A stretch of 64,000 bases of DNA from Desulfovirgula sp. GTDB taxonomy: Bacteria; Bacillota; Desulfotomaculia; Desulfotomaculales; Desulfocucumaceae. Shown here piece by piece: positions 1 to 64,000 of this stretch. Under the pieces are notes generated by a model. That model worked only from the letters and a program-made list of their open reading frames with translations, was not told the DNA's origin and searched no databases. The stretch covers positions 20,805 through 84,804 of the forward strand of contig DYET01000052.1 of NCBI GenBank assembly GCA_020725625.1, read 5' to 3'. Within the stretch, counting starts at the first letter, position 1. The number at the start of each line of letters is the position of its first letter. The position numbers and the translations under genes are program-made.

Positions 1-311
1 CCCCCGGTGGCCCCGACGTCCCACTGGTTGGCCGGCAGGGCTTCAATCTGAGGCATGCCGGAGTCAAAGTAGACCAGTTTCAGCTCCACCCCGGCCTTTT
101 TATCAAGGCCCTCCTGAATGGCCTGGTAGGTGTGGAAGGTTTCGAACTCGGGCTGGTGGCTGACGCGGATGACGGGCAGCTTGCCGGACCCTGAAGTCTT
201 GTCCTTGCCCGAATCGGCTGATTTTCCGCAGCCCACCGTGCCGGCGGCAACCAGGATCAGTGCCAGGAAAAGTCCCATGATCTTGTAAAACCTGCTGGAT
301 TTCGACCTCAC
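1..311 (-). CDS. ABC transporter substrate-binding lipoprotein, NitT/TauT family (N-terminal ~103 codons only; gene continues past the window start); candidate taurine-binding component
   Basis: Absent from the ORF track because there is no stop in the window. The reverse frame is open from 1 to a GTG at 309-311, with AAGGAGG 6 nt upstream. Translation VRSKSSRFYKIMGLFLALILVAAGTVGCGKSADSG...PVIRVSHQPEFETFHTYQAIQEGLDKKAGVELKLVYFDSGMPQIEALPANQWDVGATG shows a signal peptide and lipobox Cys, then an SsuA/TauA-like start. It lies directly downstream of the cognate ATPase gene. Confidence 0.75.
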   Translation of the reverse strand, partial: MRSKSSRFYKIMGLFLALILVAAGTVGCGKSADSGKDKTSGSGKLPVIRVSHQPEFETFHTYQAIQEGLDKKAGVELKLVYFDSGMPQIEALPANQWDVGATG

Positions 312-412
312 GAATGAACCTCCTTTGTAGTGTTAGTCTTCTTTCAACCGGTTGCTGAGCGAATGTTGGCGGTTTCCTTTCAGCATCCCCCCTCCCGGGA
401 CTGTTTTGCGAA

Positions 413-1177
413 TTACCACCACTTTATCAAATCGGTAACCCGCTTTCTGATTTCGACGAATTCGGGGTCCCGGAAGTCCCTCGGCCTAGGCAGGCCGACC
501 GGAACCTCGGCCTTGACGGTTGTCGGCTTGTTGCTCAGGACCAGGATCCGCTCGGCCAGGTACACCGCCTCTTCGATGTTGTGGGTGACGAAAATCACGG
601 TGCTCTTTAACTCGCGCCATATCCTCACCAGCTCGTCCTCAAGGTAGTAGCGCAGCTTTACGTCAAGCTGACCGTATGGCTCGTCCATCAGGAGGAGGTC
701 GGGATTGACCGCAAAAGCCCTGGCGATGGCCACGCGCTGTTCCATGCTGGAGGAAATCTGGTTGGGATAAAGGTCGGCGCTGTCCGACAGCCCCACCAGA
801 TCCATGATCTTTTTTAACCGGCTTTCCAGTTCATCCCTGGGCACCTTCTTGACTTCCATGCCGTAGGCTATATTTTCCTTGACGGTGCGCCAGGGCATGC
901 AGGACGGCTCCTGAAAGACGAAGGATATGTTGTGTTTTTTCGGGTCAGCCTCCTCACCGTCAATCATGATGTTTCCCCTGGTGGGTGGGATCAGTCTGGA
1001 CAAAAGGTTTAAAAAGGTCGTCTTGCCGCAGCCGGTGGGACCCACGATGCAGAGCAACTCTCCTTCGGCCACCGTGAAGGAGATGTCGTCCAGCACCAGC
1101 AGGTCTCCGAACTTCTTGGTCAGGCCGTTGACGGAAACCTTTACCTTCCTTTTCCCGTTCTCGGACAAGGTCTGCAC
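413..1177 (-). CDS. ABC transporter ATP-binding protein, NitT/TauT (TauB/SsuB-like) family
   Basis: 254 aa with Walker A GPTGCGKTT, signature SSSMEQRV and Walker B LLLMDEP. GTG start preceded by GAGGGG. Confidence 0.9.
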   Translation of the reverse strand: MQTLSENGKRKVKVSVNGLTKKFGDLLVLDDISFTVAEGELLCIVGPTGCGKTTFLNLLSRLIPPTRGNIMIDGEEADPKKHNISFVFQEPSCMPWRTVKENIAYGMEVKKVPRDELESRLKKIMDLVGLSDSADLYPNQISSSMEQRVAIARAFAVNPDLLLMDEPYGQLDVKLRYYLEDELVRIWRELKSTVIFVTHNIEEAVYLAERILVLSNKPTTVKAEVPVGLPRPRDFRDPEFVEIRKRVTDLIKWW

Positions 1178-1232
1178 CCCTCAGATTTTATTAGGTGTTG
1201 CAGTATAAAAATTTAGTATCATCGCCATTAAC

Positions 1233-1265
1233 CCAATTGGGTAAGGAAGGACCTTACCCAATTGG
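1233..1265. repeat. Perfect 14-bp inverted repeat CCAATTGGGTAAGG-aagga-CCTTACCCAATTGG between xsc and the ABC ATPase gene
   Basis: Read directly: left arm 1233-1246, right arm 1252-1265, 5-nt loop. It lies 10 nt after the xsc stop codon in the direction of transcription. Confidence 0.9.
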
Positions 1266-1275
1266 AGAAAATGTA

Positions 1276-3012
1276 CTACCAGTTTCTGTGATCCAGGTGG
1301 GCGTACTTGGGCAGGAAGCGGGTGGGCAGGGCCAGGGCGTCCCTCCTGAAGGGAGGGGCCAGCTGGGTACCGTCCACCACGAACTCGAGAACGCAAGGTT
1401 TTCTCCTTTTTATGGCTTCGAGCACGGCCTCGCCGACATCCTCCGCCCGGTCGATCCTCGCCCCCTCGGCGCCCATGGCCCTGGCCACCGGCACAAAGCT
1501 TTCGGGGTTGGGGATGTCGACGCCGATAAACCGGTTGTTGTAAAAATCAACCTGGTTCTTTTTCTCTGCGCACCAGCCCATGTTTCTGAACACGCAGGCG
1601 ATTACCGGCAGGTTGTGCTCCACGGCGGTGCTTACCTCGTGCAGGCTCATACCCCAGGCCCCGTCACCGATAATCGCCAGTACAGGCGCTTCCGGGCAGC
1701 CCATCTGCGCGCCCAGGGCGGCGGGGTAGGCGAAGCCGGTATTGCCGAAGGTAAGGGCTGCGATGTGCTTCCGGCTCTTGGTGAATTTAAGGTAGCTGTT
1801 GGCGGTGGAGGACACGTTACCGATGTCGGTGGCCACTATGGCGTCGGCCGGAAGAACCTTGCACATCTCCAGCAGCGCCCTCCGGGGATTGATGGGATTT
1901 CCGTCCGCCATGGCCAGGGAGACTATTTCTTCTTCCCATTTCTGTTTTTTGGCCGCCACCTCGGCCAGGCGGTTCCCGTCGGGCCTGCGGTCCGGGTCTC
2001 CGGCCTTGAGGCGCTTGAGGATCTCCACGCCGGCCTCCCTGGCGTCGCCGATGATGCCTACCTCGATGGGGTGAGTCCGGGCGATGTGCCTGGGGTTGAT
2101 GTCGATCTGGATTATTTTGGCGTCTTCCGGGAAATAGTTGATATCATACTGCGGCAGGGTGCCGAAAACCGAGAGCCTTGTTCCGACGGCCAGGATTACG
2201 TCGGCCTCCGCCAGTGAATGCATGGCCGCCTTGGATCCCATGTAGCCGATGGGACCCACCCAAAGGGGGTGGTCGGCGTAAAAGGCATCGTTGTGAAGGT
2301 AGGACACCGCTACCGGGGCGGTCAGGTGTTCGGCAATTTCTTTTACCACATCTAGGGCGTCGGCGTCAACAGCACCCCTGCCGGAAATTATTACCGGCCT
2401 TTTGGCCCCTGCCAGGATCCGGGCGGCCCTGTCCAGGTCCTCCGTGCAGCCGCAGCCGCGCCTGTCCACGCGGTACTGGTGAGGCTCAAGAATCCTGTCT
2501 TCCAGTTCGCCGTAAAAGTAGTCCCGGGGAATGTCGTAGAGCACCGGGCCGCGGTCGGCGTAGGCGATCCTGAAGGCCGTCCGCAGGCAGTCGGCGGCCC
2601 TTTTGGGGTGGGGAACCCTGACCGTTGCCTTGGTGATGGCCCTGAATACCGACACCTGGTCGCACTCCTGGAAGCCGTCCCAGCCTATGGTGGGGGTGCC
2701 GGCCGAAGGCGATATGATGACCATGGGGGTGTGGCCCATGTTGGCGGCGGCCACCGAAGTGACCATATTGGTAATCCCGGGGCCGTTTTGGCCGGTCACC
2801 ACCCCGCATTTCCCCGTCACCCGGGCGTAGGCGTCCTCCATGTGGGCCGCGCTCTGCTCGTGCCGGACCGAAATAAATTTGATTCCTGCCGCCGGGAACA
2901 GGTCCAGCATGTCCATGAAGGCGGATCCCACTATCCCCGTGACGTGGTCGACCCCTTCCGCCAGCAGGGTTTCAACGATTGCTTCACTGGGTGTCATCTT
3001 TACCTTTGCCAT
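1276..3012 (-). CDS. xsc: Sulfoacetaldehyde acetyltransferase (thiamine-diphosphate enzyme)
   Basis: 578 aa. The N-terminus [67 protein letters not shown]...[10 protein letters not shown] matches my memory of Xsc sequences and the ThDP-enzyme fold. A GDGAWGM ThDP motif lies near the C-terminus. Flanked by a class-III aminotransferase, Ald and a TauT-type ABC importer. Confidence 0.75.
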
Positions 3013-3045
3013 ATTCCCATCCTCCAGACGTTGTATATATGGTGA

Positions 3046-4422
3046 TTAATTCAGGCTTTCAAGGGCGCAGCGCAAAGCGGAGACGATCCTGTCGATTTGG
3101 TCCTTGGTTACCACGAAGGCGGGGGCCAGGTTGATGATGTTGTTGCCGTTGGGCATGCTCCTGTTGGTCCGGCCCACCAGAACCCCCTGGGCCAGCGCGC
3201 TTGAGACCACCTTTCCGATCACCTGTTCGCTTGCCGGGGCCTTGGTGGCCCTGTCCTCGACCAGCTCTATGCCCGCAAACAGGCCGCGGCCGCGTATGTC
3301 CCCCACCATCGGGTGGGATGAAAGCACTTCTTTCAGGCTTTCCAGAAGGTAGCCGCCCATCTCGGCACTCCTCCGGCACAGGTCCCGTTCTTCCACGATC
3401 CTGATGCTTTCCAGGCCTGCGGCGCATGCCGCGGCGTTGCCCCCGTACGTGCTGATGTGTCGGAAGTACTTCAGCTTGTCGGCCGGGTCGTTGAGGAACC
3501 GGTCGAATATTTCTTTTTTCACCATGGTGGCCGAGAGGGGCATGTAGGAGTTGGCTATGCCCTTGGCCAGCGTCACCATGTCCGGGTCGACGTTCCAGTG
3601 CTGGTGGCCGAACATTTTCCCCGTCCTGCCAAAGCCGTTGACCACCTCGTCCATAATCAGAAGGACCTCGTATTTGCGGCAGGTTTCCTGGATGATGTCG
3701 TAATATCCGTCCGGCGGTATGATGACGCCCCCGCCCGCGGTTATTGGCTCCAGGATGACCGCCCCCACCGTGTCCCCGCCCTCGGCCAAAATCAGCTTTT
3801 CAAGGAACCGGGCGCATTCCAGGTCACAGGAGGGATATGTTTTGCCGAACTTGCAGCGGTAGCAGTACGCCGCCGGGATTCCCAGAAAGCCCGGAACCAT
3901 GGGTTCGTACCCCATCTTTCTCTCCGGCTGGCCGGTGGCGCTCAGGGCGGCCATGGTGGTCCCGTGATAATCGCGCTCCCGGTATATGATCTTGTATTTG
4001 TCCATGCCGGGGTACTTGAGGCGGAAGTACTGCCTGGTCATTTTAAAGGCGGCTTCGTTTGCTTCGGAACCGCTGTTGGAAAAGAACACCTTCTGCAGGT
4101 TCGGGAGCAGGGAGGTGAGTTTTTCCGCCAGTAAAATCGACGGGACATTACCGGCGGTCATCGCGTAGTAGGGCATTTCCCTTAACTGGTCGTAGACGGC
4201 CCTGGCGATGGATTCCTGGCCGTAGCCCAGGCTGACGCACCAGACCCCTCCGGAAACGGCGTCAAGGTATTCCCGGCCGCGAATATCTTTCAGGATACAG
4301 CCCTGCCCCTCCACCATCACCAACGGCTCCTGAATCTCAAAAACCCTGTGCTGTACAATGTGGTGCCAAACATGCTCCCGGTCAAGCCTGACCAGATCTT
4401 CGGCGCTTTCCCTGTTAACCAC
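3046..4422 (-). CDS. tpa: Class-III (omega) aminotransferase, probable taurine:pyruvate aminotransferase
   Basis: 458 aa with the typical class-III pattern (SGSEANE, DEV..GFGRTG, a Lys in the TLAKG region). GTG start with GGGAGG 7 nt upstream. The substrate assignment rests on context (xsc, ald, Tau-type importer). Confidence 0.7.
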   Translation of the reverse strand: MVNRESAEDLVRLDREHVWHHIVQHRVFEIQEPLVMVEGQGCILKDIRGREYLDAVSGGVWCVSLGYGQESIARAVYDQLREMPYYAMTAGNVPSILLAEKLTSLLPNLQKVFFSNSGSEANEAAFKMTRQYFRLKYPGMDKYKIIYRERDYHGTTMAALSATGQPERKMGYEPMVPGFLGIPAAYCYRCKFGKTYPSCDLECARFLEKLILAEGGDTVGAVILEPITAGGGVIIPPDGYYDIIQETCRKYEVLLIMDEVVNGFGRTGKMFGHQHWNVDPDMVTLAKGIANSYMPLSATMVKKEIFDRFLNDPADKLKYFRHISTYGGNAAACAAGLESIRIVEERDLCRRSAEMGGYLLESLKEVLSSHPMVGDIRGRGLFAGIELVEDRATKAPASEQVIGKVVSSALAQGVLVGRTNRSMPNGNNIINLAPAFVVTKDQIDRIVSALRCALESLN

Positions 4423-4470
4423 CGGAACGACCTCCCATTTTACAAACTAAAATTCGCTTTTCGCCGGTGT

Positions 4471-5589
4471 TTAGTTGATCAGCTGGTTGAGCGGGGTATA
4501 TTCAAGGCCGAGGGAGTCGGCCACTCCCTTGAAGGTAACCCTCCCGTCCAGGACGTTCACCCCGAGGGCAAGGGCTCCGTCCTCCAGGATCGCTTTTTTA
4601 TAGCCCTTGCCGGCGATTTTTAAGATGTAAGGCAGGGTGGCGTTGGTCAGGGCGAGGGTCGAAGTCCTGGCCACCGCCCCCGGCATGTTGGCCACACTGT
4701 AATGGACGACGCCGTGCTTGATATAAGTGGGATTTTCGTGGGTGGTTATCCGGTCGACGGTTTCCACACATCCTCCCTGGTCGATGGCCACGTCAACGAT
4801 AACCGAACCCCCGGACATTTGCCGCACCATTTCCTCGGTTACCACCTTAGGGGCCTTGGCTCCCGGCAGCAGCACCGCCCCCACCAGCAGGTCGGCATCC
4901 CTGACGGCGTCGGCCAGGTTGTAGTAGTTGGAAATCAAAGTCTTGACGCGGAAACCGAACATCTCGTCCAGCACCCTGAGCCTTGCCGGATCCTTCTCCA
5001 CGATGACCACCTCGGCTCCCATGCCCAGGGCTATTCTGGCGGCGTTGGTGCCCACGATCCCGCCGCCGACGATGACTACCCTGGCCGGCAGCACCCCCGG
5101 CACCCCGGACAAGATCACGCCCTTGCCGCCGTATTTTTTGGTGAGCAGCTGAGCCCCGACCTGCACGGACATTCTTCCCGCTATCTCGCTCATCGGTGCC
5201 AATAGGGGGAGGGACCTGTCCGGCAACTGGACGGTCTCATAGGCTATGGCTACAACCCTCCTGCTCATCAGGGCCAGGGTGAGGTCGTATTCGGGAGCCA
5301 GGTGCAGGTAGGTGAAGAGAATCTGTTCCTCCCTGAACAGGTCGTACTCGGACGGCTGCGGCTCCTTGACCTTCACGATCAACTCGGCGGCTTCGTATAT
5401 TTCCCTGGCGGTGCCCGCAATGACCGCGCCGGCGGCGGAGTAACTCTCGTCGCTGAAGCCGCTTCCCTCTCCGGCCGAGCTTTCCACCAGGACTTTATGC
5501 CCGTCCCTGACCAGGGCCGTTGCTCCCGCAGGGGTCAATGCAACCCGGTTTTCACTGTTTTTAATCTCCTTGGGTATGCCTACGATCAC
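4471..5589 (-). CDS. ald: Alanine dehydrogenase
   Basis: 372 aa. MIVGIPKEIKNSENRVALTPAG... and the VIVGGGIVGTNAA Rossmann motif are canonical Ald. Confidence 0.92.
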   Translation of the reverse strand: MIVGIPKEIKNSENRVALTPAGATALVRDGHKVLVESSAGEGSGFSDESYSAAGAVIAGTAREIYEAAELIVKVKEPQPSEYDLFREEQILFTYLHLAPEYDLTLALMSRRVVAIAYETVQLPDRSLPLLAPMSEIAGRMSVQVGAQLLTKKYGGKGVILSGVPGVLPARVVIVGGGIVGTNAARIALGMGAEVVIVEKDPARLRVLDEMFGFRVKTLISNYYNLADAVRDADLLVGAVLLPGAKAPKVVTEEMVRQMSGGSVIVDVAIDQGGCVETVDRITTHENPTYIKHGVVHYSVANMPGAVARTSTLALTNATLPYILKIAGKGYKKAILEDGALALGVNVLDGRVTFKGVADSLGLEYTPLNQLIN

Positions 5590-5766
5590 CTGTAAACAAC
5601 CCCTTCAAGCGATATTTTTCACAAGCCTTGACATTTAAGAACATTTTTTTTACAATCTGTCTGTGGAAATATATTATAGCTATTAATTATGCACGCTTCT
5701 TTCTGGAAGCGTATTTTTTTCCTGAAACGCCCCATAGACCACCCCCGACTGGAAGAGGGAAGAATG

Positions 5767-6492
5767 TCAGCCTCTTCTCCTGGCCAGATTAATCCGGAAG
5801 GCATACATGTCGGCCCGGAAAACACCTCTTAAGTATTCAACCGGAGTCCCCTCGGGGTCGTGGATGATGCGCTCCGCCACCATCACACAGGCCGACTCGG
5901 GGATGTCCAGGTGCAAAGCCTCCTCCCTGGTCGGCAGGGCACTGCTGATAATCTGTTCCGCCTCCCACAGCGTGATGCCCAGGCTCAACTCCAGGATGTC
6001 ATATAAAACGGCCGTGTTTAAGTCGAATTCGGCCAGCTTGAGTCCTATTTCCAGGGGGTAGTACTGCCTTTCAATGGCTATGGGAATCTCGTCTGCATAG
6101 CGCAGCCTCTCTATGACGTAAAACTCGTCGACACCGAGGGTGTCCGATATTTCCCGCGGATTTTTTTCCCTCCCCTGGTACAACAGGCGTGTGCTGGGCT
6201 TCATGCCCATTTTTTCGACAATCTCGTTGTAGGTGCTTATATTTCCCAACCATTCCTCCACCGGGCGGTGGGAAATAAAAGTACCCTTCCCGTGAATTTT
6301 TTCCAGGACGCCCTCGCGAACAAGCTCTGAAATAGCCTGCCGGACAGTCGACCTGCTGACTGAAAACCTGTCCATCAGTTCCCTCTCGCTGGGAACTCTC
6401 TGCCTGATATCACCGTTCAAAATCTCCTGTTTAAGCAATTCCTTCAACTGAACGTGGAGCGGTATCGGGCTCTTAAGATCGATTTCCCCCAC
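5767..6492 (-). CDS. GntR-family transcriptional regulator, HutC subfamily (wHTH + UTRA effector domain)
   Basis: 241 aa. N-terminal PLHVQLKELLKQEILNGDIRQRVPSERELMDRFSVSRSTVRQAISELVREGVLEKIHGKGTFI is a GntR wHTH. The C-terminal half is UTRA-like. Confidence 0.88.
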   Translation of the reverse strand: MGEIDLKSPIPLHVQLKELLKQEILNGDIRQRVPSERELMDRFSVSRSTVRQAISELVREGVLEKIHGKGTFISHRPVEEWLGNISTYNEIVEKMGMKPSTRLLYQGREKNPREISDTLGVDEFYVIERLRYADEIPIAIERQYYPLEIGLKLAEFDLNTAVLYDILELSLGITLWEAEQIISSALPTREEALHLDIPESACVMVAERIIHDPEGTPVEYLRGVFRADMYAFRINLARRRG

Positions 6493-6515
6493 AGGTTCAC
6501 ACCTCGCAACGTCAT

Positions 6516-6567
6516 GACGTACGTACCACTTATCAGGATTATACTGTCAGAGAATGTGCCGTGTCAA
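6516..6567 (-). promoter_or_regulatory. Promoter of the GntR gene (TTGACA-18-TATAAT) with operator-like box AGTGGTACGTACGTC 7 nt downstream of the -10
   Basis: Minus-strand reading: TTGACA (plus 6562-6567), TATAAT (6538-6543), box (6516-6530). The same 15-mer recurs at 7835-7849. Confidence 0.6.
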
Positions 6568-7775
6568 TACACACGTGGTACTTTTTCCGCTATGGTCTTA
6601 GTCTCCCGGGCAATCATCTTCTCTTCGTCGGTGGGGATGACCAGTGCCCTCACCGGCGATCCCGGCGCCGAGACATCCGCCTCCACCCCCTTTGCGGCGT
6701 TCTTTTCCCCGTCCAGAAATACGCCCATACAGGCTAGGTAGGAACAGATCCGGGACCTTACGCCGGGAGAGTTTTCGCCGATCCCCGCGGTGAAAACGAT
6801 GGCATCGAGGCCCCCGAGGGCCGGAACCAGGGAGCAGATGCCCATGGCCGCCCTGTAGGAGAACATCTCGATGGCCAGGTTCGCCCGGGCGTGGCCTTTT
6901 AGGGCCGCCTCTTCCAGGTCTCTGAAGTCGCTGGAAATTCCGGAAATCCCCAGTGCGCCGCTCTTTTTGTTCAGCACCTCCAGTACCCTGCCCGGGCCGG
7001 AACCCTCTTTTTCGGCCAGGAAGCCGACAATGGCCGGGTCGATGTCCCCGCAGCGGGTTCCCATCATCAGCCCCGCCAGGGGGGTGAGGCCCATGGTGGT
7101 GTCTTTGGATTTGCCGCCGTCAACCGCGCAGAGGCTGGACCCGTTTCCAAGGTGGCAGGTGATCATCTTTAGGTCCTCGATCCGGCGCCCCAGCAGTTCT
7201 GCGGCCCTCGAAGCCACGTATTTGTGGGAGGTGCCGTGGAAGCCGTATTTCCTTACCCGGTATTTTTCATAGTATTCGTACGGTATGGCGTACATGTAGG
7301 CATGGTCCGGCATCGTCTGGTGAAATGCCGTATCGAAAACGGCCACCTGTAAAGCATGGAAAATAAGCTTTTGACAGACCCGGATGCCCATGATATTGGG
7401 GGGGTTGTGCAGGGGGGCCAGTTTGCCGCATTCCTTCAGGATTTCCAGCACGCCGCCGTCCACCGCCACCGGGCTTTGAAAGTACTCTCCGCCGTGCACC
7501 ACCCGGTGGCCGACGGCCTGGATTTCCCCCGTTCCGGCTATCACCGCTAAATCCCCGCCGGTCAGGGCGCCGATGATCGCCTTCACGGCCTCGTAGTGAT
7601 CCGGCAGCGGGATGTCCAGGCTGAGGTCCCCCCGATCCGGAACGTGGTGAAAGAAGACCGACCCCGGCATGCCTATCCGGTCCGCCATCCCCCGGGCCAG
7701 CACCCGGTCGCGGTCCATGTCAAAGAGTTTGTACTTTACTGATGAACTTCCGCAATTAAGCACCAGGATCTTCAT
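6564..7775 (-). CDS. ackA: Acetate kinase
   Basis: MKILVLNCGSSSVKYKLFDM... is the canonical AckA N-terminus. The track ORF starts 3 codons earlier at a GTG (7784). ATG 7775 has GGGGTG upstream and fits the family start. Confidence 0.93.
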   Translation of the reverse strand: MKILVLNCGSSSVKYKLFDMDRDRVLARGMADRIGMPGSVFFHHVPDRGDLSLDIPLPDHYEAVKAIIGALTGGDLAVIAGTGEIQAVGHRVVHGGEYFQSPVAVDGGVLEILKECGKLAPLHNPPNIMGIRVCQKLIFHALQVAVFDTAFHQTMPDHAYMYAIPYEYYEKYRVRKYGFHGTSHKYVASRAAELLGRRIEDLKMITCHLGNGSSLCAVDGGKSKDTTMGLTPLAGLMMGTRCGDIDPAIVGFLAEKEGSGPGRVLEVLNKKSGALGISGISSDFRDLEEAALKGHARANLAIEMFSYRAAMGICSLVPALGGLDAIVFTAGIGENSPGVRSRICSYLACMGVFLDGEKNAAKGVEADVSAPGSPVRALVIPTDEEKMIARETKTIAEKVPRVY

Positions 7776-7834
7776 CTGCCACACCCCGAATCGTTGATCT
7801 CACTGAAAAAATGCCTGCCAAGGAAAGGCATCCG

Positions 7835-7884
7835 GACGTACGTACCACTGATTAATTATAACTTTTCCCGGCAAAAAAGATCAA
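7835..7884 (-). promoter_or_regulatory. Promoter of ackA (TTGATC-18-TATAAT) with the same AGTGGTACGTACGTC box 5 nt downstream of the -10
   Basis: Minus-strand reading: TTGATC (plus 7879-7884), TATAAT (7855-7860), box (7835-7849). It is followed in the 5' UTR by hairpin AUGCCU-9nt-AGGCAU plus a U6 run (plus 7806-7831). Confidence 0.6.
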
Positions 7885-8045
7885 TAGCCTGCTTTGGGGT
7901 AGGGGAAGGGTGCATGTAGGGAAGACCGTGAAATGACCGGGAGGGGGAAGGCGGCCCCGGACATTTCAATCAGATGGTATACATTGGGTATATATTATGG
8001 ATGGATCTTGATCTTTTTTTTCCCCCTTTACACGTTGTCAGGTGA

Positions 8046-9275
8046 CTAAGGTGCCTTCCCGTAGGATTTTGCCAGGATCTCCGCGGGATGCAGCACTTCC
8101 ATGGAAAGATTGCGCCTTTTGATTCCGTGCATCAGCTGGATGCGGCAGGACGGGCAGGAGGTGGACAGTATCCCGGCGCCTGTGCGCCCGGCGTTGTCCA
8201 ACTTGCGGTTGAGAATTTCCATGGACAGCTGGTAGTGAAATATGTTGAAGGTTCCCCCTCCGCCGCAGCAGCGGTCCGCCTCCGCCATCTCCACGAACCT
8301 TACCCCTGGAACGTTGGTCAGCAGCTTCCGGGGAGCTTCTTTTATCTTCTGGTATCTAGACATATGGCAGGGGTCGTGGTAAGTTACAACGGCGTCCACG
8401 GGATTGTCCCCAGGCGCCAAGACGCCTGCCAGGAACTGGCTGATATCAGTCACCTTCCGGGCGAAGCCCGCGGCGGCCTCTTCCTCCGGCTCCCCGGCCA
8501 ACAATTCCCAGTATTCCTGGAGGGTGGAACCGCAGGAGGCGCAGTCGGTCAATATTACGTCCACCGGCAGGCTGGCAAATGCCCGGATATTCTGTACAGC
8601 CAGCTGCCGGGCGCCTTCCAGGTCTCCGTAGTTCCTGTGGGCCACGCCGCAGCATACCGTGTCTCCGGGAATGGCAACCTCAAATCCGTGCTTTTCCAGG
8701 ACCTTTATTGAAGCCTCAATCACTTGGGGAAATACGTTGTTGTCCATGCAACTCAGAAAGAAACCCACTTTTTTGCCGCCCCGCTTAAAACTGAGGCCGG
8801 CCAGCCGGTCCCTGAACGTCTGCCGGGGCAGCGGCGGCAGCATGTTAACCCTTAAGTTCACCGTCCGGGGCAGAAGCCTTGACAGGCCGGTGTTTCTAAC
8901 CAGCTTTACTTGGTTTAGGACCTTGGAAAAGCGCTCCGGCCTGTTCATCACCCCGCGCAACAAAAGGTGGCGGACCAGGGGTTGTCCCTTGTTCGCGGCG
9001 AATTTGGCCCTGGCGGCCCTGATAATCCTGTCGGTATTCACCCCCGGCGGGCAGTTCTCTGCGCACGCACGGCACCCCAGGCAGAGGTCGAGGTAGTTCC
9101 TCATCTTGGGGGTTAGTTCCTGGCGTCCGTCCAGGTATTCCCTGATCAGTCTAAGCCTGCCCCTGGCCACGGCCGGCTCCCTCTGGATCACGGCGTAAAC
9201 GGGGCAGACGGAGGTGCAGGCCCCGCATCGCATGCATCGGTATATTTCATCTATGAATTCGCTGACGGGCTTCAT
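8046..9275 (-). CDS. (Fe-S)-binding protein with two 4Fe-4S motifs and two CCG domains (GlcF / LutA-like subunit)
   Basis: 409 aa with CMRCGACTSVCP and CLGCRACAENCP ferredoxin motifs, then cysteine-rich CCG repeats (VCCG, CCGGGG). Confidence 0.85.
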   Translation of the reverse strand: MKPVSEFIDEIYRCMRCGACTSVCPVYAVIQREPAVARGRLRLIREYLDGRQELTPKMRNYLDLCLGCRACAENCPPGVNTDRIIRAARAKFAANKGQPLVRHLLLRGVMNRPERFSKVLNQVKLVRNTGLSRLLPRTVNLRVNMLPPLPRQTFRDRLAGLSFKRGGKKVGFFLSCMDNNVFPQVIEASIKVLEKHGFEVAIPGDTVCCGVAHRNYGDLEGARQLAVQNIRAFASLPVDVILTDCASCGSTLQEYWELLAGEPEEEAAAGFARKVTDISQFLAGVLAPGDNPVDAVVTYHDPCHMSRYQKIKEAPRKLLTNVPGVRFVEMAEADRCCGGGGTFNIFHYQLSMEILNRKLDNAGRTGAGILSTSCPSCRIQLMHGIKRRNLSMEVLHPAEILAKSYGKAP

Positions 9276-9276
9276 C

Positions 9277-10665
9277 TCAGTTATCCTCCGGGGGCAGCAC
9301 CTTGCCGGGATTCATGATTCCCCCGGGATCAAGGGCCCGTTTCATCCGGCGCATTATGTCCACCCCGGTTGCCCCCAACTCCCATTCCATGTATTTAACT
9401 TTATCCAGCCCAATCCCGTGCTCGCCGCTCAGCGTTCCGCCCATCTCCAAGGCGGCCCTGAACATTTCGTCTATGGCCTGCTTCACCCGCTGCATTTCAT
9501 TCTTGTCGCGCTCATCGGTAAGTATGATGGGGTGCATGTTGCCGTCCCCCGTGTGGCCCAGGATGGCCACCTTGATCCTGTATTTCCCCGTAATTTCAGC
9601 TATCTTTTTGACCATATCCGGAAGCATGCTTCGCGGTACGGTCACGTCTTCTACAATCAGGGTGGGGGCGCTGCGGGCCATAGAGGAGAACGCGGCCCTC
9701 CGGGCGGTCCAGATCTGGTTTGCCTCTTCCTCGGAGGCGGCCACCCTTATCTCCCGGGCCCCTTCCTTTCTGCAAACCTCTTCCACCTTTTTGATCTGGA
9801 CGGGAACGTCGCTTTCGCTGCCGTCCACCTCCACCAGAATGGCTGCGGCCGAGTTCACGGGAAGCCCGCAGGGCCGGGAGGCCTCGATCAGCCGCATTGC
9901 CTCCCTGTCCATGTATTCCAGGGTGGTGGGAATAATCCGGGCTGCGATTGTGGCGGAGACAGCCCGGGCGGCGTCCAAAATGTCGTCAAATATAGCCATC
10001 AGCGTGCGCTTGGCCTCGGGAAGAGGAATAAGGCGGAAAATTATTTCCGTAAAAATTCCGAGGGTCCCCTCGGATCCTGTTAGCAGCTTGGTTAAATCAT
10101 AGCCGGTGACATTTTTGACGGTTTTGCCGCCTACCTTCAGAACCCGGCCGTCCGGAAGGACCATTTTCAGTCCCAGCACATAGTCACGGGTCACTCCGTA
10201 CTTGAAGCCTCTGGGGCCGCCGGCGTTGGTGGCCACGTTCCCGCCCAGGGTCGACATGTTCAGGGCCTGCGGGTCGGGAGGGAAAAACAGCCCCAGTTCC
10301 TCTACCCGCCGCTGGAATTCCGCTGTAATCACACCCGGCTCCACCACTGCGCACAGGTTTGCGGTGTCAATCTCGATAATCCTGTTGAAGCGGTGCATGG
10401 CCACCACAATGCCCCCCCTGGCAGGGACCGAGGCGCCGCATATATTGGTGCCGCCGCCCCGGGGTATTACCGGGACTGCCGCTTTACTGGCCAGGGACAT
10501 GATCCGGGACACCTCTTCGGTTGTGCCGGGTATCACCACTACCCCGGGGAGGCAGCTGTTGAACGTGGAGTCGTAGGAATAGCATATTAAATCCTCTTTA
10601 TCGGTCAGCACGTGCTCTTTCCCCACAATGTTTTGCAGGGACCTGATCAAATTGCTGTCCGCCAT
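9277..10665 (-). CDS. FAD-linked oxidase (GlcD / D-lactate dehydrogenase family)
   Basis: 462 aa with a FAD_binding_4-type N-terminus (PRGGGTNICG) and the C-terminal GEHGIG motif. Its stop is 1 nt before the Fe-S subunit gene. Confidence 0.88.
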   Translation of the reverse strand: MADSNLIRSLQNIVGKEHVLTDKEDLICYSYDSTFNSCLPGVVVIPGTTEEVSRIMSLASKAAVPVIPRGGGTNICGASVPARGGIVVAMHRFNRIIEIDTANLCAVVEPGVITAEFQRRVEELGLFFPPDPQALNMSTLGGNVATNAGGPRGFKYGVTRDYVLGLKMVLPDGRVLKVGGKTVKNVTGYDLTKLLTGSEGTLGIFTEIIFRLIPLPEAKRTLMAIFDDILDAARAVSATIAARIIPTTLEYMDREAMRLIEASRPCGLPVNSAAAILVEVDGSESDVPVQIKKVEEVCRKEGAREIRVAASEEEANQIWTARRAAFSSMARSAPTLIVEDVTVPRSMLPDMVKKIAEITGKYRIKVAILGHTGDGNMHPIILTDERDKNEMQRVKQAIDEMFRAALEMGGTLSGEHGIGLDKVKYMEWELGATGVDIMRRMKRALDPGGIMNPGKVLPPEDN

Positions 10666-10924
10666 GAACCCCCACCCCAGACAATGCCGATTAACAGGTC
10701 CGGTGTTCCAACCAGTTAAGTAAAATTATACCCTCTGATTAAAAATCTTCAAGGTGAAATCCGCAGGTATTAAACCGGCATGGGAGTCTGGATTTCGGAC
10801 TCTGGATTCTGCCGTCCGGAGGAGGCTTTTTAGATTACAGGCCCGGACTGTTACTGTTTGGCATAATTGGTAACATATACAAATTCGGTGTCATATTATG
10901 GTATCAAAAAGGGAGGGTGTGCAC

Positions 10925-11269
10925 ATGGGTTACGGAACAAGCCCGGGGCCGGGCCCGGTCGGACACGTTCACGATTACCTGGGAGTAACTTCTTTTGATT
11001 TCGGCCATGTTCATTTTTTCCGTGGTGTATCCAGCCGCGCATACGGCGGGGTGGATCCGCACACGCATGTCCTGGCCGGCACCACCACCTTCAACGACGG
11101 TCATACCCACGACTACAGGATTGTCACCGGACCGGGTATCCCCGCCGGTCCGGGGTTCCACGTCCACCGTTACTTCGGGTTGACGGCGGCGGCCGGAGTT
11201 GGTCCGCATGTTCACCGGATGTCCGGTGTAACCGCGCCGGCGCGGAATGATACGGCGATCCGGGCCTGA
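10925..11269 (+). CDS. YmaF-family protein (His-rich, six HxH motifs)
   Basis: Repeated GHVHDY, GHVHFF, PHTHVL, GHTHDY, FHVHRY, PHVHRM. ATG at 10925 follows AAGGGAGGGTG. The track ORF starts 9 codons earlier. Confidence 0.7.
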   Translation: MGYGTSPGPGPVGHVHDYLGVTSFDFGHVHFFRGVSSRAYGGVDPHTHVLAGTTTFNDGHTHDYRIVTGPGIPAGPGFHVHRYFGLTAAAGVGPHVHRMSGVTAPARNDTAIRA

Positions 11270-11298
11270 TAACCCCGGTCAGCGGGCCTACTTTGGAG

Positions 11299-11331
11299 GA
11301 CATCCCCAAGTCCTGCGGGATGTCTTTGTTT
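11299..11331 (+). terminator. Intrinsic terminator after the ymaF-like gene
   Basis: GACATCCC-10nt-GGGATGTC followed by TTTGTTT. Confidence 0.7.
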
Positions 11332-11428
11332 GACCGTGTTTTCCGGATCGCGCCGGTTCGGGTTGCCTGAATCCCGCTGTGGCTGTAAAATTAATTTCTG
11401 AGCAGTGTTGATCAGTGGGGTGGTTTTT

Positions 11429-12466
11429 ATGCCCCCGACCGGTTTGGTATACGACGAGGCGTACCTGGATCACGACACCGGCGGGCACGTGGAAAGGGCG
11501 GACAGGCTAAGGGCGGTCATGGACGGAATAGTGAAGGCGGGTCTGATGGGCGGCATCGAAATGTTCAAGCCGCGGCCGGCCACTACCGGGGAATTGAGGC
11601 TGGTTCACGACAAACATTACATTGAGAAGGTGGAGGCTTTTTCCCGCCGCGGAGGGGGTTCCTTTATGGGAGGGAACAGAGGGTCCTCCCGGACCTGCGA
11701 GGTGGCAGTGCTGGCCGCCGGAGGCGCCATAACGGCAGTGGAAAGGGTCCTGGAAGGCAGGGTTGCGAACTGCTTCGCCCTGGTCAGGCCGCCGGGCCAC
11801 CATGCCAAGCCCTCCCTGGGACTGGGTTTTTGCTTTTTCAACAACCTGGCGGTTGCAGCCCGGTACGCCCTGAGTAAAGGCCTGCAAAGGGTGCTGGTGG
11901 TGGACTGGGACGCCCATCATGGTAACGGCATCGAGCGGATTTTCTACCGGGACCCCTCCGTACTTTACTTTTCGGTGCACAGGGCCCTGGGTTACCCGGG
12001 GACCGGGTGGCCCGAAGACATCGGAGAGGGCCCCGGTGAGGGATACAACATCAACGTGCCCCTGCCCCGGGGGGCCGGGGACGGGGATTACCTTGAAGTT
12101 TTCAGGCGCGTTCTGATTCCGGTGTGCAGCCAGTACCGGCCCGAGATGATCATGGTGGCCGCCGGGCAGGACTCCTACCGGGGGGACCCCATCGGCGGGA
12201 TGGGCTTGAGCGAAGAGGGCTTCGGCCGGCTGGGGGCGGTAGTGGCCGGATTGGCCCGGCAGGTGTGCGGCGGCCGGCTGGTGGCCACCCTCGAGGGAGG
12301 TTATGCCCTGGGTGGGCTGGCCCGGTGCACGGTGGAGATACTGCGGTCCTTCATGGCTCCGGGAGAAATTTTAGGCCGGGCGGAAGACTGCGTGCAAGTC
12401 GGGTCCGGAACTGCGCGGGTCGTTGGCCGGGTGGTTTCCAGGCTGGGAAAATACTGGCGCTTTTAG
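11429..12466 (+). CDS. Histone deacetylase-family protein (AcuC/acetoin-utilisation-like deacetylase)
   Basis: The MPPTGLVYDEAYLDHDTG start, RPPGHHA and DWDAHHGNG motifs are typical of class I/II HDAC-like amidohydrolases. ATG follows GTGGGGTGG. Confidence 0.85.
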   Translation: MPPTGLVYDEAYLDHDTGGHVERADRLRAVMDGIVKAGLMGGIEMFKPRPATTGELRLVHDKHYIEKVEAFSRRGGGSFMGGNRGSSRTCEVAVLAAGGAITAVERVLEGRVANCFALVRPPGHHAKPSLGLGFCFFNNLAVAARYALSKGLQRVLVVDWDAHHGNGIERIFYRDPSVLYFSVHRALGYPGTGWPEDIGEGPGEGYNINVPLPRGAGDGDYLEVFRRVLIPVCSQYRPEMIMVAAGQDSYRGDPIGGMGLSEEGFGRLGAVVAGLARQVCGGRLVATLEGGYALGGLARCTVEILRSFMAPGEILGRAEDCVQVGSGTARVVGRVVSRLGKYWRF

Positions 12467-12582
12467 CGGACAGGAGGTTTCCCCGCCTCTTGGACCCGCC
12501 TGGCAATCACCCGGTACTGGGTGCCGTCATGGGTTCCCCGGGGCTGGTAGTCAAAGCCCTCCCCGGATTAAGGAGTAGACGG

Positions 12583-13407
12583 ATGGGAAAGAAGGATTTC
12601 AGGAAATGGGCCCTGGCCAAGGTAAAGAGGGCGATCGTTGATTACGGGATGATCGCCGGAGGCGACCGGGTGGCGGTGGGGCTGTCCGGGGGCAAGGACA
12701 GCGGCGTACTTCTTTACGCCCTGGATGCGGTGAGGCGGACGGCCCCCATAGAGTTTGAGATATACGGCATTTTCCTGGACCTGGGTTTCGGCATGGACAT
12801 CGCCCCCCTTGCGGAATTCAGCCGCCGGATCGGGGTGCCCTTCAGGTACCAGGCCACCGACATCGGGCAGACGGTATTCGATCTGAGGGATGAAAAAAAT
12901 CCCTGTGCACTTTGCTCGAACCTGAGGCGGGGGGCGCTAAACGACCTGGCCCTGGGCCTGGGGTGCAACAAGGTGGCTCTGGGCCACCACCTGGATGACG
13001 TGGTGGACACGTTTTTCATGAGCCTCTTTTATACCGGCCAGCTCAGGACCTTTTCCCCCAATACCTTCCTGGACAGGACCGGTCTTTACATGATCAGGCC
13101 CCTGGTTTACCTGGGCCAGGAAACCGTAAGGGAACTGGCCGCCCTGGAAAAGGTTCCGGTCATTGAAAACCCCTGCCCGGTCAGCGGCTTCACCAAGCGC
13201 GAGGAGGTAAAACAGCTTGTGGCCGGGCTCAGGTCGAGGTATCCGGACCTGAGGGAGAAGGTGCTTTCAGCCCTGCAGGGAGCCGACTTGAAGAACCTCT
13301 GGCCCAGGGCCCTGCCCCGGACCCGCCGGACCAGGGGGCCGGGGCTGGAGGCAGTCTCAGGAGACCCGGGGATTAAGGAAGGCAGCGGCCGGGAGACCGA
13401 ATGTTAA
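12583..13407 (+). CDS. PP-loop ATPase, tRNA 2-thiocytidine (TtcA)-like
   Basis: SGGKDS PP-loop, CALCSNLRRG and GHHLDD motifs. ATG 12583 is preceded by AAGGAG. The upstream part of track ORF 12124.. overlaps the HDAC gene and is Arg/Gly/Pro-rich (not coding). Confidence 0.75.
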   Translation: MGKKDFRKWALAKVKRAIVDYGMIAGGDRVAVGLSGGKDSGVLLYALDAVRRTAPIEFEIYGIFLDLGFGMDIAPLAEFSRRIGVPFRYQATDIGQTVFDLRDEKNPCALCSNLRRGALNDLALGLGCNKVALGHHLDDVVDTFFMSLFYTGQLRTFSPNTFLDRTGLYMIRPLVYLGQETVRELAALEKVPVIENPCPVSGFTKREEVKQLVAGLRSRYPDLREKVLSALQGADLKNLWPRALPRTRRTRGPGLEAVSGDPGIKEGSGRETEC

Positions 13408-13555
13408 TTTTTCGCGAAGGGGATTCTACGTTGTTCGGACCCCCTTCGGCTGGTTCAACACGCTGGAGATTGACGCCAAGGGACACCCCTATTCCAGAGT
13501 CGCCAGAAAAGTCTAGCATGCCTTCCTCCGGTGAAAACCTTTTTATTTCTACGTA

Positions 13556-13606
13556 TTGACAGCCCGTCCAGATTAATCATATACTTTACTAAGATACTTA
13601 ACTAAG
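13556..13606 (+). promoter_or_regulatory. Promoter of the MFP-RND operon (TTGACA-18-TATACT) overlapping tandem 13-nt repeats ATACTT(T/A)ACTAAG x2; spacer contains the palindrome GATTAATC
   Basis: TTGACA 13556-13561, GATTAATC 13571-13578, TATACT 13580-13585, repeats 13581-13593 and 13594-13606. Confidence 0.5.
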
Positions 13607-13788
13607 CAAACCTTTTATGTGCTTAATTAAGAGGATGGTCCTTTAACAATGCCTTCAGCACGTCAAGAGGAAACAAAAAATTTTGAAAACGGATGCCGGG
13701 GCGCAAGCCCTGGTGTCCTTTTCTGTTTTCCGGGATTCCTGCCCTGCGCAGGAATTTATTTTTGACATGTAACGACGGGGGTCGGGTT

Positions 13789-15048
13789 ATGAGAAAAAAA
13801 AGAGTGTTGCTGACGGCGCTTTTAATCGTCCTGGCGGTTTCCGCGGGCTGCAGCGGCAAGGAGGGCGCCGCCGGCGGGGGAGGCGCCAGGGGTCCCGGCG
13901 CGGTGGCGGTGAAGGTTGCTCCGGTGGAGACCGCCGACATCAGGGAGATTAAATTCTTCAACGGGCAGGTCCAGCCCCTTCAGTCCACAGTAATGGCGCC
14001 GAAAGTGGCCGGGAGGGTGGCCTCGGTGGCCGTCCGCATCGGCGACCCGGTGAGAAGGGGGGACGTCCTCTTCCAGCTGGACACCTCGGAGCTGTCGGCC
14101 CAGGTCAGAACCCAGGAAGCCGACCTGGCCATGGCCAGGGCCAAGCTGGAAATGGCCCAGAAGAACAGGGAATATTTTCAGAAAACCCTGGACAACTATA
14201 AAAAGCTGTACGAGGCCGGGGCCCTTTCCAGGGAAAAGTACGACGAAATGGCCTTGAAATACGAACAGGCCATGTCGGGAGAGTTTGAAGCCTCGGTGGC
14301 CAAGAGCGAGGCCGCTCTCAATTACCAGCGGAGCCTCCTGGAGGGATCGACGGTGCGATCCCCCATCGACGGGGTGGTTTCCTTCGTTAACGTGGAAACC
14401 GGGCAGAACGTTACCACCTCCACCCAGGCCGTGGGCGTAGTCAACATTAGTATTGTGAAAATCAAAATTTTCGTCGGTGACCAGCAAATCAACCGGTTGG
14501 CGAAGGGCCAGCCGGTGGAAATAGAAATCCCGGACGTCAGAAGCACGCCTTTCACCGGGACAGTGGCCGCCCTGAGCCCGGCGGTGGACCCCGCCGTCAA
14601 GGGCTACCCGGTGGAGATTGAGCTGCCCAACCCGGAGGGCCTGATCAAGCAGGGCATGTTCGCCAGGGTCAAGGTGGCTGTGAGGGAAAGCAAAAACGCC
14701 GTCCTGGTGCCGGTGGACGCGGTGATTAACCGGCCCGAGGGCAGGTTCGTGTTTGCCGTGGAGAACGGGAAGGCCAAGGAGTACAAGGTGGAGACGGGGA
14801 TAGCCGAGGGCGGCAAGGTCGAGATCACCACCGGCGGCCTGAAGTCCGGCGACCAGGTGGTCACGGTGGGCCACCAGTCGCTGGTGGACGGCATGGCGGT
14901 TAGGCTGAGCCAGGACAGCAGGCCCGGTTCCCAGGGGGGGAAACCCGAGACTGAAAAGGGACAGGAGGGAGCTTCCGGGAGGCCCGCCGGCGAGAAGGGG
15001 AAAGGTGCCCCGGAAGGAACCGGGACCCGGGGAGGTAGCGGCAGATGA
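13789..15048 (+). CDS. Efflux RND transporter periplasmic adaptor (membrane fusion protein), lipoprotein
   Basis: MRKKRVLLTALLIVLAVSAGCSG signal and lipobox, then HlyD_D23-type barrel-sandwich and coiled-coil regions and a Gly/Glu-rich tail. Overlaps the RND gene by 4 nt. Confidence 0.88.
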   Translation: MRKKRVLLTALLIVLAVSAGCSGKEGAAGGGGARGPGAVAVKVAPVETADIREIKFFNGQVQPLQSTVMAPKVAGRVASVAVRIGDPVRRGDVLFQLDTSELSAQVRTQEADLAMARAKLEMAQKNREYFQKTLDNYKKLYEAGALSREKYDEMALKYEQAMSGEFEASVAKSEAALNYQRSLLEGSTVRSPIDGVVSFVNVETGQNVTTSTQAVGVVNISIVKIKIFVGDQQINRLAKGQPVEIEIPDVRSTPFTGTVAALSPAVDPAVKGYPVEIELPNPEGLIKQGMFARVKVAVRESKNAVLVPVDAVINRPEGRFVFAVENGKAKEYKVETGIAEGGKVEITTGGLKSGDQVVTVGHQSLVDGMAVRLSQDSRPGSQGGKPETEKGQEGASGRPAGEKGKGAPEGTGTRGGSGR

Positions 15049-18000
15049 AAATCACCGACTTCTCGGTGGAACGCCCGGTGGCCATGGTTATGATCATCAT
15101 CGGGATGGTGGTGCTGGGGCTGACTGCCCTCAGGTACCTTTCGGTGGACCTGCTGCCGGAGATTACCAACCCCACTCTGACCGTGTCGGCCTCCTATCCC
15201 GGGGCCGGGCCGGAAGAGGTGGAAAAGGACGTCACCCGGGTCATCGAGGCGGCCGTGGGTACGGTCAGCAACGTGGAAAAGATAACCTCCAACAGCCGGG
15301 TGGGTTCCTCCCAGGTAAGGGTGCAGTTCGCCTGGGGAACCAATATGGATACCGCCCAGGCCGACGTCAGGGCCAGGCTGGAGATGTACAAGCGCCGGCT
15401 TCCCGACTCGGTGGAAAACCTGGCGGTTTACAAGTTCGATACATCGATGTCCCCCATAATGTCCATCGCCGTTTCGGGGCCGCGGGACCTCTACGCTTTA
15501 AGGCAGATGGTGGAAGACAACATCCAGCCCGCCCTGGAGAGGGTCCCGGGAGTGGCCGGGGTGAGCGTTTCCGGAGGGCTGACCCGGGAAATCCAGGTCC
15601 AGGTCGACCCCGGCAGGCTGCAGCAGTATGGGCTGACCGTCAGCCAGGTGTCGCAGACCCTGCAGTCTGAGAACGTTGACGTATCGGGAGGGGTTTTGCC
15701 CCGGGGGCAGAAGGACTACGTGGTCAGGGGCCTGGGCAGGTACAAGACGGTGGAGGACATAAGGGCCCTCCCGGTAATGTTGCCTGGGGGCGGAAGCGTC
15801 CGCCTGGGCGACCTGGCGGAAGTGGAAGACGCCTTTGCCAAGATCAGCAGCTATGCCATGCTCAATGACAGGCCGGCCATCACCCTCTTCGTCAACAAGC
15901 AGAGCGGGTCGAACACCGTGGACGTGGCCGACCGGGTCAAGCGGGAAATGGAGAAACTGAAAAGGGACCTCCCCGGCGACTTGGATTTCGCCCTGGGATT
16001 CGACCAGTCCGAGACGGTCCGCAACTCCATCACCGACATCAACCGCAGCATCATGCTGGGGGGCAGCCTGGCGGTGCTGGTGCTTCTTCTGTTCCTGAGG
16101 AACCTTCGCACCACCGTGGTTATCGCTACCACCATTCCCTTTGCCATTATAACCGCCTTTTCCCTGATGTATTTCAACAACATGACCCTGAACATGATGT
16201 CCATGGCCGGCCTGGCCCTGGGCGTCGGCCACATGGTGGACTACGCCATTGTGGTCCTGGAGAGCATATACCGCCACTGGCACCAGGGCCTGCCGCCGAA
16301 GGAGGCGGCCAAGCAGGGGACCCGGGAGGTGGGGACGGCCGTTACCGCAGCGGCCCTGACGGTGGCGGTGGTCTTCCTGCCCATGGTGTTCATCAAGGGT
16401 CTGGCCGGGCAGCTCTTCAAGCAGTTCGCACTCACCGTGGTTTTTTCCCAGCTGGCCGCCCTTTTCGTGGCCCTCACCCTGGTTCCCCTGATCTGCTCCC
16501 GGATCCTCCGGCGGGCCGAGAGCCTCAGCGACGGGAAGAGCTGGTGGAACAAAATTTTCCGCAAGAGCGAGGACTGGTACAACAGCCTGGACGAGGGTTA
16601 CCGCCGGGTTCTCAAGTGGTCCCTGGGCAGGAGGGCCAGGGTCGTCGTGATCGCGGCCCTGGTTACCCTGGGCAGCCTGGGCCTGACCCGGTTCATCGGC
16701 GCCGAGTTTATGCCGGCCCAGGACTCCGGCCAGATTAATATAAACGTGGATATGCCGGTGGCCACGGCCCTTTCAGAAACGGGCAAGGTGCTGGAGCTAA
16801 TCCGCCGGCAGGTGCAGACCATCCCCGAGGTGGAGTCGGTGCTGACCATCGTGGGAGGAGGGGGCTTTGGATCGACCAGCACCGATCAGGGGCGGATGAA
16901 CATCAGGCTCAAGGATGACCGGAAAAGGACGACGGACCAGGTGATGGCCGAAATGAGGGGCAAGGTCATGGGTATACCCGGGGCCACCGTCAGGATTTCG
17001 GAAAGCTCGAGCATGGGCATGCTGACCAGGGCCTTCACCGGGAGGGCCATAGAAATAACCGTCAAGGGCAACGACCTGAACGTACTGAGGGACCTGGCGG
17101 AAGAAATGAAAGCAGCGGTGGAGGGAGTTCCGGGAACCCACCACGTGGGCCACAGCATGGCCACCGGCAGGCCCGAGCTGCAGATGCACATCAACCGGGA
17201 CAGGCTGGCCCATTACGGGATTTCCTCATCCCAGGTGGCCTCGGTGATCAAGATTGCCGGCGAGGGCCAGGTGGTCTCCACCATGGACCAGGGGGGCAAG
17301 CTCACCGACGTGAGGCTGATCCTGGACCCCATTACCAGAAGGGACGTCAACTCCGTGAAAGGGCTGAATTTTATCGCCCAGAACGGGGCCAGGGTGCCCC
17401 TTTCAGAGGTAGTGGACATGCAGGAGGGAGAGGGCCCGCGCAATGTCGAGAGGGCCGAGCAGTCAAGGGTGGCCTATGTTTACGGTGATTACTCCGGGCG
17501 GGACCTGGCCAGCGTGATCAGCGACATTGAACGGAAGCTGAACGCCATACCCTTGCCGCCGGGCTACAGCTTCTACATCGGCGGCCAGAGCCAGGATATG
17601 GCCCAGTCCTTCGGCGACCTGGGGCCGGCCCTGCTGCTGGCCATTCTGCTGGTGTACATGGTTATGGCCGGGCAGTTTGAGTCGCTTCTCTACCCCTTCG
17701 CGATCATGTTTTCCATTCCGGTGGCGGTCACCGGGGTTGTGCTGAGCCTGCTGTTAACCGGCAGGTCCTTCAGCGTGCCTGCCTTTATCGGTATAATCAT
17801 GATGTGCGGAATAGTGGTGAACAACGCCATCGTTTTGGTGGACTACATCAGGCAGCTTAAAAACCGGGGCCTGGCCAGGGACGAAGCGGTAGTGCGGGCA
17901 GGCCCGGTGAGGCTGAGGCCCATCCTGATGACCACCCTGACCACACTCTTCGCCCTTGTCCCCCTGGCCCTCGGCCTGGGCGAGGGGACCCAACTCCAGG

Positions 18001-18161
18001 CGCCCATGGCCACGGTGGTTATCGGAGGACTGTTTGTTTCCACCGCCCTGACCCTGGTGGTGGTGCCCGTGGTGTACACCCTGTTTGACGACCTGGGGCG
18101 CGGGATTGCGGGCCGGTACCGGTCCTGGAGGGCCGGCCGGGAGTCCGTCGCAGGACCTTAA
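15045..18161 (+). CDS. Efflux RND transporter permease (AcrB/AcrD/AcrF family)
   Basis: 1038 aa. MKITDFSVERPVAMVMIIIGMVVLG start and a 12-TMS pattern with two large extracytoplasmic loops. Confidence 0.93.
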   Translation: MKITDFSVERPVAMVMIIIGMVVLGLTALRYLSVDLLPEITNPTLTVSASYPGAGPEEVEKDVTRVIEAAVGTVSNVEKITSNSRVGSSQVRVQFAWGTNMDTAQADVRARLEMYKRRLPDSVENLAVYKFDTSMSPIMSIAVSGPRDLYALRQMVEDNIQPALERVPGVAGVSVSGGLTREIQVQVDPGRLQQYGLTVSQVSQTLQSENVDVSGGVLPRGQKDYVVRGLGRYKTVEDIRALPVMLPGGGSVRLGDLAEVEDAFAKISSYAMLNDRPAITLFVNKQSGSNTVDVADRVKREMEKLKRDLPGDLDFALGFDQSETVRNSITDINRSIMLGGSLAVLVLLLFLRNLRTTVVIATTIPFAIITAFSLMYFNNMTLNMMSMAGLALGVGHMVDYAIVVLESIYRHWHQGLPPKEAAKQGTREVGTAVTAAALTVAVVFLPMVFIKGLAGQLFKQFALTVVFSQLAALFVALTLVPLICSRILRRAESLSDGKSWWNKIFRKSEDWYNSLDEGYRRVLKWSLGRRARVVVIAALVTLGSLGLTRFIGAEFMPAQDSGQININVDMPVATALSETGKVLELIRRQVQTIPEVESVLTIVGGGGFGSTSTDQGRMNIRLKDDRKRTTDQVMAEMRGKVMGIPGATVRISESSSMGMLTRAFTGRAIEITVKGNDLNVLRDLAEEMKAAVEGVPGTHHVGHSMATGRPELQMHINRDRLAHYGISSSQVASVIKIAGEGQVVSTMDQGGKLTDVRLILDPITRRDVNSVKGLNFIAQNGARVPLSEVVDMQEGEGPRNVERAEQSRVAYVYGDYSGRDLASVISDIERKLNAIPLPPGYSFYIGGQSQDMAQSFGDLGPALLLAILLVYMVMAGQFESLLYPFAIMFSIPVAVTGVVLSLLLTGRSFSVPAFIGIIMMCGIVVNNAIVLVDYIRQLKNRGLARDEAVVRAGPVRLRPILMTTLTTLFALVPLALGLGEGTQLQAPMATVVIGGLFVSTALTLVVVPVVYTLFDDLGRGIAGRYRSWRAGRESVAGP

Positions 18162-18181
18162 CGGGACGGTCTTGCTGCCTT

Positions 18182-18209
18182 GGCGGCGGCCGGAAACAAG
18201 GCCGCCGCC
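18182..18209 (+). terminator. GC-rich hairpin after the RND gene (possible terminator, no clean U-tract)
   Basis: GGCGGCGGCC-8nt-GGCCGCCGCC, a 10-bp perfect stem. The downstream sequence is only moderately T-rich. Confidence 0.4.
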
Positions 18210-18233
18210 TGTGATGATGGCTTTTATTCTGTA

Positions 18234-18262
18234 TTGACAGATTAGTCTGCCGCCCATAGACT
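18234..18262 (+). promoter_or_regulatory. Promoter of the marR-efflux operon (TTGACA-17-TAGACT) with GATTAGTC in the spacer and ACTTAAC at the -10
   Basis: Shares GTATTGACA, GATTA(A/G)TC and ACTTAAC with the promoter at 13556-13606. Confidence 0.5.
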
Positions 18263-18326
18263 TAACGTGGCGAACTGTAAGCACACTGGTAATCCGGTTG
18301 GGAGTGGTTGTTTGAACGCCTCCGGC

Positions 18327-18758
18327 ATGAAGGAAAAAAGGCTTGAGGATCTGGACAGGGTTTTTCAAGAAGTGGCCCGCAGTATTTCGGGGAAGATCTT
18401 TCAAAACGCCGACCAGGTGTTGACCCATCCCCAGTATTTCATGCTCAAAAGGATCGAATCGAATCCCGCCACGGTTTCCGAGGTGGCCGACTACCTCGGG
18501 GTCTCCTTGAGTGCCGTCACTTCAATGGCCGACAGGCTGGTAAAAATGGGGTATGTTTCCAGAAAGAGGTCGGAAGACGACAGGAGGCTGGTCTGGCTGA
18601 AGCTGACCCCCGCCGGCAGGGAAGTGCTGGCGGAATCAACCAGGAAGAGAAGGGAAGTAGTGTACGGGCTCCTGGGCAGGCTTCCCGAGGAAGACCTTAC
18701 TGCCCTTCACGACATTTACACCAGGTTGCTGGGTTTGATTAAAGAGGTTGTGGATTAA
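18327..18758 (+). CDS. MarR-family transcriptional regulator
   Basis: wHTH core FMLKRIESNPATVSEVADYLGVSLSAVTSMADRLVKMGYVSRKRSEDDRRLVWLKLTPAGREV. The start is uncertain: ATG 18327, in-frame TTG 18312 after GGGAGTGG, or the track start 18267. Confidence 0.85.
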   Translation: MKEKRLEDLDRVFQEVARSISGKIFQNADQVLTHPQYFMLKRIESNPATVSEVADYLGVSLSAVTSMADRLVKMGYVSRKRSEDDRRLVWLKLTPAGREVLAESTRKRREVVYGLLGRLPEEDLTALHDIYTRLLGLIKEVVD

Positions 18759-18781
18759 TAGAGACAGTCAGGAGGGGTGTT

Positions 18782-19876
18782 ATGAAGTTGCTGAGGAGAG
18801 TTCCGGCGGTGTTGATGGCGGCTCTTTTTTTTATTCAGGGCTGCGCCGGCAGGGAGGCCGGGGTGGAGGTGGCCATTGAAAAGATCCGGGCCAGCGCCCC
18901 GGTCAGCACGGATTACATAACCGGCAAAATCGAGGCCCTGGATTCGGTGACCATTTATCCGAAAGTGGGGGGCAAGGTCTCCCAGGTTACCGTGGACGTC
19001 GGCAGCCGGGTCAAGGCCGGTCAGGTGCTGATGAAAATTGACATGTCCGAAGTTGAGGCCCTCCGGGACCAGTACAGAGCGGCGGTGGAGGACGCCGAGG
19101 CCGGGGTCAAAAAGGCCCGCATCGATTTAGAAACGGCAGCCGAAAACTACCGGAGGGGGCTTTCCCTATACCAGAGCGGGGCCCTTCCCAAGTCCGACTT
19201 TGAAAACAGGTATGCCGTTCCCTACGAACTTGCCAAGATCCAGGCCGAAGAGACGGCCCCGCATAAACTGGCCCAGGCCAGGGCGGTCCTCCAGTCCGTG
19301 GAGGCCAACCTGGCCAACGGCGTAATCACCTCTCCCATAGACGGAGAGGTCACCGCCAGGTACATCAACCCCGGGGAGGTCTGCTCAACCTCCAGGCCGG
19401 TCCTGCTTGTGGCCAACCCGTCCAGGGTCGTGGTGGTGGCCTATGTTGACGACAAGAAAATAAATTCACTGAAACCGGGGCAAAAGGTTGCGGTGAAGGT
19501 GGACTCGGCCGACAAAATGCTGGAGGCCGAGGTCAGAAACCTATCCTTTACCCTGGACCCGGCGGCCAGGGGATACCAGGTAAAATTCCGGGTGGCCGAG
19601 GCCGGTTTCACGGTGAAGCCCGGGATGTTCGCCCGGGTGTACGCCGGCGGGGAACCGCCGAAAAGATTCGTGATTCCCAAATCGGCGCTGGTCGAGGAGA
19701 AGGGCGGCTACTCGGTGTTCGTATACAGCGGCGGCAAAGTAACCAAGTCGCCCGTTCAGGTGGAAAGGATAAGCGACAGGTTGGCGGTGGTGGTGAGCGG
19801 GGTCAGTGAGGGACAGGAGCTGGTGGTGTACAGCAGCACCGGCCTGGAAGACGGAATGGCAGTAACAGTGAGGTGA
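18782..19876 (+). CDS. Efflux adaptor, HlyD/MFP-family lipoprotein
   Basis: Signal peptide and lipobox (FIQGCAG), with biotinyl-lipoyl-like and beta-barrel MFP segments. AGGAGGGG RBS. Confidence 0.85.
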   Translation: MKLLRRVPAVLMAALFFIQGCAGREAGVEVAIEKIRASAPVSTDYITGKIEALDSVTIYPKVGGKVSQVTVDVGSRVKAGQVLMKIDMSEVEALRDQYRAAVEDAEAGVKKARIDLETAAENYRRGLSLYQSGALPKSDFENRYAVPYELAKIQAEETAPHKLAQARAVLQSVEANLANGVITSPIDGEVTARYINPGEVCSTSRPVLLVANPSRVVVVAYVDDKKINSLKPGQKVAVKVDSADKMLEAEVRNLSFTLDPAARGYQVKFRVAEAGFTVKPGMFARVYAGGEPPKRFVIPKSALVEEKGGYSVFVYSGGKVTKSPVQVERISDRLAVVVSGVSEGQELVVYSSTGLEDGMAVTVR

Positions 19877-19883
19877 TTCGGTC

Positions 19884-20540
19884 GTGAAGCAGAAGAGGAA
19901 CATATACATCGTCGTGGCTCTGATGGCGGCCTCCCTCCTGGGGGTGACACTCTATTACTGGTACAACAACACCTACTATGTCAAAACAGAGGATGCCAGG
20001 GTGGACGGGGCCGTGGTCAGGATAAGCCCCCAGGTTACCGGCAGGATAATCAGTGTGAACGTGGAGGAAGGGGACAGGGTGGTGGCCGGCCAGGCCCTGG
20101 CCAGGCTGGATGATACCCTGCTGGCGCCGGGAACCAATCCCGACCTGACCGTGGTGAGGGCTCCGGCCGACGGGCTGATTATTAAAAAAATCGGAAGCAC
20201 CGGGGAAATGGCGACCCCCGGCCAGCCCCTGCTGATGATGCTGGACCCGTACAGCCTATACATAACCGCGAACGTTGAGGAAACAAAGCTCGGCGCGGTC
20301 AGGCCGGGACAGAAAGTGGACGTTTGGGTGGACGCCATACCGGGGCAGAAGTTTGCCGGCCGGGTGGAGAAAATCGGCGAGGCTTCCCTGTCCACGTTCT
20401 CGCTTTTCCCGGCCGTCAACGCCTCGGCCAATTTCACCAAGGTGGTGCAAAGGGTCCCGGTCAAAGTGGTGGTGGAGGATTTCAGGGGCCACCAAGTCTT
20501 GCACGGCACCAATGCGTATGTCAAGATTCACATCAGGTAG
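19884..20540 (+). CDS. HlyD-family secretion protein (short EmrA-like adaptor, N-terminal membrane anchor)
   Basis: 218 aa. One N-terminal TM helix, then YYVKTEDARVDGAVVRISPQVTGRI...EGDRV..GQ.LA.LD, typical of EmrA. Confidence 0.8.
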   Translation: MKQKRNIYIVVALMAASLLGVTLYYWYNNTYYVKTEDARVDGAVVRISPQVTGRIISVNVEEGDRVVAGQALARLDDTLLAPGTNPDLTVVRAPADGLIIKKIGSTGEMATPGQPLLMMLDPYSLYITANVEETKLGAVRPGQKVDVWVDAIPGQKFAGRVEKIGEASLSTFSLFPAVNASANFTKVVQRVPVKVVVEDFRGHQVLHGTNAYVKIHIR

Positions 20541-20552
20541 GTGGCTGGTTCC

Positions 20553-22157
20553 ATGAGCGACCGTCCCTTTTCCTGGCCGGCGTTGCTGGTGCTGGTGCTG
20601 GGGGCCTTTATGTCCATCCTGGACGGCAGCATAGTGAACGTCGCCCTGCCCAGGCTGATGGCCATATTTGGCGTCAGTCCGGATAAAATCCAGTGGGTGA
20701 TGACCGCCTACCTTTTGACATCCGGGGTTGTGGTGCCGGTAACGGGTTACCTGGGGGACAGGTTCGGCTACAAGAGGGTCTATATATACTCCCTGGCGGC
20801 CTTTACGGTGGGTTCGGCCCTGTGCGGGGCGGCCTGGAGCAACGATTCCCTGATTGCCTTCCGGGTGATTCAGGCCCTGGGCGGGGGTATGATCATACCT
20901 CTAAGCATGTCCATAATATTCAGGATGGTCCCCCGGCAAAAGATGGGCATGGCCATGGGCGTGTGGGGGATTTCCGCCACCATGGCCCCGGCCGTCGGGC
21001 CCACCCTGGGCGGCTACCTGGTGGACTATTACAGCTGGCATCTTATTTTTACCATCAACATACCGATCGGTATTATAGCGGTCATTCTTTCCTACCTCTT
21101 TATTGAAGAGACGCCTCTTGTCGGGAGCCTGAAATTCGACGTTCTGGGCTGCTTTTTGTGCTGCGCGGGGCTATTCTGCCTCCTGCTGGCCCTGAGCCGG
21201 GGGCAGGACGAAGGGTGGACCTCCCAGTACATTGTCACCCTGTTCGTGCTGGCCGGGTTCTGCCTGCTGGTCTTCTGCCTCTGGGAGCTGCATGTCCCGC
21301 ATCCCATGCTGGACATCAGGCTTTTTGCCAACAAGGTCTACACCGCCAGTATCGCCGCCGTCTGCATGACTTCCATCACCATGTTCGCCGCCATTTTTCT
21401 GGTTCCCATATACTGCCAGAGCCTGCAGGGGATGACGCCCATGCAGACCGGGCTTTTGGTCATGCCCATGGCCCTGGCCACGGGCATCATGATGCCCGTG
21501 AGCGGCAGGCTTTTCGACAAGATCGGCGCCCTTCCCCTTGGATTGGTGGGGCTGGTTATAGCCGGGACATTTACCGTTATGTTGGGCTTTATCAACCTGG
21601 ACACCGGCTACCGCGCCCTGCAGGTCCTGCTGGTGCTGAGGGCGGTGGGCCTGGGGCTTTGCATGATGCCCATATCCACCGCCGGCATGAACACCATTCC
21701 GCCGGCACTGGTGGGGCGCGCCTCGGCCATAAACAACCTGATCCGGCAGATTTCGGCCTCCCTGGGCATCGCCTACATGACTTACATCATGCTGGACAGG
21801 CAGGCCCTCCATGCGGCCCGGCTGGCCGACGGCGTGAACTGGACCTCGCCGGCGGCGGTGGAGACATACAAACGCCTGTCTTACCTGGCCAATTTAGGCT
21901 TCGGCCCAGGCGCCGGCGATTCGACGGCCCTGGGATACATCAACATGCTGGTTCAGAAGCAGGCCATGGTCCAGGGCATCGGGGACGCACTGCTGGTAAG
22001 CGCCCTGGCGGCCTTCCTGACCATTCCGCTCCTGTTTCCCCTCAGCAAAAAGAAGGTGGAGGAGGCCAGGAGAAGGGAAATGGTCCGGTATGCCAATCTG
22101 ATGGGGGCCGGTCCAGCCGGAGGAGGCCCCGGGCCGGGGATGTGCAAGACGATTTAA
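20553..22157 (+). CDS. MFS transporter, DHA2 (EmrB/QacA) 14-TMS drug:H+ antiporter family
   Basis: ILDGSIVNVALP, GYLGDRFGYKR and ALGGGMI motifs. The track ORF starts 4 codons earlier (GTG 20541). Confidence 0.9.
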   Translation: MSDRPFSWPALLVLVLGAFMSILDGSIVNVALPRLMAIFGVSPDKIQWVMTAYLLTSGVVVPVTGYLGDRFGYKRVYIYSLAAFTVGSALCGAAWSNDSLIAFRVIQALGGGMIIPLSMSIIFRMVPRQKMGMAMGVWGISATMAPAVGPTLGGYLVDYYSWHLIFTINIPIGIIAVILSYLFIEETPLVGSLKFDVLGCFLCCAGLFCLLLALSRGQDEGWTSQYIVTLFVLAGFCLLVFCLWELHVPHPMLDIRLFANKVYTASIAAVCMTSITMFAAIFLVPIYCQSLQGMTPMQTGLLVMPMALATGIMMPVSGRLFDKIGALPLGLVGLVIAGTFTVMLGFINLDTGYRALQVLLVLRAVGLGLCMMPISTAGMNTIPPALVGRASAINNLIRQISASLGIAYMTYIMLDRQALHAARLADGVNWTSPAAVETYKRLSYLANLGFGPGAGDSTALGYINMLVQKQAMVQGIGDALLVSALAAFLTIPLLFPLSKKKVEEARRREMVRYANLMGAGPAGGGPGPGMCKTI

Positions 22158-22227
22158 GCGGTCCCGCAAAATATGTGTGGTAAACTGATGAAAAATTATT
22201 TATAATTACTTTATCAATAATCAATGC

Positions 22228-22342
22228 GGTCCATGAAGGACGTGTCTTAAAGGCCCCGATTATGAATCGGCTGAAACGAGGCCACGGAGGCTCATTGCTC
22301 GCAGTGAATTGTGGGGGAATGGCCGTCGTGGTTTTGTTTTTT
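22228..22342 (+). promoter_or_regulatory. Structured 5' leader, copy 1 of the twin-hairpin motif (CC-AUGAA-GG, CC-ACGGA-GG), with terminator
   Basis: Hairpin GUCC-AUGAA-GGAC at 22229-22241. CCGAUU-aug-AAUCGG follows. GGCC-ACGGA-GGCU lies around 22282-22290. 22282-22292 pairs with 22321-22331, followed by UUUUGUUUUUU. TATAAT at 22201-22206. Confidence 0.55.
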
Positions 22343-22382
22343 GGTGCTGTTTTAATATTGAGAAGAAAGGGTGGTATTTTAC

Positions 22383-23999
22383 GTGTTTTCAAAGTGGAGC
22401 TTAAAAAAGACGCTGGCCGTGACAATGCTGCTGTTATTACCGGCCCTCGCCGCGTCCGGCTGCGGCGGGAAGCAGAAGGGTGGGGACAAGCCGGCGGAGA
22501 CAAAAGAAATTGTTTATACCGTCGCCGATCCCACGGGAGACTGGGGCTTCCCTTCCCCGTTCGCTCATTATACAAGGGGGCCGGGTTATATAAGAATGAG
22601 CTTTCTATTCGACACGCTGGTATGGAAGGACGACAAAGGGTATGTTCCGGCACTGGCCAAAAGCTGGGAGTATAACAGGGAAGAAAACGCCTACACGTTC
22701 AAGCTTCAGGAAAACGCCACCTGGCATGACGGCAAGAAGTTTACGGCGCGGGACGTCGCCTTTACCATAGAATACACCAAGGAAAACCCGTATCAGGGGG
22801 TGGACTCCGGTGTGGTCAAAAAGGCCGAGGTGTTAAGTGATCACGAGATAAAGATATCCCTTAGCAAGCCTTACGCGCCTTTTCTGGACTATATCGGCTG
22901 CACTTTGCCCATCCTGCCGGAGCACATATGGAGAGACGTGAAGTCCCCCCAGCAATACCAGCAGAAGGAGGCATTGATTGGGACGGGGCCCTTTACCCTG
23001 GCCGATTACAACAAGGAGCAGGGTACTTACCTGTACAGGGCTAACGACCGGTACTACCAGGGCAGGCCGAAAGTGGCGGAGATAAGATTTATTAAAGTGG
23101 GTGCCGAGGTGGTTGCCGCAGCATTGAGGCAAAAACAGGCCAGCGCAGCCCAGGTGCCTCCCGAGCTGAGCAGGGAACTGGAAAAGGAAGGGTTTAAAAT
23201 ACTGGTGGGCAAACACGACTGGGTGGCCAAACTGATGATCAACCACCAGAAGGAACCCTTTAATAAAAAGGAATTCCGGCAGGCTCTGGCCTATGCCGTG
23301 GACCGGAAGGCGCTTGTGGACACCTGCCTGAGAGGGCATGGGATTCCAGGCAGCCCGGGTTTTGTGCCGGCAGACAGCAAGTGGTACAACCCGGTGCTGG
23401 ACGGTAAGTATCCGCACAGTCCGGAAAAGGCCGCCGATCTAATCAAGGGGTTGGGGTACGAGAAAAAGGGCAATTATTTTGAGAAAAACGGCCAAGCGCT
23501 GGAAGTGGAGCTTCTAATCAGCGGCAAAGGGACCGGGGTGCCCGGTTCCCCGGGAGAGCGCGAGGGAGAAATGATTAAAAATCATCTGGAAAAACTGGGC
23601 ATAAAGGTCAACATGCGCGGGCTCGAGTCAAAGACTCTGGACAACAGGGTGGCTGAGTGGAAATTTGACATCGCGCTGACCGGTCACGGCGGTATGGGAG
23701 GTGATCCAGAGACACTTAACAGGATGATCCTGGGCAAAAGTTTCAACAGCGCCAGATATCAGAACAACAAAGATCTAAACGCGTTGCTGAATCAGCAGAT
23801 GGCTGCCATGGACGGCGAAAAGAGGGCCGAACTGGTGAAAAAAATACAGGAGCTTTATGCCGAAGAAATGCCCGCTCTGCCCCTGTACTCCCCCACCTGG
23901 TACTGGGCCCATGACGGCAGGGTAGACCTCTTTTACACTTTCCAGGGCGTGGCCAACGGCGTGCCCATACCGCTTAACAAAATGGCTTTCGTTAAATAG
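22383..23999 (+). CDS. ABC transporter substrate-binding lipoprotein, family 5 (peptide/nickel, OppA/DppA/NikA-like)
   Basis: Lipobox LAASGCGG, then the family-5 pattern (FKLQENATWHDGKKFTARDVAFT...). GTG 22383 follows AAAGGGTGG. The track starts 4 codons earlier. Confidence 0.88.
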   Translation: MFSKWSLKKTLAVTMLLLLPALAASGCGGKQKGGDKPAETKEIVYTVADPTGDWGFPSPFAHYTRGPGYIRMSFLFDTLVWKDDKGYVPALAKSWEYNREENAYTFKLQENATWHDGKKFTARDVAFTIEYTKENPYQGVDSGVVKKAEVLSDHEIKISLSKPYAPFLDYIGCTLPILPEHIWRDVKSPQQYQQKEALIGTGPFTLADYNKEQGTYLYRANDRYYQGRPKVAEIRFIKVGAEVVAAALRQKQASAAQVPPELSRELEKEGFKILVGKHDWVAKLMINHQKEPFNKKEFRQALAYAVDRKALVDTCLRGHGIPGSPGFVPADSKWYNPVLDGKYPHSPEKAADLIKGLGYEKKGNYFEKNGQALEVELLISGKGTGVPGSPGEREGEMIKNHLEKLGIKVNMRGLESKTLDNRVAEWKFDIALTGHGGMGGDPETLNRMILGKSFNSARYQNNKDLNALLNQQMAAMDGEKRAELVKKIQELYAEEMPALPLYSPTWYWAHDGRVDLFYTFQGVANGVPIPLNKMAFVK

Positions 24000-24036
24000 C
24001 GGGGCGGGTTCAGCGGGACCGAAGCGGAGCAGTTAA

Positions 24037-24207
24037 TTGACTTTTCTCCATATGTAAAATATAATTTAATTTAAAAGCTTGCCATGAAGGCATTCGGTCT
24101 TTGGCGTATTCGTTTGACAAACAATTATTAAAAAACCAAAGAAATGTAAAACGGCCACGGAGGTCCTCGTTTTGCCGGGAAAGGCAAAGGGAAACAGTGG
24201 CTTTTTT
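24037..24207 (+). promoter_or_regulatory. Internal promoter (TTGACT-17-TATAAT) plus structured leader, copy 2 of the twin-hairpin motif, ending in a GCCAC...GUGGC-U6 terminator-like stem
   Basis: TTGACT 24037-24042; TATAAT 24060-24065; UGCC-AUGAA-GGCA 24081-24091; UCUUUGG...CCAAAGA stem; GGCC-ACGGA-GGUC around 24155-24163; GUGGC 24197-24201 followed by TTTTTT. Confidence 0.55.
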
Positions 24208-24226
24208 ATTGGGGAGAAGTCCCGCA

Positions 24227-25198
24227 GTGGATAAAAAAAACACGGCGATTAGCTATGGTATTGCTCTGCTGGTTATACTGACCCTTAACTTCGTACTGCC
24301 CAGGCTTATGCCGGGCGACCCGCTGCAGGCCATCTACGGGGATGAGGCATTGATTGCCATGACCCCTGAACTTAAGGCGGATATTGTCAGGAGATTTTCG
24401 CTGGACAAGCCGCTGGGGGATCAGTTTGCGGCATATGCGGCGGCATTGGCCAGGGGTGACCTGGGACACTCTTATTATTTCAACGCACCGGTTATAAATA
24501 TAATCCTCGGCCGGCTTCCATGGACACTGCTTTTAGTCGGCCTGGCGGTGGTCATATCTACTGCTGCCGGGCTGATCATGGGGATAGAGGCGGGATACAG
24601 ACGCGGCAGGGTTCCGGATCACCTAGTAATCGCGGGGATGATGCTGGTCAGCGGGTTTCCGGACTTTTTCGTGGGTATGCTTTTGTTGCTGCTGTTTGGT
24701 GTCACGCTGGGGCTGGTGCCAATAGCGGGGGGCATGACCCCGTACGCATCCCACAGCGGGTTGGCGGTCCTGCTGGACGTTATGCACCACCTGGCGCTGC
24801 CCCTGGCCTCGCTGGCGCTGGTCAGGCTGGGCGGGACCTGCCTGCTGGCCCGTAACACCATGGTGATTACGCTGGGGGAGCCGTTCATAACTACGGCTAG
24901 GGCCAAGGGCTGTCCCGATTACGCTGTCAGGTACAGACATGCAGGGAGAAGCACCCTGCTGCCAGTGGTTACGGCGGCAGGGCTGCAGCTGCCGCACATG
25001 ATATCCGGAGCATTGTTTGTGGAGATGGTTTTTTCCTATCCGGGCATGGGCACGATTCTCTACAACTCCCTGTTAACCAGGGACTACCCGCTTTTACAGG
25101 GCATTTTGCTTTTCATAACCTTAACGGTGCTGGCGGTCAACCTGTTGGCCGATCTGCTTTATATGAGAATTGACCCGAGGGTGACATATGCACGTTAA
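24227..25198 (+). CDS. ABC transporter permease (DppB/NikB-like)
   Basis: LPRLMPGDPLQ N-terminal motif and a BPD_transp_1 core. GTG 24227 follows GGGGAGAAG. The upstream part of track ORF 24101.. covers the leader and is not coding. Confidence 0.85.
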   Translation: MDKKNTAISYGIALLVILTLNFVLPRLMPGDPLQAIYGDEALIAMTPELKADIVRRFSLDKPLGDQFAAYAAALARGDLGHSYYFNAPVINIILGRLPWTLLLVGLAVVISTAAGLIMGIEAGYRRGRVPDHLVIAGMMLVSGFPDFFVGMLLLLLFGVTLGLVPIAGGMTPYASHSGLAVLLDVMHHLALPLASLALVRLGGTCLLARNTMVITLGEPFITTARAKGCPDYAVRYRHAGRSTLLPVVTAAGLQLPHMISGALFVEMVFSYPGMGTILYNSLLTRDYPLLQGILLFITLTVLAVNLLADLLYMRIDPRVTYAR

Positions 25199-26051
25199 TT
25201 ACTGGAGAGAGGTCAAAAGAAATGGTTTCGGAAAGGCGGGGCTGGCGATTATTCTGCTGATGGCCGCAACCGCCGCCGCCGCTCCCCTCATGGCCAAGTT
25301 CAGCCCAGGCGAGTACACGGGTCATATATTCCACCCGCCTTCGGCCAGGTTCTGGCTGGGTACCAACGACGTGGGGCAGGATATCTGGTCGCACCTGGTG
25401 TACGGGGCCCGCACGTCTTTGGCAGTGGCTTTCGGCGTTTCTTTTTTGTCGGTTGCCTTCAGCGTGCTGGCGGGTGGGCTGGCGGCCATAACTGGAGGGA
25501 CTTTGGACCGGCTGGTGATGAGGCTGGTAGACTCCCTGATCATAATCCCCCCTCTGGTGGTGGTCATACTGGTGGCTGCCTACGTCCGTCCAAGCCTGGT
25601 GCTGATGATCGTCATGTTGGCGGCCATAATGTGGCCGGGGGGGGCGCGGGTGGTCAGGTCCCAGGTGTTGTCCCTCAGGGAAAGAATGCACGTGGATGCG
25701 GCCAGGACTTTCGGTGCCGGCCGGGCATATTTGCTGCGAAGGCACATAATCCCAGAGATGGGGCCGATACTGACGGCGGTGCTGATACAAAACGCCCGCA
25801 GGGCGGTGTTCATGGAAGCGGGACTCTCGTTTCTCGGCGTTTCCGATCCCTCGGTGTGCAGCTGGGGTAAGATGATGCAGCACGCCCTCAGGTTTTCATA
25901 CCTGGAGGTGTGGAAATGGTGGCTATTACCTGCCGGATCAGCTCTTTCACTGACTATGGCGGGACTTATATACACGGGGTTTGCCTTGGAAACGGTTTTG
26001 AACCCGAGAATGAGGAAAGAGGCGGCACATGCTGACAATCAGGGGGCTTAA
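25188..26051 (+). CDS. ABC transporter permease (DppC/NikC-like)
   Basis: 287 aa with LGTNDVGQDIWS, typical of DppC/OppC N-termini, and 6 predicted TMS. Overlaps the neighbouring genes. Confidence 0.88.
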   Translation: MHVNYWREVKRNGFGKAGLAIILLMAATAAAAPLMAKFSPGEYTGHIFHPPSARFWLGTNDVGQDIWSHLVYGARTSLAVAFGVSFLSVAFSVLAGGLAAITGGTLDRLVMRLVDSLIIIPPLVVVILVAAYVRPSLVLMIVMLAAIMWPGGARVVRSQVLSLRERMHVDAARTFGAGRAYLLRRHIIPEMGPILTAVLIQNARRAVFMEAGLSFLGVSDPSVCSWGKMMQHALRFSYLEVWKWWLLPAGSALSLTMAGLIYTGFALETVLNPRMRKEAAHADNQGA

Positions 26052-27693
26052 GGTTTCATACAACGGGGTGCCGGTTATCAACGGGCTGGACATTTCTGTG
26101 ACCAAGGGAGAGGCGGTCTCGGTCATCGGCGAGTCGGGGGCCGGAAAAACCACCCTGGGCCTCTGCGTCATGGGGCTGGTGGAAGGGCAATGCTCGGGGG
26201 AAATCATAATTAACAACAGGAATATTTTTAAAATGTCCGGGGAGGACCTGAGAAAATCCCGCGGCAAGTTGATGTCCATGGTGTTTCAGAATACAGAAAA
26301 TGCCCTGCACCCGCTGTATACTGTGAAGGACCAGGTTGCGGAGGCGATTTTGTTGCACGAGAACGTGAGGAGATCCGAAGCGGTGGCACGGGCCGGCGAA
26401 ATATTGCATGCCGTGGGAATAGAGGGCGTCTGGTCGGAAGCCCACCCCCACCGGCTCAGCGGCGGGCAAAAACAAAGGGTTCTGATTGCTCTGGCCCTGG
26501 TCAACGGCCCGGAGGTGGTCATTCTGGACGAGCCTACGGCCTCCCTGGACGTGCTGACCAAAGAAGAGATCATCCTGTTGATAAAAAGGTTGACCAGGGA
26601 CAAAGCGACCCTGGTGATCACCCACGACATCTCCACGGCGGCCAGGGTCGGCGGTCGGCTGGCCGTAATGTACGCGGGCAAAATCCTGGAGGCCGGCCCC
26701 ACGGAAGAGGTGCTGTCAAATCCACGCCACCCGTATACCAGGGGCCTGATTAGGTCATATCCGGACATGTCGGCAACCAAGGACTTGCAGGGGATACCAG
26801 GCAGGATGACGCGCGGGGTTCCGGGCTGCCCTTTTCATCCCAGGTGCACCCAAAAGATATCCGTCTGTTACACTGAACCGCCGGCGCCGTTGGAAAGCGG
26901 CGACCGCCAGGTGGCGTGTCACCGCGGGGGTATTGTGCCGCTTTTGGAAGTGGAAGGGCTGGTCAAGACTTTTGGATCAATAGAAGCGGTGCGGGGTGTA
27001 AACCTCACCCTTTACGAGGGTGAGACTCTGGCCCTGGTGGGCGAGAGCGGATCGGGGAAGTCTACGCTGGCCAAGATGATTATCGGAATACACAGCCCCG
27101 ACAGCGGCGTTATCAGGCTGGAGGGGGAAATTCTCGCGGCCAGGCGCCCCGCTGAATTTTACCGCAAGGTGCAGATGGTGTTCCAGAACCCCGGTGAGTC
27201 CGTAAGCCACCGGATGAACGTGCTGGAAGTGGTAAGGGAGCCTCTGGACGTCAGGGGGAATGAATGCGAGGACAAAAAACTGGATACAGTCAGGCGTGTG
27301 CTTGACGAAGTTGAATTACCGGGGGACGATGAGTTTTTAAGTAAATACCCCCACCACCTGAGCGGGGGGGAGGTGCAAAGGCTGGCCATAGCCAGGGCGC
27401 TGGTGCTGAATCCAAAAATATTGATAGCCGATGAGCCGACGTCCGCCTTGGACGCCAGCGTGCAGGCCAAAATACTAAAGCTGCTGCTAAACCTGCAGGA
27501 AAAAAGGGGCCTGGCCATATTGATGATAACCCACGACATCGCCCTGGCCCGGAAGGTCAGCGACAGGATGGCGGTGATGCTGAAGGGGGAAATAGTGGAG
27601 GAGGGGCGCACGGCGGTTCTGTCTTCCGCGCCTGCGCACAGCTACACCAAAAGCCTGATTGGCTGTATGAACAAGAATAATGTTATCAAATGA
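26029..27693 (+). CDS. ABC transporter ATP-binding protein with two fused ATPase domains (DppD-DppF / NikD-NikE fusion)
   Basis: 554 aa with two Walker A sites (GESGAGKTT, GESGSGKST), two signatures (LSGGQKQR, LSGGEVQR) and an oligopeptide-type C-terminal extension (HPYTRGL...CPFHPRC) after domain 1. Confidence 0.9.
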   Translation: MLTIRGLKVSYNGVPVINGLDISVTKGEAVSVIGESGAGKTTLGLCVMGLVEGQCSGEIIINNRNIFKMSGEDLRKSRGKLMSMVFQNTENALHPLYTVKDQVAEAILLHENVRRSEAVARAGEILHAVGIEGVWSEAHPHRLSGGQKQRVLIALALVNGPEVVILDEPTASLDVLTKEEIILLIKRLTRDKATLVITHDISTAARVGGRLAVMYAGKILEAGPTEEVLSNPRHPYTRGLIRSYPDMSATKDLQGIPGRMTRGVPGCPFHPRCTQKISVCYTEPPAPLESGDRQVACHRGGIVPLLEVEGLVKTFGSIEAVRGVNLTLYEGETLALVGESGSGKSTLAKMIIGIHSPDSGVIRLEGEILAARRPAEFYRKVQMVFQNPGESVSHRMNVLEVVREPLDVRGNECEDKKLDTVRRVLDEVELPGDDEFLSKYPHHLSGGEVQRLAIARALVLNPKILIADEPTSALDASVQAKILKLLLNLQEKRGLAILMITHDIALARKVSDRMAVMLKGEIVEEGRTAVLSSAPAHSYTKSLIGCMNKNNVIK

Positions 27694-27702
27694 ATATTTT
27701 TG

Positions 27703-27858
27703 TTGACATGTTGCACCCCCGGCATTATATTTAAACTTGGCAGGCAGATGCGGCGGCACGGCAATATGGGTCTACCTTTTGCGGGTAGGGCGATGGAGTT
27801 CGCCTAACGCTTAAGAGAGCTGATAACTCCTACCTTTTATGGTGGGAGTTTTGTTTTT
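27703..27858 (+). promoter_or_regulatory. Promoter (TTGACA-17-TATATT) and attenuator/riboswitch-like leader with an intrinsic terminator, upstream of the cation:proton antiporter
   Basis: TTGACA 27703-27708; TATATT 27726-27731. Terminator AACUCCUACC-uuuuau-GGUGGGAGUU + UUGUUUUU at 27825-27858. The alternative pairing of 27784-27800 (GGUAGG..GGAGUU) with 27825-27834 is antiterminator-like. CUACC 27772-27776 can sequester GGUAG 27784-27788. Confidence 0.6.
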
Positions 27859-27882
27859 CACAGTGGAGGTGGGTTAGATTAT

Positions 27883-29007
27883 ATGAGCATTTGGCTTGAC
27901 GCGGCCTTCTGGGTCGGGTTGGCCCTGGCGGCGTCTGTAATTTCGGTGCGCCTTGGAATCTCGGTGGCCATGGTGGAAATCATGGTGGGGGTTGTAGGCG
28001 GAAATTTTCTGGGCCTGCACACCACGCCCTGGGTCGATTTTCTGGCCGGCTTCGGCAGCATACTGCTGACCTTCCTGGCTGGCGCAGAGGTGGACCCGAA
28101 GGTGCTCAGGTCCAAATTCAAGGAAAGCGTCTCCATAGGCGCCATGTCGTTCCTCTTTCCCTACCTGGCCTGTTTTGCCTACGCTTATTACGTGGCCGGC
28201 TGGGATTTGCAGGCTTCCCAAATAGCCGGGATTGCTATGTCGACCACCTCGGTGGCCATCGTGTACGCCGTAATGGTGGAAACAGGTCTTAACTCCACAG
28301 AGCTGGGGAAGATCATCCTGGCCGCCTGTTTTATCACCGACCTGGGGACAGTTCTGGCCCTTGGCATCCTATTCGCCCACTTTAATTACTGGCTCTACAT
28401 ATTCATGGCGGTCACGGCGGCAGCCTTCTTCCTGGTACCCAGGGCGGCCGGGTCGCTGGTAAAATCCCTTGGCGGCCGGGTGAGCCAGGTTGAAGTCAAG
28501 TTTGTTTATTTTATCCTCTTCCTGCTTGGGGGACTGGCGATAAAAGCCAACAGCGAAGCCGTGCTTCCCGCCTACCTGCTGGGCCTGTCCCTGGCCACTC
28601 TGCTGGCCGGGGAAAAGGATGTGCTGTACCGGATGAGGACCACCGCCTTTGCCGTGCTGACGCCGTTTTTCTTCCTGAAGGCCGGCCTGCTCATATCCCT
28701 GAAGGCGCTTTGGATGGGTCTTTTGATCATCCTTGTCTTCCTCCTGGTCAAGGTGGCGGCCAAATTCACCGGGGTCCTGCCCCTTACAGTGTTTTTCAGG
28801 TTCGGCAGGAGGAATTCCATGTACACCACCCTGCTGATGTCCACCGGCCTTACCTTCGGCAGCATTTCTGCCATGTTCGGCCTGACCCACAACATCATCA
28901 ACCAGGCCCAGTACTCGGTCCTGGTCACGGCAGTTGTTCTCAGCGGCGTTATCCCGACTCTATTCGCCCAGGCCTTTTTCAGACCGGACGGGGGATCTCA
29001 AAATTGA
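27883..29007 (+). CDS. Cation:proton antiporter (Na+/H+ exchanger family, CPA1/CPA2-type, no RCK domain)
   Basis: 374 aa and highly hydrophobic, with about 11 TMS. GGAGGTGGG RBS. Confidence 0.8.
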   Translation: MSIWLDAAFWVGLALAASVISVRLGISVAMVEIMVGVVGGNFLGLHTTPWVDFLAGFGSILLTFLAGAEVDPKVLRSKFKESVSIGAMSFLFPYLACFAYAYYVAGWDLQASQIAGIAMSTTSVAIVYAVMVETGLNSTELGKIILAACFITDLGTVLALGILFAHFNYWLYIFMAVTAAAFFLVPRAAGSLVKSLGGRVSQVEVKFVYFILFLLGGLAIKANSEAVLPAYLLGLSLATLLAGEKDVLYRMRTTAFAVLTPFFFLKAGLLISLKALWMGLLIILVFLLVKVAAKFTGVLPLTVFFRFGRRNSMYTTLLMSTGLTFGSISAMFGLTHNIINQAQYSVLVTAVVLSGVIPTLFAQAFFRPDGGSQN

Positions 29008-29151
29008 ACGGTTTCTTGGGGATCAGGTCAACTGGAGCCTGCAAATCTGCAATGTGGTCAAAATCACGCATCTTTTTCATTACCGGTCACAGATATTATT
29101 TCAGTTCCGGGCCATAATTAGATTGAGAACAATACAACGGAGGGCTGTTCA

Positions 29152-29535
29152 ATGAAGAGAAAGCGCAAAATCGTGCGCATAGACGAAGACAGATGCACCG
29201 GCTGCGGCCTGTGCGTTTCCCCCTGCGCCGAGGGAGCCATAGAAATAAGGGATGGAAAGGCAAGAGTAATCAGGGACGAGCTCTGTGACGGCGCCGGGTT
29301 CTGCCTTGGTGTCTGCCCCGAGGGAGCCCTGTCCATTGAGGAAAGGGAGGCCGATGAATTTTCCGAAGAGGCGGTGCACAGGCACCTCGGGGCCGGACCA
29401 AGGACCTACATTGCCCAGCAGTGCTTCCGCTGCGGCCGGGACGAGGATGAAATCCCGGTCATCCCCTGCCGGAAGGAAGGGGAGAGCGTGTGGGTGTGCA
29501 CCCGCTGCCTGCCGGCCCTGATTCACGGGGTTTAG
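29152..29535 (+). CDS. 4Fe-4S dicluster ferredoxin-domain protein with a C-terminal CxxC..CxxC tail
   Basis: CTGCGLCVSPC and CDGAGFCLGVCP cluster motifs. The C-terminus has CFRCG ... CTRC. Confidence 0.8.
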   Translation: MKRKRKIVRIDEDRCTGCGLCVSPCAEGAIEIRDGKARVIRDELCDGAGFCLGVCPEGALSIEEREADEFSEEAVHRHLGAGPRTYIAQQCFRCGRDEDEIPVIPCRKEGESVWVCTRCLPALIHGV

Positions 29536-29584
29536 GCCGGGGGAATTGAAAAAAATAGTGGGGGCCCGAAAACTCCCGGACCCG

Positions 29585-29613
29585 AAAAAACTCCCGCTTT
29601 TCCGGGAGTTTTT
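29585..29613. terminator. Bidirectional intrinsic terminator
   Basis: AAAAAACTCCCG-cttttc-CGGGAGTTTTT, with an A-run upstream and a T-run downstream. It lies between convergent genes. Confidence 0.8.
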
Positions 29614-29665
29614 AATTCAGAAGGAAGGTATAAAAGCCTTAATAAAGAAATCCTAAATTAAATCC

Positions 29666-29857
29666 TCAGGGGTTGACGCAGCGGCATCTGATGCAGTTGC
29701 CCTTTGAAGCCTTGAACAGATCCCTGAAAAGCTGGTCAAGTTCGGCATGCTTCAAGCGAATGAGGCCTTCCGGGTTGACCAGGGAGTTGTTCACGAACAT
29801 CCGGATATATACGTGTTCCTTGGTTTCAACCACAATCACCAGCTTGTATTCATTCAA
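29666..29857 (-). CDS. Hypothetical small protein (63 aa, C-terminal CIRCRC)
   Basis: Strong RBS AGGGGGTGAGG 6 nt upstream of the ATG. I recognise no family. Confidence 0.55.
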   Translation of the reverse strand: MNEYKLVIVVETKEHVYIRMFVNNSLVNPEGLIRLKHAELDQLFRDLFKASKGNCIRCRCVNP

Positions 29858-29994
29858 AACCTCACCCCCTTTAATTATACTTCTTAATCTATGATCATAA
29901 TTCCTTTCGGAGGGTGTTAAAAATTTACCGGGTTCGCATTTGAAGCGTTAAAAGGTCCGCCGGAGGGTGATAATACCTTGAAGGGATTCTTTCC

Positions 29995-30720
29995 ATGAAT
30001 ATATACGCCATAAGCGACCTGCACCTTTCTTTCCGGTCGAACCCCGACCCCCCTTTCTGGACTGCCGGGGAATACAAGCCGATGTCCGAGATTGACCCGT
30101 CCTGGTCCGGCCATGCCCGCCGGATATATGAAAACTGGCTTGCCACCGTCCGCCCGGGCGACCTGGTGCTACTGCCCGGTGACATCTCCTGGGCCATGAA
30201 GCTTGATGAGGCCCTGCCGGACATTTGTTACCTCAGCCTGCTTCCCGGGAACATCGTGGCGGTTCAGGGCAATCACGACTATTGGTGGCAGGCCATTTCA
30301 AGGGTAAGGGGAAAAATGCCCCCCAACGTGAGGCTTATTCAGAATGACTGTGTTTTCTTCGGACGGCTGGCAATCTGCGGGTCAAGGGGCTGGCTTTGCC
30401 CCGGCGGGACGTTTTTTGAAGAAAAGGACATGAAAATTTACCAGCGGGAGTTGATCAGGCTGGAGAACTCGCTCAAATCGGCGGCCGGCCGGGCGGACAG
30501 GATAATTGCAATCATGCATTTTATGCCCACCAATGAAAAAAACGAGTACAGCGGGTTTATCGACCTGTTCAAGAAGTACGGGGTCGACACCGTGGTTTAC
30601 GGACACCTCCACGCCCGGGCCTGCCGCTACCGCCTGCCGGACTGCTGCTGGGGCATCAGGTTTCAGCTGGCCAGCGCGGACTACCTGGATTTCACTCCCG
30701 TCCTGGTTGGTTCGGAATGA
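29995..30720 (+). CDS. Metallophosphoesterase (calcineurin-like phosphoesterase)
   Basis: MNIYAISDLHLSF, GDISWA, GNHDYWW and VYGHLH motifs. Confidence 0.85.
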   Translation: MNIYAISDLHLSFRSNPDPPFWTAGEYKPMSEIDPSWSGHARRIYENWLATVRPGDLVLLPGDISWAMKLDEALPDICYLSLLPGNIVAVQGNHDYWWQAISRVRGKMPPNVRLIQNDCVFFGRLAICGSRGWLCPGGTFFEEKDMKIYQRELIRLENSLKSAAGRADRIIAIMHFMPTNEKNEYSGFIDLFKKYGVDTVVYGHLHARACRYRLPDCCWGIRFQLASADYLDFTPVLVGSE

Positions 30721-30850
30721 TAAATTAGGCAAGAAATTTTGTCGCGGCCTGAAGGAGATCGTGCCCGGGCGTCGTAATATTATTAACAATAAAATATTTA
30801 CCACCTAAAATACATCCGCAAAAAGCGGAAATCAAAAAGGAGGTAATTTT

Positions 30851-31174
30851 ATGCCCACCATGAAGGAAGTCGTAGCGGGAATCACTACTACCCTGCAGAA
30901 CAATGCGGCCAAAAACAAGGGAGTAAACGGAGTGTTCCAGTTTGATATCAGCGGAGACGACCCCATGACCTTTTACTTCAAGCTTGACGACGGGGCCCCC
31001 AGTGTGGCAGAGGGCACGGCCGACAACCCCAGCATTACGATTTCCATGGCCGCACCTGATTTCAAGGACATGATCGAGGGCAAGCTGAACGGCACCATGG
31101 CCTTTATGAGCGGGAAACTGAAGCTCAAGGGAGACATGGGCCTGGCCATGAAGCTGGAGAGCCTGCTCAAGTAG
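30851..31174 (+). CDS. SCP-2 sterol-transfer-domain protein
   Basis: 107 aa. The C-terminal GKLNGTMAFMSGKLKLKGDMGLAMKL is the SCP2 signature. AAGGAGG RBS. Confidence 0.85.
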   Translation: MPTMKEVVAGITTTLQNNAAKNKGVNGVFQFDISGDDPMTFYFKLDDGAPSVAEGTADNPSITISMAAPDFKDMIEGKLNGTMAFMSGKLKLKGDMGLAMKLESLLK

Positions 31175-31192
31175 TCGGGACTGCAAAAAGAA

Positions 31193-31231
31193 GAGATGCG
31201 CCCGGAAGGAGACTCCGGGTGCATCTTTTTT
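31193..31231 (+). terminator. Intrinsic terminator after the SCP2 gene
   Basis: AGATGCGCCCGG-9nt-CCGGGTGCATCT (12 bp, one G.U) followed by TTTTTTT. Confidence 0.85.
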
Positions 31232-31395
31232 TCGGGGGTCCCGGCCTGCATGCGCGGCCCGGGCCGGAACCCGGGCACCGGTTGACGTATAACATAAAAT
31301 TTATGCAATGAAGGAATTTTAATTGTAATGGCAAAGTTATTAAAAAAATATATAATTGGAGATATACGGCCAGATTCAAAAGGGAGGGATTTTTG

Positions 31396-31716
31396 GTGGG
31401 TTTCACTTGTGACACTTGTGGAAAAGAGATCCAGACAATTGACGGGATCCTTTCCTGGACCAGGGAAGATCACCGGCTGGGAAATTTCAAGCTTACTCAC
31501 AAGGAATCTCTGGGAACGGGTTGCCAGCCTGCGAACAACAGGTACAGGGAACTTTACACTCTGACCCTGCCCACTGGCTTCATGGAGTTTATTCTATATC
31601 TGCTGGAGCGCTGGGAGGACGGGTTCACACTGACCGACCCCAAATCGCTGAGAAACGTGATGCGCCAGCTGAACCTGCACATCCACGAAAAGCTTCTGCT
31701 TATGGTTGAGGAATGA
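31396..31716 (+). CDS. Hypothetical protein (about 106 aa, N-terminal CxxC), orphan
   Basis: AGGGAGGG RBS 7 nt upstream of GTG 31396 (TTG 31393 is also in frame). Visibly lower GC than the flanking genes. I recognise no family. Confidence 0.55.
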   Translation: MGFTCDTCGKEIQTIDGILSWTREDHRLGNFKLTHKESLGTGCQPANNRYRELYTLTLPTGFMEFILYLLERWEDGFTLTDPKSLRNVMRQLNLHIHEKLLLMVEE

Positions 31717-31777
31717 ATTTATTTCCTGCCAAAAGAATAAATATTTGTACCTTGTTCGGTCAATAATAAACTTCGAA

Positions 31778-32163
31778 GGGTTCGTAATGGCCGAGCCCAG
31801 ACCGTTACAGGGTCAAAAGGGCTCTGTAACGGTCGGCCAAAGGTCAATACCGGGTCAGAAAGGCTCGGTATTGGCCGGCGGGAAGATCGGTGGATGTTCC
31901 AGCAGGCTCTGCAATAGTCTGAAAGATTATTGCAGGGTCACAAGGGATATTCACCGGTCGAGCTAAGACTGTTATGGTTGCCGGAAAAATTCAATTTCTT
32001 TTGAAAATGAGGTCTGCAGCAGTCGGGAGATTGCTGCAGGCTTCCTAGGTAGCCGTAACAGTCGAACAAAGGTCATTATGGGTGTCGTAACGGTCTATAA
32101 CGGCCGAAAGGTCGTTGTGGGCTGTGCAGATATCCGCAGTGGCCGTAGTGCAGGTCATTACGG
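31778..32163 (+). repeat. Array of related stem-loops: five uniform 15-bp hairpins plus 3-4 shorter or degenerate ones; candidate structured ncRNA or 3' UTR
   Basis: 15-bp hairpins at 31800-31834, 31842-31876, 31905-31939, 32010-32043 and 32091-32124. Shorter ones at 31778-31798, 31881-31900, 32053-32081 and 32143-32163. Details are in the findings. Confidence 0.7.
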
Positions 32164-32175
32164 GCTCACATAAAA

Positions 32176-32210
32176 AGAAATCCTCCCTTTGACGGGGAGG
32201 ATTTCTTTTG
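32176..32210. terminator. Strong intrinsic terminator (A-run upstream, so potentially bidirectional) closing the hairpin array
   Basis: AGAAATCCTCCC-tttgacg-GGGAGGATTTCT (12-bp perfect stem) followed by TTTG. Preceded by AAAAA. Confidence 0.85.
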
Positions 32211-32300
32211 TGAAGGCCAAAAAACACTTGATAGATTCCCGCCGATGTTGTAATTTTACTAGAGAAGCAATATCCGCTTCGGCCTGGAGTGTTAAACAAC

Positions 32301-33650
32301 ATGAAAATAACCATTATCGGGGCCGGCAAGGTGGGCATTGAAATTGCCCACAGGCTTTCCGAGGAAGGACACGACGTCATTGTCATCGACCGCGACGATT
32401 CCCAGTTGGCCAAAATCAGCGAGACCCTGGACGTGCTTACCGTCAAGGGGAACGGATCCAGTTCCCAGCTGCTGAAAGACATAGGCGTCAGCGACAGCGA
32501 CCTGCTGGTGGCGGTGACCGACAGTGACGAAATCAACATGATCGCCTGCATGACGGCCAAGAGGGTGGGCGTGGCCAAGACCATAGCCAGAATCAGGGAC
32601 CCGGATTATGTCCGGGATTTAATTATATCCAAGGAAGATCTGGGCATCGACCTGGTGATTAACCCCGATTACGCCGCCTCCCAGGAAATTGCCAGGCTTT
32701 TGACGCTGCGGCTGGCGGTGCACACCGAGCACTTTGCCAACGGCAGGGTGCAGATGGCCGAGTTGGCGGTGGAAGATACCAATACCCAGTTTGCCAACAG
32801 GAAAATCCAGGATATAGAGATACCCAGGTCCTGCCTGATCGTAGGCATATCCCGCAAGGGAGAGATGATCATCCCCGGCGGCAAGGACTGCATCAAGCCG
32901 AACGACACCCTTTACGTGCTGGGCAACGCCGAGTCGATAAACAAGGTCTGCACGAAGTTCAAGAGAAGGCGCCAGCGGGTGCAGAACGTCATGATCATGG
33001 GCGGGGGAAGGGCGGGCTTTTACCTGGCGGAAAAGCTCAGCAGTTCGGGGATCAAGGTCAAGGTAATCGAACAAAACCTGGCCAGGTGCCATGAACTGGC
33101 CAACCGTCTGACTGACGTACTGATTATCAAGGGCGACGGCACCGACGTGGACCTGCTGAAGAGGGAGGGCATCCACGAGACCGACAGCTTTGTAGCGGTT
33201 ACCGGATTTGACGAGGAAAACCTCCTGATGGCGCTCCTGGCCAAGCAACTGGGGGCCAAAAGGGTCATCGCCAAGGTCAGCCGCCCCAGCTACGCCCCCC
33301 TGGTGGAGCGGCTGGGCGTGGACGCCGCGATCAGCCCGCGCCTGATTACGATCAGCGAAATACTGAGGTTCATCAGGGGTGGCAGGCTTCTTTCCCTGGT
33401 ATTGTTACTTAACGAGCAGGCCGAGGTCATAGAGGTGATTGTTCAGCCGGGCAGCCGCATAGTGGGCCGGCCGCTGCGGGCTTCGGGCCTGCCCAAGGGC
33501 GTGATCATCGGCGCCATCAGCAGGGGGGACCAGGTAATTATACCCAAGGGCGACGAGGTCATCCGGGCTTTAGACCGCCTGGTGGTGTTCGCCCTGGGAC
33601 ACGTGGTCCATACTGTGGAGGCGCTTTGCAGCCGGGAGGAAGGCAGTTGA
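32301..33650 (+). CDS. trkA: Trk/Ktr potassium uptake system NAD-binding subunit TrkA (tandem RCK domains)
   Basis: MKITIIGAGKVG and a second IMGGGRAGFYLA Rossmann motif. The track ORF begins 4 codons earlier (GTG 32289). Confidence 0.9.
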   Translation: MKITIIGAGKVGIEIAHRLSEEGHDVIVIDRDDSQLAKISETLDVLTVKGNGSSSQLLKDIGVSDSDLLVAVTDSDEINMIACMTAKRVGVAKTIARIRDPDYVRDLIISKEDLGIDLVINPDYAASQEIARLLTLRLAVHTEHFANGRVQMAELAVEDTNTQFANRKIQDIEIPRSCLIVGISRKGEMIIPGGKDCIKPNDTLYVLGNAESINKVCTKFKRRRQRVQNVMIMGGGRAGFYLAEKLSSSGIKVKVIEQNLARCHELANRLTDVLIIKGDGTDVDLLKREGIHETDSFVAVTGFDEENLLMALLAKQLGAKRVIAKVSRPSYAPLVERLGVDAAISPRLITISEILRFIRGGRLLSLVLLLNEQAEVIEVIVQPGSRIVGRPLRASGLPKGVIIGAISRGDQVIIPKGDEVIRALDRLVVFALGHVVHTVEALCSREEGS

Positions 33651-35089
33651 ACAAAAAACTTATTTTAAAAGCACTGGGACTGGTTCTGCTCTGTGAGGCG
33701 GCGGCCATGGTCCCTTCTCTTTTCCTGGCTCTTTTATACGGGGAAAGTGAGTGGCAGGCCTTTCTTGCCAGCATAATCATAACTGCGCTGGCCGGTGGCC
33801 TGATGGCCCTCAGGGGGAGTGGAGGAGGGAATGTCGGCTACAGGGAGGGCTTTGCCGTCGCTACCTTCGGGTGGATGCTGCTGGCCGCCTTCGGTTCCCT
33901 GCCCTACATCCTGTCAGGCGTCCTGCCCAACCCGGTGGACGCCTACTTTGAAACCATGTCGGGATTCACCACCACCGGGGCCTCGGTCATTACCGACCTG
34001 GAGGTGCTGTCCAGGGGGATTTTATTCTGGCGGAGCCTTACCCACTGGCTGGGAGGAATGGGAATTATCGTACTCACCGTGGCCCTGATCCCCTCCCTCA
34101 AGATTGCCGGCCTCCAGATGTTCAAGGCCGAAGTGCCGGGTCCGACAAAAAGCAAGGTTTTGCCCAGGATAGCCCAGACTTCCCGGGAGCTTTACAAAAT
34201 CTACCTGGTCATCACGGCAGCCGAAATATTGCTGCTCAAGCTGGCCGGGATGAACTGGTTTGACTCTTTCATTCACACCTTCGGGACCGTGGCCACCGGG
34301 GGTTTTTCCAGCAAGAACGCCAGTATTGCGGCCTATAACAGCTTTTTGATCGAACTTATTATCGTCGTTTTCATGATCATCTCGGGAATCAACTTTGCCC
34401 TGCACTATTACAGCCTCCGGGGGAACTTCCGCCCGGCCCTGAAGGACCCCGAGGTGAGGCTCTATGTTGCCATACTGTCTGTTTCCTTTTGCCTGGTTGC
34501 CCTGGACCTGGTAAACAGCGCCGGCTTCAGCGGCGAAAAGGCTGCCAGGGAGGCCCTTTTCCAGGTTACCTCGATAATGACCACCACCGGCTATGCCACC
34601 GCCGATTTCGACCAGTGGCCGTCGATGAGCAGGGCACTGCTTCTGCTTCTGATGTTCGTGGGTGGGTGCGCCGGGTCCACCGGGGGTTCGATTAAGGTGT
34701 CCAGGATTCTGATCATGTTCAAGGGAATATCACGCCAGTTTGTCAAGCTTCTTCATCCCCAGGCAGTTATCCCCGTCCGCATCGGAAGGGAGATTGTGCA
34801 CCAGGAGGTGCTGGACAACGTTCAGACGTTCTTCTTTATGTATATGCTTATCATGGGAGGTGCTGTTCTGTTTGTAACCTCCCTGGGGGTTGACCTGATC
34901 AGCGCCGTGTCGGCGGTGGCGGCCACTCTGGGCAACGTGGGGCCCGGCCTGGGCGCCGTCGGGCCGGCCGCCAACTACGCTTCCCTGCCGCTGGCTGTCA
35001 AGGCACTGCTTTCCCTGTGCATGGTGGTGGGCAGGCTGGAAATCTATACCGTTGTAATTATATTCACCTCCGGGTTCTGGAGAAACTAA
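33647..35089 (+). CDS. trkH: TrkH-family potassium transporter membrane subunit
   Basis: Multiple M1-P-M2 repeats with TTTG, TGGF and TTTGY selectivity-filter-like motifs. TTG 33647 follows GGAGGAAGG and overlaps the trkA stop (TTGA). Confidence 0.88.
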   Translation: MNKKLILKALGLVLLCEAAAMVPSLFLALLYGESEWQAFLASIIITALAGGLMALRGSGGGNVGYREGFAVATFGWMLLAAFGSLPYILSGVLPNPVDAYFETMSGFTTTGASVITDLEVLSRGILFWRSLTHWLGGMGIIVLTVALIPSLKIAGLQMFKAEVPGPTKSKVLPRIAQTSRELYKIYLVITAAEILLLKLAGMNWFDSFIHTFGTVATGGFSSKNASIAAYNSFLIELIIVVFMIISGINFALHYYSLRGNFRPALKDPEVRLYVAILSVSFCLVALDLVNSAGFSGEKAAREALFQVTSIMTTTGYATADFDQWPSMSRALLLLLMFVGGCAGSTGGSIKVSRILIMFKGISRQFVKLLHPQAVIPVRIGREIVHQEVLDNVQTFFFMYMLIMGGAVLFVTSLGVDLISAVSAVAATLGNVGPGLGAVGPAANYASLPLAVKALLSLCMVVGRLEIYTVVIIFTSGFWRN

Positions 35090-35167
35090 CCTATCGCCCG
35101 GCGGTTTGGCACTTTTTTTGTTGTGTTAAAATAATGACGGTAAAGGTTTAAAGGAGATGAAAGGACG

Positions 35168-35893
35168 ATGTCGGGGCACTCCAAGTGGTCAACTATAAAA
35201 AGGAAAAAGGCCAAGGTGGACGCCGCCCGGGGTAGAATATTCACCCAGATAAGCAAGGAAATCATACTGGCGGCCAAGCAGGGGGGCGGCGATCCGGAGA
35301 AGAACCTCAGGCTAAAAAACGCCGTAGCCAAGGCCAAGGAGGCCAACATGCCCAACGACAGCATCCAGAGGTGCATTATGAAGGGAACCGGGGAAATCGG
35401 GGGCGGCAGCTACGAGGAGATTGTCTACGAGGGGTACGGCCCCGGCGGCGTGGCCGTGATGATCGAACTCATGACCGACAACCGCAACCGTACAGCCGGA
35501 GAGATCAGGCACCTGTTTTCTAAAAACGGGGGTAATCTCGGGGAAAGCGGCTGTGTTTCCTGGATGTTTGAGAAAAAGGGACTGATTGTGGTGGACAGGG
35601 AATCCGGGATCGATGAGGACGAAATTTTAATCGCCGCCCTTGATGCCGGGGCCGAGGACGTCAAGGCCGAGGAGGACGCCTTTGAGATCCTGACCGACCC
35701 GGAGAGCTTTGAGGCGGTGAGGGAAGATCTGGTGAAAAAGGGGATTGCCCCGGCCGAGGCCAGGATTTCAATGGTTCCCAAAACCACCGTAAAAATCTCG
35801 GGGACCCAGGCGGAACAGATGACCAGACTTCTGGAGGGCCTTGAGGACCTCGACGAGGTGGAGGAAGTATACACTAATTTCGAATTGGATTAG
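35168..35893 (+). CDS. yebC: YebC/PmpR-family DNA-binding transcriptional regulator
   Basis: [26 protein letters not shown]... is the canonical family start. Confidence 0.93.
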
Positions 35894-35940
35894 GAGGGAG
35901 GGGTTCAAAATCCGGCCGGAAGGAATTCATATTGGGATCC

Positions 35941-35965
35941 AAGGGGATTAGTCAATCCCCTTTTT
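35941..35965 (+). terminator. Intrinsic terminator after yebC
   Basis: AAGGGGATT-agtc-AATCCCCTT followed by TTTG. Confidence 0.8.
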
Positions 35966-36053
35966 GATTATTCGCGGAAATGCCGGCGGTCCGTTTAAGG
36001 CGTGCCGGGACTGGAAAAAATATAAAAAAAACAAAAAAGTCGGGGTTGATCCG

Positions 36054-36686
36054 ATGTTCCGGAGAATCCGCTGGTTTATCACCGCCGCCGCGATTACGCT
36101 GACCGTAGCCCTGGCGGTTTTCCTAATCACTGGTTTAATGGCCGGGCCCCTCGCCGGCCCCTTGTTTTCCGTTTTCGGCCAGGGCAAGGCCGGGGTGGTT
36201 GCCCCGGGGGCCACACTGAAGGAAGAGAACTGCTACCTTTGCGGGGACGTTGAGCTTGTATACCAGGCCCCGGCTCCGGCAGAGATGCTGGGCAAGGGCC
36301 TGGAAGACCTGCGCCGCAAGTATCCCGAAAAAGACGGCTGGTCGGTGGAAATAAAAAATGAAAGGCTCGTGGTGCTGAGGAAAAATGTTGACGGCTTTTG
36401 CGGACAGCACAGCCTGTACCGGCACCTGGGCATTTACAGGGACAGGCTGGCGGTGTACCAAGGCCCGCTGGGCTTCGATCAGAGGCTCCTGAGGGTGGAG
36501 GAAAAGAAAAAGGTGGAAAACCTTCCCCGGACCCTGCGGGAGAAACTGCAAAAGTCCCGGGAATTCAACCGGCTGCCGGCCGAAGAGAAGTCCAGCCTGA
36601 GGTCCGACCTGGAGTTCATTGACGAGACCGCCCTCAACAGCGTTCTGGAAAACCTGGACGAGGTAACGGACGGGGGACGGGAATGA
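36054..36686 (+). CDS. Membrane-anchored protein, possibly BofC-like (C-terminal domain)
   Basis: N-terminal TM helix. The LGIYRDRLAVYQGP segment resembles the BofC-type domain. Its position upstream of the ruv genes matches the B. subtilis bofC-ruvA synteny. The family call is tentative. Confidence 0.45.
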   Translation: MFRRIRWFITAAAITLTVALAVFLITGLMAGPLAGPLFSVFGQGKAGVVAPGATLKEENCYLCGDVELVYQAPAPAEMLGKGLEDLRRKYPEKDGWSVEIKNERLVVLRKNVDGFCGQHSLYRHLGIYRDRLAVYQGPLGFDQRLLRVEEKKKVENLPRTLREKLQKSREFNRLPAEEKSSLRSDLEFIDETALNSVLENLDEVTDGGRE

Positions 36687-36808
36687 TTTAATCCCGGTGG
36701 GCAAAGATTTTCGAAGGCCGGGGCTGATTTTTTCGCCCCGGAAGGAAATTGGCAGCAGGTCCAAGAATTAACTTGTATCTTTAAATCAGTTGGTTGGAGT
36801 GAAATATT

Positions 36809-37300
36809 TTGATTATCCTGGGGATTGATCCAGGCACCGCGCTCACCGGCTACGGTGTCATCGGTTACTCGGGGGGGAACTTCCGGGTTTATGGTTATGG
36901 GGCTATCAGGACCCATTCCGGGATGGGCCTGCCGGGGCGGCTTGCTTTGATCTACCGGGATTTGACCGGAATTATAAATAAATACCGGCCGGACCACCTG
37001 GCTGTTGAAGAGCTGTTTTTCAACAAAAACGCCAAGACTGCCCTGGCGGTGGGACACGCCAGGGGAGTGGCCATCCTTGCGGCGGTGCGGTCGGACATTC
37101 CGGTTTTCGAATACACGCCCCTGCAGGTAAAGCAGGCCGTGGTGGGCCAGGGGAGGGCGGCCAAGGAGCAGGTGCAGTTCATGGTCAGAACCCTTCTCTG
37201 CCTGAGTGAAAATCCCAGTCCTGACGACGTGGCCGATGCCCTGGCGGTGGGCATATGCCACGCCTTCAGATGGTCGGGCACGGAGGCGCTGCGGAGATGA
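36809..37300 (+). CDS. ruvC: Crossover junction endodeoxyribonuclease RuvC
   Basis: (M)[17 protein letters not shown] with a TTG start. RNase-H-fold catalytic acidic residues. Confidence 0.92.
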
Positions 37301-37899
37301 TCGCGTTTCTAAGGGGCAACCTGCATGCCGTCAACGGGGACAACGTCATAGTGGATGTCAACGGAGTGGGCTACCTGGTTCAGGTGCCCTTGTCGATGCT
37401 GGCCGGGCTGCCCTCCCCCGGGGGCGAGGTGGTTCTGCACACCTTTATGGCGGTCCGGGAGGACGGAGTCAGCCTGTACGGTTTTGATACCGTGGAGGCC
37501 CTTGAGGTTTTCCGCCTGCTGCTGAATGTGAACGGGGTGGGTCCGAGGGGAGCCTTAAGCCTTCTGTCGGTGATGACTCCCGGGGGACTGGCCGCGGCCG
37601 TGAGGGAAGAAAACGCTGCCCTTTTGTCCAGGGCGCCGGGTATAGGCAAAAAAATCGCCCAGAGGGTAATCCTTGAACTGAAGGACAAGCTGAGGGCAGT
37701 CATTCACCCGGCCGTTGCGGCGGTGTCCGGCGGGCAGGAGGGGAAAAGCCGGGATGCGGTGGAGGCCCTGGTCTCCCTGGGCTTTGGGCCTTCCCAGGCC
37801 GCCCTGGCAGTGGGCAGAGCTGTCCGGGAACTGGGGCCAGGGGCTCCCCCGGCCGAAATGGTGCGTTATGCCCTCAGGCAGCTGGCTGAGAGGAAGTGA
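37297..37899 (+). CDS. ruvA: Holliday junction DNA helicase subunit RuvA
   Basis: MIAFLRGNL...VNGVGY, with HhH motifs ([22 protein letters not shown]). The ATG overlaps the ruvC stop (ATGA). Confidence 0.92.
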
Positions 37900-38019
37900 G
37901 AGGTGGGAAGCGGGAACGGGGTCGGGACACGGGATCCCAGCCCGCGCCGGCCGGTCCGGGGTCCGCGACTGTGCCCCTCCGGCCCCGGCTTTCCCACAAC
38001 GCGGTAAGGGGATGGTTTA

Positions 38020-39072
38020 ATGATTGACCGGAACCCCGGGGAAAGAATAATTTCGGCCGCAGCCCGGCGGGAGGATCTTGAGGCCGATTTAACCTTAAGG
38101 CCCCGCAGGCTGTCGGAATACATCGGGCAGCAAAAGGTGAAGGAAACCATTGGGGTATTCATCCGCGCGGCCAGGGAAAGGGGGGAGTGCCTGGACCACG
38201 TCCTCCTTTACGGACCCCCCGGGCTTGGAAAAACCACCCTGGCCAACATCATTGCCAACGAGATGCAGGTAAGCATAAGGGTGACTTCGGGGCCTGCCAT
38301 TGAAAGGCCCGGCGACCTGGCTGCCATTCTGACCAACCTGTCCCCGGGAGACGTGCTTTTCATCGACGAGGTTCACCGGCTCAGCAGGCCGGTGGAGGAA
38401 ATACTTTACCCGGCCATGGAGGACCACGCCATCGACATCGTCATCGGGAAAGGGCCGGGAGCCCGGTCCATAAGGCTGGATTTGCCCCCTTTCACGATGA
38501 TTGGGGCGACTACCAGGGCCGGGCTGGTTACTTCCCCCCTGCGGGACCGCTTCGGGGTCATCAGCAGGCTTGATTATTACAGCGAAACCGACCTGACGGC
38601 CATCATAACCAGGACGGCCTCCATCCTCAAGGTGGAAATAGATCCGGAGGGGGCGGGCGAAATAAGCAGGAGGTCCAGGGGCACCCCCCGGGTGGCCAAC
38701 AGGCTCCTGAAAAGGGTGCGGGATTACTCCCAGGTCAGGCGCGGCGGGGCGATCAGCCGGGAGGTGGCCGTCGAGGCCCTGGAGTTTATGGAAGTTGACC
38801 CCCTGGGACTGGATGAAATCGACCGGCGGCTGCTGCGTATAATAATAGAGAAATTCAACGGCGGCCCGGTGGGCCTGGATACCGTTGCGGCGGCGGTGGG
38901 CGAGGAAGCGGACACGGTTGAAGACGTTTACGAGCCGTATCTGATGCAGAAGGGCCTGCTGGCCCGGACTCCCCGCGGCCGGGTGGCTACCGCCGCGGCG
39001 TACCGTCACCTGGGGATAAATTATGAGGAAAAGGCCGGGGGGGCGGATCAGGGAACCCTGCCGCTGCGGTAA
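38020..39072 (+). CDS. ruvB: Holliday junction branch-migration DNA helicase RuvB
   Basis: [23 protein letters not shown] and DEVHRL motifs. Confidence 0.95.
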
Positions 39073-39127
39073 GGAAATTCGAAAGTCAACAGTTAAAAAG
39101 TGCAAGGAGGTACTTCCGGCCCGGAAA

Positions 39128-39676
39128 ATGAAGGTTTTAATTCATACGTGCTGCGGCCCCTGCTCCATTTACCCGGTGGAGGTGCTGCAAAAAGAGGTGG
39201 AGGTGGCCGGCTTTTTTTTCAACCCGAATATCCACCCTTTCACCGAATGGAGGGCCAGAAGGGAGACAATGGCCCGGTATGCGGCGGATATAGGGCTGGA
39301 AATGATATTTGACGACGGCTACCTGCTTGAGGAATTTATCCGGGGCGCGATCAGCCAAGAGGGTGACAGGTGCGCCTTTTGCTACCGGATGAGGCTGCAC
39401 CGTGCCGCCGCCGCCGCCCGGGAGAACAATTTCGATGCTTTTTCAACCACCCTGCTGGTAAGTCCCCACCAGAAGCACGGGCTGGTCAGGGAGGCAGGCG
39501 AGGCTGCGGCCCGGGAAACAGGCATAGAGTTTCTTTACCGGGATTTCCGTCCCGGGTACCGGGAGGCGGTGGCCCGGTCCAGGGAACTAGGCATGTACAG
39601 GCAGAAGTACTGCGGCTGCATCTTCAGTGAAAAGGAAAGGTACTACCGGCCCAGGGACGGGAGGGTTGGGTCTTGA
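39128..39676 (+). CDS. queH: Epoxyqueuosine reductase QueH (DUF208)
   Basis: MKVLIHTCCGPCS ... CAFCY ... CGCIFS cysteine pattern of QueH. The upstream part of track ORF 39023.. overlaps ruvB. Confidence 0.85.
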   Translation: MKVLIHTCCGPCSIYPVEVLQKEVEVAGFFFNPNIHPFTEWRARRETMARYAADIGLEMIFDDGYLLEEFIRGAISQEGDRCAFCYRMRLHRAAAAARENNFDAFSTTLLVSPHQKHGLVREAGEAAARETGIEFLYRDFRPGYREAVARSRELGMYRQKYCGCIFSEKERYYRPRDGRVGS

Positions 39677-39900
39677 ACGGATCGTTTTTTTCAGCGGGCA
39701 AATTGATTCTCCTGTTGGGGATTTTTCTGGTCGTTTTCGGCATATTGATGATAGCCGCCGGCAAGCTGTTCAACCTGGGCCGCCTGCCCGGCGACATATT
39801 CATCCAGAGGGGTAATTTCACCTTTTATTTCCCCCTTGTATCCTCGATAATCCTGAGCATTATCCTGACCCTGATCCTGAATGTGATTTTCCGGAGGTGA
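39673..39900 (+). CDS. DUF2905-family small membrane protein
   Basis: LGRLPGDI...FYFPLVSSIILSIILTLILN pattern. TTG start overlapping the queH stop. Confidence 0.75.
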   Translation: MNGSFFSAGKLILLLGIFLVVFGILMIAAGKLFNLGRLPGDIFIQRGNFTFYFPLVSSIILSIILTLILNVIFRR

Positions 39901-40006
39901 TTTCGCCGGCTCACGGGTAACGGCTCCTCCGGCGTTTTTGATTTCCGGCAGGAAAATCCTTGCATTCTGTCGAAGATATGCGAAAAAATTGCTGCCGGAG
40001 GTCATC

Positions 40007-41428
40007 ATGGGTACAGACTGCAGATCCAGATTATGGCAGACAATCCTTTTGTTTTTACCTGTCTTTTTGTTTGCGGCGCATTTCCCGGGGGCCGAAAGCC
40101 GGGCCAGTGCGGCCCCGAAAACGGTCCGGGTGGGACTGGTTCAGGATGTGCAGGCGCAGGATTTCAACGTCCGGGGCAAGTACCGGCTGCTGGGTCCGGG
40201 CGGGGAGTTTTACGGCCACGTGCTGCCCGGCGAGCGCTGGCAGGCCGCCCTGGCCGGAGGCAGGATCCAGCTCTATAAGAACGGGCAGCCGGCCGGATTT
40301 TACGGAAATTCCGTTATCTTGCGGCAGGCCAGGCCGACGGTGTCGGTCCTGGGAGGAAGCGGCGCCCAAAAAAGTTTGGCGGCTGATGAACGCCTCCCGG
40401 TGGTGACCGACGGGGGCCGGGTTTCGTTCCTGGCAGAGGGGGCAGACAGGATAAACGTAATCAGTGATTCGGGTACGGCGGCGATCCAGTGGGGCGGGGA
40501 ACTGAATCTGGTCACCTTGATGATCAGCAGTCGCCTTCAGAATTACCGCGGGGACGTGGAGTTCAGGGTCCAGGGAAAGGGGATCACGGTGATCAATGAA
40601 CTCCCCCTGGAGGAGTACCTGTACGGAGTAGTTCCCAGGGAGATGCCGGCCGACTGGCCCGCGGAGGCCCAGAAGGCCCAGGCGGTGGCCGCCCGGAGCT
40701 ATGCCCTGGCCATGCTGGGGACTTATAAGGAATACGGTTTCGACCTCCTGTCTACGCAGCTGAACCAGGTGTACGGAGGCTTCAATGCCGAGCATCCAAA
40801 CTCCAGCAGGGCCGTCGATGAAACCAGGGGCCAGGTTCTGTACTGCCGGGACAAGCCCGTGAGCGCTTACTTTCACAGCAGCAGCGGCGGCTTTATTGAA
40901 TATTCCCAGGATGTGTGGCGGGAGGCCGTGGACTTCCTCAAGGCCAAGCCGGACCCGTACGACAACAATGACAAGCACTATAACTGGCTGGTGGTTTACA
41001 GCCAGGAACAACTGGTCAACCAGTTGAAGGATAGACGGGACCTCTACAACAGGGAAGGTGATCCCGAAAGGGTTTTCGCCAGGGTGGACGATATCGAGGT
41101 CCTGGAAAAGACCTCTTCCGGGGCGAGGGTCAAAAAAATCAGGATTACCGGTCAGGACGCCGCGGGAAAACCCCTTTCGGTGGAGCTCTCCAACGCCGAC
41201 AGGGTTCGCGCGGCCTTGGGCCTAAAGAGCGCCTTTTTTGAACTGACCAAAACCAAGGGGCCCGACGGCAGGTTGAAAGAGGTCAGGATAAAGGGATCGG
41301 GCTTCGGCCACGGGCTTGGCATGTCCCAGTACGGGTCCCTCGGCATGGCCAACAAAGGTTATAATTACCAGGATATTTTGAAATACTATTATAGTAATAT
41401 CGAAATCAGGCAGTTAAGCGAAAAATGA
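40007..41428 (+). CDS. SpoIID/LytB-domain protein (sporulation-type lytic transglycosylase/amidase enhancer)
   Basis: EEYLYGVVPREMPADWPAEAQKAQAVAARSYAL, a SGHGLGMSQYG-like motif (FGHGLGMSQYGS) and a signal peptide. ATG follows GGAGG. Confidence 0.85.
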   Translation: MGTDCRSRLWQTILLFLPVFLFAAHFPGAESRASAAPKTVRVGLVQDVQAQDFNVRGKYRLLGPGGEFYGHVLPGERWQAALAGGRIQLYKNGQPAGFYGNSVILRQARPTVSVLGGSGAQKSLAADERLPVVTDGGRVSFLAEGADRINVISDSGTAAIQWGGELNLVTLMISSRLQNYRGDVEFRVQGKGITVINELPLEEYLYGVVPREMPADWPAEAQKAQAVAARSYALAMLGTYKEYGFDLLSTQLNQVYGGFNAEHPNSSRAVDETRGQVLYCRDKPVSAYFHSSSGGFIEYSQDVWREAVDFLKAKPDPYDNNDKHYNWLVVYSQEQLVNQLKDRRDLYNREGDPERVFARVDDIEVLEKTSSGARVKKIRITGQDAAGKPLSVELSNADRVRAALGLKSAFFELTKTKGPDGRLKEVRIKGSGFGHGLGMSQYGSLGMANKGYNYQDILKYYYSNIEIRQLSEK

Positions 41429-41473
41429 CTGCCGCCGGTTTCCCGGGCCCCTTTTTCCATCTTTAGATTTCGG

Positions 41474-42511
41474 GTGATCTGTTTGAAGGTAAGCGAATTC
41501 GATTACGACCTCCCCGATCACCTGATCGCCCAGGATCCTCTTGCGTGCAGGGATGAGTCGAGGCTGATGGTGGTCCGCAGGGAGAACGAATCCTTTGAAC
41601 ACAGAAAGTTCAGGGATATTGTGGAATACCTCAGTCCGGGGGACGTTCTGGTCGTCAACAACACCAGGGTGATACCGGCGAGGCTGATGGGCGTCAAGGA
41701 GGGCACCGGGGGAGAGGTAGAGGTCCTCCTGCTGAAAAAAAAAGAGGACCTTCTCTGGGAAGCCCTGGTCAGACCCGGGCGCCGGGCGAGGCCCGGAACC
41801 AGCCTGGATTTTGGAAAGGGCACCCTGAAAGGTACGATTCTTGACAGCACCGAGGTGGGAGGCCGCCTGATCCGGTTTGAATGCCCCGGGTCCTTTGAGG
41901 AGGCGCTGTACAGGGTGGGCATGATGCCCCTGCCGCCCTACATCAAGAAATACCCGGCCGACCCGCGGCGGTACCAGACTGTGTACGCCGACCGGGAGGG
42001 ATCGGTGGCAGCGCCGACCGCAGGGCTTCACTTTACCGGCGAACTGCTGGATAGAATAAGGGGTGCTGGTGTCAGGGTGGTGGCGGTGCTGCTCCACGTG
42101 GGCCTGGGTACCTTCAGGCCGGTGACGGTCCCGGAAGTGGAAAGCCACCACATGCACGAGGAGTACTATGAAATCTCTCCGGAGACCGCCGGGGTCATTA
42201 ACGAGGCGGCCCGGAGCCCGGACAGAAGGGTCATTGCGGTGGGAACAACCACCGTGCGCTGCCTGGAAACCGTTGCTGACGAGCAGGGCCAGGTTGGCGC
42301 CGGCGCGGGGTACACCGGCATTTTTATCTACCCCGGATATAAATTCAAGGTTGTGGAGGGCCTGGTAACCAATTTTCACCTGCCCAGATCGACCCTGATC
42401 ATGATGGTCAGCGCCTTCGCCGGCCGGGAAAAGATTTTAAGGGCGTACCGCGAGGCGGTGGAAAGAAGGTACCGGTTCTTTAGCTTTGGAGACGCGATGC
42501 TGATACTCTGA
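41474..42511 (+). CDS. queA: S-adenosylmethionine:tRNA ribosyltransferase-isomerase QueA
   Basis: KVSEFDYDLPDHLIAQDPL and TNFHLPRSTL motifs. The start is GTG 41474 or in-frame TTG 41483. Confidence 0.93.
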   Translation: MICLKVSEFDYDLPDHLIAQDPLACRDESRLMVVRRENESFEHRKFRDIVEYLSPGDVLVVNNTRVIPARLMGVKEGTGGEVEVLLLKKKEDLLWEALVRPGRRARPGTSLDFGKGTLKGTILDSTEVGGRLIRFECPGSFEEALYRVGMMPLPPYIKKYPADPRRYQTVYADREGSVAAPTAGLHFTGELLDRIRGAGVRVVAVLLHVGLGTFRPVTVPEVESHHMHEEYYEISPETAGVINEAARSPDRRVIAVGTTTVRCLETVADEQGQVGAGAGYTGIFIYPGYKFKVVEGLVTNFHLPRSTLIMMVSAFAGREKILRAYREAVERRYRFFSFGDAMLIL

Positions 42512-42709
42512 GGCGTTGCTATAGGGTCAGGAGACAGGAGACTACAGGAGACAGGAGAAAAATTAGATAGTGAAACAGAGTACGGAAGAATTGCAAAATA
42601 TATTCTGGATACTGTTTCCTGTCTACTGCATAACATTATGTATGGTATTACTTTGGGTCAGAATTCATTTTAGATGAGAGTATGATTTTGCTCTTAATTA
42701 ATGTTTTGA

Positions 42710-43831
<1,122 letters not shown>

Positions 43832-43911
43832 TATTTTACAAAAAAAATAGAGGGAATTGACCAAACTCCGAAGAATAAAAGACTTTGTGGAAAGGAGGTT
43901 GGGTAAGAGTA

Positions 43912-44196
43912 ATGGAGCAGTACGGAACCATAATTTACATTGTATTGCTTTTCGGCCTTCTATATTTCCTGATGATCAGGCCTCAGCAGCAGCGACAGAA
44001 AAAACACCAGGAAATGATCAGGAACATCAAGGTAAACGACAAAGTGGTCACTGCCGGCGGTTTATACGGAACCGTTGTGAAGGTAAAGGAAGACACCTTC
44101 ATAGTGCGGGTGGCTGACAACGTGCGTGTCGAGGTCCTTAAGACAGCTATCGGCCAAGTGCGGGAATCCGCACCCGATGAAGAAGAAAAGGATTAA
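43912..44196 (+). CDS. yajC: Preprotein translocase subunit YajC
   Basis: LLYFLMIRPQQQRQKKHQEM...GGLYGTVV is canonical YajC. The track ORF begins 9 codons earlier. Confidence 0.9.
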   Translation: MEQYGTIIYIVLLFGLLYFLMIRPQQQRQKKHQEMIRNIKVNDKVVTAGGLYGTVVKVKEDTFIVRVADNVRVEVLKTAIGQVRESAPDEEEKD

Positions 44197-44255
44197 CCGG
44201 GCCGGGCGCCGATAAGGCCGTCGGCCTTGAATGCTGAATAGACCGGTCTCCGCTA

Positions 44256-44285
44256 AGCACCATGGAGAGTAGGCAGGAAGTCTAC
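44256..44285 (+). terminator. Intrinsic terminator after yajC
   Basis: GAGAGTAG-9nt-CTACTCTC followed by TTTCT. Confidence 0.65.
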
Positions 44286-44353
44286 TCTCTTTCTCCGCAA
44301 GGGATAATTTTCCATTTTAACCGCGGTGAGGTTAAATATACCAGGGAGATAAC

Positions 44354-45013
44354 ATGATAACCTTAGAAGACATCAAGAACAACCCGGTGGTGGACAGCTT
44401 TATCAGGAAGGGAAACCAGTACCTGGGAACCATGGGCTTTACCGATCACAGCTACCGCCACGTCAACCTGGTCAGCAATATCGCCCGAAAAATCCTGGAA
44501 AGACTGGGGTATTCCCGCAGGGAGGCCGAGCTTGCCGCCATCGCCGGCTATCTGCACGACATCGGCAACGTGGTGAGCAGGAACGACCACGGGATTACAG
44601 GGGCTGTAATCGTCTACCCCATTTTCATGGGTTTGGGGATGGATCCTGACGAGGTGGCGGTTTTGCTGTCGGCCATCGCCAATCACGAGGAGCAGTACGG
44701 CCAGCCGGTCAACCCCGTGGCCGCCGCCCTGATTTTGGCCGACAAGTCCGACGTGCACCGTTCGAGGGTGCGCAATCCAGATTTCGCCACCTTTGACATC
44801 CACGACCGGGTCAACTACGCCGCCGAGAATTCGTCAGTCCTGGTGGACCCGGAGAACAGAACAATCACCATGGACCTGACCATAGACATCGAGATTTGCC
44901 CGGTCATGGAATACTTTGAAATCTTTCTGACCAGGATGATGCTGTGCCGCCGCGCCGCGGGCTTTTTAAACTGCAATTTCGAATTGATTATAAACGGATC
45001 CAAGCTGTTGTAA
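44354..45013 (+). CDS. HD-domain phosphohydrolase
   Basis: H...HD motif (YRHVNLV ... GYLHDIGN). Confidence 0.8.
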   Translation: MITLEDIKNNPVVDSFIRKGNQYLGTMGFTDHSYRHVNLVSNIARKILERLGYSRREAELAAIAGYLHDIGNVVSRNDHGITGAVIVYPIFMGLGMDPDEVAVLLSAIANHEEQYGQPVNPVAAALILADKSDVHRSRVRNPDFATFDIHDRVNYAAENSSVLVDPENRTITMDLTIDIEICPVMEYFEIFLTRMMLCRRAAGFLNCNFELIINGSKLL

Positions 45014-45045
45014 CAAACCTGTATGGTAGGGGGGAGAGAGCTAAT

Positions 45046-46293
45046 ATGAGGTGGAGTAAGGTTGTCACCCTGGTGCTGATCGTGGCCGCGGTGGCCCTGG
45101 CGGCGGTAATAACCGTCTCACCGGTGTTTGAAAACAACCAGTACACCAAGAAATACCTGCCTTTGATGAAGGGCATCAACCTGGGGCTCGACCTCCAGGG
45201 AGGCGTACACGTGGTGGTGGAGGCCAAGGATACCCCCGAGGTGAAGGTAACCAAAGAGGCCATGAGGCAGTTGAGGGCTGTCATTCAGAACAGGGTCGAC
45301 CAGTTCCACGTGGCCGAGCCGGTCATCCAGCAGCAGGGCGACCGCAGGCTGATCATCGAGCTGGCCGGCATTAAAGATCCCGAAAACGCGGTTAACACGA
45401 TGGTAAAGACGGCCTTCCTGGAATTCAAGGACCCCTCCGGCCAGACCGTGGTTACCGGGAAGGACCTTAAAGATGCCCTGGAGTCCAAGGACCCCACATC
45501 AGGGGCGGTGGAAGTAAACCTCACATTTAATGAAGAAGGGGCAAGGAAGTTTGCCCAGGCGACCACGGCCAACGTGGGAAGACAAATCGAAATTGTGCTG
45601 GACGGAATCACATTGCAATCCCCCACGGTGCAGGAGCCGATAACCAACGGCAAGGCCCGCATCACGGGCTACCAGTCCCTTGAGGAGGCCCACCGCATCG
45701 CCGTCCTCCTCCGGTCGGGCGCCCTGCCGGTGAAGGTGGAAGTGGTGGAGAAAAGAACTATCGGTCCCGCCCTTGGAGCCGACTCCCTGGCCAAGTCCCA
45801 GCACGCCGGCGTGGTTGGAATCACGGCCATACTGGTGTTCATGCTGATGTACTACCGGCTGCCCGGCCTGCTGGCCAATTTTGCCCTGGTTATATATACG
45901 ATTATTGTACTTTGGGTATTTTCGGGATTTCATGTGACCATGACCTTGCCGGGTATCGCCGGCTTTCTGCTGTCGCTGGGGATCGCAGTGGACGCCAACG
46001 TGATCATATTCGAGCGCATCAAGGAGGAACTGCGCGGGGGCAGAAGCCTCCGGGCGGCCATAGACGCGGGTTTCAAGCGGGGCTTTGTGGCCGTGTTTGA
46101 CGCCAACACGACCACCGTCCTGGCGGCACTGGTGTTGTTATTCCTGGCTCCCAGCAATGTCAAGGGTTTTGCCGTCACCCTGATTATCGGTATCGGGGCC
46201 AGCATGTTCACCGCCATAACCATGACCCGCTGGCTGCTGCACCTGGTGGCGGCCACCAACTTGGTCAAAAATCCAAGGTATTTCGGGGCGTAG
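45046..46293 (+). CDS. secD: Protein translocase subunit SecD
   Basis: LGLDLQGGVHVV and GPALGADSL motifs. ATG 45046; the upstream part of track ORF 44944.. overlaps the HD gene. Confidence 0.93.
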   Translation: MRWSKVVTLVLIVAAVALAAVITVSPVFENNQYTKKYLPLMKGINLGLDLQGGVHVVVEAKDTPEVKVTKEAMRQLRAVIQNRVDQFHVAEPVIQQQGDRRLIIELAGIKDPENAVNTMVKTAFLEFKDPSGQTVVTGKDLKDALESKDPTSGAVEVNLTFNEEGARKFAQATTANVGRQIEIVLDGITLQSPTVQEPITNGKARITGYQSLEEAHRIAVLLRSGALPVKVEVVEKRTIGPALGADSLAKSQHAGVVGITAILVFMLMYYRLPGLLANFALVIYTIIVLWVFSGFHVTMTLPGIAGFLLSLGIAVDANVIIFERIKEELRGGRSLRAAIDAGFKRGFVAVFDANTTTVLAALVLLFLAPSNVKGFAVTLIIGIGASMFTAITMTRWLLHLVAATNLVKNPRYFGA

Positions 46294-46304
46294 GGGGGAT
46301 AAGG

Positions 46305-47183
46305 ATGTTTCACTTTATCAGACACAGAAGAATATTTTACCTGCTGTCCATGCTGATTGTTTTGCCGGGCCTTATTTCCCTTGCCTTCCGGGGGCTAAAT
46401 CTGGGCATCGACTTCACCAGCGGCAGTATCATGGAGGTGCGGTTCGACAAGACTGTCCAGGTTGAACAGGTAAGGGCGGTGGTCAGGGACCAGGGCCTTG
46501 AGGCCGGCCGGATCCAGCAGAGCGGCGACCGGGACTTTTTGATCCGGACCACCAAGCTGACCCAGGAGGACAGCAGGAAGCTGATGGATTCCTTTGCCGG
46601 CAGGATCGGCAAGGCGGAGTTGTTGAGAAACGAGTACGTGGACCCCATCATCAGCACCGAACTGTTCTGGAAAGCCCTGGGGGCGCTGTCCATCGCCTCG
46701 GTGCTGATGGTCATCTACATTACCATCAGGTTTGAGTTCAAGCAGGGCATCGCCGCCATTATCGCCCTGCTGCACGACAGCCTGGTGGTGATCGGGTTTT
46801 TCTCCCTGTTCCGCATCGAGGTGGACAGCGCTTTTATAGCCGCCATCCTGACCATAATCGGTTATTCCATCAACGATACCATTGTCATCTTCGACCGGAT
46901 CAGGGAAAACCTGCGCGCCCAGAAGAAGGGGCAGTCCCTGGAGGACCTGGTCAACCTGAGTATCTGGCAAACCCTGGCCCGGTCGATAAACACGGTGCTG
47001 ACGGTCATGTTCGTGCTGCTGGCCCTCTATGTCTTGGGGGGTTCCACCATCAAGAACTTTGTCCTGGCCATGCTCATCGGGGTGGCCAGCGGAGCATACT
47101 CCTCGATATTCAACGCCAGCCCCGTCTGGGTGGACCTGAGGCTGATGGAGAAAAGAAACAGAAGGCAGCCCGCCAGGGCATGA
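46305..47183 (+). CDS. secF: Protein translocase subunit SecF
   Basis: GIDFTSGS and the SINDTIVIFDRIRE motif. Confidence 0.93.
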   Translation: MFHFIRHRRIFYLLSMLIVLPGLISLAFRGLNLGIDFTSGSIMEVRFDKTVQVEQVRAVVRDQGLEAGRIQQSGDRDFLIRTTKLTQEDSRKLMDSFAGRIGKAELLRNEYVDPIISTELFWKALGALSIASVLMVIYITIRFEFKQGIAAIIALLHDSLVVIGFFSLFRIEVDSAFIAAILTIIGYSINDTIVIFDRIRENLRAQKKGQSLEDLVNLSIWQTLARSINTVLTVMFVLLALYVLGGSTIKNFVLAMLIGVASGAYSSIFNASPVWVDLRLMEKRNRRQPARA

Positions 47184-47232
47184 ATTGCCCAAAAGTACAA
47201 ACATCCACCGGAATAGAATCCGGAATGCCAGG

Positions 47233-47261
47233 CCGCCGGGAGAACCCGGCGGTTTGTTTTT
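47233..47261 (+). terminator. Intrinsic terminator after secF
   Basis: CCGCCGGG-agaa-CCCGGCGG followed by TTTGTTTTT. Confidence 0.85.
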
Positions 47262-47342
47262 AACAGCAAGGGGTACGGGAATCACTGTTTTTATGGCTAA
47301 TATTATATTAGAGGTGAAAAACTAACCGGAGGAGGTAGTCCG

Positions 47343-47654
47343 GTGCGGGGGAACAGCCTTGAAGACGCGGTGGAGAAGCTGCAGCGGAAGGTTGCGGAGT
47401 TGTCCCTCAACATCGAAAAGATGAAGCTGGCCGAGTACGTGGACCTGCTGCACAGTCCCTGGCGGCTCCTGTGGATTAATTTCGTGTCCGGTATCGCCAG
47501 GGGTCTGGGAATAGCAGTGGGGTTCGCCGTTCTGGGAGCGGTTATCGTAATCTTCCTGCAAAGGCTGGTTGACCTGAACCTGCCGGTAATCGGGGGCTTT
47601 ATCGCCGACATTGTTGAAATAGTCCAGCAACAGCTTAAAATCAGGGGTTATTAG
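47343..47654 (+). CDS. Small membrane protein, DUF5665-like
   Basis: 103 aa with an N-terminal coiled segment then NFVSGIARGLGIAVGFAVLGA. GGAGGAGG RBS before the GTG. The family name is from memory and tentative. Confidence 0.6.
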   Translation: MRGNSLEDAVEKLQRKVAELSLNIEKMKLAEYVDLLHSPWRLLWINFVSGIARGLGIAVGFAVLGAVIVIFLQRLVDLNLPVIGGFIADIVEIVQQQLKIRGY

Positions 47655-47679
47655 AACAAATTAAACCGGAGGTCATAGG

Positions 47680-48396
47680 ATGATTACGCCGGAAATGAGG
47701 CGTTCGCTGAAGCAGATGCTGCTGAATGAAAAAAAGCGGCTGCTGGAAAGGATTGAGGGAATAGACCAGGGAGGACTTCACGAGTCCCTGGGATCGTCCA
47801 TAAGTGAGCTCTCCCTTTACGACAATCACCCGGGGGATGTGGGCAGCGAGGTATTTGAACGGAGCAAGGACTTTGCCCTGCGGGAAAACGCCATGATGAT
47901 GATCGGCGCCGTTGAAGACGCCTTGCGGAAGCTGGAAAACGGAACGTACGGCCAATGCGACCTGTGTGGCCGGGAAATACCGCCCCAAAGGCTTCAGGCC
48001 GTTCCCTACGCAACGCTCTGCATCCGCTGCAAGAGGGCAGACGAACAAATCCCCAGGGCCGGTAAGCGGCCGGTGGAGGAGGAGGTGCTGGAGGATGTCT
48101 ATGCACGGCCCTTTGACGACGAAATAGATAACGTGGAATTCGACTGGGAGGACTCCTTTCAGCAGGTGGCCCGCTGGAATGAAAATGCCGTCTGGTCCGA
48201 AGCCGGGTCTTATTACGGGTCCGGGGAACCGGTGGAGGAAGACCGCAGGGGTGTGCTGGAAGACGTGGACGGCATCCCCTACGAAGTCGGCGACGACGGC
48301 GTTATTTACCAAAGCTTTAAAAGCATTAACGACGAGGACGCCCCGGGGGAGATCATCGACATCGGCATCCAGCACACCGGGGGGGACAACGGCTGA
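47680..48396 (+). CDS. YteA-family (DksA/TraR C4 zinc-finger) sporulation-associated regulator
   Basis: YDNHPGD and CDLCGREIPPQRLQAVPYATLCIRC. Confidence 0.85.
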   Translation: MITPEMRRSLKQMLLNEKKRLLERIEGIDQGGLHESLGSSISELSLYDNHPGDVGSEVFERSKDFALRENAMMMIGAVEDALRKLENGTYGQCDLCGREIPPQRLQAVPYATLCIRCKRADEQIPRAGKRPVEEEVLEDVYARPFDDEIDNVEFDWEDSFQQVARWNENAVWSEAGSYYGSGEPVEEDRRGVLEDVDGIPYEVGDDGVIYQSFKSINDEDAPGEIIDIGIQHTGGDNG

Positions 48397-48546
48397 TTGC
48401 CGGCTGCGGGCAGTATCTTTTTCACTGTTGATCTGGATGAAACCACGTGTTATACTCAGCGCAAAACAGATCCTTCACCGTTTCCGGAAGGACTTGACGG
48501 CAGCAACCCGGCCCAGGAGGAATTGGCGGAAAAGGGATGAATTGTT

Positions 48547-49500
48547 GTGAGGCAAAGGGTAAATACCGCCGGAGTATCGATTATAGCGAGCCTCGCCCTG
48601 ACAGCGGGCAAACTGGTGGCCGGCGCCGCCACGGGATCGGCCAGCGTTTTTGCCAGCGGGATTCATTCCGGCCTGGACGCGATGGCCGGCGGGCTTTCCT
48701 ATTTTTCAGTCAACCAGGCAGCAAAGCCGGCTGACGAGGACCACCGGTACGGCCACGGTAAATATGAAAATGTCGCCGCCGTGGCCGAGGCCCTGTTTAT
48801 GCTCCTGGCCGCTGCGCTTATCCTGTTCAAGGCCCTGCCGGGGATTTTCCGGGGCGGCACTGAGGTTCGCCTAATCGACCTGGGGATGGCCGCCGCCGGC
48901 GTATCGGCCCTGATCAGTTTTTTGGTTTCGGCCATGCTGGCCGGTGCTTACCGGAGGACCGCCTCCGAAGCGTTTCTGGCCGACTTGAAGCACGCCAGGA
49001 TCAACGGCGGAGCCTCTGCGGCCGTCTGTTTGGGAATGGCCGCCGTTAAATACACCGGGTGGACGGTCATCGATCCTCTCATGGCCGTGGCGGTTACCCT
49101 GATCCTGTTCAGGGAGGGATACGGCCACCTGAAAAAGTCGGCCGGCGGGATAGTGGATGTCAGACTTTCCCGGGAAGAGGAGGAAGCGATCAGGGAAGTC
49201 CTTGCCAGCCACGGGGGAAGGTACGTGCAGTACCACGCCCTGCGCACCCGGCGGTCGGGGCCGGACCGCTACGTCGACCTGCACCTGGTGGTCCCCAGGG
49301 ACCAGGTAATTTCGTTGACTCACGAAATCTGCGACAGTATTGAAAGAGACGTCCGGGAGAGACTGCCGGGCATCAATGTACTGATCCACGCCGAACCCTG
49401 CCGTCCGGTCAGCGGAGAGTGCAGTAGTTGCGGCATAGGTAGAACCGTGCGGGGTGCCGAAGAGGAGTCTGCCGACTGCACCGCCAAACCTGGTTCTTAA
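48547..49500 (+). CDS. Cation diffusion facilitator (CDF) family metal exporter
   Basis: TM helices with the HSGLDA motif and HRYGHGKYE, plus a C-terminal cytoplasmic domain. GTG start. Confidence 0.85.
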   Translation: MRQRVNTAGVSIIASLALTAGKLVAGAATGSASVFASGIHSGLDAMAGGLSYFSVNQAAKPADEDHRYGHGKYENVAAVAEALFMLLAAALILFKALPGIFRGGTEVRLIDLGMAAAGVSALISFLVSAMLAGAYRRTASEAFLADLKHARINGGASAAVCLGMAAVKYTGWTVIDPLMAVAVTLILFREGYGHLKKSAGGIVDVRLSREEEEAIREVLASHGGRYVQYHALRTRRSGPDRYVDLHLVVPRDQVISLTHEICDSIERDVRERLPGINVLIHAEPCRPVSGECSSCGIGRTVRGAEEESADCTAKPGS

Positions 49501-49596
49501 ATGGCCGGGCGGGAGGGAAACTGCGGCCGGTTTAGCCTGCTGTAATATGTGGTAAAAAGCAGAAAAAGGAAGGATAAATGGTAATCATGTAGAATT

Positions 49597-49622
49597 CAGG
49601 GAGGAAAGCCCTGGTTTTTTTT
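49597..49622 (+). terminator. Weak-stem terminator with a long T-run
   Basis: CAGGG-7nt-CCCTG followed by G and T8. Confidence 0.5.
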
Positions 49623-49710
49623 AATAGCCCCCAAAGAATCTTCGGCCGCCGTATTTAATATTAGAACCGGGGCATCGGGTAGCCGTATTAGGCCGGGAGG
49701 TAGTTGAAGG

Positions 49711-50466
49711 GTGCTTCCGGTAATCGACGTGCAGGAAAAACTGGATTTGATCCGGAGCGGGGACGGCCGGACAAGGGAGGAATTGATCGAGGCACACCTT
49801 CATTTTATTGCCCGGGTGGCTGCCAGGGTGTGCGGCAGAACCCTGGAATGGGGCAGGGACGATGAGCTGAGCATTAGCCTGGAAGCATTCAACGAGGCCA
49901 TCGACCGTTACGACGAGAAACGCGGGGTTCCTTTTCCGGCCTTCGCAAGGCTGACTATAAAAAGCAGGATTACTGACTTCCTCCGGAGGCAGCGCCGCCA
50001 TATCGATCACGGCGGGGGGTCGCTGGATGACGGCAGCCGCGAATCGTCGGCTGTTGAGATTTCCCGGGCCTGGGACCGGTATCTGGATCAGGAAGCGGCC
50101 AGGGAAAGGGAGGAGGAAATGGCGGAATTCCGGAAGATTATCGCTCAATTCGGGATATCCTTCGACGATCTGGTAAGGGCCTCCCCAAAGCACAGGGACA
50201 CCAGGTCCAATCTGCTGAGTATCGCCAGGCACCTGGCCGGGAACCGGGAGCTGTTCGACCAGTTGATGACCACCGGGAAGCTGCCGGTGGCGGCCCTGTC
50301 GAAGCGGTGCGGGGTCCATGTCAAGACCATCGAGCGGGGGCGCAAGTACATCATAGCCACCTCGCTGATCTGGCATTTCTGTGAGGATTTCCTTTACCTT
50401 TGCTCTTTCATTAAACCGCCGGAGAAGGAGAATGGACCAGATGGCAGGGCGGGCCATTATTCTTGA
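49711..50466 (+). CDS. sigI: RNA polymerase sigma factor SigI
   Basis: DDELSISLEAFNEAIDRYDEKRGVPFPAFARLTIKSRITDFLRRQ matches the SigI-family region 2. Followed by an RsgI_N-type anti-sigma gene. Confidence 0.8.
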   Translation: MLPVIDVQEKLDLIRSGDGRTREELIEAHLHFIARVAARVCGRTLEWGRDDELSISLEAFNEAIDRYDEKRGVPFPAFARLTIKSRITDFLRRQRRHIDHGGGSLDDGSRESSAVEISRAWDRYLDQEAAREREEEMAEFRKIIAQFGISFDDLVRASPKHRDTRSNLLSIARHLAGNRELFDQLMTTGKLPVAALSKRCGVHVKTIERGRKYIIATSLIWHFCEDFLYLCSFIKPPEKENGPDGRAGHYS

Positions 50467-51601
50467 GGTAAAAAAAGGTGTCTGCACGGTGATGACCCCC
50501 GAGGGCCAGTTCCTCAGGGTTAAGATGAGGGGGGACTTCAGGCCGGGGCAGGAAATCACGCTGCCGGAGGGCCGCCGCGGGTATAGCAGGCTGGCCCTGC
50601 TGGCCGCCAGCCTGATCCTTTTGCTGGCTGCCACCGCCCTTTGGAAGGTACTGTTGCCGCCGGCGGTGGCGGCCTACGTCAGCCTTGAAATCAATCCTGC
50701 AATTGAGCTGGCGCTGGACGGGAAAAACGTGGTTCGCGGGGTCAGGCCGCTGGACAGCGGCGGGGAAGAACTGGCGGCCGGGCTCAAACTGGTCGGGTTG
50801 CCCCTGGAAGGCGCCGTAGACCGGGTAATCACAGCCGCCGTGAACAAAAACATGATCGTATTTGAGGACGGCGTTGTGGTATCCACCGTAACCCCGGCAG
50901 ATAATCTGGCCGACCCCTCCGGGCTTGACCTGCTGATCAGGAACACGGTTGAGGGTTCCTTGAAGTCCCGGGGGATCGGAGCCAGGGTGCTGGTGGGTCA
51001 CGCCTCGGCGGAAATTCGGGAAAAGGCCGTCAGAGCCGGGATTCCGACCGGCCGGTACATGCTATACCTGGATGCTGCCAGGAAGGGGGTTTCCGTGGAA
51101 CCCGAGGCATTAAAGAAAAAGAACCTGGTTTCGATAGAAAGAGAGATTAAAATCAAGTTGGGGGACGTTCTGGAAGTGAATGCCGGCGGCCGTGGGACCG
51201 ATTCCGGGCCGCGCCGGGACGGGACCCGCGCCGGGGACGGCCGGGAACATGACCGGGTTGTGGTGGAAACCGGCCGGGACCAGGGCCGGGACAGCAACCC
51301 GGCAGGATCGGCCCCGGGGCCGGCCGGGCAGCCCGGGGAAGGTCAGGAGGGAGTAGGGAAGGCGGTAGAGGAAAAAAAAGATGAAAAAGATATAAAAGAC
51401 ATAAGGGAAGACAAAAAAAACACTGAAGACAAAAAAGACACTAAAGAAAGCGAGGCTCGGGGCAGGGGCCTGGAAAAAAGCGGACTGCAGCAGACGGGGA
51501 TGCCCCGGGATCCGGGCGGCAAGGAACACGGCCAACGGCCCCCAGCCGCGAGGGGGACCGATCAGGGAAGAGAGGGGGGTGGCGGCTTAAGCCGGCCGTA
51601 A
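50441..51601 (+). CDS. rsgI: Anti-sigma-I factor RsgI-like (RsgI_N domain, one TM helix, extracytoplasmic region with a low-complexity tail)
   Basis: MAGRAIILEVKKGVCTVMTPEGQFLRVK is the RsgI N-terminal domain pattern. TM helix LALLAASLILLLAATALW. The start could also be ATG 50432. Confidence 0.75.
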   Translation: MAGRAIILEVKKGVCTVMTPEGQFLRVKMRGDFRPGQEITLPEGRRGYSRLALLAASLILLLAATALWKVLLPPAVAAYVSLEINPAIELALDGKNVVRGVRPLDSGGEELAAGLKLVGLPLEGAVDRVITAAVNKNMIVFEDGVVVSTVTPADNLADPSGLDLLIRNTVEGSLKSRGIGARVLVGHASAEIREKAVRAGIPTGRYMLYLDAARKGVSVEPEALKKKNLVSIEREIKIKLGDVLEVNAGGRGTDSGPRRDGTRAGDGREHDRVVVETGRDQGRDSNPAGSAPGPAGQPGEGQEGVGKAVEEKKDEKDIKDIREDKKNTEDKKDTKESEARGRGLEKSGLQQTGMPRDPGGKEHGQRPPAARGTDQGREGGGGLSRP

Positions 51602-51800
51602 ACGGGGGCGGATAACCGTGAAGGAAGTGAGCCGCCGTTATGCTCCTGTAATGCCTCTGGTGGACCGGCAATAAGGCGGATTTCAACATGGAAAACAAGA
51701 GTTCCTTCGGTGAAGGTTTTATCATTGTTCCGGGAGAATATAAATAAGACATTTCCCCGGTGCGAACCCCGGGACGCAGTCTCAGGCGGGAGATGGTGCG

Positions 51801-53150
51801 TTGTCCCCGAACGGTTCCCAGGCAAGGATTGTTTACGATCTTGAAGACAGGCCCCCATTCAGAAGGACGCTGGCGTACAGCGCCCAGTGGCTTATTTTTA
51901 CCCTGACCAACTTGGCTGCGCTGCCCCTGGTGCTGGGCACGGCCCTGGGCCTGGATCAGGCCGGGATAGCCGACCTGGCCCAGCGGCTGTTGTTTTTTTC
52001 GGCCTTGGCGTCACTGCTCCAGGTGCTGTTCGGGCACCGGCTGCCCATCATGGAGGGTCCGGCCGGGATGTGGTGGGGCGTCTTCATGACCCTTGCCGTA
52101 CTGGCTCCGGGGATGGGAAAGCCGCTGGCGCAACTGCGGACCGACCTGGAGGCCGGCCTTATCGCGGCTGGACTGGTCCTGGTTTTGGTGGGGGCCAGCG
52201 GGTTGATCGGCATAGCCTTAAAGTTGTTTACCCCCGCCGTAACCGGTTCAGTGCTAATTTTACTGGGCCTGCAGCTGTCCGGGACCTTCGTCGGGGGAAT
52301 GCTGGGCGCCGGTTCGGGTGCCCCGGTAAATTTCAAGTCGATGGCGGTTTCAGCCCTGGTGGTGCTGGTGGTCTTCTGGGTAAGCCTAAAAGGCAGAGGT
52401 TTTCTGCGCAGCGTGGCCATCCTGGCGGGCATCCTGGCGGGCTGGCTGGCTTCGATTCCCTTGGGCCTTTCCGGCCCCGGCGGCTGGACGGGGGTGGAGA
52501 TTATCAGGCTGCCCGGGATTTTTGCCTGGGGGATGCCGACACTTGATTCCGGGATTATCTTTACCTCGGTAATGACCGGCCTGTTGGTCCTGAGCAACCT
52601 GGTGGCCAGCATACTGGCCATGGAAAAGACCATCGGCAGGGAGCTGCCGGGGCGCACCTATAACCGCGGCGTGATTTTTACCGGGCTGGCCGATATTATG
52701 GCCGGGGCCGGCGCCACGGTCGGATTTGTTCCCTATTCGGCAGGGGCGGGGATGGTCGGCCTGACCGGGGTGGCTTCCAGGCTGCCCTTCATAATTTTTA
52801 CCCTGGCCATGATGCTGTTGGGACTGGCGCCTCCGGTGGGAGTATTCCTCTCATCAATCCCGGCCCCTGTGGGTTACTCGGTGCTGCTGGCCTCCTTCGC
52901 CCAGATGTTCGGCTTCGGGATCAGGGACTACCTCCGGTTGAAACTTGACAGCAGGGACTTTTTCGTGGTGGGGGTGTCTGTACTGTTCGGCGCCGGGCTG
53001 ATGTTCCTGCCCCCGGATGCCTTCCGTGAATTGCCGGTGGCGGTCAGGTACATTTTGGGGAACGGTTTTATAGCCGGGATGATTCTGGTCGTCCTCCTGG
53101 AGCATGTTGTCCTTCCTGCTTCCCGCTTCGCCGAAAAAGGCAGCGAATAA
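51801..53150 (+). CDS. Nucleobase:cation symporter-2 (NCS2; xanthine/uracil permease) family transporter
   Basis: 449 aa polytopic protein with a PAPVGYSVLLASFAQMFGFG region resembling the NCS2 signature. TTG start after GGGAGATGG. Confidence 0.75.
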   Translation: MSPNGSQARIVYDLEDRPPFRRTLAYSAQWLIFTLTNLAALPLVLGTALGLDQAGIADLAQRLLFFSALASLLQVLFGHRLPIMEGPAGMWWGVFMTLAVLAPGMGKPLAQLRTDLEAGLIAAGLVLVLVGASGLIGIALKLFTPAVTGSVLILLGLQLSGTFVGGMLGAGSGAPVNFKSMAVSALVVLVVFWVSLKGRGFLRSVAILAGILAGWLASIPLGLSGPGGWTGVEIIRLPGIFAWGMPTLDSGIIFTSVMTGLLVLSNLVASILAMEKTIGRELPGRTYNRGVIFTGLADIMAGAGATVGFVPYSAGAGMVGLTGVASRLPFIIFTLAMMLLGLAPPVGVFLSSIPAPVGYSVLLASFAQMFGFGIRDYLRLKLDSRDFFVVGVSVLFGAGLMFLPPDAFRELPVAVRYILGNGFIAGMILVVLLEHVVLPASRFAEKGSE

Positions 53151-53158
53151 ATTTTATG

Positions 53159-53335
53159 TTGATCGGGCGCTTGGAAAAAGATATAATCAAATAAGCAGCG
53201 GGACCACGGAGGTCCTGTTACCGGTAGCAGCCAAAAATGTAAGTGGAAGGAATGGCCATGAAGGTCTGGATCCGCCGTAGGCGGTTATGTCGTCTGGACT
53301 TTTGTGGCTTACTTTTTTCCGGAATTGTGAGGCTG
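53159..53335 (+). promoter_or_regulatory. Promoter (TTGATC-17-TATAAT) plus structured leader, copy 3 of the twin-hairpin motif (order inverted)
   Basis: TTGATC 53159-53164; TATAAT 53182-53187; GGGACC-ACGGA-GGUCCU 53199-53215; GGCC-AUGAA-GGUC 53254-53266; CCGCC-gua-GGCGG follows; long-range GUAAGU...GGCUUAC stem, then U6 (53303-53308). Confidence 0.5.
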
Positions 53336-54124
53336 ATGAAAATGTTCGGGCCTGCCTGCGCAAGAACCGGCATCTTCCTTTACAGGATTGACCCCAGGAT
53401 CAAGGTGGTGTCCTTGTTCGGCTTCGTGGCGGTGGTTTCTTCCCTGACCTCGGTGCCCTTTCTGCTGGTTGCGGCCCTGATTATAACCGTCCTGTCCCTT
53501 TTTTCCGGCCTGGGCCCGGGCTGCCTGCTGCGCAGGGTGGCCCTGGTGCTGCCCTTTGCAGGGGTCATGCTGGCCGTTATTCCCTTCGCGGTTCCGGGCC
53601 AGGCGCTTTTTGGCATCAAGCTGGGGCCTCTCGCCCTGGCTGCCACGGAACAAGGGTTGGACCGGGCCGCGGTTCTTTCCCTGAGGATACTGACAGCCGT
53701 TCTGGCGGTAAACGCCCTTACCGCCACCACGCCTTTTTCGGAATTGATGAGGGCGTTCAGGGAGCTGAAAATCCCGGGGGTTTTCGTGCAGGTGCTGGAA
53801 TTTACGGTCAGGTACTTGTTTGTCCTGGCCGGGGAAGTTGACCGGATGAGGCTGGCCCGCAGGTCGAGGTGTTTTGAGTCCGGCGGCACCCTCCTGAACA
53901 GGGCCGTTTTCAGGACGCTGGGGCAGATGGTGGGAGTGCTGTTTATCAGGTCATGGGACAGGGGAGAAAGGATATACTGTGCCATGCTGTCCAGGGGTTA
54001 TTCAGCGGAGGCTGGCGCAGGGGGCCGGGCGCGCGGAATCAGGTGGGGGGACCTTTGCTGGGGGGTAGCCATCCTGGCTGCAGCGGTCGGCTTGAGGATT
54101 TTTGAAAGCGGGGCCGCCCGGTAA
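53336..54124 (+). CDS. cbiQ: Energy-coupling-factor / cobalt-type transporter transmembrane component (CbiQ/EcfT family)
   Basis: LYRIDPRIKVV start region and ARRSR coupling motif (LARRSRCF). The start is uncertain: ATG 53336/53342, or the longer in-frame form from ATG 53258. Confidence 0.8.
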   Translation: MKMFGPACARTGIFLYRIDPRIKVVSLFGFVAVVSSLTSVPFLLVAALIITVLSLFSGLGPGCLLRRVALVLPFAGVMLAVIPFAVPGQALFGIKLGPLALAATEQGLDRAAVLSLRILTAVLAVNALTATTPFSELMRAFRELKIPGVFVQVLEFTVRYLFVLAGEVDRMRLARRSRCFESGGTLLNRAVFRTLGQMVGVLFIRSWDRGERIYCAMLSRGYSAEAGAGGRARGIRWGDLCWGVAILAAAVGLRIFESGAAR

Positions 54125-54225
54125 CCCTGCAGATGTTAGCAATTGGGGCGCTCCGTGGACTGTGTGATCAAAATTGGAGGCCGCAGGCTTCTTCAGCCTG
54201 GGCCGAACAGGTCGGGGGAATAATA

Positions 54226-55056
54226 GTGGCCATTATTGAAGTCGATAACGTTTATTATACATATAAAGACGGCACCGAGGCCCTGAGGGGCCTCTCACTT
54301 TGCATCGAGGCGGGGGAGAAGGTGGCCCTCCTGGGACCGAACGGGGCCGGAAAATCCACCCTTCTCCTGCATTTCAACGGCATCAACCTGCCCCGCAGGG
54401 GAAGGGTGACCGTATTGGGACGGGAAGTCAACAGCAAATCAGAAAAGTGGGTGCGGTCGAGGGTGGGCCTCGTCTTCCAGGACCCCGACGACCAGGTTTT
54501 TTCGTCCACGGTCTGGGAGGATGTGGCCTTCGGTCCCCAGAACATGGGCCTGGACCGCCGGGAAATCGAGAGGAGGGTGGGGGACGCCCTTGAGGCGGTG
54601 GGGATGCAGGATTACCGCCAGAGGCCGCCCTACCACCTTAGCTACGGCCAGAAAAAAAGGGTGGCCATCGCCGGCATCCTGGCCATGCTTCCAGAGATTA
54701 TCGTGCTGGACGAGCCCATGGCCTTTCTCGATCCCAGGGGCAAGGACACTCTGGCGGAGATACTCAACCGGTTACACACCGGGGGTCGGACCATTGTCAT
54801 CGCCACCCACGACGTGGACTTCGCTGCAGAATGGGCCGACCGGGTGATTATCGTCAAGGATGGGAAAACCCTGGCCCAGGGCGGACGGGAGCTGCTGCAG
54901 GACCCCGGGCTGATGGAGGAGGCCCAACTGAGGTTTCCGGTGGTCAGCAAGGTATTTTCCTGTGTGCCCGAACTTAATGTTAAGCCTCTGCCCTTGACCG
55001 TCGACCAGGCGGTGGATATAATTAGAAAACTGATAAACAACGGAAAGCCGGAATAA
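54226..55056 (+). CDS. cbiO: Cobalt/nickel-type ECF transporter ATP-binding protein (CbiO family)
   Basis: GPNGAGKST, LSYGQKKRVAIAG and VLDEP motifs. GTG 54226 follows GGGGGAA. The upstream part of the track ORF is not coding. Confidence 0.88.
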   Translation: MAIIEVDNVYYTYKDGTEALRGLSLCIEAGEKVALLGPNGAGKSTLLLHFNGINLPRRGRVTVLGREVNSKSEKWVRSRVGLVFQDPDDQVFSSTVWEDVAFGPQNMGLDRREIERRVGDALEAVGMQDYRQRPPYHLSYGQKKRVAIAGILAMLPEIIVLDEPMAFLDPRGKDTLAEILNRLHTGGRTIVIATHDVDFAAEWADRVIIVKDGKTLAQGGRELLQDPGLMEEAQLRFPVVSKVFSCVPELNVKPLPLTVDQAVDIIRKLINNGKPE

Positions 55057-55062
55057 GAAGGG

Positions 55063-55815
55063 ATGTTTGAGATTATGGACAATGTCTCTCCCGAAGTGGT
55101 AAGAGGTTACTCGGTCTGGATTGAACCCGAAAGCCTGCACTACCACGCGGGAAGTGTGGTGCGGGCCAGGGCCCTTTGGGGGTGCATGATGAGGCGGGAT
55201 GGCGAGGCTGACACCGGGGGTTGGAACGCCTATGCCCTGGATCCCGGGGGGGCCGTGCTGGAGGCGGACATAGCCCGGGGTGAGGGAAACCTTTACAAAG
55301 TGGCCTTTTTTTCCGGCGGGGAGGGATTGTACAACCTCGTACTGGAGAACAAGGCCGGGATATACTGCAGGCTTCCCGGCGGAGAGTGGACCCGGGGACC
55401 CCGGGACAGCTGTCCCGGTGCGGTTGAATCGGCCAGGTTTTTCCAGAGGGCCAGGATCCCGGTTCCGGTGGGGCACCACATCCGGGGCAGGCTTGAGAGC
55501 GTAAGCGCGTTCGGCCTGGATGTATTCAGCCGGGAGTTCGGGGAGTACCGCCGGGGGGACAGCATAGTGATAAAGGTTTTTTACAATGGCCGGCCCCTTC
55601 CCGGCGCGGATCTGAAGGCTGCCTGCCATCTTTTTTCCGGTACGGAATACCCCTGGCGGGGTAGAACTAGCAAAGACGGGGAGGTTTCCTTCACCTTCCC
55701 TGAGAGGGGGCACTGGATGTTCACCTGTACCTTGGACGACGGGCAGGACGGCGGGGGGGCGGGATACGGCAGAACCGTGTATACCTCCAACTTTGTGGTG
55801 GCCGGGGTCAGGTAG
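55063..55815 (+). CDS. DUF4198-domain protein (nickel/cobalt-uptake-associated, CbiK/NikK-like) lacking a signal peptide
   Basis: GDSIVIKVFYNGRPLPGADL ... SKDGEVSFTFPERGHWMF matches the DUF4198 pattern as I remember it. The ORF starts 7 nt after the cbiO stop, so there is no room for a leader peptide. Confidence 0.65.
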   Translation: MFEIMDNVSPEVVRGYSVWIEPESLHYHAGSVVRARALWGCMMRRDGEADTGGWNAYALDPGGAVLEADIARGEGNLYKVAFFSGGEGLYNLVLENKAGIYCRLPGGEWTRGPRDSCPGAVESARFFQRARIPVPVGHHIRGRLESVSAFGLDVFSREFGEYRRGDSIVIKVFYNGRPLPGADLKAACHLFSGTEYPWRGRTSKDGEVSFTFPERGHWMFTCTLDDGQDGGGAGYGRTVYTSNFVVAGVR

Positions 55816-55976
55816 CGTCACAGTTGCCGCTGGGACAAAATGGATATAATATTTAAGAATACAGGAGTCGGAACACAGAATTCAGAATAAAAACAGCCCA
55901 TTCTTTTCTTGCGTTTAAATTCTGACTTCTGACTTTTGGGTTCTGAATTCTGGCTTCTGTCTTCGGAGGAGTTCTG

Positions 55977-57389
55977 TTGAGTAAATTAAGGATGTTTCTT
56001 GCCCTTGTCGTAACGCGGGTACTGACTTTTTTAATCAGGCTGCTGGGCAAGGGCAAGGGGTCGTCGTTGCCGGGCAGGATCGCCCTTAAAATTTACCCTG
56101 ATTTAATCAGGGAGGGGGCTTCTCGGGTGAAGCAGGGGATTATCCTGGTCACCGGGACAAACGGCAAGACCACCACCAACAACATGGTTGCCGGGATTTT
56201 GGAAGGTAGCGGGTATAAAGTGCTGATTAACCGGGAAGGGGCCAACCTCCTCTCCGGTCTGGCCTCGGTCTTCGGCAGGGAGATGGATGTGCTGGGCAGG
56301 CGGCACTTCGATTTTGCCTGCCTGGAGGTTGACGAGGCTGCTTTTCCCCTGGTCGCGGCCCAGCTAAGACCCCGGTTCGTGATCGTGACCAACTTTTTCC
56401 GCGACCAATTGGACAGGTACGGGGAGTTGGACAGAACCGTTTCCCTGGTCCGGGACGCCCTTAAAGGAATGGAAAGGACCAGGCTGATTCTGAACGCCGA
56501 TGACCCGCTGGTGGCCCAGCTGGGCAGAAGCACCGGCCTGCAGTCGTTATTTTACGGCGTGGCCGAACATGACGGCATCCGGACCCGGGGTTCCGCCGTC
56601 CGGGAGGCCAAATTCTGCCCGTACTGCGGCCGGGAGCTGGCCTACCGGTACTACCAGTACAGCCAACTTGGCGATTACCGGTGTGGGAACTGCGGTTTTT
56701 CCCGCCCGGACCCGGATGTGGAGGGAGTGTCACCGAGGTTTGAAGGGACCTCCACCTCCTGCCGGGTCAGGTTCCGGCAGGGATCGGCCGTTACGCTCAA
56801 CATCCCCGTGTTCGGGCTGTACAACCTGTACAATGCCCTGGCGGCATACTCCACTGCCCTTCTTCTGGGGGCCGACCCCCGGCGGACGGCCGATCTCCTG
56901 CTGGAGTACACGCCGGCCACGGGCAGGATGGAGAGGTTCCTCTACGGGGAAAAACCGGTTTTTCTCCAACTGGTGAAGAACCCCACCGGTTTCAACGAGG
57001 GGATCGGCGCCCTGGTGGGGGTAGCGGACACCCAGATGGACGTGATGATCGCCATCAACGACAACGACGCCGACGGCAGGGACATTTCCTGGCTGTGGGA
57101 TGTCGACTTCGAGTTGCTGGAGGATTTCCAGGAAAAGTTCAGGGTTTTTGTCTGCTCGGGGCAAAGGGCCGAGGAAATGGCTCTGAGGCTCAAGTACGCC
57201 GGACTTCCTCAGGCGAAGCTGGCGGTAGTCAACAACTATAAAGAGGCGGTTAAAAAGGTTCTGGACGGCGAGGCGTCCAAATCGTACATTCTGGCCACAT
57301 ACACCGCCCTGTGGCCGGTGGAAAGGATTTTGAGCGGGTATGCCCAGAGAGATCGAGGCCGGGCTGAACGTCTGCCACATGTATCCTGA
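55977..57389 (+). CDS. murT: Lipid II isoglutaminyl synthase subunit MurT (Mur-ligase domain + DUF1727)
   Basis: VTGTNGKTTT P-loop, Cys4 ribbon CPYCG...CGNCGF. Followed by gatD. TTG start after GGAGGAG. Confidence 0.88.
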   Translation: MSKLRMFLALVVTRVLTFLIRLLGKGKGSSLPGRIALKIYPDLIREGASRVKQGIILVTGTNGKTTTNNMVAGILEGSGYKVLINREGANLLSGLASVFGREMDVLGRRHFDFACLEVDEAAFPLVAAQLRPRFVIVTNFFRDQLDRYGELDRTVSLVRDALKGMERTRLILNADDPLVAQLGRSTGLQSLFYGVAEHDGIRTRGSAVREAKFCPYCGRELAYRYYQYSQLGDYRCGNCGFSRPDPDVEGVSPRFEGTSTSCRVRFRQGSAVTLNIPVFGLYNLYNALAAYSTALLLGADPRRTADLLLEYTPATGRMERFLYGEKPVFLQLVKNPTGFNEGIGALVGVADTQMDVMIAINDNDADGRDISWLWDVDFELLEDFQEKFRVFVCSGQRAEEMALRLKYAGLPQAKLAVVNNYKEAVKKVLDGEASKSYILATYTALWPVERILSGYAQRDRGRAERLPHVS

Positions 57390-58083
57390 CCTGTTGAACC
57401 TTTACGGAGACAGGGGCAACATTATGGCCTTCAGAAGGCGCTGCCAGTGGAGGGGTATCCGGGTAGAGGTCCACCCTGTAAGTATCGGCGAGAAGGTTGA
57501 CTTCTCGCAGATGGATTTTGTTTTCCTGGGCGGCGGATCCGACCGGGAGCAGAACCTGATGGCCGCCGACCTTATGGAAAGGACCGGGGACTTGAGGGAG
57601 GCCATAGAGGACGGCCTGGTGGTGCTGGCCATCTGCGGGGGCTACCAGCTGCTGGGGAAATACTACCGTACCCTTACCGGCGAGGTCATACCCGGACTCG
57701 GCATACTGGATCTCTACACGGAAGGCGGGCGGAACAGGCTCATCGGGAACGTGGCGGTGGAGGTTGAACTGGGAGGTGCGAGGCGGAGAATAACCGGTTT
57801 TGAAAACCATTCCGGCCGCACCTACCTGGGGAATCTTGAACCTCTGGGGAATGTCCTGGCGGGGCACGGCAACAACGGGGAGGACGGCAGGGAAGGGGCG
57901 CGCTATAAAAACGTTCTTTGTTCTTACCTCCACGGGCCCCTTTTGCCCAAGAACCCGTTTATCACTGACTACCTTATCTTAAGGGCGCTGCAGAGAAAAC
58001 ACCGGGACGCTTTCCTAAAACCACTGGACGACTGCCTGGAAAATGCGGCCAACGAGGTGATGTTAAAGCGCCTTCTCGGCTAG
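57340..58083 (+). CDS. gatD: Lipid II isoglutaminyl synthase glutaminase subunit GatD (CobQ-type GATase)
   Basis: YPDLLNLYGDRGN, catalytic AICGGYQLLG and a C-terminal HGP.. motif. Confidence 0.88.
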   Translation: MPREIEAGLNVCHMYPDLLNLYGDRGNIMAFRRRCQWRGIRVEVHPVSIGEKVDFSQMDFVFLGGGSDREQNLMAADLMERTGDLREAIEDGLVVLAICGGYQLLGKYYRTLTGEVIPGLGILDLYTEGGRNRLIGNVAVEVELGGARRRITGFENHSGRTYLGNLEPLGNVLAGHGNNGEDGREGARYKNVLCSYLHGPLLPKNPFITDYLILRALQRKHRDAFLKPLDDCLENAANEVMLKRLLG

Positions 58084-58121
58084 TGCCGGGTTTACGGCTC
58101 CGGGCAGGCGGCCGGCGGCAG

Positions 58122-58162
58122 TCAATCAAGCCTCCGCGAATCCGGTGCGAAGGCATGATTGA
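58122..58162. terminator. Long imperfect hairpin between convergent gatD and nagA
   Basis: TCAATCAAGCCT (58122-58133) pairs with AGGCATGATTGA (58151-58162), 11 of 12 positions. No clear U-tract. Confidence 0.4.
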
Positions 58163-59464
58163 TTAACAATTCCTGTTCCTGGCTCCCGGTTCCAGGTTAC
58201 TGTACACGATTTCGCCGCCAACCATGGTCAGCTTGACGTTAAGGTCCCCGTCCAGCAGAACGAGGTCGGCGTCCATTCCCGGGGCCAGGGCCCCCTTGGT
58301 ATTTTCGATTCCCAGAACCCGGGCGGGGTTCAGGCTGGCCATCCGGATGGCCTCGTGAAGGGGTATGCCCGCCAGTTTGATCATGTTTCTGACCGCTTCG
58401 ATCATGGTCAGGGCGCTGCCTGCCATTGAGTTGTCGGGTAGGGTAATTTTCCTGTTGACCATCGAAATATTTCGATCGTTGAAAACGTACTCTCCGTCCG
58501 GCATGCCGGCGGCAGAAATGGCGTCCGTGGCCAGGGTCAGCCCCCTTCTCCCCTTGACCGAATGCAGCAGCTTCAACATTGAAGGGTGGAGGTGGTGCCC
58601 GTCGGCAATGATCTCGGCGCTGATTTCCCTGCATGCCAGGACCGCTCCCACCAGTCCGGGCTCCCGGTGGTGGAGGGGGGCGGAGGCGTTAAAAAGGTGG
58701 ACTGCGTGCCGTATTCCCGCCCTAAAGGCCGAGATCGCGATTTCATAAGGGGCCTCGGAGTGCCCGGCGGCAACCACAATGCCCTCCTGGACCAGCATTT
58801 TTATGAGATCGATGCAGCCGGGGAGCTCCGGGGCCACGGTAACCATTTTTAAAGTTCCCTCGCAGAGGGACACCAGGTAAAACATCTCTTCCAGGTTGAC
58901 ATCCTTAAGGTAGGCCGGGTTGATGGCGCCCGACCGCCGTGGGTTGAGGTACGGGCCTTCCAGGTGCGCTCCCAGGAGTTGAGATCCTTCGGTGTTTCTA
59001 AGGGTAAGGGCGTTTATCGTAGACAGGGTTTTTTCAAACAGGTTTCTGGGGGCGGGGACCACGGTGGCCAGGAAGGACGTCGTCCCGCCCCTGGCGTGGA
59101 AAGCAGCCATCTCCCTGATGGCCCTGGCCGAACCTTCCAGTATGTCATACCCGTTTCCCCCGTGAACATGCATGTCGATAAAGCCCGGGGCGATGTACAG
59201 GCCTTCGGCGTCAATCTTGACGCATTCCTGATCGCACGGGCCGCTGCAGCAGCAATCCTTCTGGTCGCTCGGGGGCTTGGTCAAAACAGGGGGCGGGCTC
59301 CCCGGTTTTGGCCGCCCAATGGAGCAGGAAAGCCCGGTGTAGAGGTTCTCGGGCCTTAGGGCACCCGGTATGGCGAGTTTCCCCCGGGTTACCAGAAGCC
59401 CTGAATTGGGCACAGTTCCGCTGGAGGTAACCAGTTGTCCCCCGCAGATTAAATAATCTATCAT
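58163..59464 (-). CDS. nagA: N-acetylglucosamine-6-phosphate deacetylase with a Pro/Cys-rich N-terminal insertion
   Basis: PGFIDMHVHGGNGYD, HLEGPYLNP, AAGHSEA and HLFNA..PLHHREPGLVGA motifs. Confidence 0.88.
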   Translation of the reverse strand: MIDYLICGGQLVTSSGTVPNSGLLVTRGKLAIPGALRPENLYTGLSCSIGRPKPGSPPPVLTKPPSDQKDCCCSGPCDQECVKIDAEGLYIAPGFIDMHVHGGNGYDILEGSARAIREMAAFHARGGTTSFLATVVPAPRNLFEKTLSTINALTLRNTEGSQLLGAHLEGPYLNPRRSGAINPAYLKDVNLEEMFYLVSLCEGTLKMVTVAPELPGCIDLIKMLVQEGIVVAAGHSEAPYEIAISAFRAGIRHAVHLFNASAPLHHREPGLVGAVLACREISAEIIADGHHLHPSMLKLLHSVKGRRGLTLATDAISAAGMPDGEYVFNDRNISMVNRKITLPDNSMAGSALTMIEAVRNMIKLAGIPLHEAIRMASLNPARVLGIENTKGALAPGMDADLVLLDGDLNVKLTMVGGEIVYSNLEPGARNRNC

Positions 59465-59687
59465 TTTTCTGCCACCCGCGAAAGGTATTGGACTGATTAG
59501 TAATTTGCCACCCTGATCATAAAATCCTCCTTTCCGGGTTTCCTTAATATGCCGTATTTAGTTTTGTAAGGGTGGGGTTTTTCTAGCCGAATTACCCGGC
59601 CCGCCGGAGGGATAAAAAAATTCGCCGCGGTTATAATATTAATGCTGCATACAGGCAGTAAACCAGCCTCCTAAATCTCTCTCAGCA

Positions 59688-59713
59688 CCCCGCCGGCCGG
59701 CGGGGCTTTTTTT
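59688..59713 (+). terminator. Intrinsic terminator (plus strand only) in the nagA / acyl-CoA synthetase intergenic region
   Basis: CCCCGCC-ggcc-GGCGGGG, then C and TTTTTTT. Confidence 0.8.
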
Positions 59714-59855
59714 ATCGTATAGTAATTTATGCCTTCCAGTCGCCCGAAGCGAGCAGCAAGGCTTTAATCCACCCCCGGCCCGAGTTTTGATAATTTGCTG
59801 GTGCCGCTTGCGTAAGTTTGGTGCCGGGTACCTAGGGGGGGTAAATAGTGTCAGC

Positions 59856-59933
59856 CGGAAACGTTTTCACAAGGGCTGGATGTACACCGGCGGCCTGGCC
59901 GCCTGGGACGAAGAGGAGTATATTACAAGACTA
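59856..59933 (+). pseudogene. Short decayed remnant of an AMP-dependent synthetase gene
   Basis: Frame of track ORF 59787..59975 reads RKRFHKGWMYTGGLAAWDEEEYITRL. Compare the family motif F..GW..TGD......dGY..i.GR. The key residues are degraded (TGD to TGG, DGY to EEY). Confidence 0.4.
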
Positions 59934-59971
59934 TCTGTGCCGGAGAGCAATAGAAGAAGGGAGGGTTCTCG

Positions 59972-61606
59972 GTGATACCCTACAGCAGGGAAATAATTGA
60001 ACAATACGAACAGAGGGGCTGGTGGGGGAAGAAAACGCTGGTCGATTATATAGATGACAATGCGGCTAAATTCCCCGACAAAGTGGCCTATGTGGACGCT
60101 CAGAAAAGCATAACCTGGGCCGAGGTCTGGAGGATGGTCCGTCGCCTGACTATAGCCCTGTCTGAACTGGGCATAAAAAAAGATCAGTTTGTGATCACCC
60201 AGATTCCCAACTCCATAGAGTTTGTTCTGGTCCACTATGCCCTTGCCAGGCTGGGGGCGGTTACCGTGCCCGTGGTAATGCCCTTCCGCAGGCACGAACT
60301 GGACTATATCCTCGGCCTTTCCGACGCCGTAGCAGCGGTAATTCCTTGGGAGTATAATAAACACAACTATCTGGTGATGTTTCAAAATTTACAGAATAAA
60401 CACCCCCAATTGAGGCATCTCATTGTTTACGGCAAGGAGGAGGTGCCGGAGGGCACGGTTTCCCTGGCGAGAATGATGGAAGTGCCCGTCGAGGAAAAAT
60501 ACCCGCCCGAATATGCGGAAAAGTTCAGGCCGGACGCCAACGACGTGGTTACCATGTGTTTGACCTCAGGCACCGAGGCCCAGATAAAGGGGGTGCCCCG
60601 TACGCACAACAACTGGATCGCCTTTGCCAGGGTGGTTCCCCACGACGCCTGGGGCAGAAACAGCAGCGACGACGTCCTGGTCACCCCGCTTCCCCTGCCC
60701 AATCTCTTCGGCCTGGGCTGTGGGCTCTACGGTGCGCTGTTGCTGGGACAGAAGATGGTAATGCTGGAGAGTTTCAACCCCGAGGAGTGCGTAAGGACCA
60801 TCGAGGCCCACCGGGCCACTCACTTCATGGGGGTGCCGGCCATGCACATATCGATGCTCAACTCCCCGGCCATGGCCGTGACCGATTTGAGTTCGCTGGT
60901 GCGGGTGGTTGCCGGCGGCGCCCCGGCTCCCAGCATAATGATTGAACATTACATGAAGATAGGCGTAGGGGTAGTGAACGGGTGGGGTGCCAACGAGGGT
61001 ACTTTCTGCGGCACCAGGTGGGACCAAAAGGAGCACCTGGCCGACTCCATCGGGCCTCATCCGCCCAGTTACGACATGAAAATTGTGGACGAAGAGGGCA
61101 ATCCCCTGCCGCCGGGCCGGGTGGGAGAAATTGCCATGCGCGGGCCGTGCATCTTTCCCGGGTACCATAAGCGCCCGGACTTAAACGAGAAGGCCTTTGA
61201 CCGGGAAGGGTATTTTTACTCCGGCGACCTGGGGATGCTGGGGTTTGACGGGTTCTACCGCTTCTGCGGGCGGAAGAAAGACCTGATTATCCGGGGAGGG
61301 CAAAATATAAGCGCCGAGGAAGTTGAATTCTTACTCCAGGAGCATCCCAGGGTACTCTTTGTAGCTGCTGTGGGCATGCCGGACGACCGGCTGGGGGAGA
61401 GGACCTGCGTTTACATCCAGCCGAAGGTTGCCGGAGACAGGTTAACCCTGGAAGAAGTGGTGGCCTTCCTGAAGGAAAAGGACATTGCCGCCTACAAGCT
61501 GCCGGAGAGGGTGGAAATTATCGAAGAACTGCCCCGCACGCCAACGGGCAAGGTTCAGAAGTTCAAGCTGAGGGAAGACATAGCCCAAAAGCTGGCCAAA
61601 CAATAA
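59972..61606 (+). CDS. AMP-binding acyl-CoA synthetase / adenylate-forming ligase (substrate unknown)
   Basis: 544 aa with TSGTEAQIKGV (A3-like), YFYSGDLG, GRKKDLIIRGGQNI and PRTPTGKVQKF motifs. GTG after GAAGGGAGGG. Confidence 0.88.
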   Translation: MIPYSREIIEQYEQRGWWGKKTLVDYIDDNAAKFPDKVAYVDAQKSITWAEVWRMVRRLTIALSELGIKKDQFVITQIPNSIEFVLVHYALARLGAVTVPVVMPFRRHELDYILGLSDAVAAVIPWEYNKHNYLVMFQNLQNKHPQLRHLIVYGKEEVPEGTVSLARMMEVPVEEKYPPEYAEKFRPDANDVVTMCLTSGTEAQIKGVPRTHNNWIAFARVVPHDAWGRNSSDDVLVTPLPLPNLFGLGCGLYGALLLGQKMVMLESFNPEECVRTIEAHRATHFMGVPAMHISMLNSPAMAVTDLSSLVRVVAGGAPAPSIMIEHYMKIGVGVVNGWGANEGTFCGTRWDQKEHLADSIGPHPPSYDMKIVDEEGNPLPPGRVGEIAMRGPCIFPGYHKRPDLNEKAFDREGYFYSGDLGMLGFDGFYRFCGRKKDLIIRGGQNISAEEVEFLLQEHPRVLFVAAVGMPDDRLGERTCVYIQPKVAGDRLTLEEVVAFLKEKDIAAYKLPERVEIIEELPRTPTGKVQKFKLREDIAQKLAKQ

Positions 61607-61701
61607 GGCACGGTTTATCATGTCCCGCCAAGGCTGTCCTTAAAATATAATACAGGCAACCTGCAATCGCCGCGGGAAGTGGAGATTGCGGGCGGCTAAA
61701 G

Positions 61702-62757
61702 TCAGCCGGTTCCGTATACCCGGTACCGCCTGGTCAGCGGGCACCCCGCCACCTCGGAGACAATCCTGATCATCACCTTGTTTTCTTCATGGATCATGGA
61801 TATGTCGGCCTGGCCGTAACCTTTCCGGAACATGGTTTGCAGGGACCGTTCGATCAAATATGAATCCAGTCCCCTGTGCCGGTACTCGGGGACCACCCCG
61901 AGGACGGCTGCCCTCACGGTCCTGGAAGGTCCGGGCCCGGAAAGGGCGGTGGGCAAAAAAAGAAGTATTCCCGCAGGCCGCCCTTCAACCCAGACGGACA
62001 GCAGCAGATCCCGGTCGGCGTGCTGCCGGCAGAAACTAATCATCGACAACGACTCTTCGATGGTGAGGGGGATGTAGCCCCAGTTGGCGGACATTGAGCG
62101 GTTGAACATGTCCCTGACCAGGCGGGCGTCCTGCACTATATCGGCAAGGTTCAGCGTCCTTAAAACGGAGTTTCCCCTGCTGCGCACCCTTTCTGCCAGC
62201 CGGGCTATTTTTTCCGGTATGCCCATGGCCGGGTACCAGCTGAAGGTGACCAGGTCGGCGTGCTTGACCAGGCCGGATTTTTCCATCAGGCCGCCGTAAT
62301 ATGGGGGGTTGAATGGGAGCATGATTTGAGGCCCGGCATCATATCCCTCGATGAGGATGCCGACCTGCTGGTTCGTGTTGAATGTGGCGGGGCCGATCAT
62401 TTTTAGGCAGCCGTTGCCGGCCAGCCAGCGGCGGGCCGTGTCGACCAGGGCCGACGCGGCCTCCGCATCGTCTTCGGATTCAAAGCAGCCAAAAAAGCCG
62501 GTCCCGGCGTCCGGGTTGAGAAAATCCTTGACGGCCGCAATCCGTCCGACCGGGACCTTACCTCTCAGGGCTAAAAAATAAGCTGTTTCAAGGTGCCTGT
62601 GGACCGGGTTGACCTGCGGGTCGTAGTTGGCCAGGCTGTCCGGCTGCGGGCCTGACCGCGGCCGGGCGTAGGCGGAAATGGACAGGGGAAGATCTACAAA
62701 GGCCGCCATGTCGTGGATATGTCTGACTGTCTTGATTTCAAGGGACAAGGGGATCAT
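61702..62757 (-). CDS. GNAT-like acyl-CoA N-acyltransferase superfamily protein (two-lobed, about 350 aa)
   Basis: The C-terminal VLGVVPEYRHRGLDSYLIERSL resembles the GNAT motif A region. The overall family call is tentative. Confidence 0.5.
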   Translation of the reverse strand: MIPLSLEIKTVRHIHDMAAFVDLPLSISAYARPRSGPQPDSLANYDPQVNPVHRHLETAYFLALRGKVPVGRIAAVKDFLNPDAGTGFFGCFESEDDAEAASALVDTARRWLAGNGCLKMIGPATFNTNQQVGILIEGYDAGPQIMLPFNPPYYGGLMEKSGLVKHADLVTFSWYPAMGIPEKIARLAERVRSRGNSVLRTLNLADIVQDARLVRDMFNRSMSANWGYIPLTIEESLSMISFCRQHADRDLLLSVWVEGRPAGILLFLPTALSGPGPSRTVRAAVLGVVPEYRHRGLDSYLIERSLQTMFRKGYGQADISMIHEENKVMIRIVSEVAGCPLTRRYRVYGTG

Positions 62758-62805
62758 TCCCTTTTTTTAATCTTAAAGTATGCATCCGTGAGCCCCATTG
62801 TGCGG

Positions 62806-62832
62806 AACAAAAAGCCCCCTTGCCGGGGGGGC
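62806..62832 (-). terminator. Intrinsic terminator (minus strand)
   Basis: Minus-strand reading: GCCCCC-loop-GGGGGC followed by TTTTTGTT. Confidence 0.7.
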
Positions 62833-62863
62833 CTGCTTTTCGTTTGGAAAAGCATATGACACC

Positions 62864-62894
62864 TAAAAAAAAGCTGCCCGGAGGGCGGCTTTTT
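62864..62894. terminator. Bidirectional intrinsic terminator
   Basis: AAAAAAAAGCTGCCC-gga-GGGCGGCTTTTTT. Confidence 0.8.
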
Positions 62895-62909
62895 TAACGT
62901 TTTCAGGTT

Positions 62910-63065
62910 TAGAACTCGAAGAAGCTGCCTATTACCAGCCCGGACACCACGGCCACGATGACGCTTACGGCAACCCAGACAAGATCTTTCTTGGCCCTTT
63001 CCACGGTTACCTCCAGGGTATTCGTCTGAGGGGCTGCCTGCACAACCTGTTTCGGCCTGACCAAA
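62910..63065 (-). CDS. Small hypothetical membrane protein (51 aa, C-terminal TM helix)
   Basis: Not in the track (under 60 aa, and a different frame from track ORF 62754..63071). TTG 63065 lies 8 nt after GGAGG. Translation (M)VRPKQVVQAAPQTNTLEVTVERAKKDLVWVAVSVIVAVVSGLVIGSFFEF. Followed at once by a terminator. Confidence 0.55.
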
Positions 63066-63102
63066 TCCCATACCTCCTATCCTGATACAAGTATATTACG
63101 GG

Positions 63103-63960
63103 CTAAGGCCACTGAATCGGTATTTTCACCGTGTCGGCCGGCGTGTCGCTGCCGGAACCGACCCGGTATACCTCTAGGGTGCCGCTTCCCTTCCCCGGAG
63201 GCGTGAAGGTCAGTTTCATTTCAAAATCCACCCTGCCGCCGACCTCCCGGGAAAACTGGATGCGATCCTCGGCTATCTGTTTTCCTGCCGGGTCCAGCAG
63301 GCGGGCATTCACCGTGCCCTCGAAGGCCCTGGCGCTTCCCTTGACCAGCAGTGGAACCCCGGCTGCCTGCCCGACTGCCGGGTGGGTGACCCAGACGGCA
63401 GGTTCCATGACCTTGTCCAGGTTGCGCTTGAACGGCTGCTCATACAGCCCCACGTGCCCCCACCACTCACGGGTCCGGCCGTCAACCTTGCCTTCCACCT
63501 GAAAGGAAACTTCCCGGATCTGGGGAAACTCGGTGAGAGTGTTGACTATGCTTTGGATTCCCAGGGCCTCCCCGGCAGACCCCACGTTGGCCGACAATAC
63601 TTCTTTGGAGAAATTTACTGTGGCCAGGCCGTCTTTGACACTAATGCCCAGCAGGCGGGTGTCCGGCGGCAGGGTTCTGGCCGCACCCTCGGTTTTGGGA
63701 TCGGACTTGATCAGTTCGTTTATCGCCGCCCGGGGCCCGTCCTCAGTATAGGGAACCCGGTGGATTTCCCTGACCAGGTAGGTGTCGTTATCCTTTGTTT
63801 TAACGTAATAGAGGGCCACATCGAAGGTCTCCTTTTGGATCCCGGCCTTGGCGGCGGGGGCGGGGCTCGGCGGGGCGGCGGCCTTTGGCGAGTAACAGCC
63901 GTAGGTTACCGTAGCGGCCATCAGGACCGCCAGCAGGAATAGCTTTCTGATACTGTCCAC
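63103..63960 (-). CDS. GerMN-domain lipoprotein with a C-terminal Ig-like (Gmad2-type) domain (sporulation/germination-associated)
   Basis: Signal peptide and lipobox (TVTYGC). FDVALYYV...LVREIHRVP...PRAAINELI...GISVKDGLATVNFS is a GerM repeat pattern. Confidence 0.75.
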   Translation of the reverse strand: MDSIRKLFLLAVLMAATVTYGCYSPKAAAPPSPAPAAKAGIQKETFDVALYYVKTKDNDTYLVREIHRVPYTEDGPRAAINELIKSDPKTEGAARTLPPDTRLLGISVKDGLATVNFSKEVLSANVGSAGEALGIQSIVNTLTEFPQIREVSFQVEGKVDGRTREWWGHVGLYEQPFKRNLDKVMEPAVWVTHPAVGQAAGVPLLVKGSARAFEGTVNARLLDPAGKQIAEDRIQFSREVGGRVDFEMKLTFTPPGKGSGTLEVYRVGSGSDTPADTVKIPIQWP

Positions 63961-64000
63961 CCCCTTGGCTTTGAAAGAGTCGTGGCGGGCTTAAACCTTT

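Follow-up and report, generated by a model that had tools for sequence, protein, structure and literature searches.

The genes cbiQ, cbiO and DUF4198 (assigned by Pfam) lie downstream of the third copy of a twin-hairpin leader in the window, the 64,000-nt stretch of DNA analysed here. The leader of copy 3 (53159-53318) comprises a sigma-70 promoter, a first hairpin (H1) with the loop ACGGA, a 34-nt linker, a 4-bp second hairpin (H2) and a U6 tract. Its features and those of the genes that follow are listed below.

53159-53187, plus strand: sigma-70-type promoter (TTGATC 53159-53164, 17-nt spacer, TATAAT 53182-53187)
53197-53219, plus strand: H1, AGCGGGACC-ACGGA-GGUCCUGUU, 9 bp, loop 53206-53210, computed -13.1 kcal/mol
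53220-53253, plus strand: linker, 34 nt, sequence not conserved
53254-53266, plus strand: H2, GGCC-AUGAA-GGUC, 4 bp, loop 53258-53262, computed -3.1 kcal/mol
53254-53309, plus strand: terminator hairpin, 5' strand 53254-53271, 3' strand 53292-53309, computed -31.1 kcal/mol
53272-53284, plus strand: apical hairpin within the terminator, read from the sequence (CCGCC 53272-53276, GUA, GGCGG 53280-53284)
53313-53318, plus strand: U6 tract completing the intrinsic terminator, read from the sequence
53329-53344, plus strand: Shine-Dalgarno GAGG (53329-53332) and the cbiQ starts ATG 53336 and ATG 53342
53342-54124, plus strand: cbiQ, ECF transporter T component (Pfam CbiQ, 6e-39), the first gene under copy 3
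54133-55056, plus strand: cbiO (Pfam ABC_tran, 2.5e-33), after cbiQ
55063-55815, plus strand: DUF4198 gene (Pfam DUF4198, 2.4e-15), after cbiO

The promoter proposed in the initial annotation is present, with 10/12 matches where shuffles lead one to expect 0.3, and it is conserved in the orthologous leaders, as TTG and TATAAT do not vary among the 10 cbiQ leaders, most of which also keep the spacer motif GGAAAAAGR to a large extent. Transcription would begin about 7 nt past TATAAT, at approximately 53194-53195. H1, first described as GGGACC-ACGGA-GGUCCU, extends to 9 bp; it stands unencumbered at the 5' end of the transcript and bears the conserved apex C-[ANGRA]-G. H2 was found exactly where it had been placed.

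In the minimum-energy fold, GGCCAUGAAGGUCUGGAU (53254-53271) is paired with GUCUGGACUUUUGUGGCU (53292-53309), using up the AUGAA hairpin. Since both arms of H2 are absorbed by the -31 kcal/mol terminator hairpin, H2 and the terminator are mutually exclusive, and H2, which uses nucleotides of the terminator 5' strand, is an alternative structure that excludes the terminator. On the folding model, H2 would act as an antiterminator element, both of its arms doubling as the terminator 5' strand. A stable GC-containing hairpin with a directly adjoining U-tract lies 5' of the start codon in copy 3 and in the other leaders examined, and the terminator-like ending suggested earlier is thus borne out for copy 3 by a -31.1 kcal/mol hairpin and U6. 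The earlier drawing of this region fared less evenly. It had a long-range stem of GUAAGU and GGCUUAC enclosing the AUGAA hairpin and a CCGCC-GUA-GGCGG hairpin, followed by U6. The CCGCC hairpin and the U6 tract stand, whereas a GUAAGU/GGCUUAC stem around an intact AUGAA hairpin is not the best fold, nor has it been conserved: orthologs keep the complement of H2 and do not keep the GUAAGU segment. The terminator consumes the second hairpin and does not enclose it, so that the three-way junction falls away. GGCUUAC itself, which had been put at 53296-53302, is found at 53306-53312.

The loop of H2 contains an AUG (53258), for which two readings had been considered: that this codon is a hidden cbiQ start, or that cbiQ begins at 53336/53342 and the region is leader throughout. 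The second reading is the correct one. The AUG is in frame with cbiQ as claimed, with GGAAGGAA just before it, and the frame of the window is open from 53243, which would suit an alternative start of a longer CbiQ whose translation is controlled by the hairpin. This explanation is hardly credible given the orthologs, since in 7/7 of those whose start has been called the triplet in the loop does not share the cbiQ frame (L001, L002, L004, L006, L008 and L135), or is a non-AUG triplet separated from the start by a stop (AAG in L009). The protein on record (P0001) has 260 aa, its homologs have 259-270 aa, and their N-termini align with 53336/53342; ATG 53342, with 9-nt spacing from the Shine-Dalgarno sequence, fits the recorded length. 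Furthermore, the AUG lies 5' of the terminator U-tract, and the same loop is found in H1 and in the leaders of unrelated genes.

Copies in the window

Copies 1 and 2, which the initial annotation had listed, exist with their 9-mer cores at 22231/22282 and 24082/24155, and both precede transporter genes.

22229-22342, plus strand: copy 1, upstream of an SBP_bac_5 gene (22371-23999), 35.6 bits
22229-22241, plus strand: copy 1 H1, GUCC-AUGAA-GGAC
22280-22292, plus strand: copy 1 H2, GGCC-ACGGA-GGCU
22282-22331, plus strand: copy 1 terminator, -25.3 kcal/mol, with U-tract 22332-22342
24037-24210, plus strand: copy 2, between the SBP gene and a permease gene (24227-25198), 54.9 bits
24037-24065, plus strand: copy 2 promoter, TTGACT-17-TATAAT
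24080-24092, plus strand: copy 2 H1, UGCC-AUGAA-GGCA
24153-24165, plus strand: copy 2 H2, GGCC-ACGGA-GGUC
24154-24201, plus strand: copy 2 terminator, -20.2 kcal/mol, with U-tract 24202-24210

In the minimum-energy folds of all three window copies, the first hairpin is retained and the second is buried in a long stem before the U-run. The two hairpin types had been read as standing in inverted order in copy 3; there is one loop class, A-N-G-R-A, whose members are interchangeable, and the order has no architectural meaning, every copy consisting of a free 5' hairpin and a 3' hairpin that overlaps the terminator. Pairs of C-ANGRA-G hairpins (at least 4 bp, 25-95 nt apart) occur three times in the window against a mean of 0.01 in shuffles, and 0 of 300 dinucleotide shuffles gave three pairs. 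The twin-hairpin observation is real and far beyond chance.

Conservation and gene context

Outside this genome, the leader was found before cbiQ in 9 further distinct cases and before 5 other operons. The nine cbiQ leaders were retrieved via the protein, and hence without selection for the RNA. Together with the window, the whole layout is common to 10 distinct cbiQ leaders (window, L001, L002, L004, L006, L008, L009, L135, L137 and L138), so that the conservation of both hairpins before orthologous cbiQ genes, on which the earlier proposal depended, is present. Within 18 instances, both hairpins carry a single loop class, C-[A-N-G-R-A]-G. All 36 loops have A1, G3 and A5; any base (U, C, A or G) may stand at position 2, and position 4 takes only purines (A in 30/36). 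AUGAA is the commonest loop (24/36). The linker varies between 29 and 63 nt from stem end to stem start, and its sequence is not conserved.

The stems differ in the kind of support that they receive. For H1 (17 instances), two-sided changes were found at 6/7 pairs, 91.8% of the cells are paired compared with 22-50% when the partners are slid, and the covariation score was reached by 0/500 shuffles. For H2, 98.5% of the cells are paired (17 instances) and CC/GG is invariant; pairing of the terminator helix across the 10 cbiQ leaders reaches 85.8%, compared with 28-46% once the partner columns are slid. Almost no two-sided covariation was seen in H2 and the terminator, since the sequence of H2 is nearly invariant, and their support lies in pairing potential and in re-invention in different operons. 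Folding of 16 of the 17 instances gave -0.8 to -5.8 kcal/mol for H2 alone versus -19 to -39 kcal/mol for the terminator; L012_SBP falls outside the 16 because the automatic cut missed its terminator, which is visible in the sequence. U-rich tracts of the AUUAUUAUUUU type stand at the equivalent place in the orthologs, and several are interrupted, which makes the efficiency of termination uncertain there. The compensatory changes in H1, together with the further cbiQ and other operon leaders, uphold the earlier view that this is a functional repeated leader and not a local duplication, and that it is meaningful to find it again at unlinked Ni/Co-type loci.

The same alignments bear on a reading in DNA, in which the palindromes, placed immediately behind the promoter, are operators for a NikR-type DNA-binding metal regulator. 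NikR commonly controls genes for nickel uptake, H1 at about +3 to +25 is in a position compatible with a repressor, and the promoter spacer is conserved in cbiQ leaders, where additional DNA-level control may exist. Nevertheless, operators are a very improbable account of the hairpins: the arms co-vary and retain no half-site sequence, and H2, which is linked to the terminator, follows the promoter at a distance of 60-100 nt. Only the letters ANGRA are conserved; they are asymmetric and invariably belong to the transcribed sense strand, all instances being on the strand of the downstream genes, including a minus-strand copy in L012. That ANGRA is not palindromic indicates that recognition concerns RNA rather than DNA.

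The genes behind the motif go beyond cbiQ. SBP_bac_5 ABC transporter operons carry it in the window, L012 and L139, the last being the ortholog of copy 1 with the same leader. It precedes cbiM-PDGLE in L010, DUF3842 followed by cbiM-cbiQ-cbiO in L123, FmdE-DUF4198-cbiM-cbiQ in L099, and, as a further case in L012, CbiA/CooC-like-TrmO_N-FmdE. Among cultured bacteria, Desulfofarcimen acetoxidans DSM 771 carries the motif ahead of the SBP5 operon and ahead of the divergent CooC-like-TrmO-FmdE operon. A metagenome scan with the CbiQ protein gave 4 loci. L099 and L123 came from a gene-blind scan for a DNA pattern: the contig pattern ACCTTCATGGYCN{37,67}CCTYCNTGR returned at least 120 loci, nearly all of which were random hits within coding sequence from unrelated phyla, and a filter for stem, terminator and U-run left only these two among the matches listed, so that the taxonomic range is a lower bound. 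On this comparison, the motif is a conserved leader of genes for nickel/cobalt uptake and occurs in several groups of Firmicutes that live anaerobically.

A leader without any regulation would be compatible with the position of H1 at the extreme 5' end of the inferred transcript, since 5'-terminal hairpins are known to protect mRNA in Firmicutes. H1 would then be a 5' stabiliser, the long hairpin would serve as a terminator, leaky or constitutive, or as a site of RNase processing, and the likeness of the loops would have no sensing role. It is an unlikely explanation, as it leaves unexplained why A1, G3, A5 and the C-G pair are invariant in both hairpins of six operon types while the stems vary freely, why the terminator is always built on H2, and why only genes of a single functional group carry the motif.

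Comparison with known RNA systems

A close architectural parallel is offered by the leaders bound by ANTAR proteins (targets of EutV, NasR and AmiR), in which a dual hairpin has its second member overlapping the terminator and a protein dimer binds both loops (PMC3369931). Here, too, two small stem-loops share conserved loop letters and the second overlaps an intrinsic terminator; by the same likeness, termination would be the default and binding of both loops would give read-through. ANTAR targets have six-nucleotide loops in which the first base is A and the fourth G (PMC3369931), whereas 36/36 loops here are C-G-closed pentaloops A-N-G-R-A, and no register gives a 6-nt A1/G4 loop. The linkers of eut leaders measure 5-12 nt, with 14 nt abolishing induction (PMC3369931), compared with 29-63 nt in the present leaders. 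Several operons per genome can form an ANTAR regulon (PMC3369931); their genes serve nitrogen and ethanolamine metabolism, and those found here serve Ni/Co uptake. A Pfam scan of the 50 window ORFs found no ANTAR gene, no CAT or other known antiterminator domain and no candidate RNA-binding regulator. A 2025 review of RNA-binding antiterminators has only the CAT, ANTAR and HutP types.

Guanidine-II riboswitches (mini-ykkC, RF01068) provide a second parallel, with near-identical short hairpins, a C-G-closed conserved loop, a variable linker and an ON switch. A true riboswitch, in which a small ligand or ion bridges both loops, docks H1 on H2, makes H2 more stable and prevents termination without a protein, is a tentative alternative. 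The short hairpin pair, shared loop, C-G closing pair and variable linker are guanidine-II hallmarks, the ACGGA loops of the window resemble ACGR with one A added, small RNAs can sense small ions, and no motif-linked regulator gene was seen in any locus examined. In contrast, the guanidine-II loop is the tetraloop ACGR, whose invariant C and G pair between the two loops, and the riboswitch controls guanidine efflux and carboxylase genes, whereas the present motif has a pentaloop with no conserved loop-loop pairing and precedes metal uptake genes. Across the 36 loops, position 2 of H1 and H2 has neither complementarity nor covariation, as would be needed for kissing; free and non-covarying as it is, the symmetric C-G/G-C loop-loop pairs of guanidine-II cannot form in general. 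The Rfam mini-ykkC model had no match at E up to 10 in the three window leaders and the L010 cbiM leader. In addition, the bound state would be ON. Induction of metal import by the Ni/Co ion would set up a harmful positive feedback, and the riboswitch would therefore need a ligand different from the metal that is carried.

Control of cobalt and nickel traffic at the RNA level would be shared with the NiCo (czcD) and cobalamin riboswitches, the latter of which are often found ahead of cbiMNQO. The aptamers of both classes are large and have many helices, unlike this pair of hairpins, and NiCo acts on exporters and is ON with metal, while cobalamin riboswitches are OFF switches. Their Rfam models, with a four-way junction for NiCo and with the B12 box and core for cobalamin, had no match in a whole-window scan at gathering threshold or in E-value scans of the leaders. 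The sole match of the gathering-score scan of the whole window was a fluoride riboswitch. With Rfam 15, the three window leaders and the L010 cbiM leader gave chance-level hits only at E up to 10 (Chloroflexus-1 at 15 bits, microRNAs and snoRNAs). The NiCo-AnGGAG motif (Weinberg 2017), which we take to be probably a NiCo variant, was dropped as an identity, the name being absent from the main text of that paper and Rfam giving no match.

The A-N-G-G-A core in a hairpin loop also recalls CsrA/RsmA sites, and a CsrA/RsmA dimer links two sites that are separated by tens of nucleotides. CsrA sites hardly ever depart from GGA, however, whereas 30/36 loops here have GAA; CsrA usually acts on the Shine-Dalgarno sequence, and here the overlap is with the terminator. 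ANGRAGGU (loop plus 3' arm) as a mimic of the Shine-Dalgarno sequence was set aside, as its GG lies inside the stem. The literature searched gave no paper linking cbiMNQO or nikMNQO to an antiterminator and no description of the motif itself.

Proposed attenuation and its implications

Copy 3 is best read as a transcription attenuator of cbiQ-cbiO-DUF4198, one member of a dual-hairpin Ni/Co-uptake regulon motif with a protein effector favoured, and we put the probability of this reading at roughly 55%. H1 would fold at once and persist. H2, with only 4 bp and with both arms complementary to the downstream segment, would give way in the unassisted RNA to the long terminator hairpin and U-tract, and transcription would stop before cbiQ, making OFF the default state. 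The two hairpins present the same apex, a C-G closing pair with the pentaloop A-N-G-R-A, and an effector gripping both apexes would hold H2 closed, block the terminator and permit read-through into cbiQ. A dimeric or two-site RNA-binding protein reporting nickel or cobalt need is the candidate effector; both its protein nature and a signal in the form of nickel or cobalt status are speculative. A protein is favoured over a small ligand because the metal itself would make no sense as a ligand that switches on uptake. Two points weigh on the other side. RNA binding upon metal scarcity would be an unusual logic for a known antiterminator, and two tiny hairpins with variable spacing, compared by analogy, look exactly like guanidine-II, so that a small ligand may still be entertained as a reading.

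Taken beyond copy 3, the motif probably represents an undescribed regulatory RNA class and the first switch at the level of RNA to be devoted to importing nickel (or nickel/cobalt), in which two C-[ANGRA]-G hairpins would be read by a new family of metal-status antiterminator proteins or by a small ligand. In Desulfotomaculia and in related Bacillota that are thermophilic or anaerobic, the predicted regulon would take in ECF Nik/Cbi transporters, the SBP5 ABC transporter and FmdE-like, TrmO-like, CooC-like and DUF3842 proteins. To our knowledge, bacterial nickel uptake is controlled almost entirely by NikR-type DNA-binding regulators, and the only RNA control that we know of in this field is by the cobalamin riboswitch for cobalt importers and the NiCo riboswitch for exporters. 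A conserved attenuator of importers in anaerobes rich in CODH and hydrogenase would, if true, be a missing regulator; its effector, if the motif is functional, would be a ligand new to riboswitches or else a new family of proteins that bind RNA, and DUF3842, DUF4198, secreted FmdE-like and TrmO-like proteins would be tied to metal homeostasis. The motif is small and well defined, usable for predicting Ni/Co regulons in metagenome-assembled genomes and directly testable with reporter fusions.

Architecture of the leader upstream of cbiQ

The twin-hairpin leader preceding cbiQ-cbiO-DUF4198 (copy 3 of the three in the window) carries a 5' hairpin (H1) and a 3' hairpin (H2), the latter overlapping a terminator:

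53159-53187, plus strand: promoter, TTGATC-17-TATAAT
53197-53219, plus strand: H1, AGCGGGACC-ACGGA-GGUCCUGUU, 9 bp
53220-53253, plus strand: linker, 34 nt
53254-53266, plus strand: H2, GGCC-AUGAA-GGUC
53272-53284, plus strand: small hairpin, CCGCC-GUA-GGCGG
53292-53309, plus strand: complement of H2, GUCUGGACUUUUGUGGCU
53313-53318, plus strand: U-tract, UAC then U6
53329-53332, plus strand: Shine-Dalgarno sequence, GAGG
53336 and 53342, plus strand: start codons, two ATGs

Every element that the initial annotation had listed for this leader was found in the sequence, with GGCUUAC lying at 53306-53312, ten bases off the position first assigned to it. The long-range stem drawn around an intact AUGAA hairpin was absent from the predicted fold (-61.1 kcal/mol over 156 nt, z = -4.05); instead, 53254-53271 was predicted to pair with 53292-53309 in a single long hairpin of -31.1 kcal/mol bearing the CCGCC/GGCGG hairpin at its apex. 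Since this pairing takes up 53254-53271, the AUGAA hairpin and the terminator would be mutually exclusive.

Copy 1 (9-mer cores at 22231/22282) lies upstream of a family-5 solute-binding protein (SBP5) gene, and copy 2 (24082/24155), with its own promoter TTGACT-17-TATAAT, upstream of the permease genes for the ABC transporter to which this binding protein belongs; the Pfam matches downstream of the two were SBP_bac_5, two BPD_transp_1 permeases and a fused double ATPase. In the minimum-energy folds of both copies, the first hairpin is kept and a long stem, with a U-run behind it, takes in the loop and 5' arm of the second. Thus, each of the three copies is predicted to have a free 5' hairpin and a 3' hairpin that competes with the terminator, regardless of which loop sits on which hairpin.

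Pairs of C-ANGRA-G hairpins, ANGRA being the pentaloop class of H1 and H2, occurred three times in the window (at least 4 bp each, 25-95 nt apart) versus a mean of 0.01 in 300 dinucleotide shuffles, none of which reached three. A covariance model built from 17 motif instances found no fourth copy in the window. Single C-ANGRA-G hairpins of at least 4 bp numbered 15 over the whole window against 4.3 expected (maximum of 10 in 300 shuffles), and the three leaders account for only six of them, further examples lying at 35332-35344 and 6195-6209. Between two genes on the minus strand (413-1177 and 1276-3012), 14 perfectly matched base pairs close an AAGGA loop (1233-1265, plus strand); this hairpin is probably a conventional terminator.

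Related leaders in other genomes

DNA around close CbiQ homologs was fetched by protein identity, so that these loci were not chosen for the RNA. Nine further distinct cbiQ leaders were obtained from Peptococcaceae, Desulfocucumaceae-type and other Bacillota MAGs, and all nine kept the promoter, H1, a variable linker, H2, a small CCGC/GCGG hairpin, the H2 complement and a U-rich tract. The loops were ACGGA, AAGAA, ACGAA, AUGAA or AGGAA in H1 and AUGAA, AUGGA or AAGGA in H2, which places both hairpins in one class, C-[A-N-G-R-A]-G; the "inverted order" proposed for copy 3 merely reflects which permitted variant occupies which hairpin. The motif also preceded other operons, including two found among the matches listed from a gene-blind DNA-pattern scan:

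Motif instances before other operons
L010, Desulfolucanica-like contig: cbiM-PDGLE
L012, plus strand, Desulfofarcimen acetoxidans: SBP5 operon
L012, minus strand, Desulfofarcimen acetoxidans: divergent CbiA/CooC-like-TrmO_N-FmdE operon
L139, Peptococcaceae BICA1-7: SBP5 gene
L099, MAG from the scan: FmdE-DUF4198-CbiM-CbiQ
L123, MAG from the scan: DUF3842, then CbiM-CbiQ-CbiO

Together with the compensatory changes in H1 described below, these operons and the nine cbiQ leaders bear out the earlier proposal that a twin-hairpin leader ending in a terminator is functional and common to Ni/Co loci. Before the SBP5/TrmO operon of Pelotomaculum schinkii (L011, 5652-6001) and Thermacetogenium (L013, 5157-5513), an ACGAA H2 and the terminator are kept and H1 has diverged (apex G-UUGAA-G-type or A-AUGAA-U); given this different apex, these leaders may be a diverged sub-type. 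Reduced intra-operon versions, consisting of a lone C-AUGAA-G hairpin and its terminator, occur between DUF3842 and cbiM (L123, 5521-5597, minus strand; model score 23.5 bits) and between the PDGLE gene and cbiQ (L010, 3845-3930, plus strand; 21.7 bits).

Across genera, the SBP5 transporter is flanked by FmdE-domain and TrmO_N proteins, a CbiA/CooC-like ATPase and CobW (L011, L012, L013, L014, L139), suggesting a recurring neighbourhood of metal-handling genes; among the FmdE-domain proteins, a DksA/TraR zinc finger is present in some and a signal peptide in some. The promoter spacer GGAAAAAGRTATAAT (53165-53187) is almost invariant among cbiQ leaders (columns 19-33 of the alignment of ten), a conservation exceeding the needs of a -10 box that may indicate an extra layer of DNA-level control.

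Structural support and proposed antitermination

Among the 17 motif instances, 87.7% of cells were paired in H1, with changes on both sides at six of seven pairs, and 98.5% in H2, where only one-sided G-U/A-U/G-C changes and no two-sided ones were seen. Jointly, 91.8% of cells were paired versus 22-50% with slid partners, and none of 500 shuffles reached the covariation score. For the terminator and its apical hairpin in ten cbiQ leaders, 85.8% of cells were paired versus 28-46% in slid controls; two-sided change is scarce because the 5' strand is the invariant H2, and the best support comes from six operon types whose terminators differ from one another yet share the H2 sequence on which they are built. 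Loop positions A1, G3 and A5 were invariant in 36 of 36 loops, position 4 being a purine and position 2 free, the loop letters having been a search criterion for instances from our own patterns and not for the protein-fetched leaders. A palindromic DNA operator is disfavoured, since the arms co-vary instead of retaining a constant half-site, ANGRA is asymmetric, and every instance, the minus-strand copy in D. acetoxidans included, has the same strand orientation as the genes that follow it.

The sole Rfam 15 match in the whole window at the gathering threshold was a fluoride riboswitch (RF01734; 27780-27839, plus strand; 44.3 bits, E 5e-9), immediately behind the ABC transporter operon and separated by 44 nt from a downstream Na_H_Exchanger-family gene (27883-29007), whereas its usual partner is crcB or eriC-F. 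At the three window leaders and the L010 cbiM leader, only chance-level matches appeared at E up to 10, and the NiCo and cobalamin riboswitch models gave no match. The GGA that CsrA sites require is missing from AUGAA, the most frequent loop of the motif. Guanidine-II riboswitches have an ACGR tetraloop with obligatory C-G loop-loop pairs; position 2 of the present motif is free and does not co-vary, which places it outside that class. ANTAR targets carry a hexaloop with conserved A1 and G4 (PMC3369931), and the motif differs from them in loop size, conserved positions and linker length, and so falls outside them as well. A 2025 review lists only CAT/RAT, ANTAR and HutP as RNA-binding antiterminator types. 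The searchable literature yielded no description of an attenuator for cbiMNQO or nikMNQO; one may exist outside it.

H2 alone is worth -0.8 to -5.8 kcal/mol and the terminators -19 to -39 kcal/mol (16 leaders with a script-folded terminator), so H2 cannot win unaided. The predicted combination of a stable H1, a weak H2 with the same apex and a strong terminator built on H2 fits a factor-dependent antiterminator: termination would be the default state, and an effector gripping both apexes would keep H2 closed and permit read-through. The same logic is established for ANTAR proteins on dual-hairpin targets (PMC3369931). Since the genes serve nickel or cobalt import and would be switched on by binding, the metal ion they transport is unlikely to be bound directly, which favours a two-site RNA-binding protein reporting metal need (probability about 0.5); a guanidine-II-like small-ligand riboswitch is the second, less likely candidate. 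Pfam annotation of 50 window ORFs revealed no candidate gene for such a regulator. The element is best classed with the dual-hairpin antiterminators and marks a putative nickel/cobalt-uptake regulon.

The cbiQ start and operon genes

The Pfam matches downstream of copy 3 were CbiQ, CbiO (ABC_tran) and DUF4198. The suggestion that the AUGAA loop hides an alternative cbiQ start was rejected in favour of 53336/53342. CbiQ homologs are 259-270 aa long and the window protein on record is 260 aa, matching a start at 53342, which Shine-Dalgarno spacing also favours; the conserved N-terminus M-x-M-P-A-C-A-G...L-Y-R-I/M-D-P aligns with MKMFGPACARTGIFLYRIDP. The loop AUG (53258) lies upstream of the terminator and shares an open frame with cbiQ in this genome alone, its equivalent being out of frame in six other cbiQ leaders (L001, L002, L004, L006, L008, L135); in L009 the loop reads AAGGA and is followed by a stop codon ahead of the cbiQ start.

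The S component cbiM/cbiN is absent beside cbiQ-cbiO-DUF4198 (53342-55815); cbiM is present in L010, L099 and L123, where the motif precedes it too. The DUF4198 protein downstream of cbiO (55063-55815) has no obvious signal peptide, and in two orthologous loci DUF4198 forms the C-terminal part of a CbiO ATPase fusion (L008, 4846-6345; L009, 4898-6433; 499-511 aa). From these sequence features, the window DUF4198 has the appearance of an ATPase-linked cytoplasmic domain rather than of a periplasmic NikK-type component, and it may be a metal-sensing regulatory domain.
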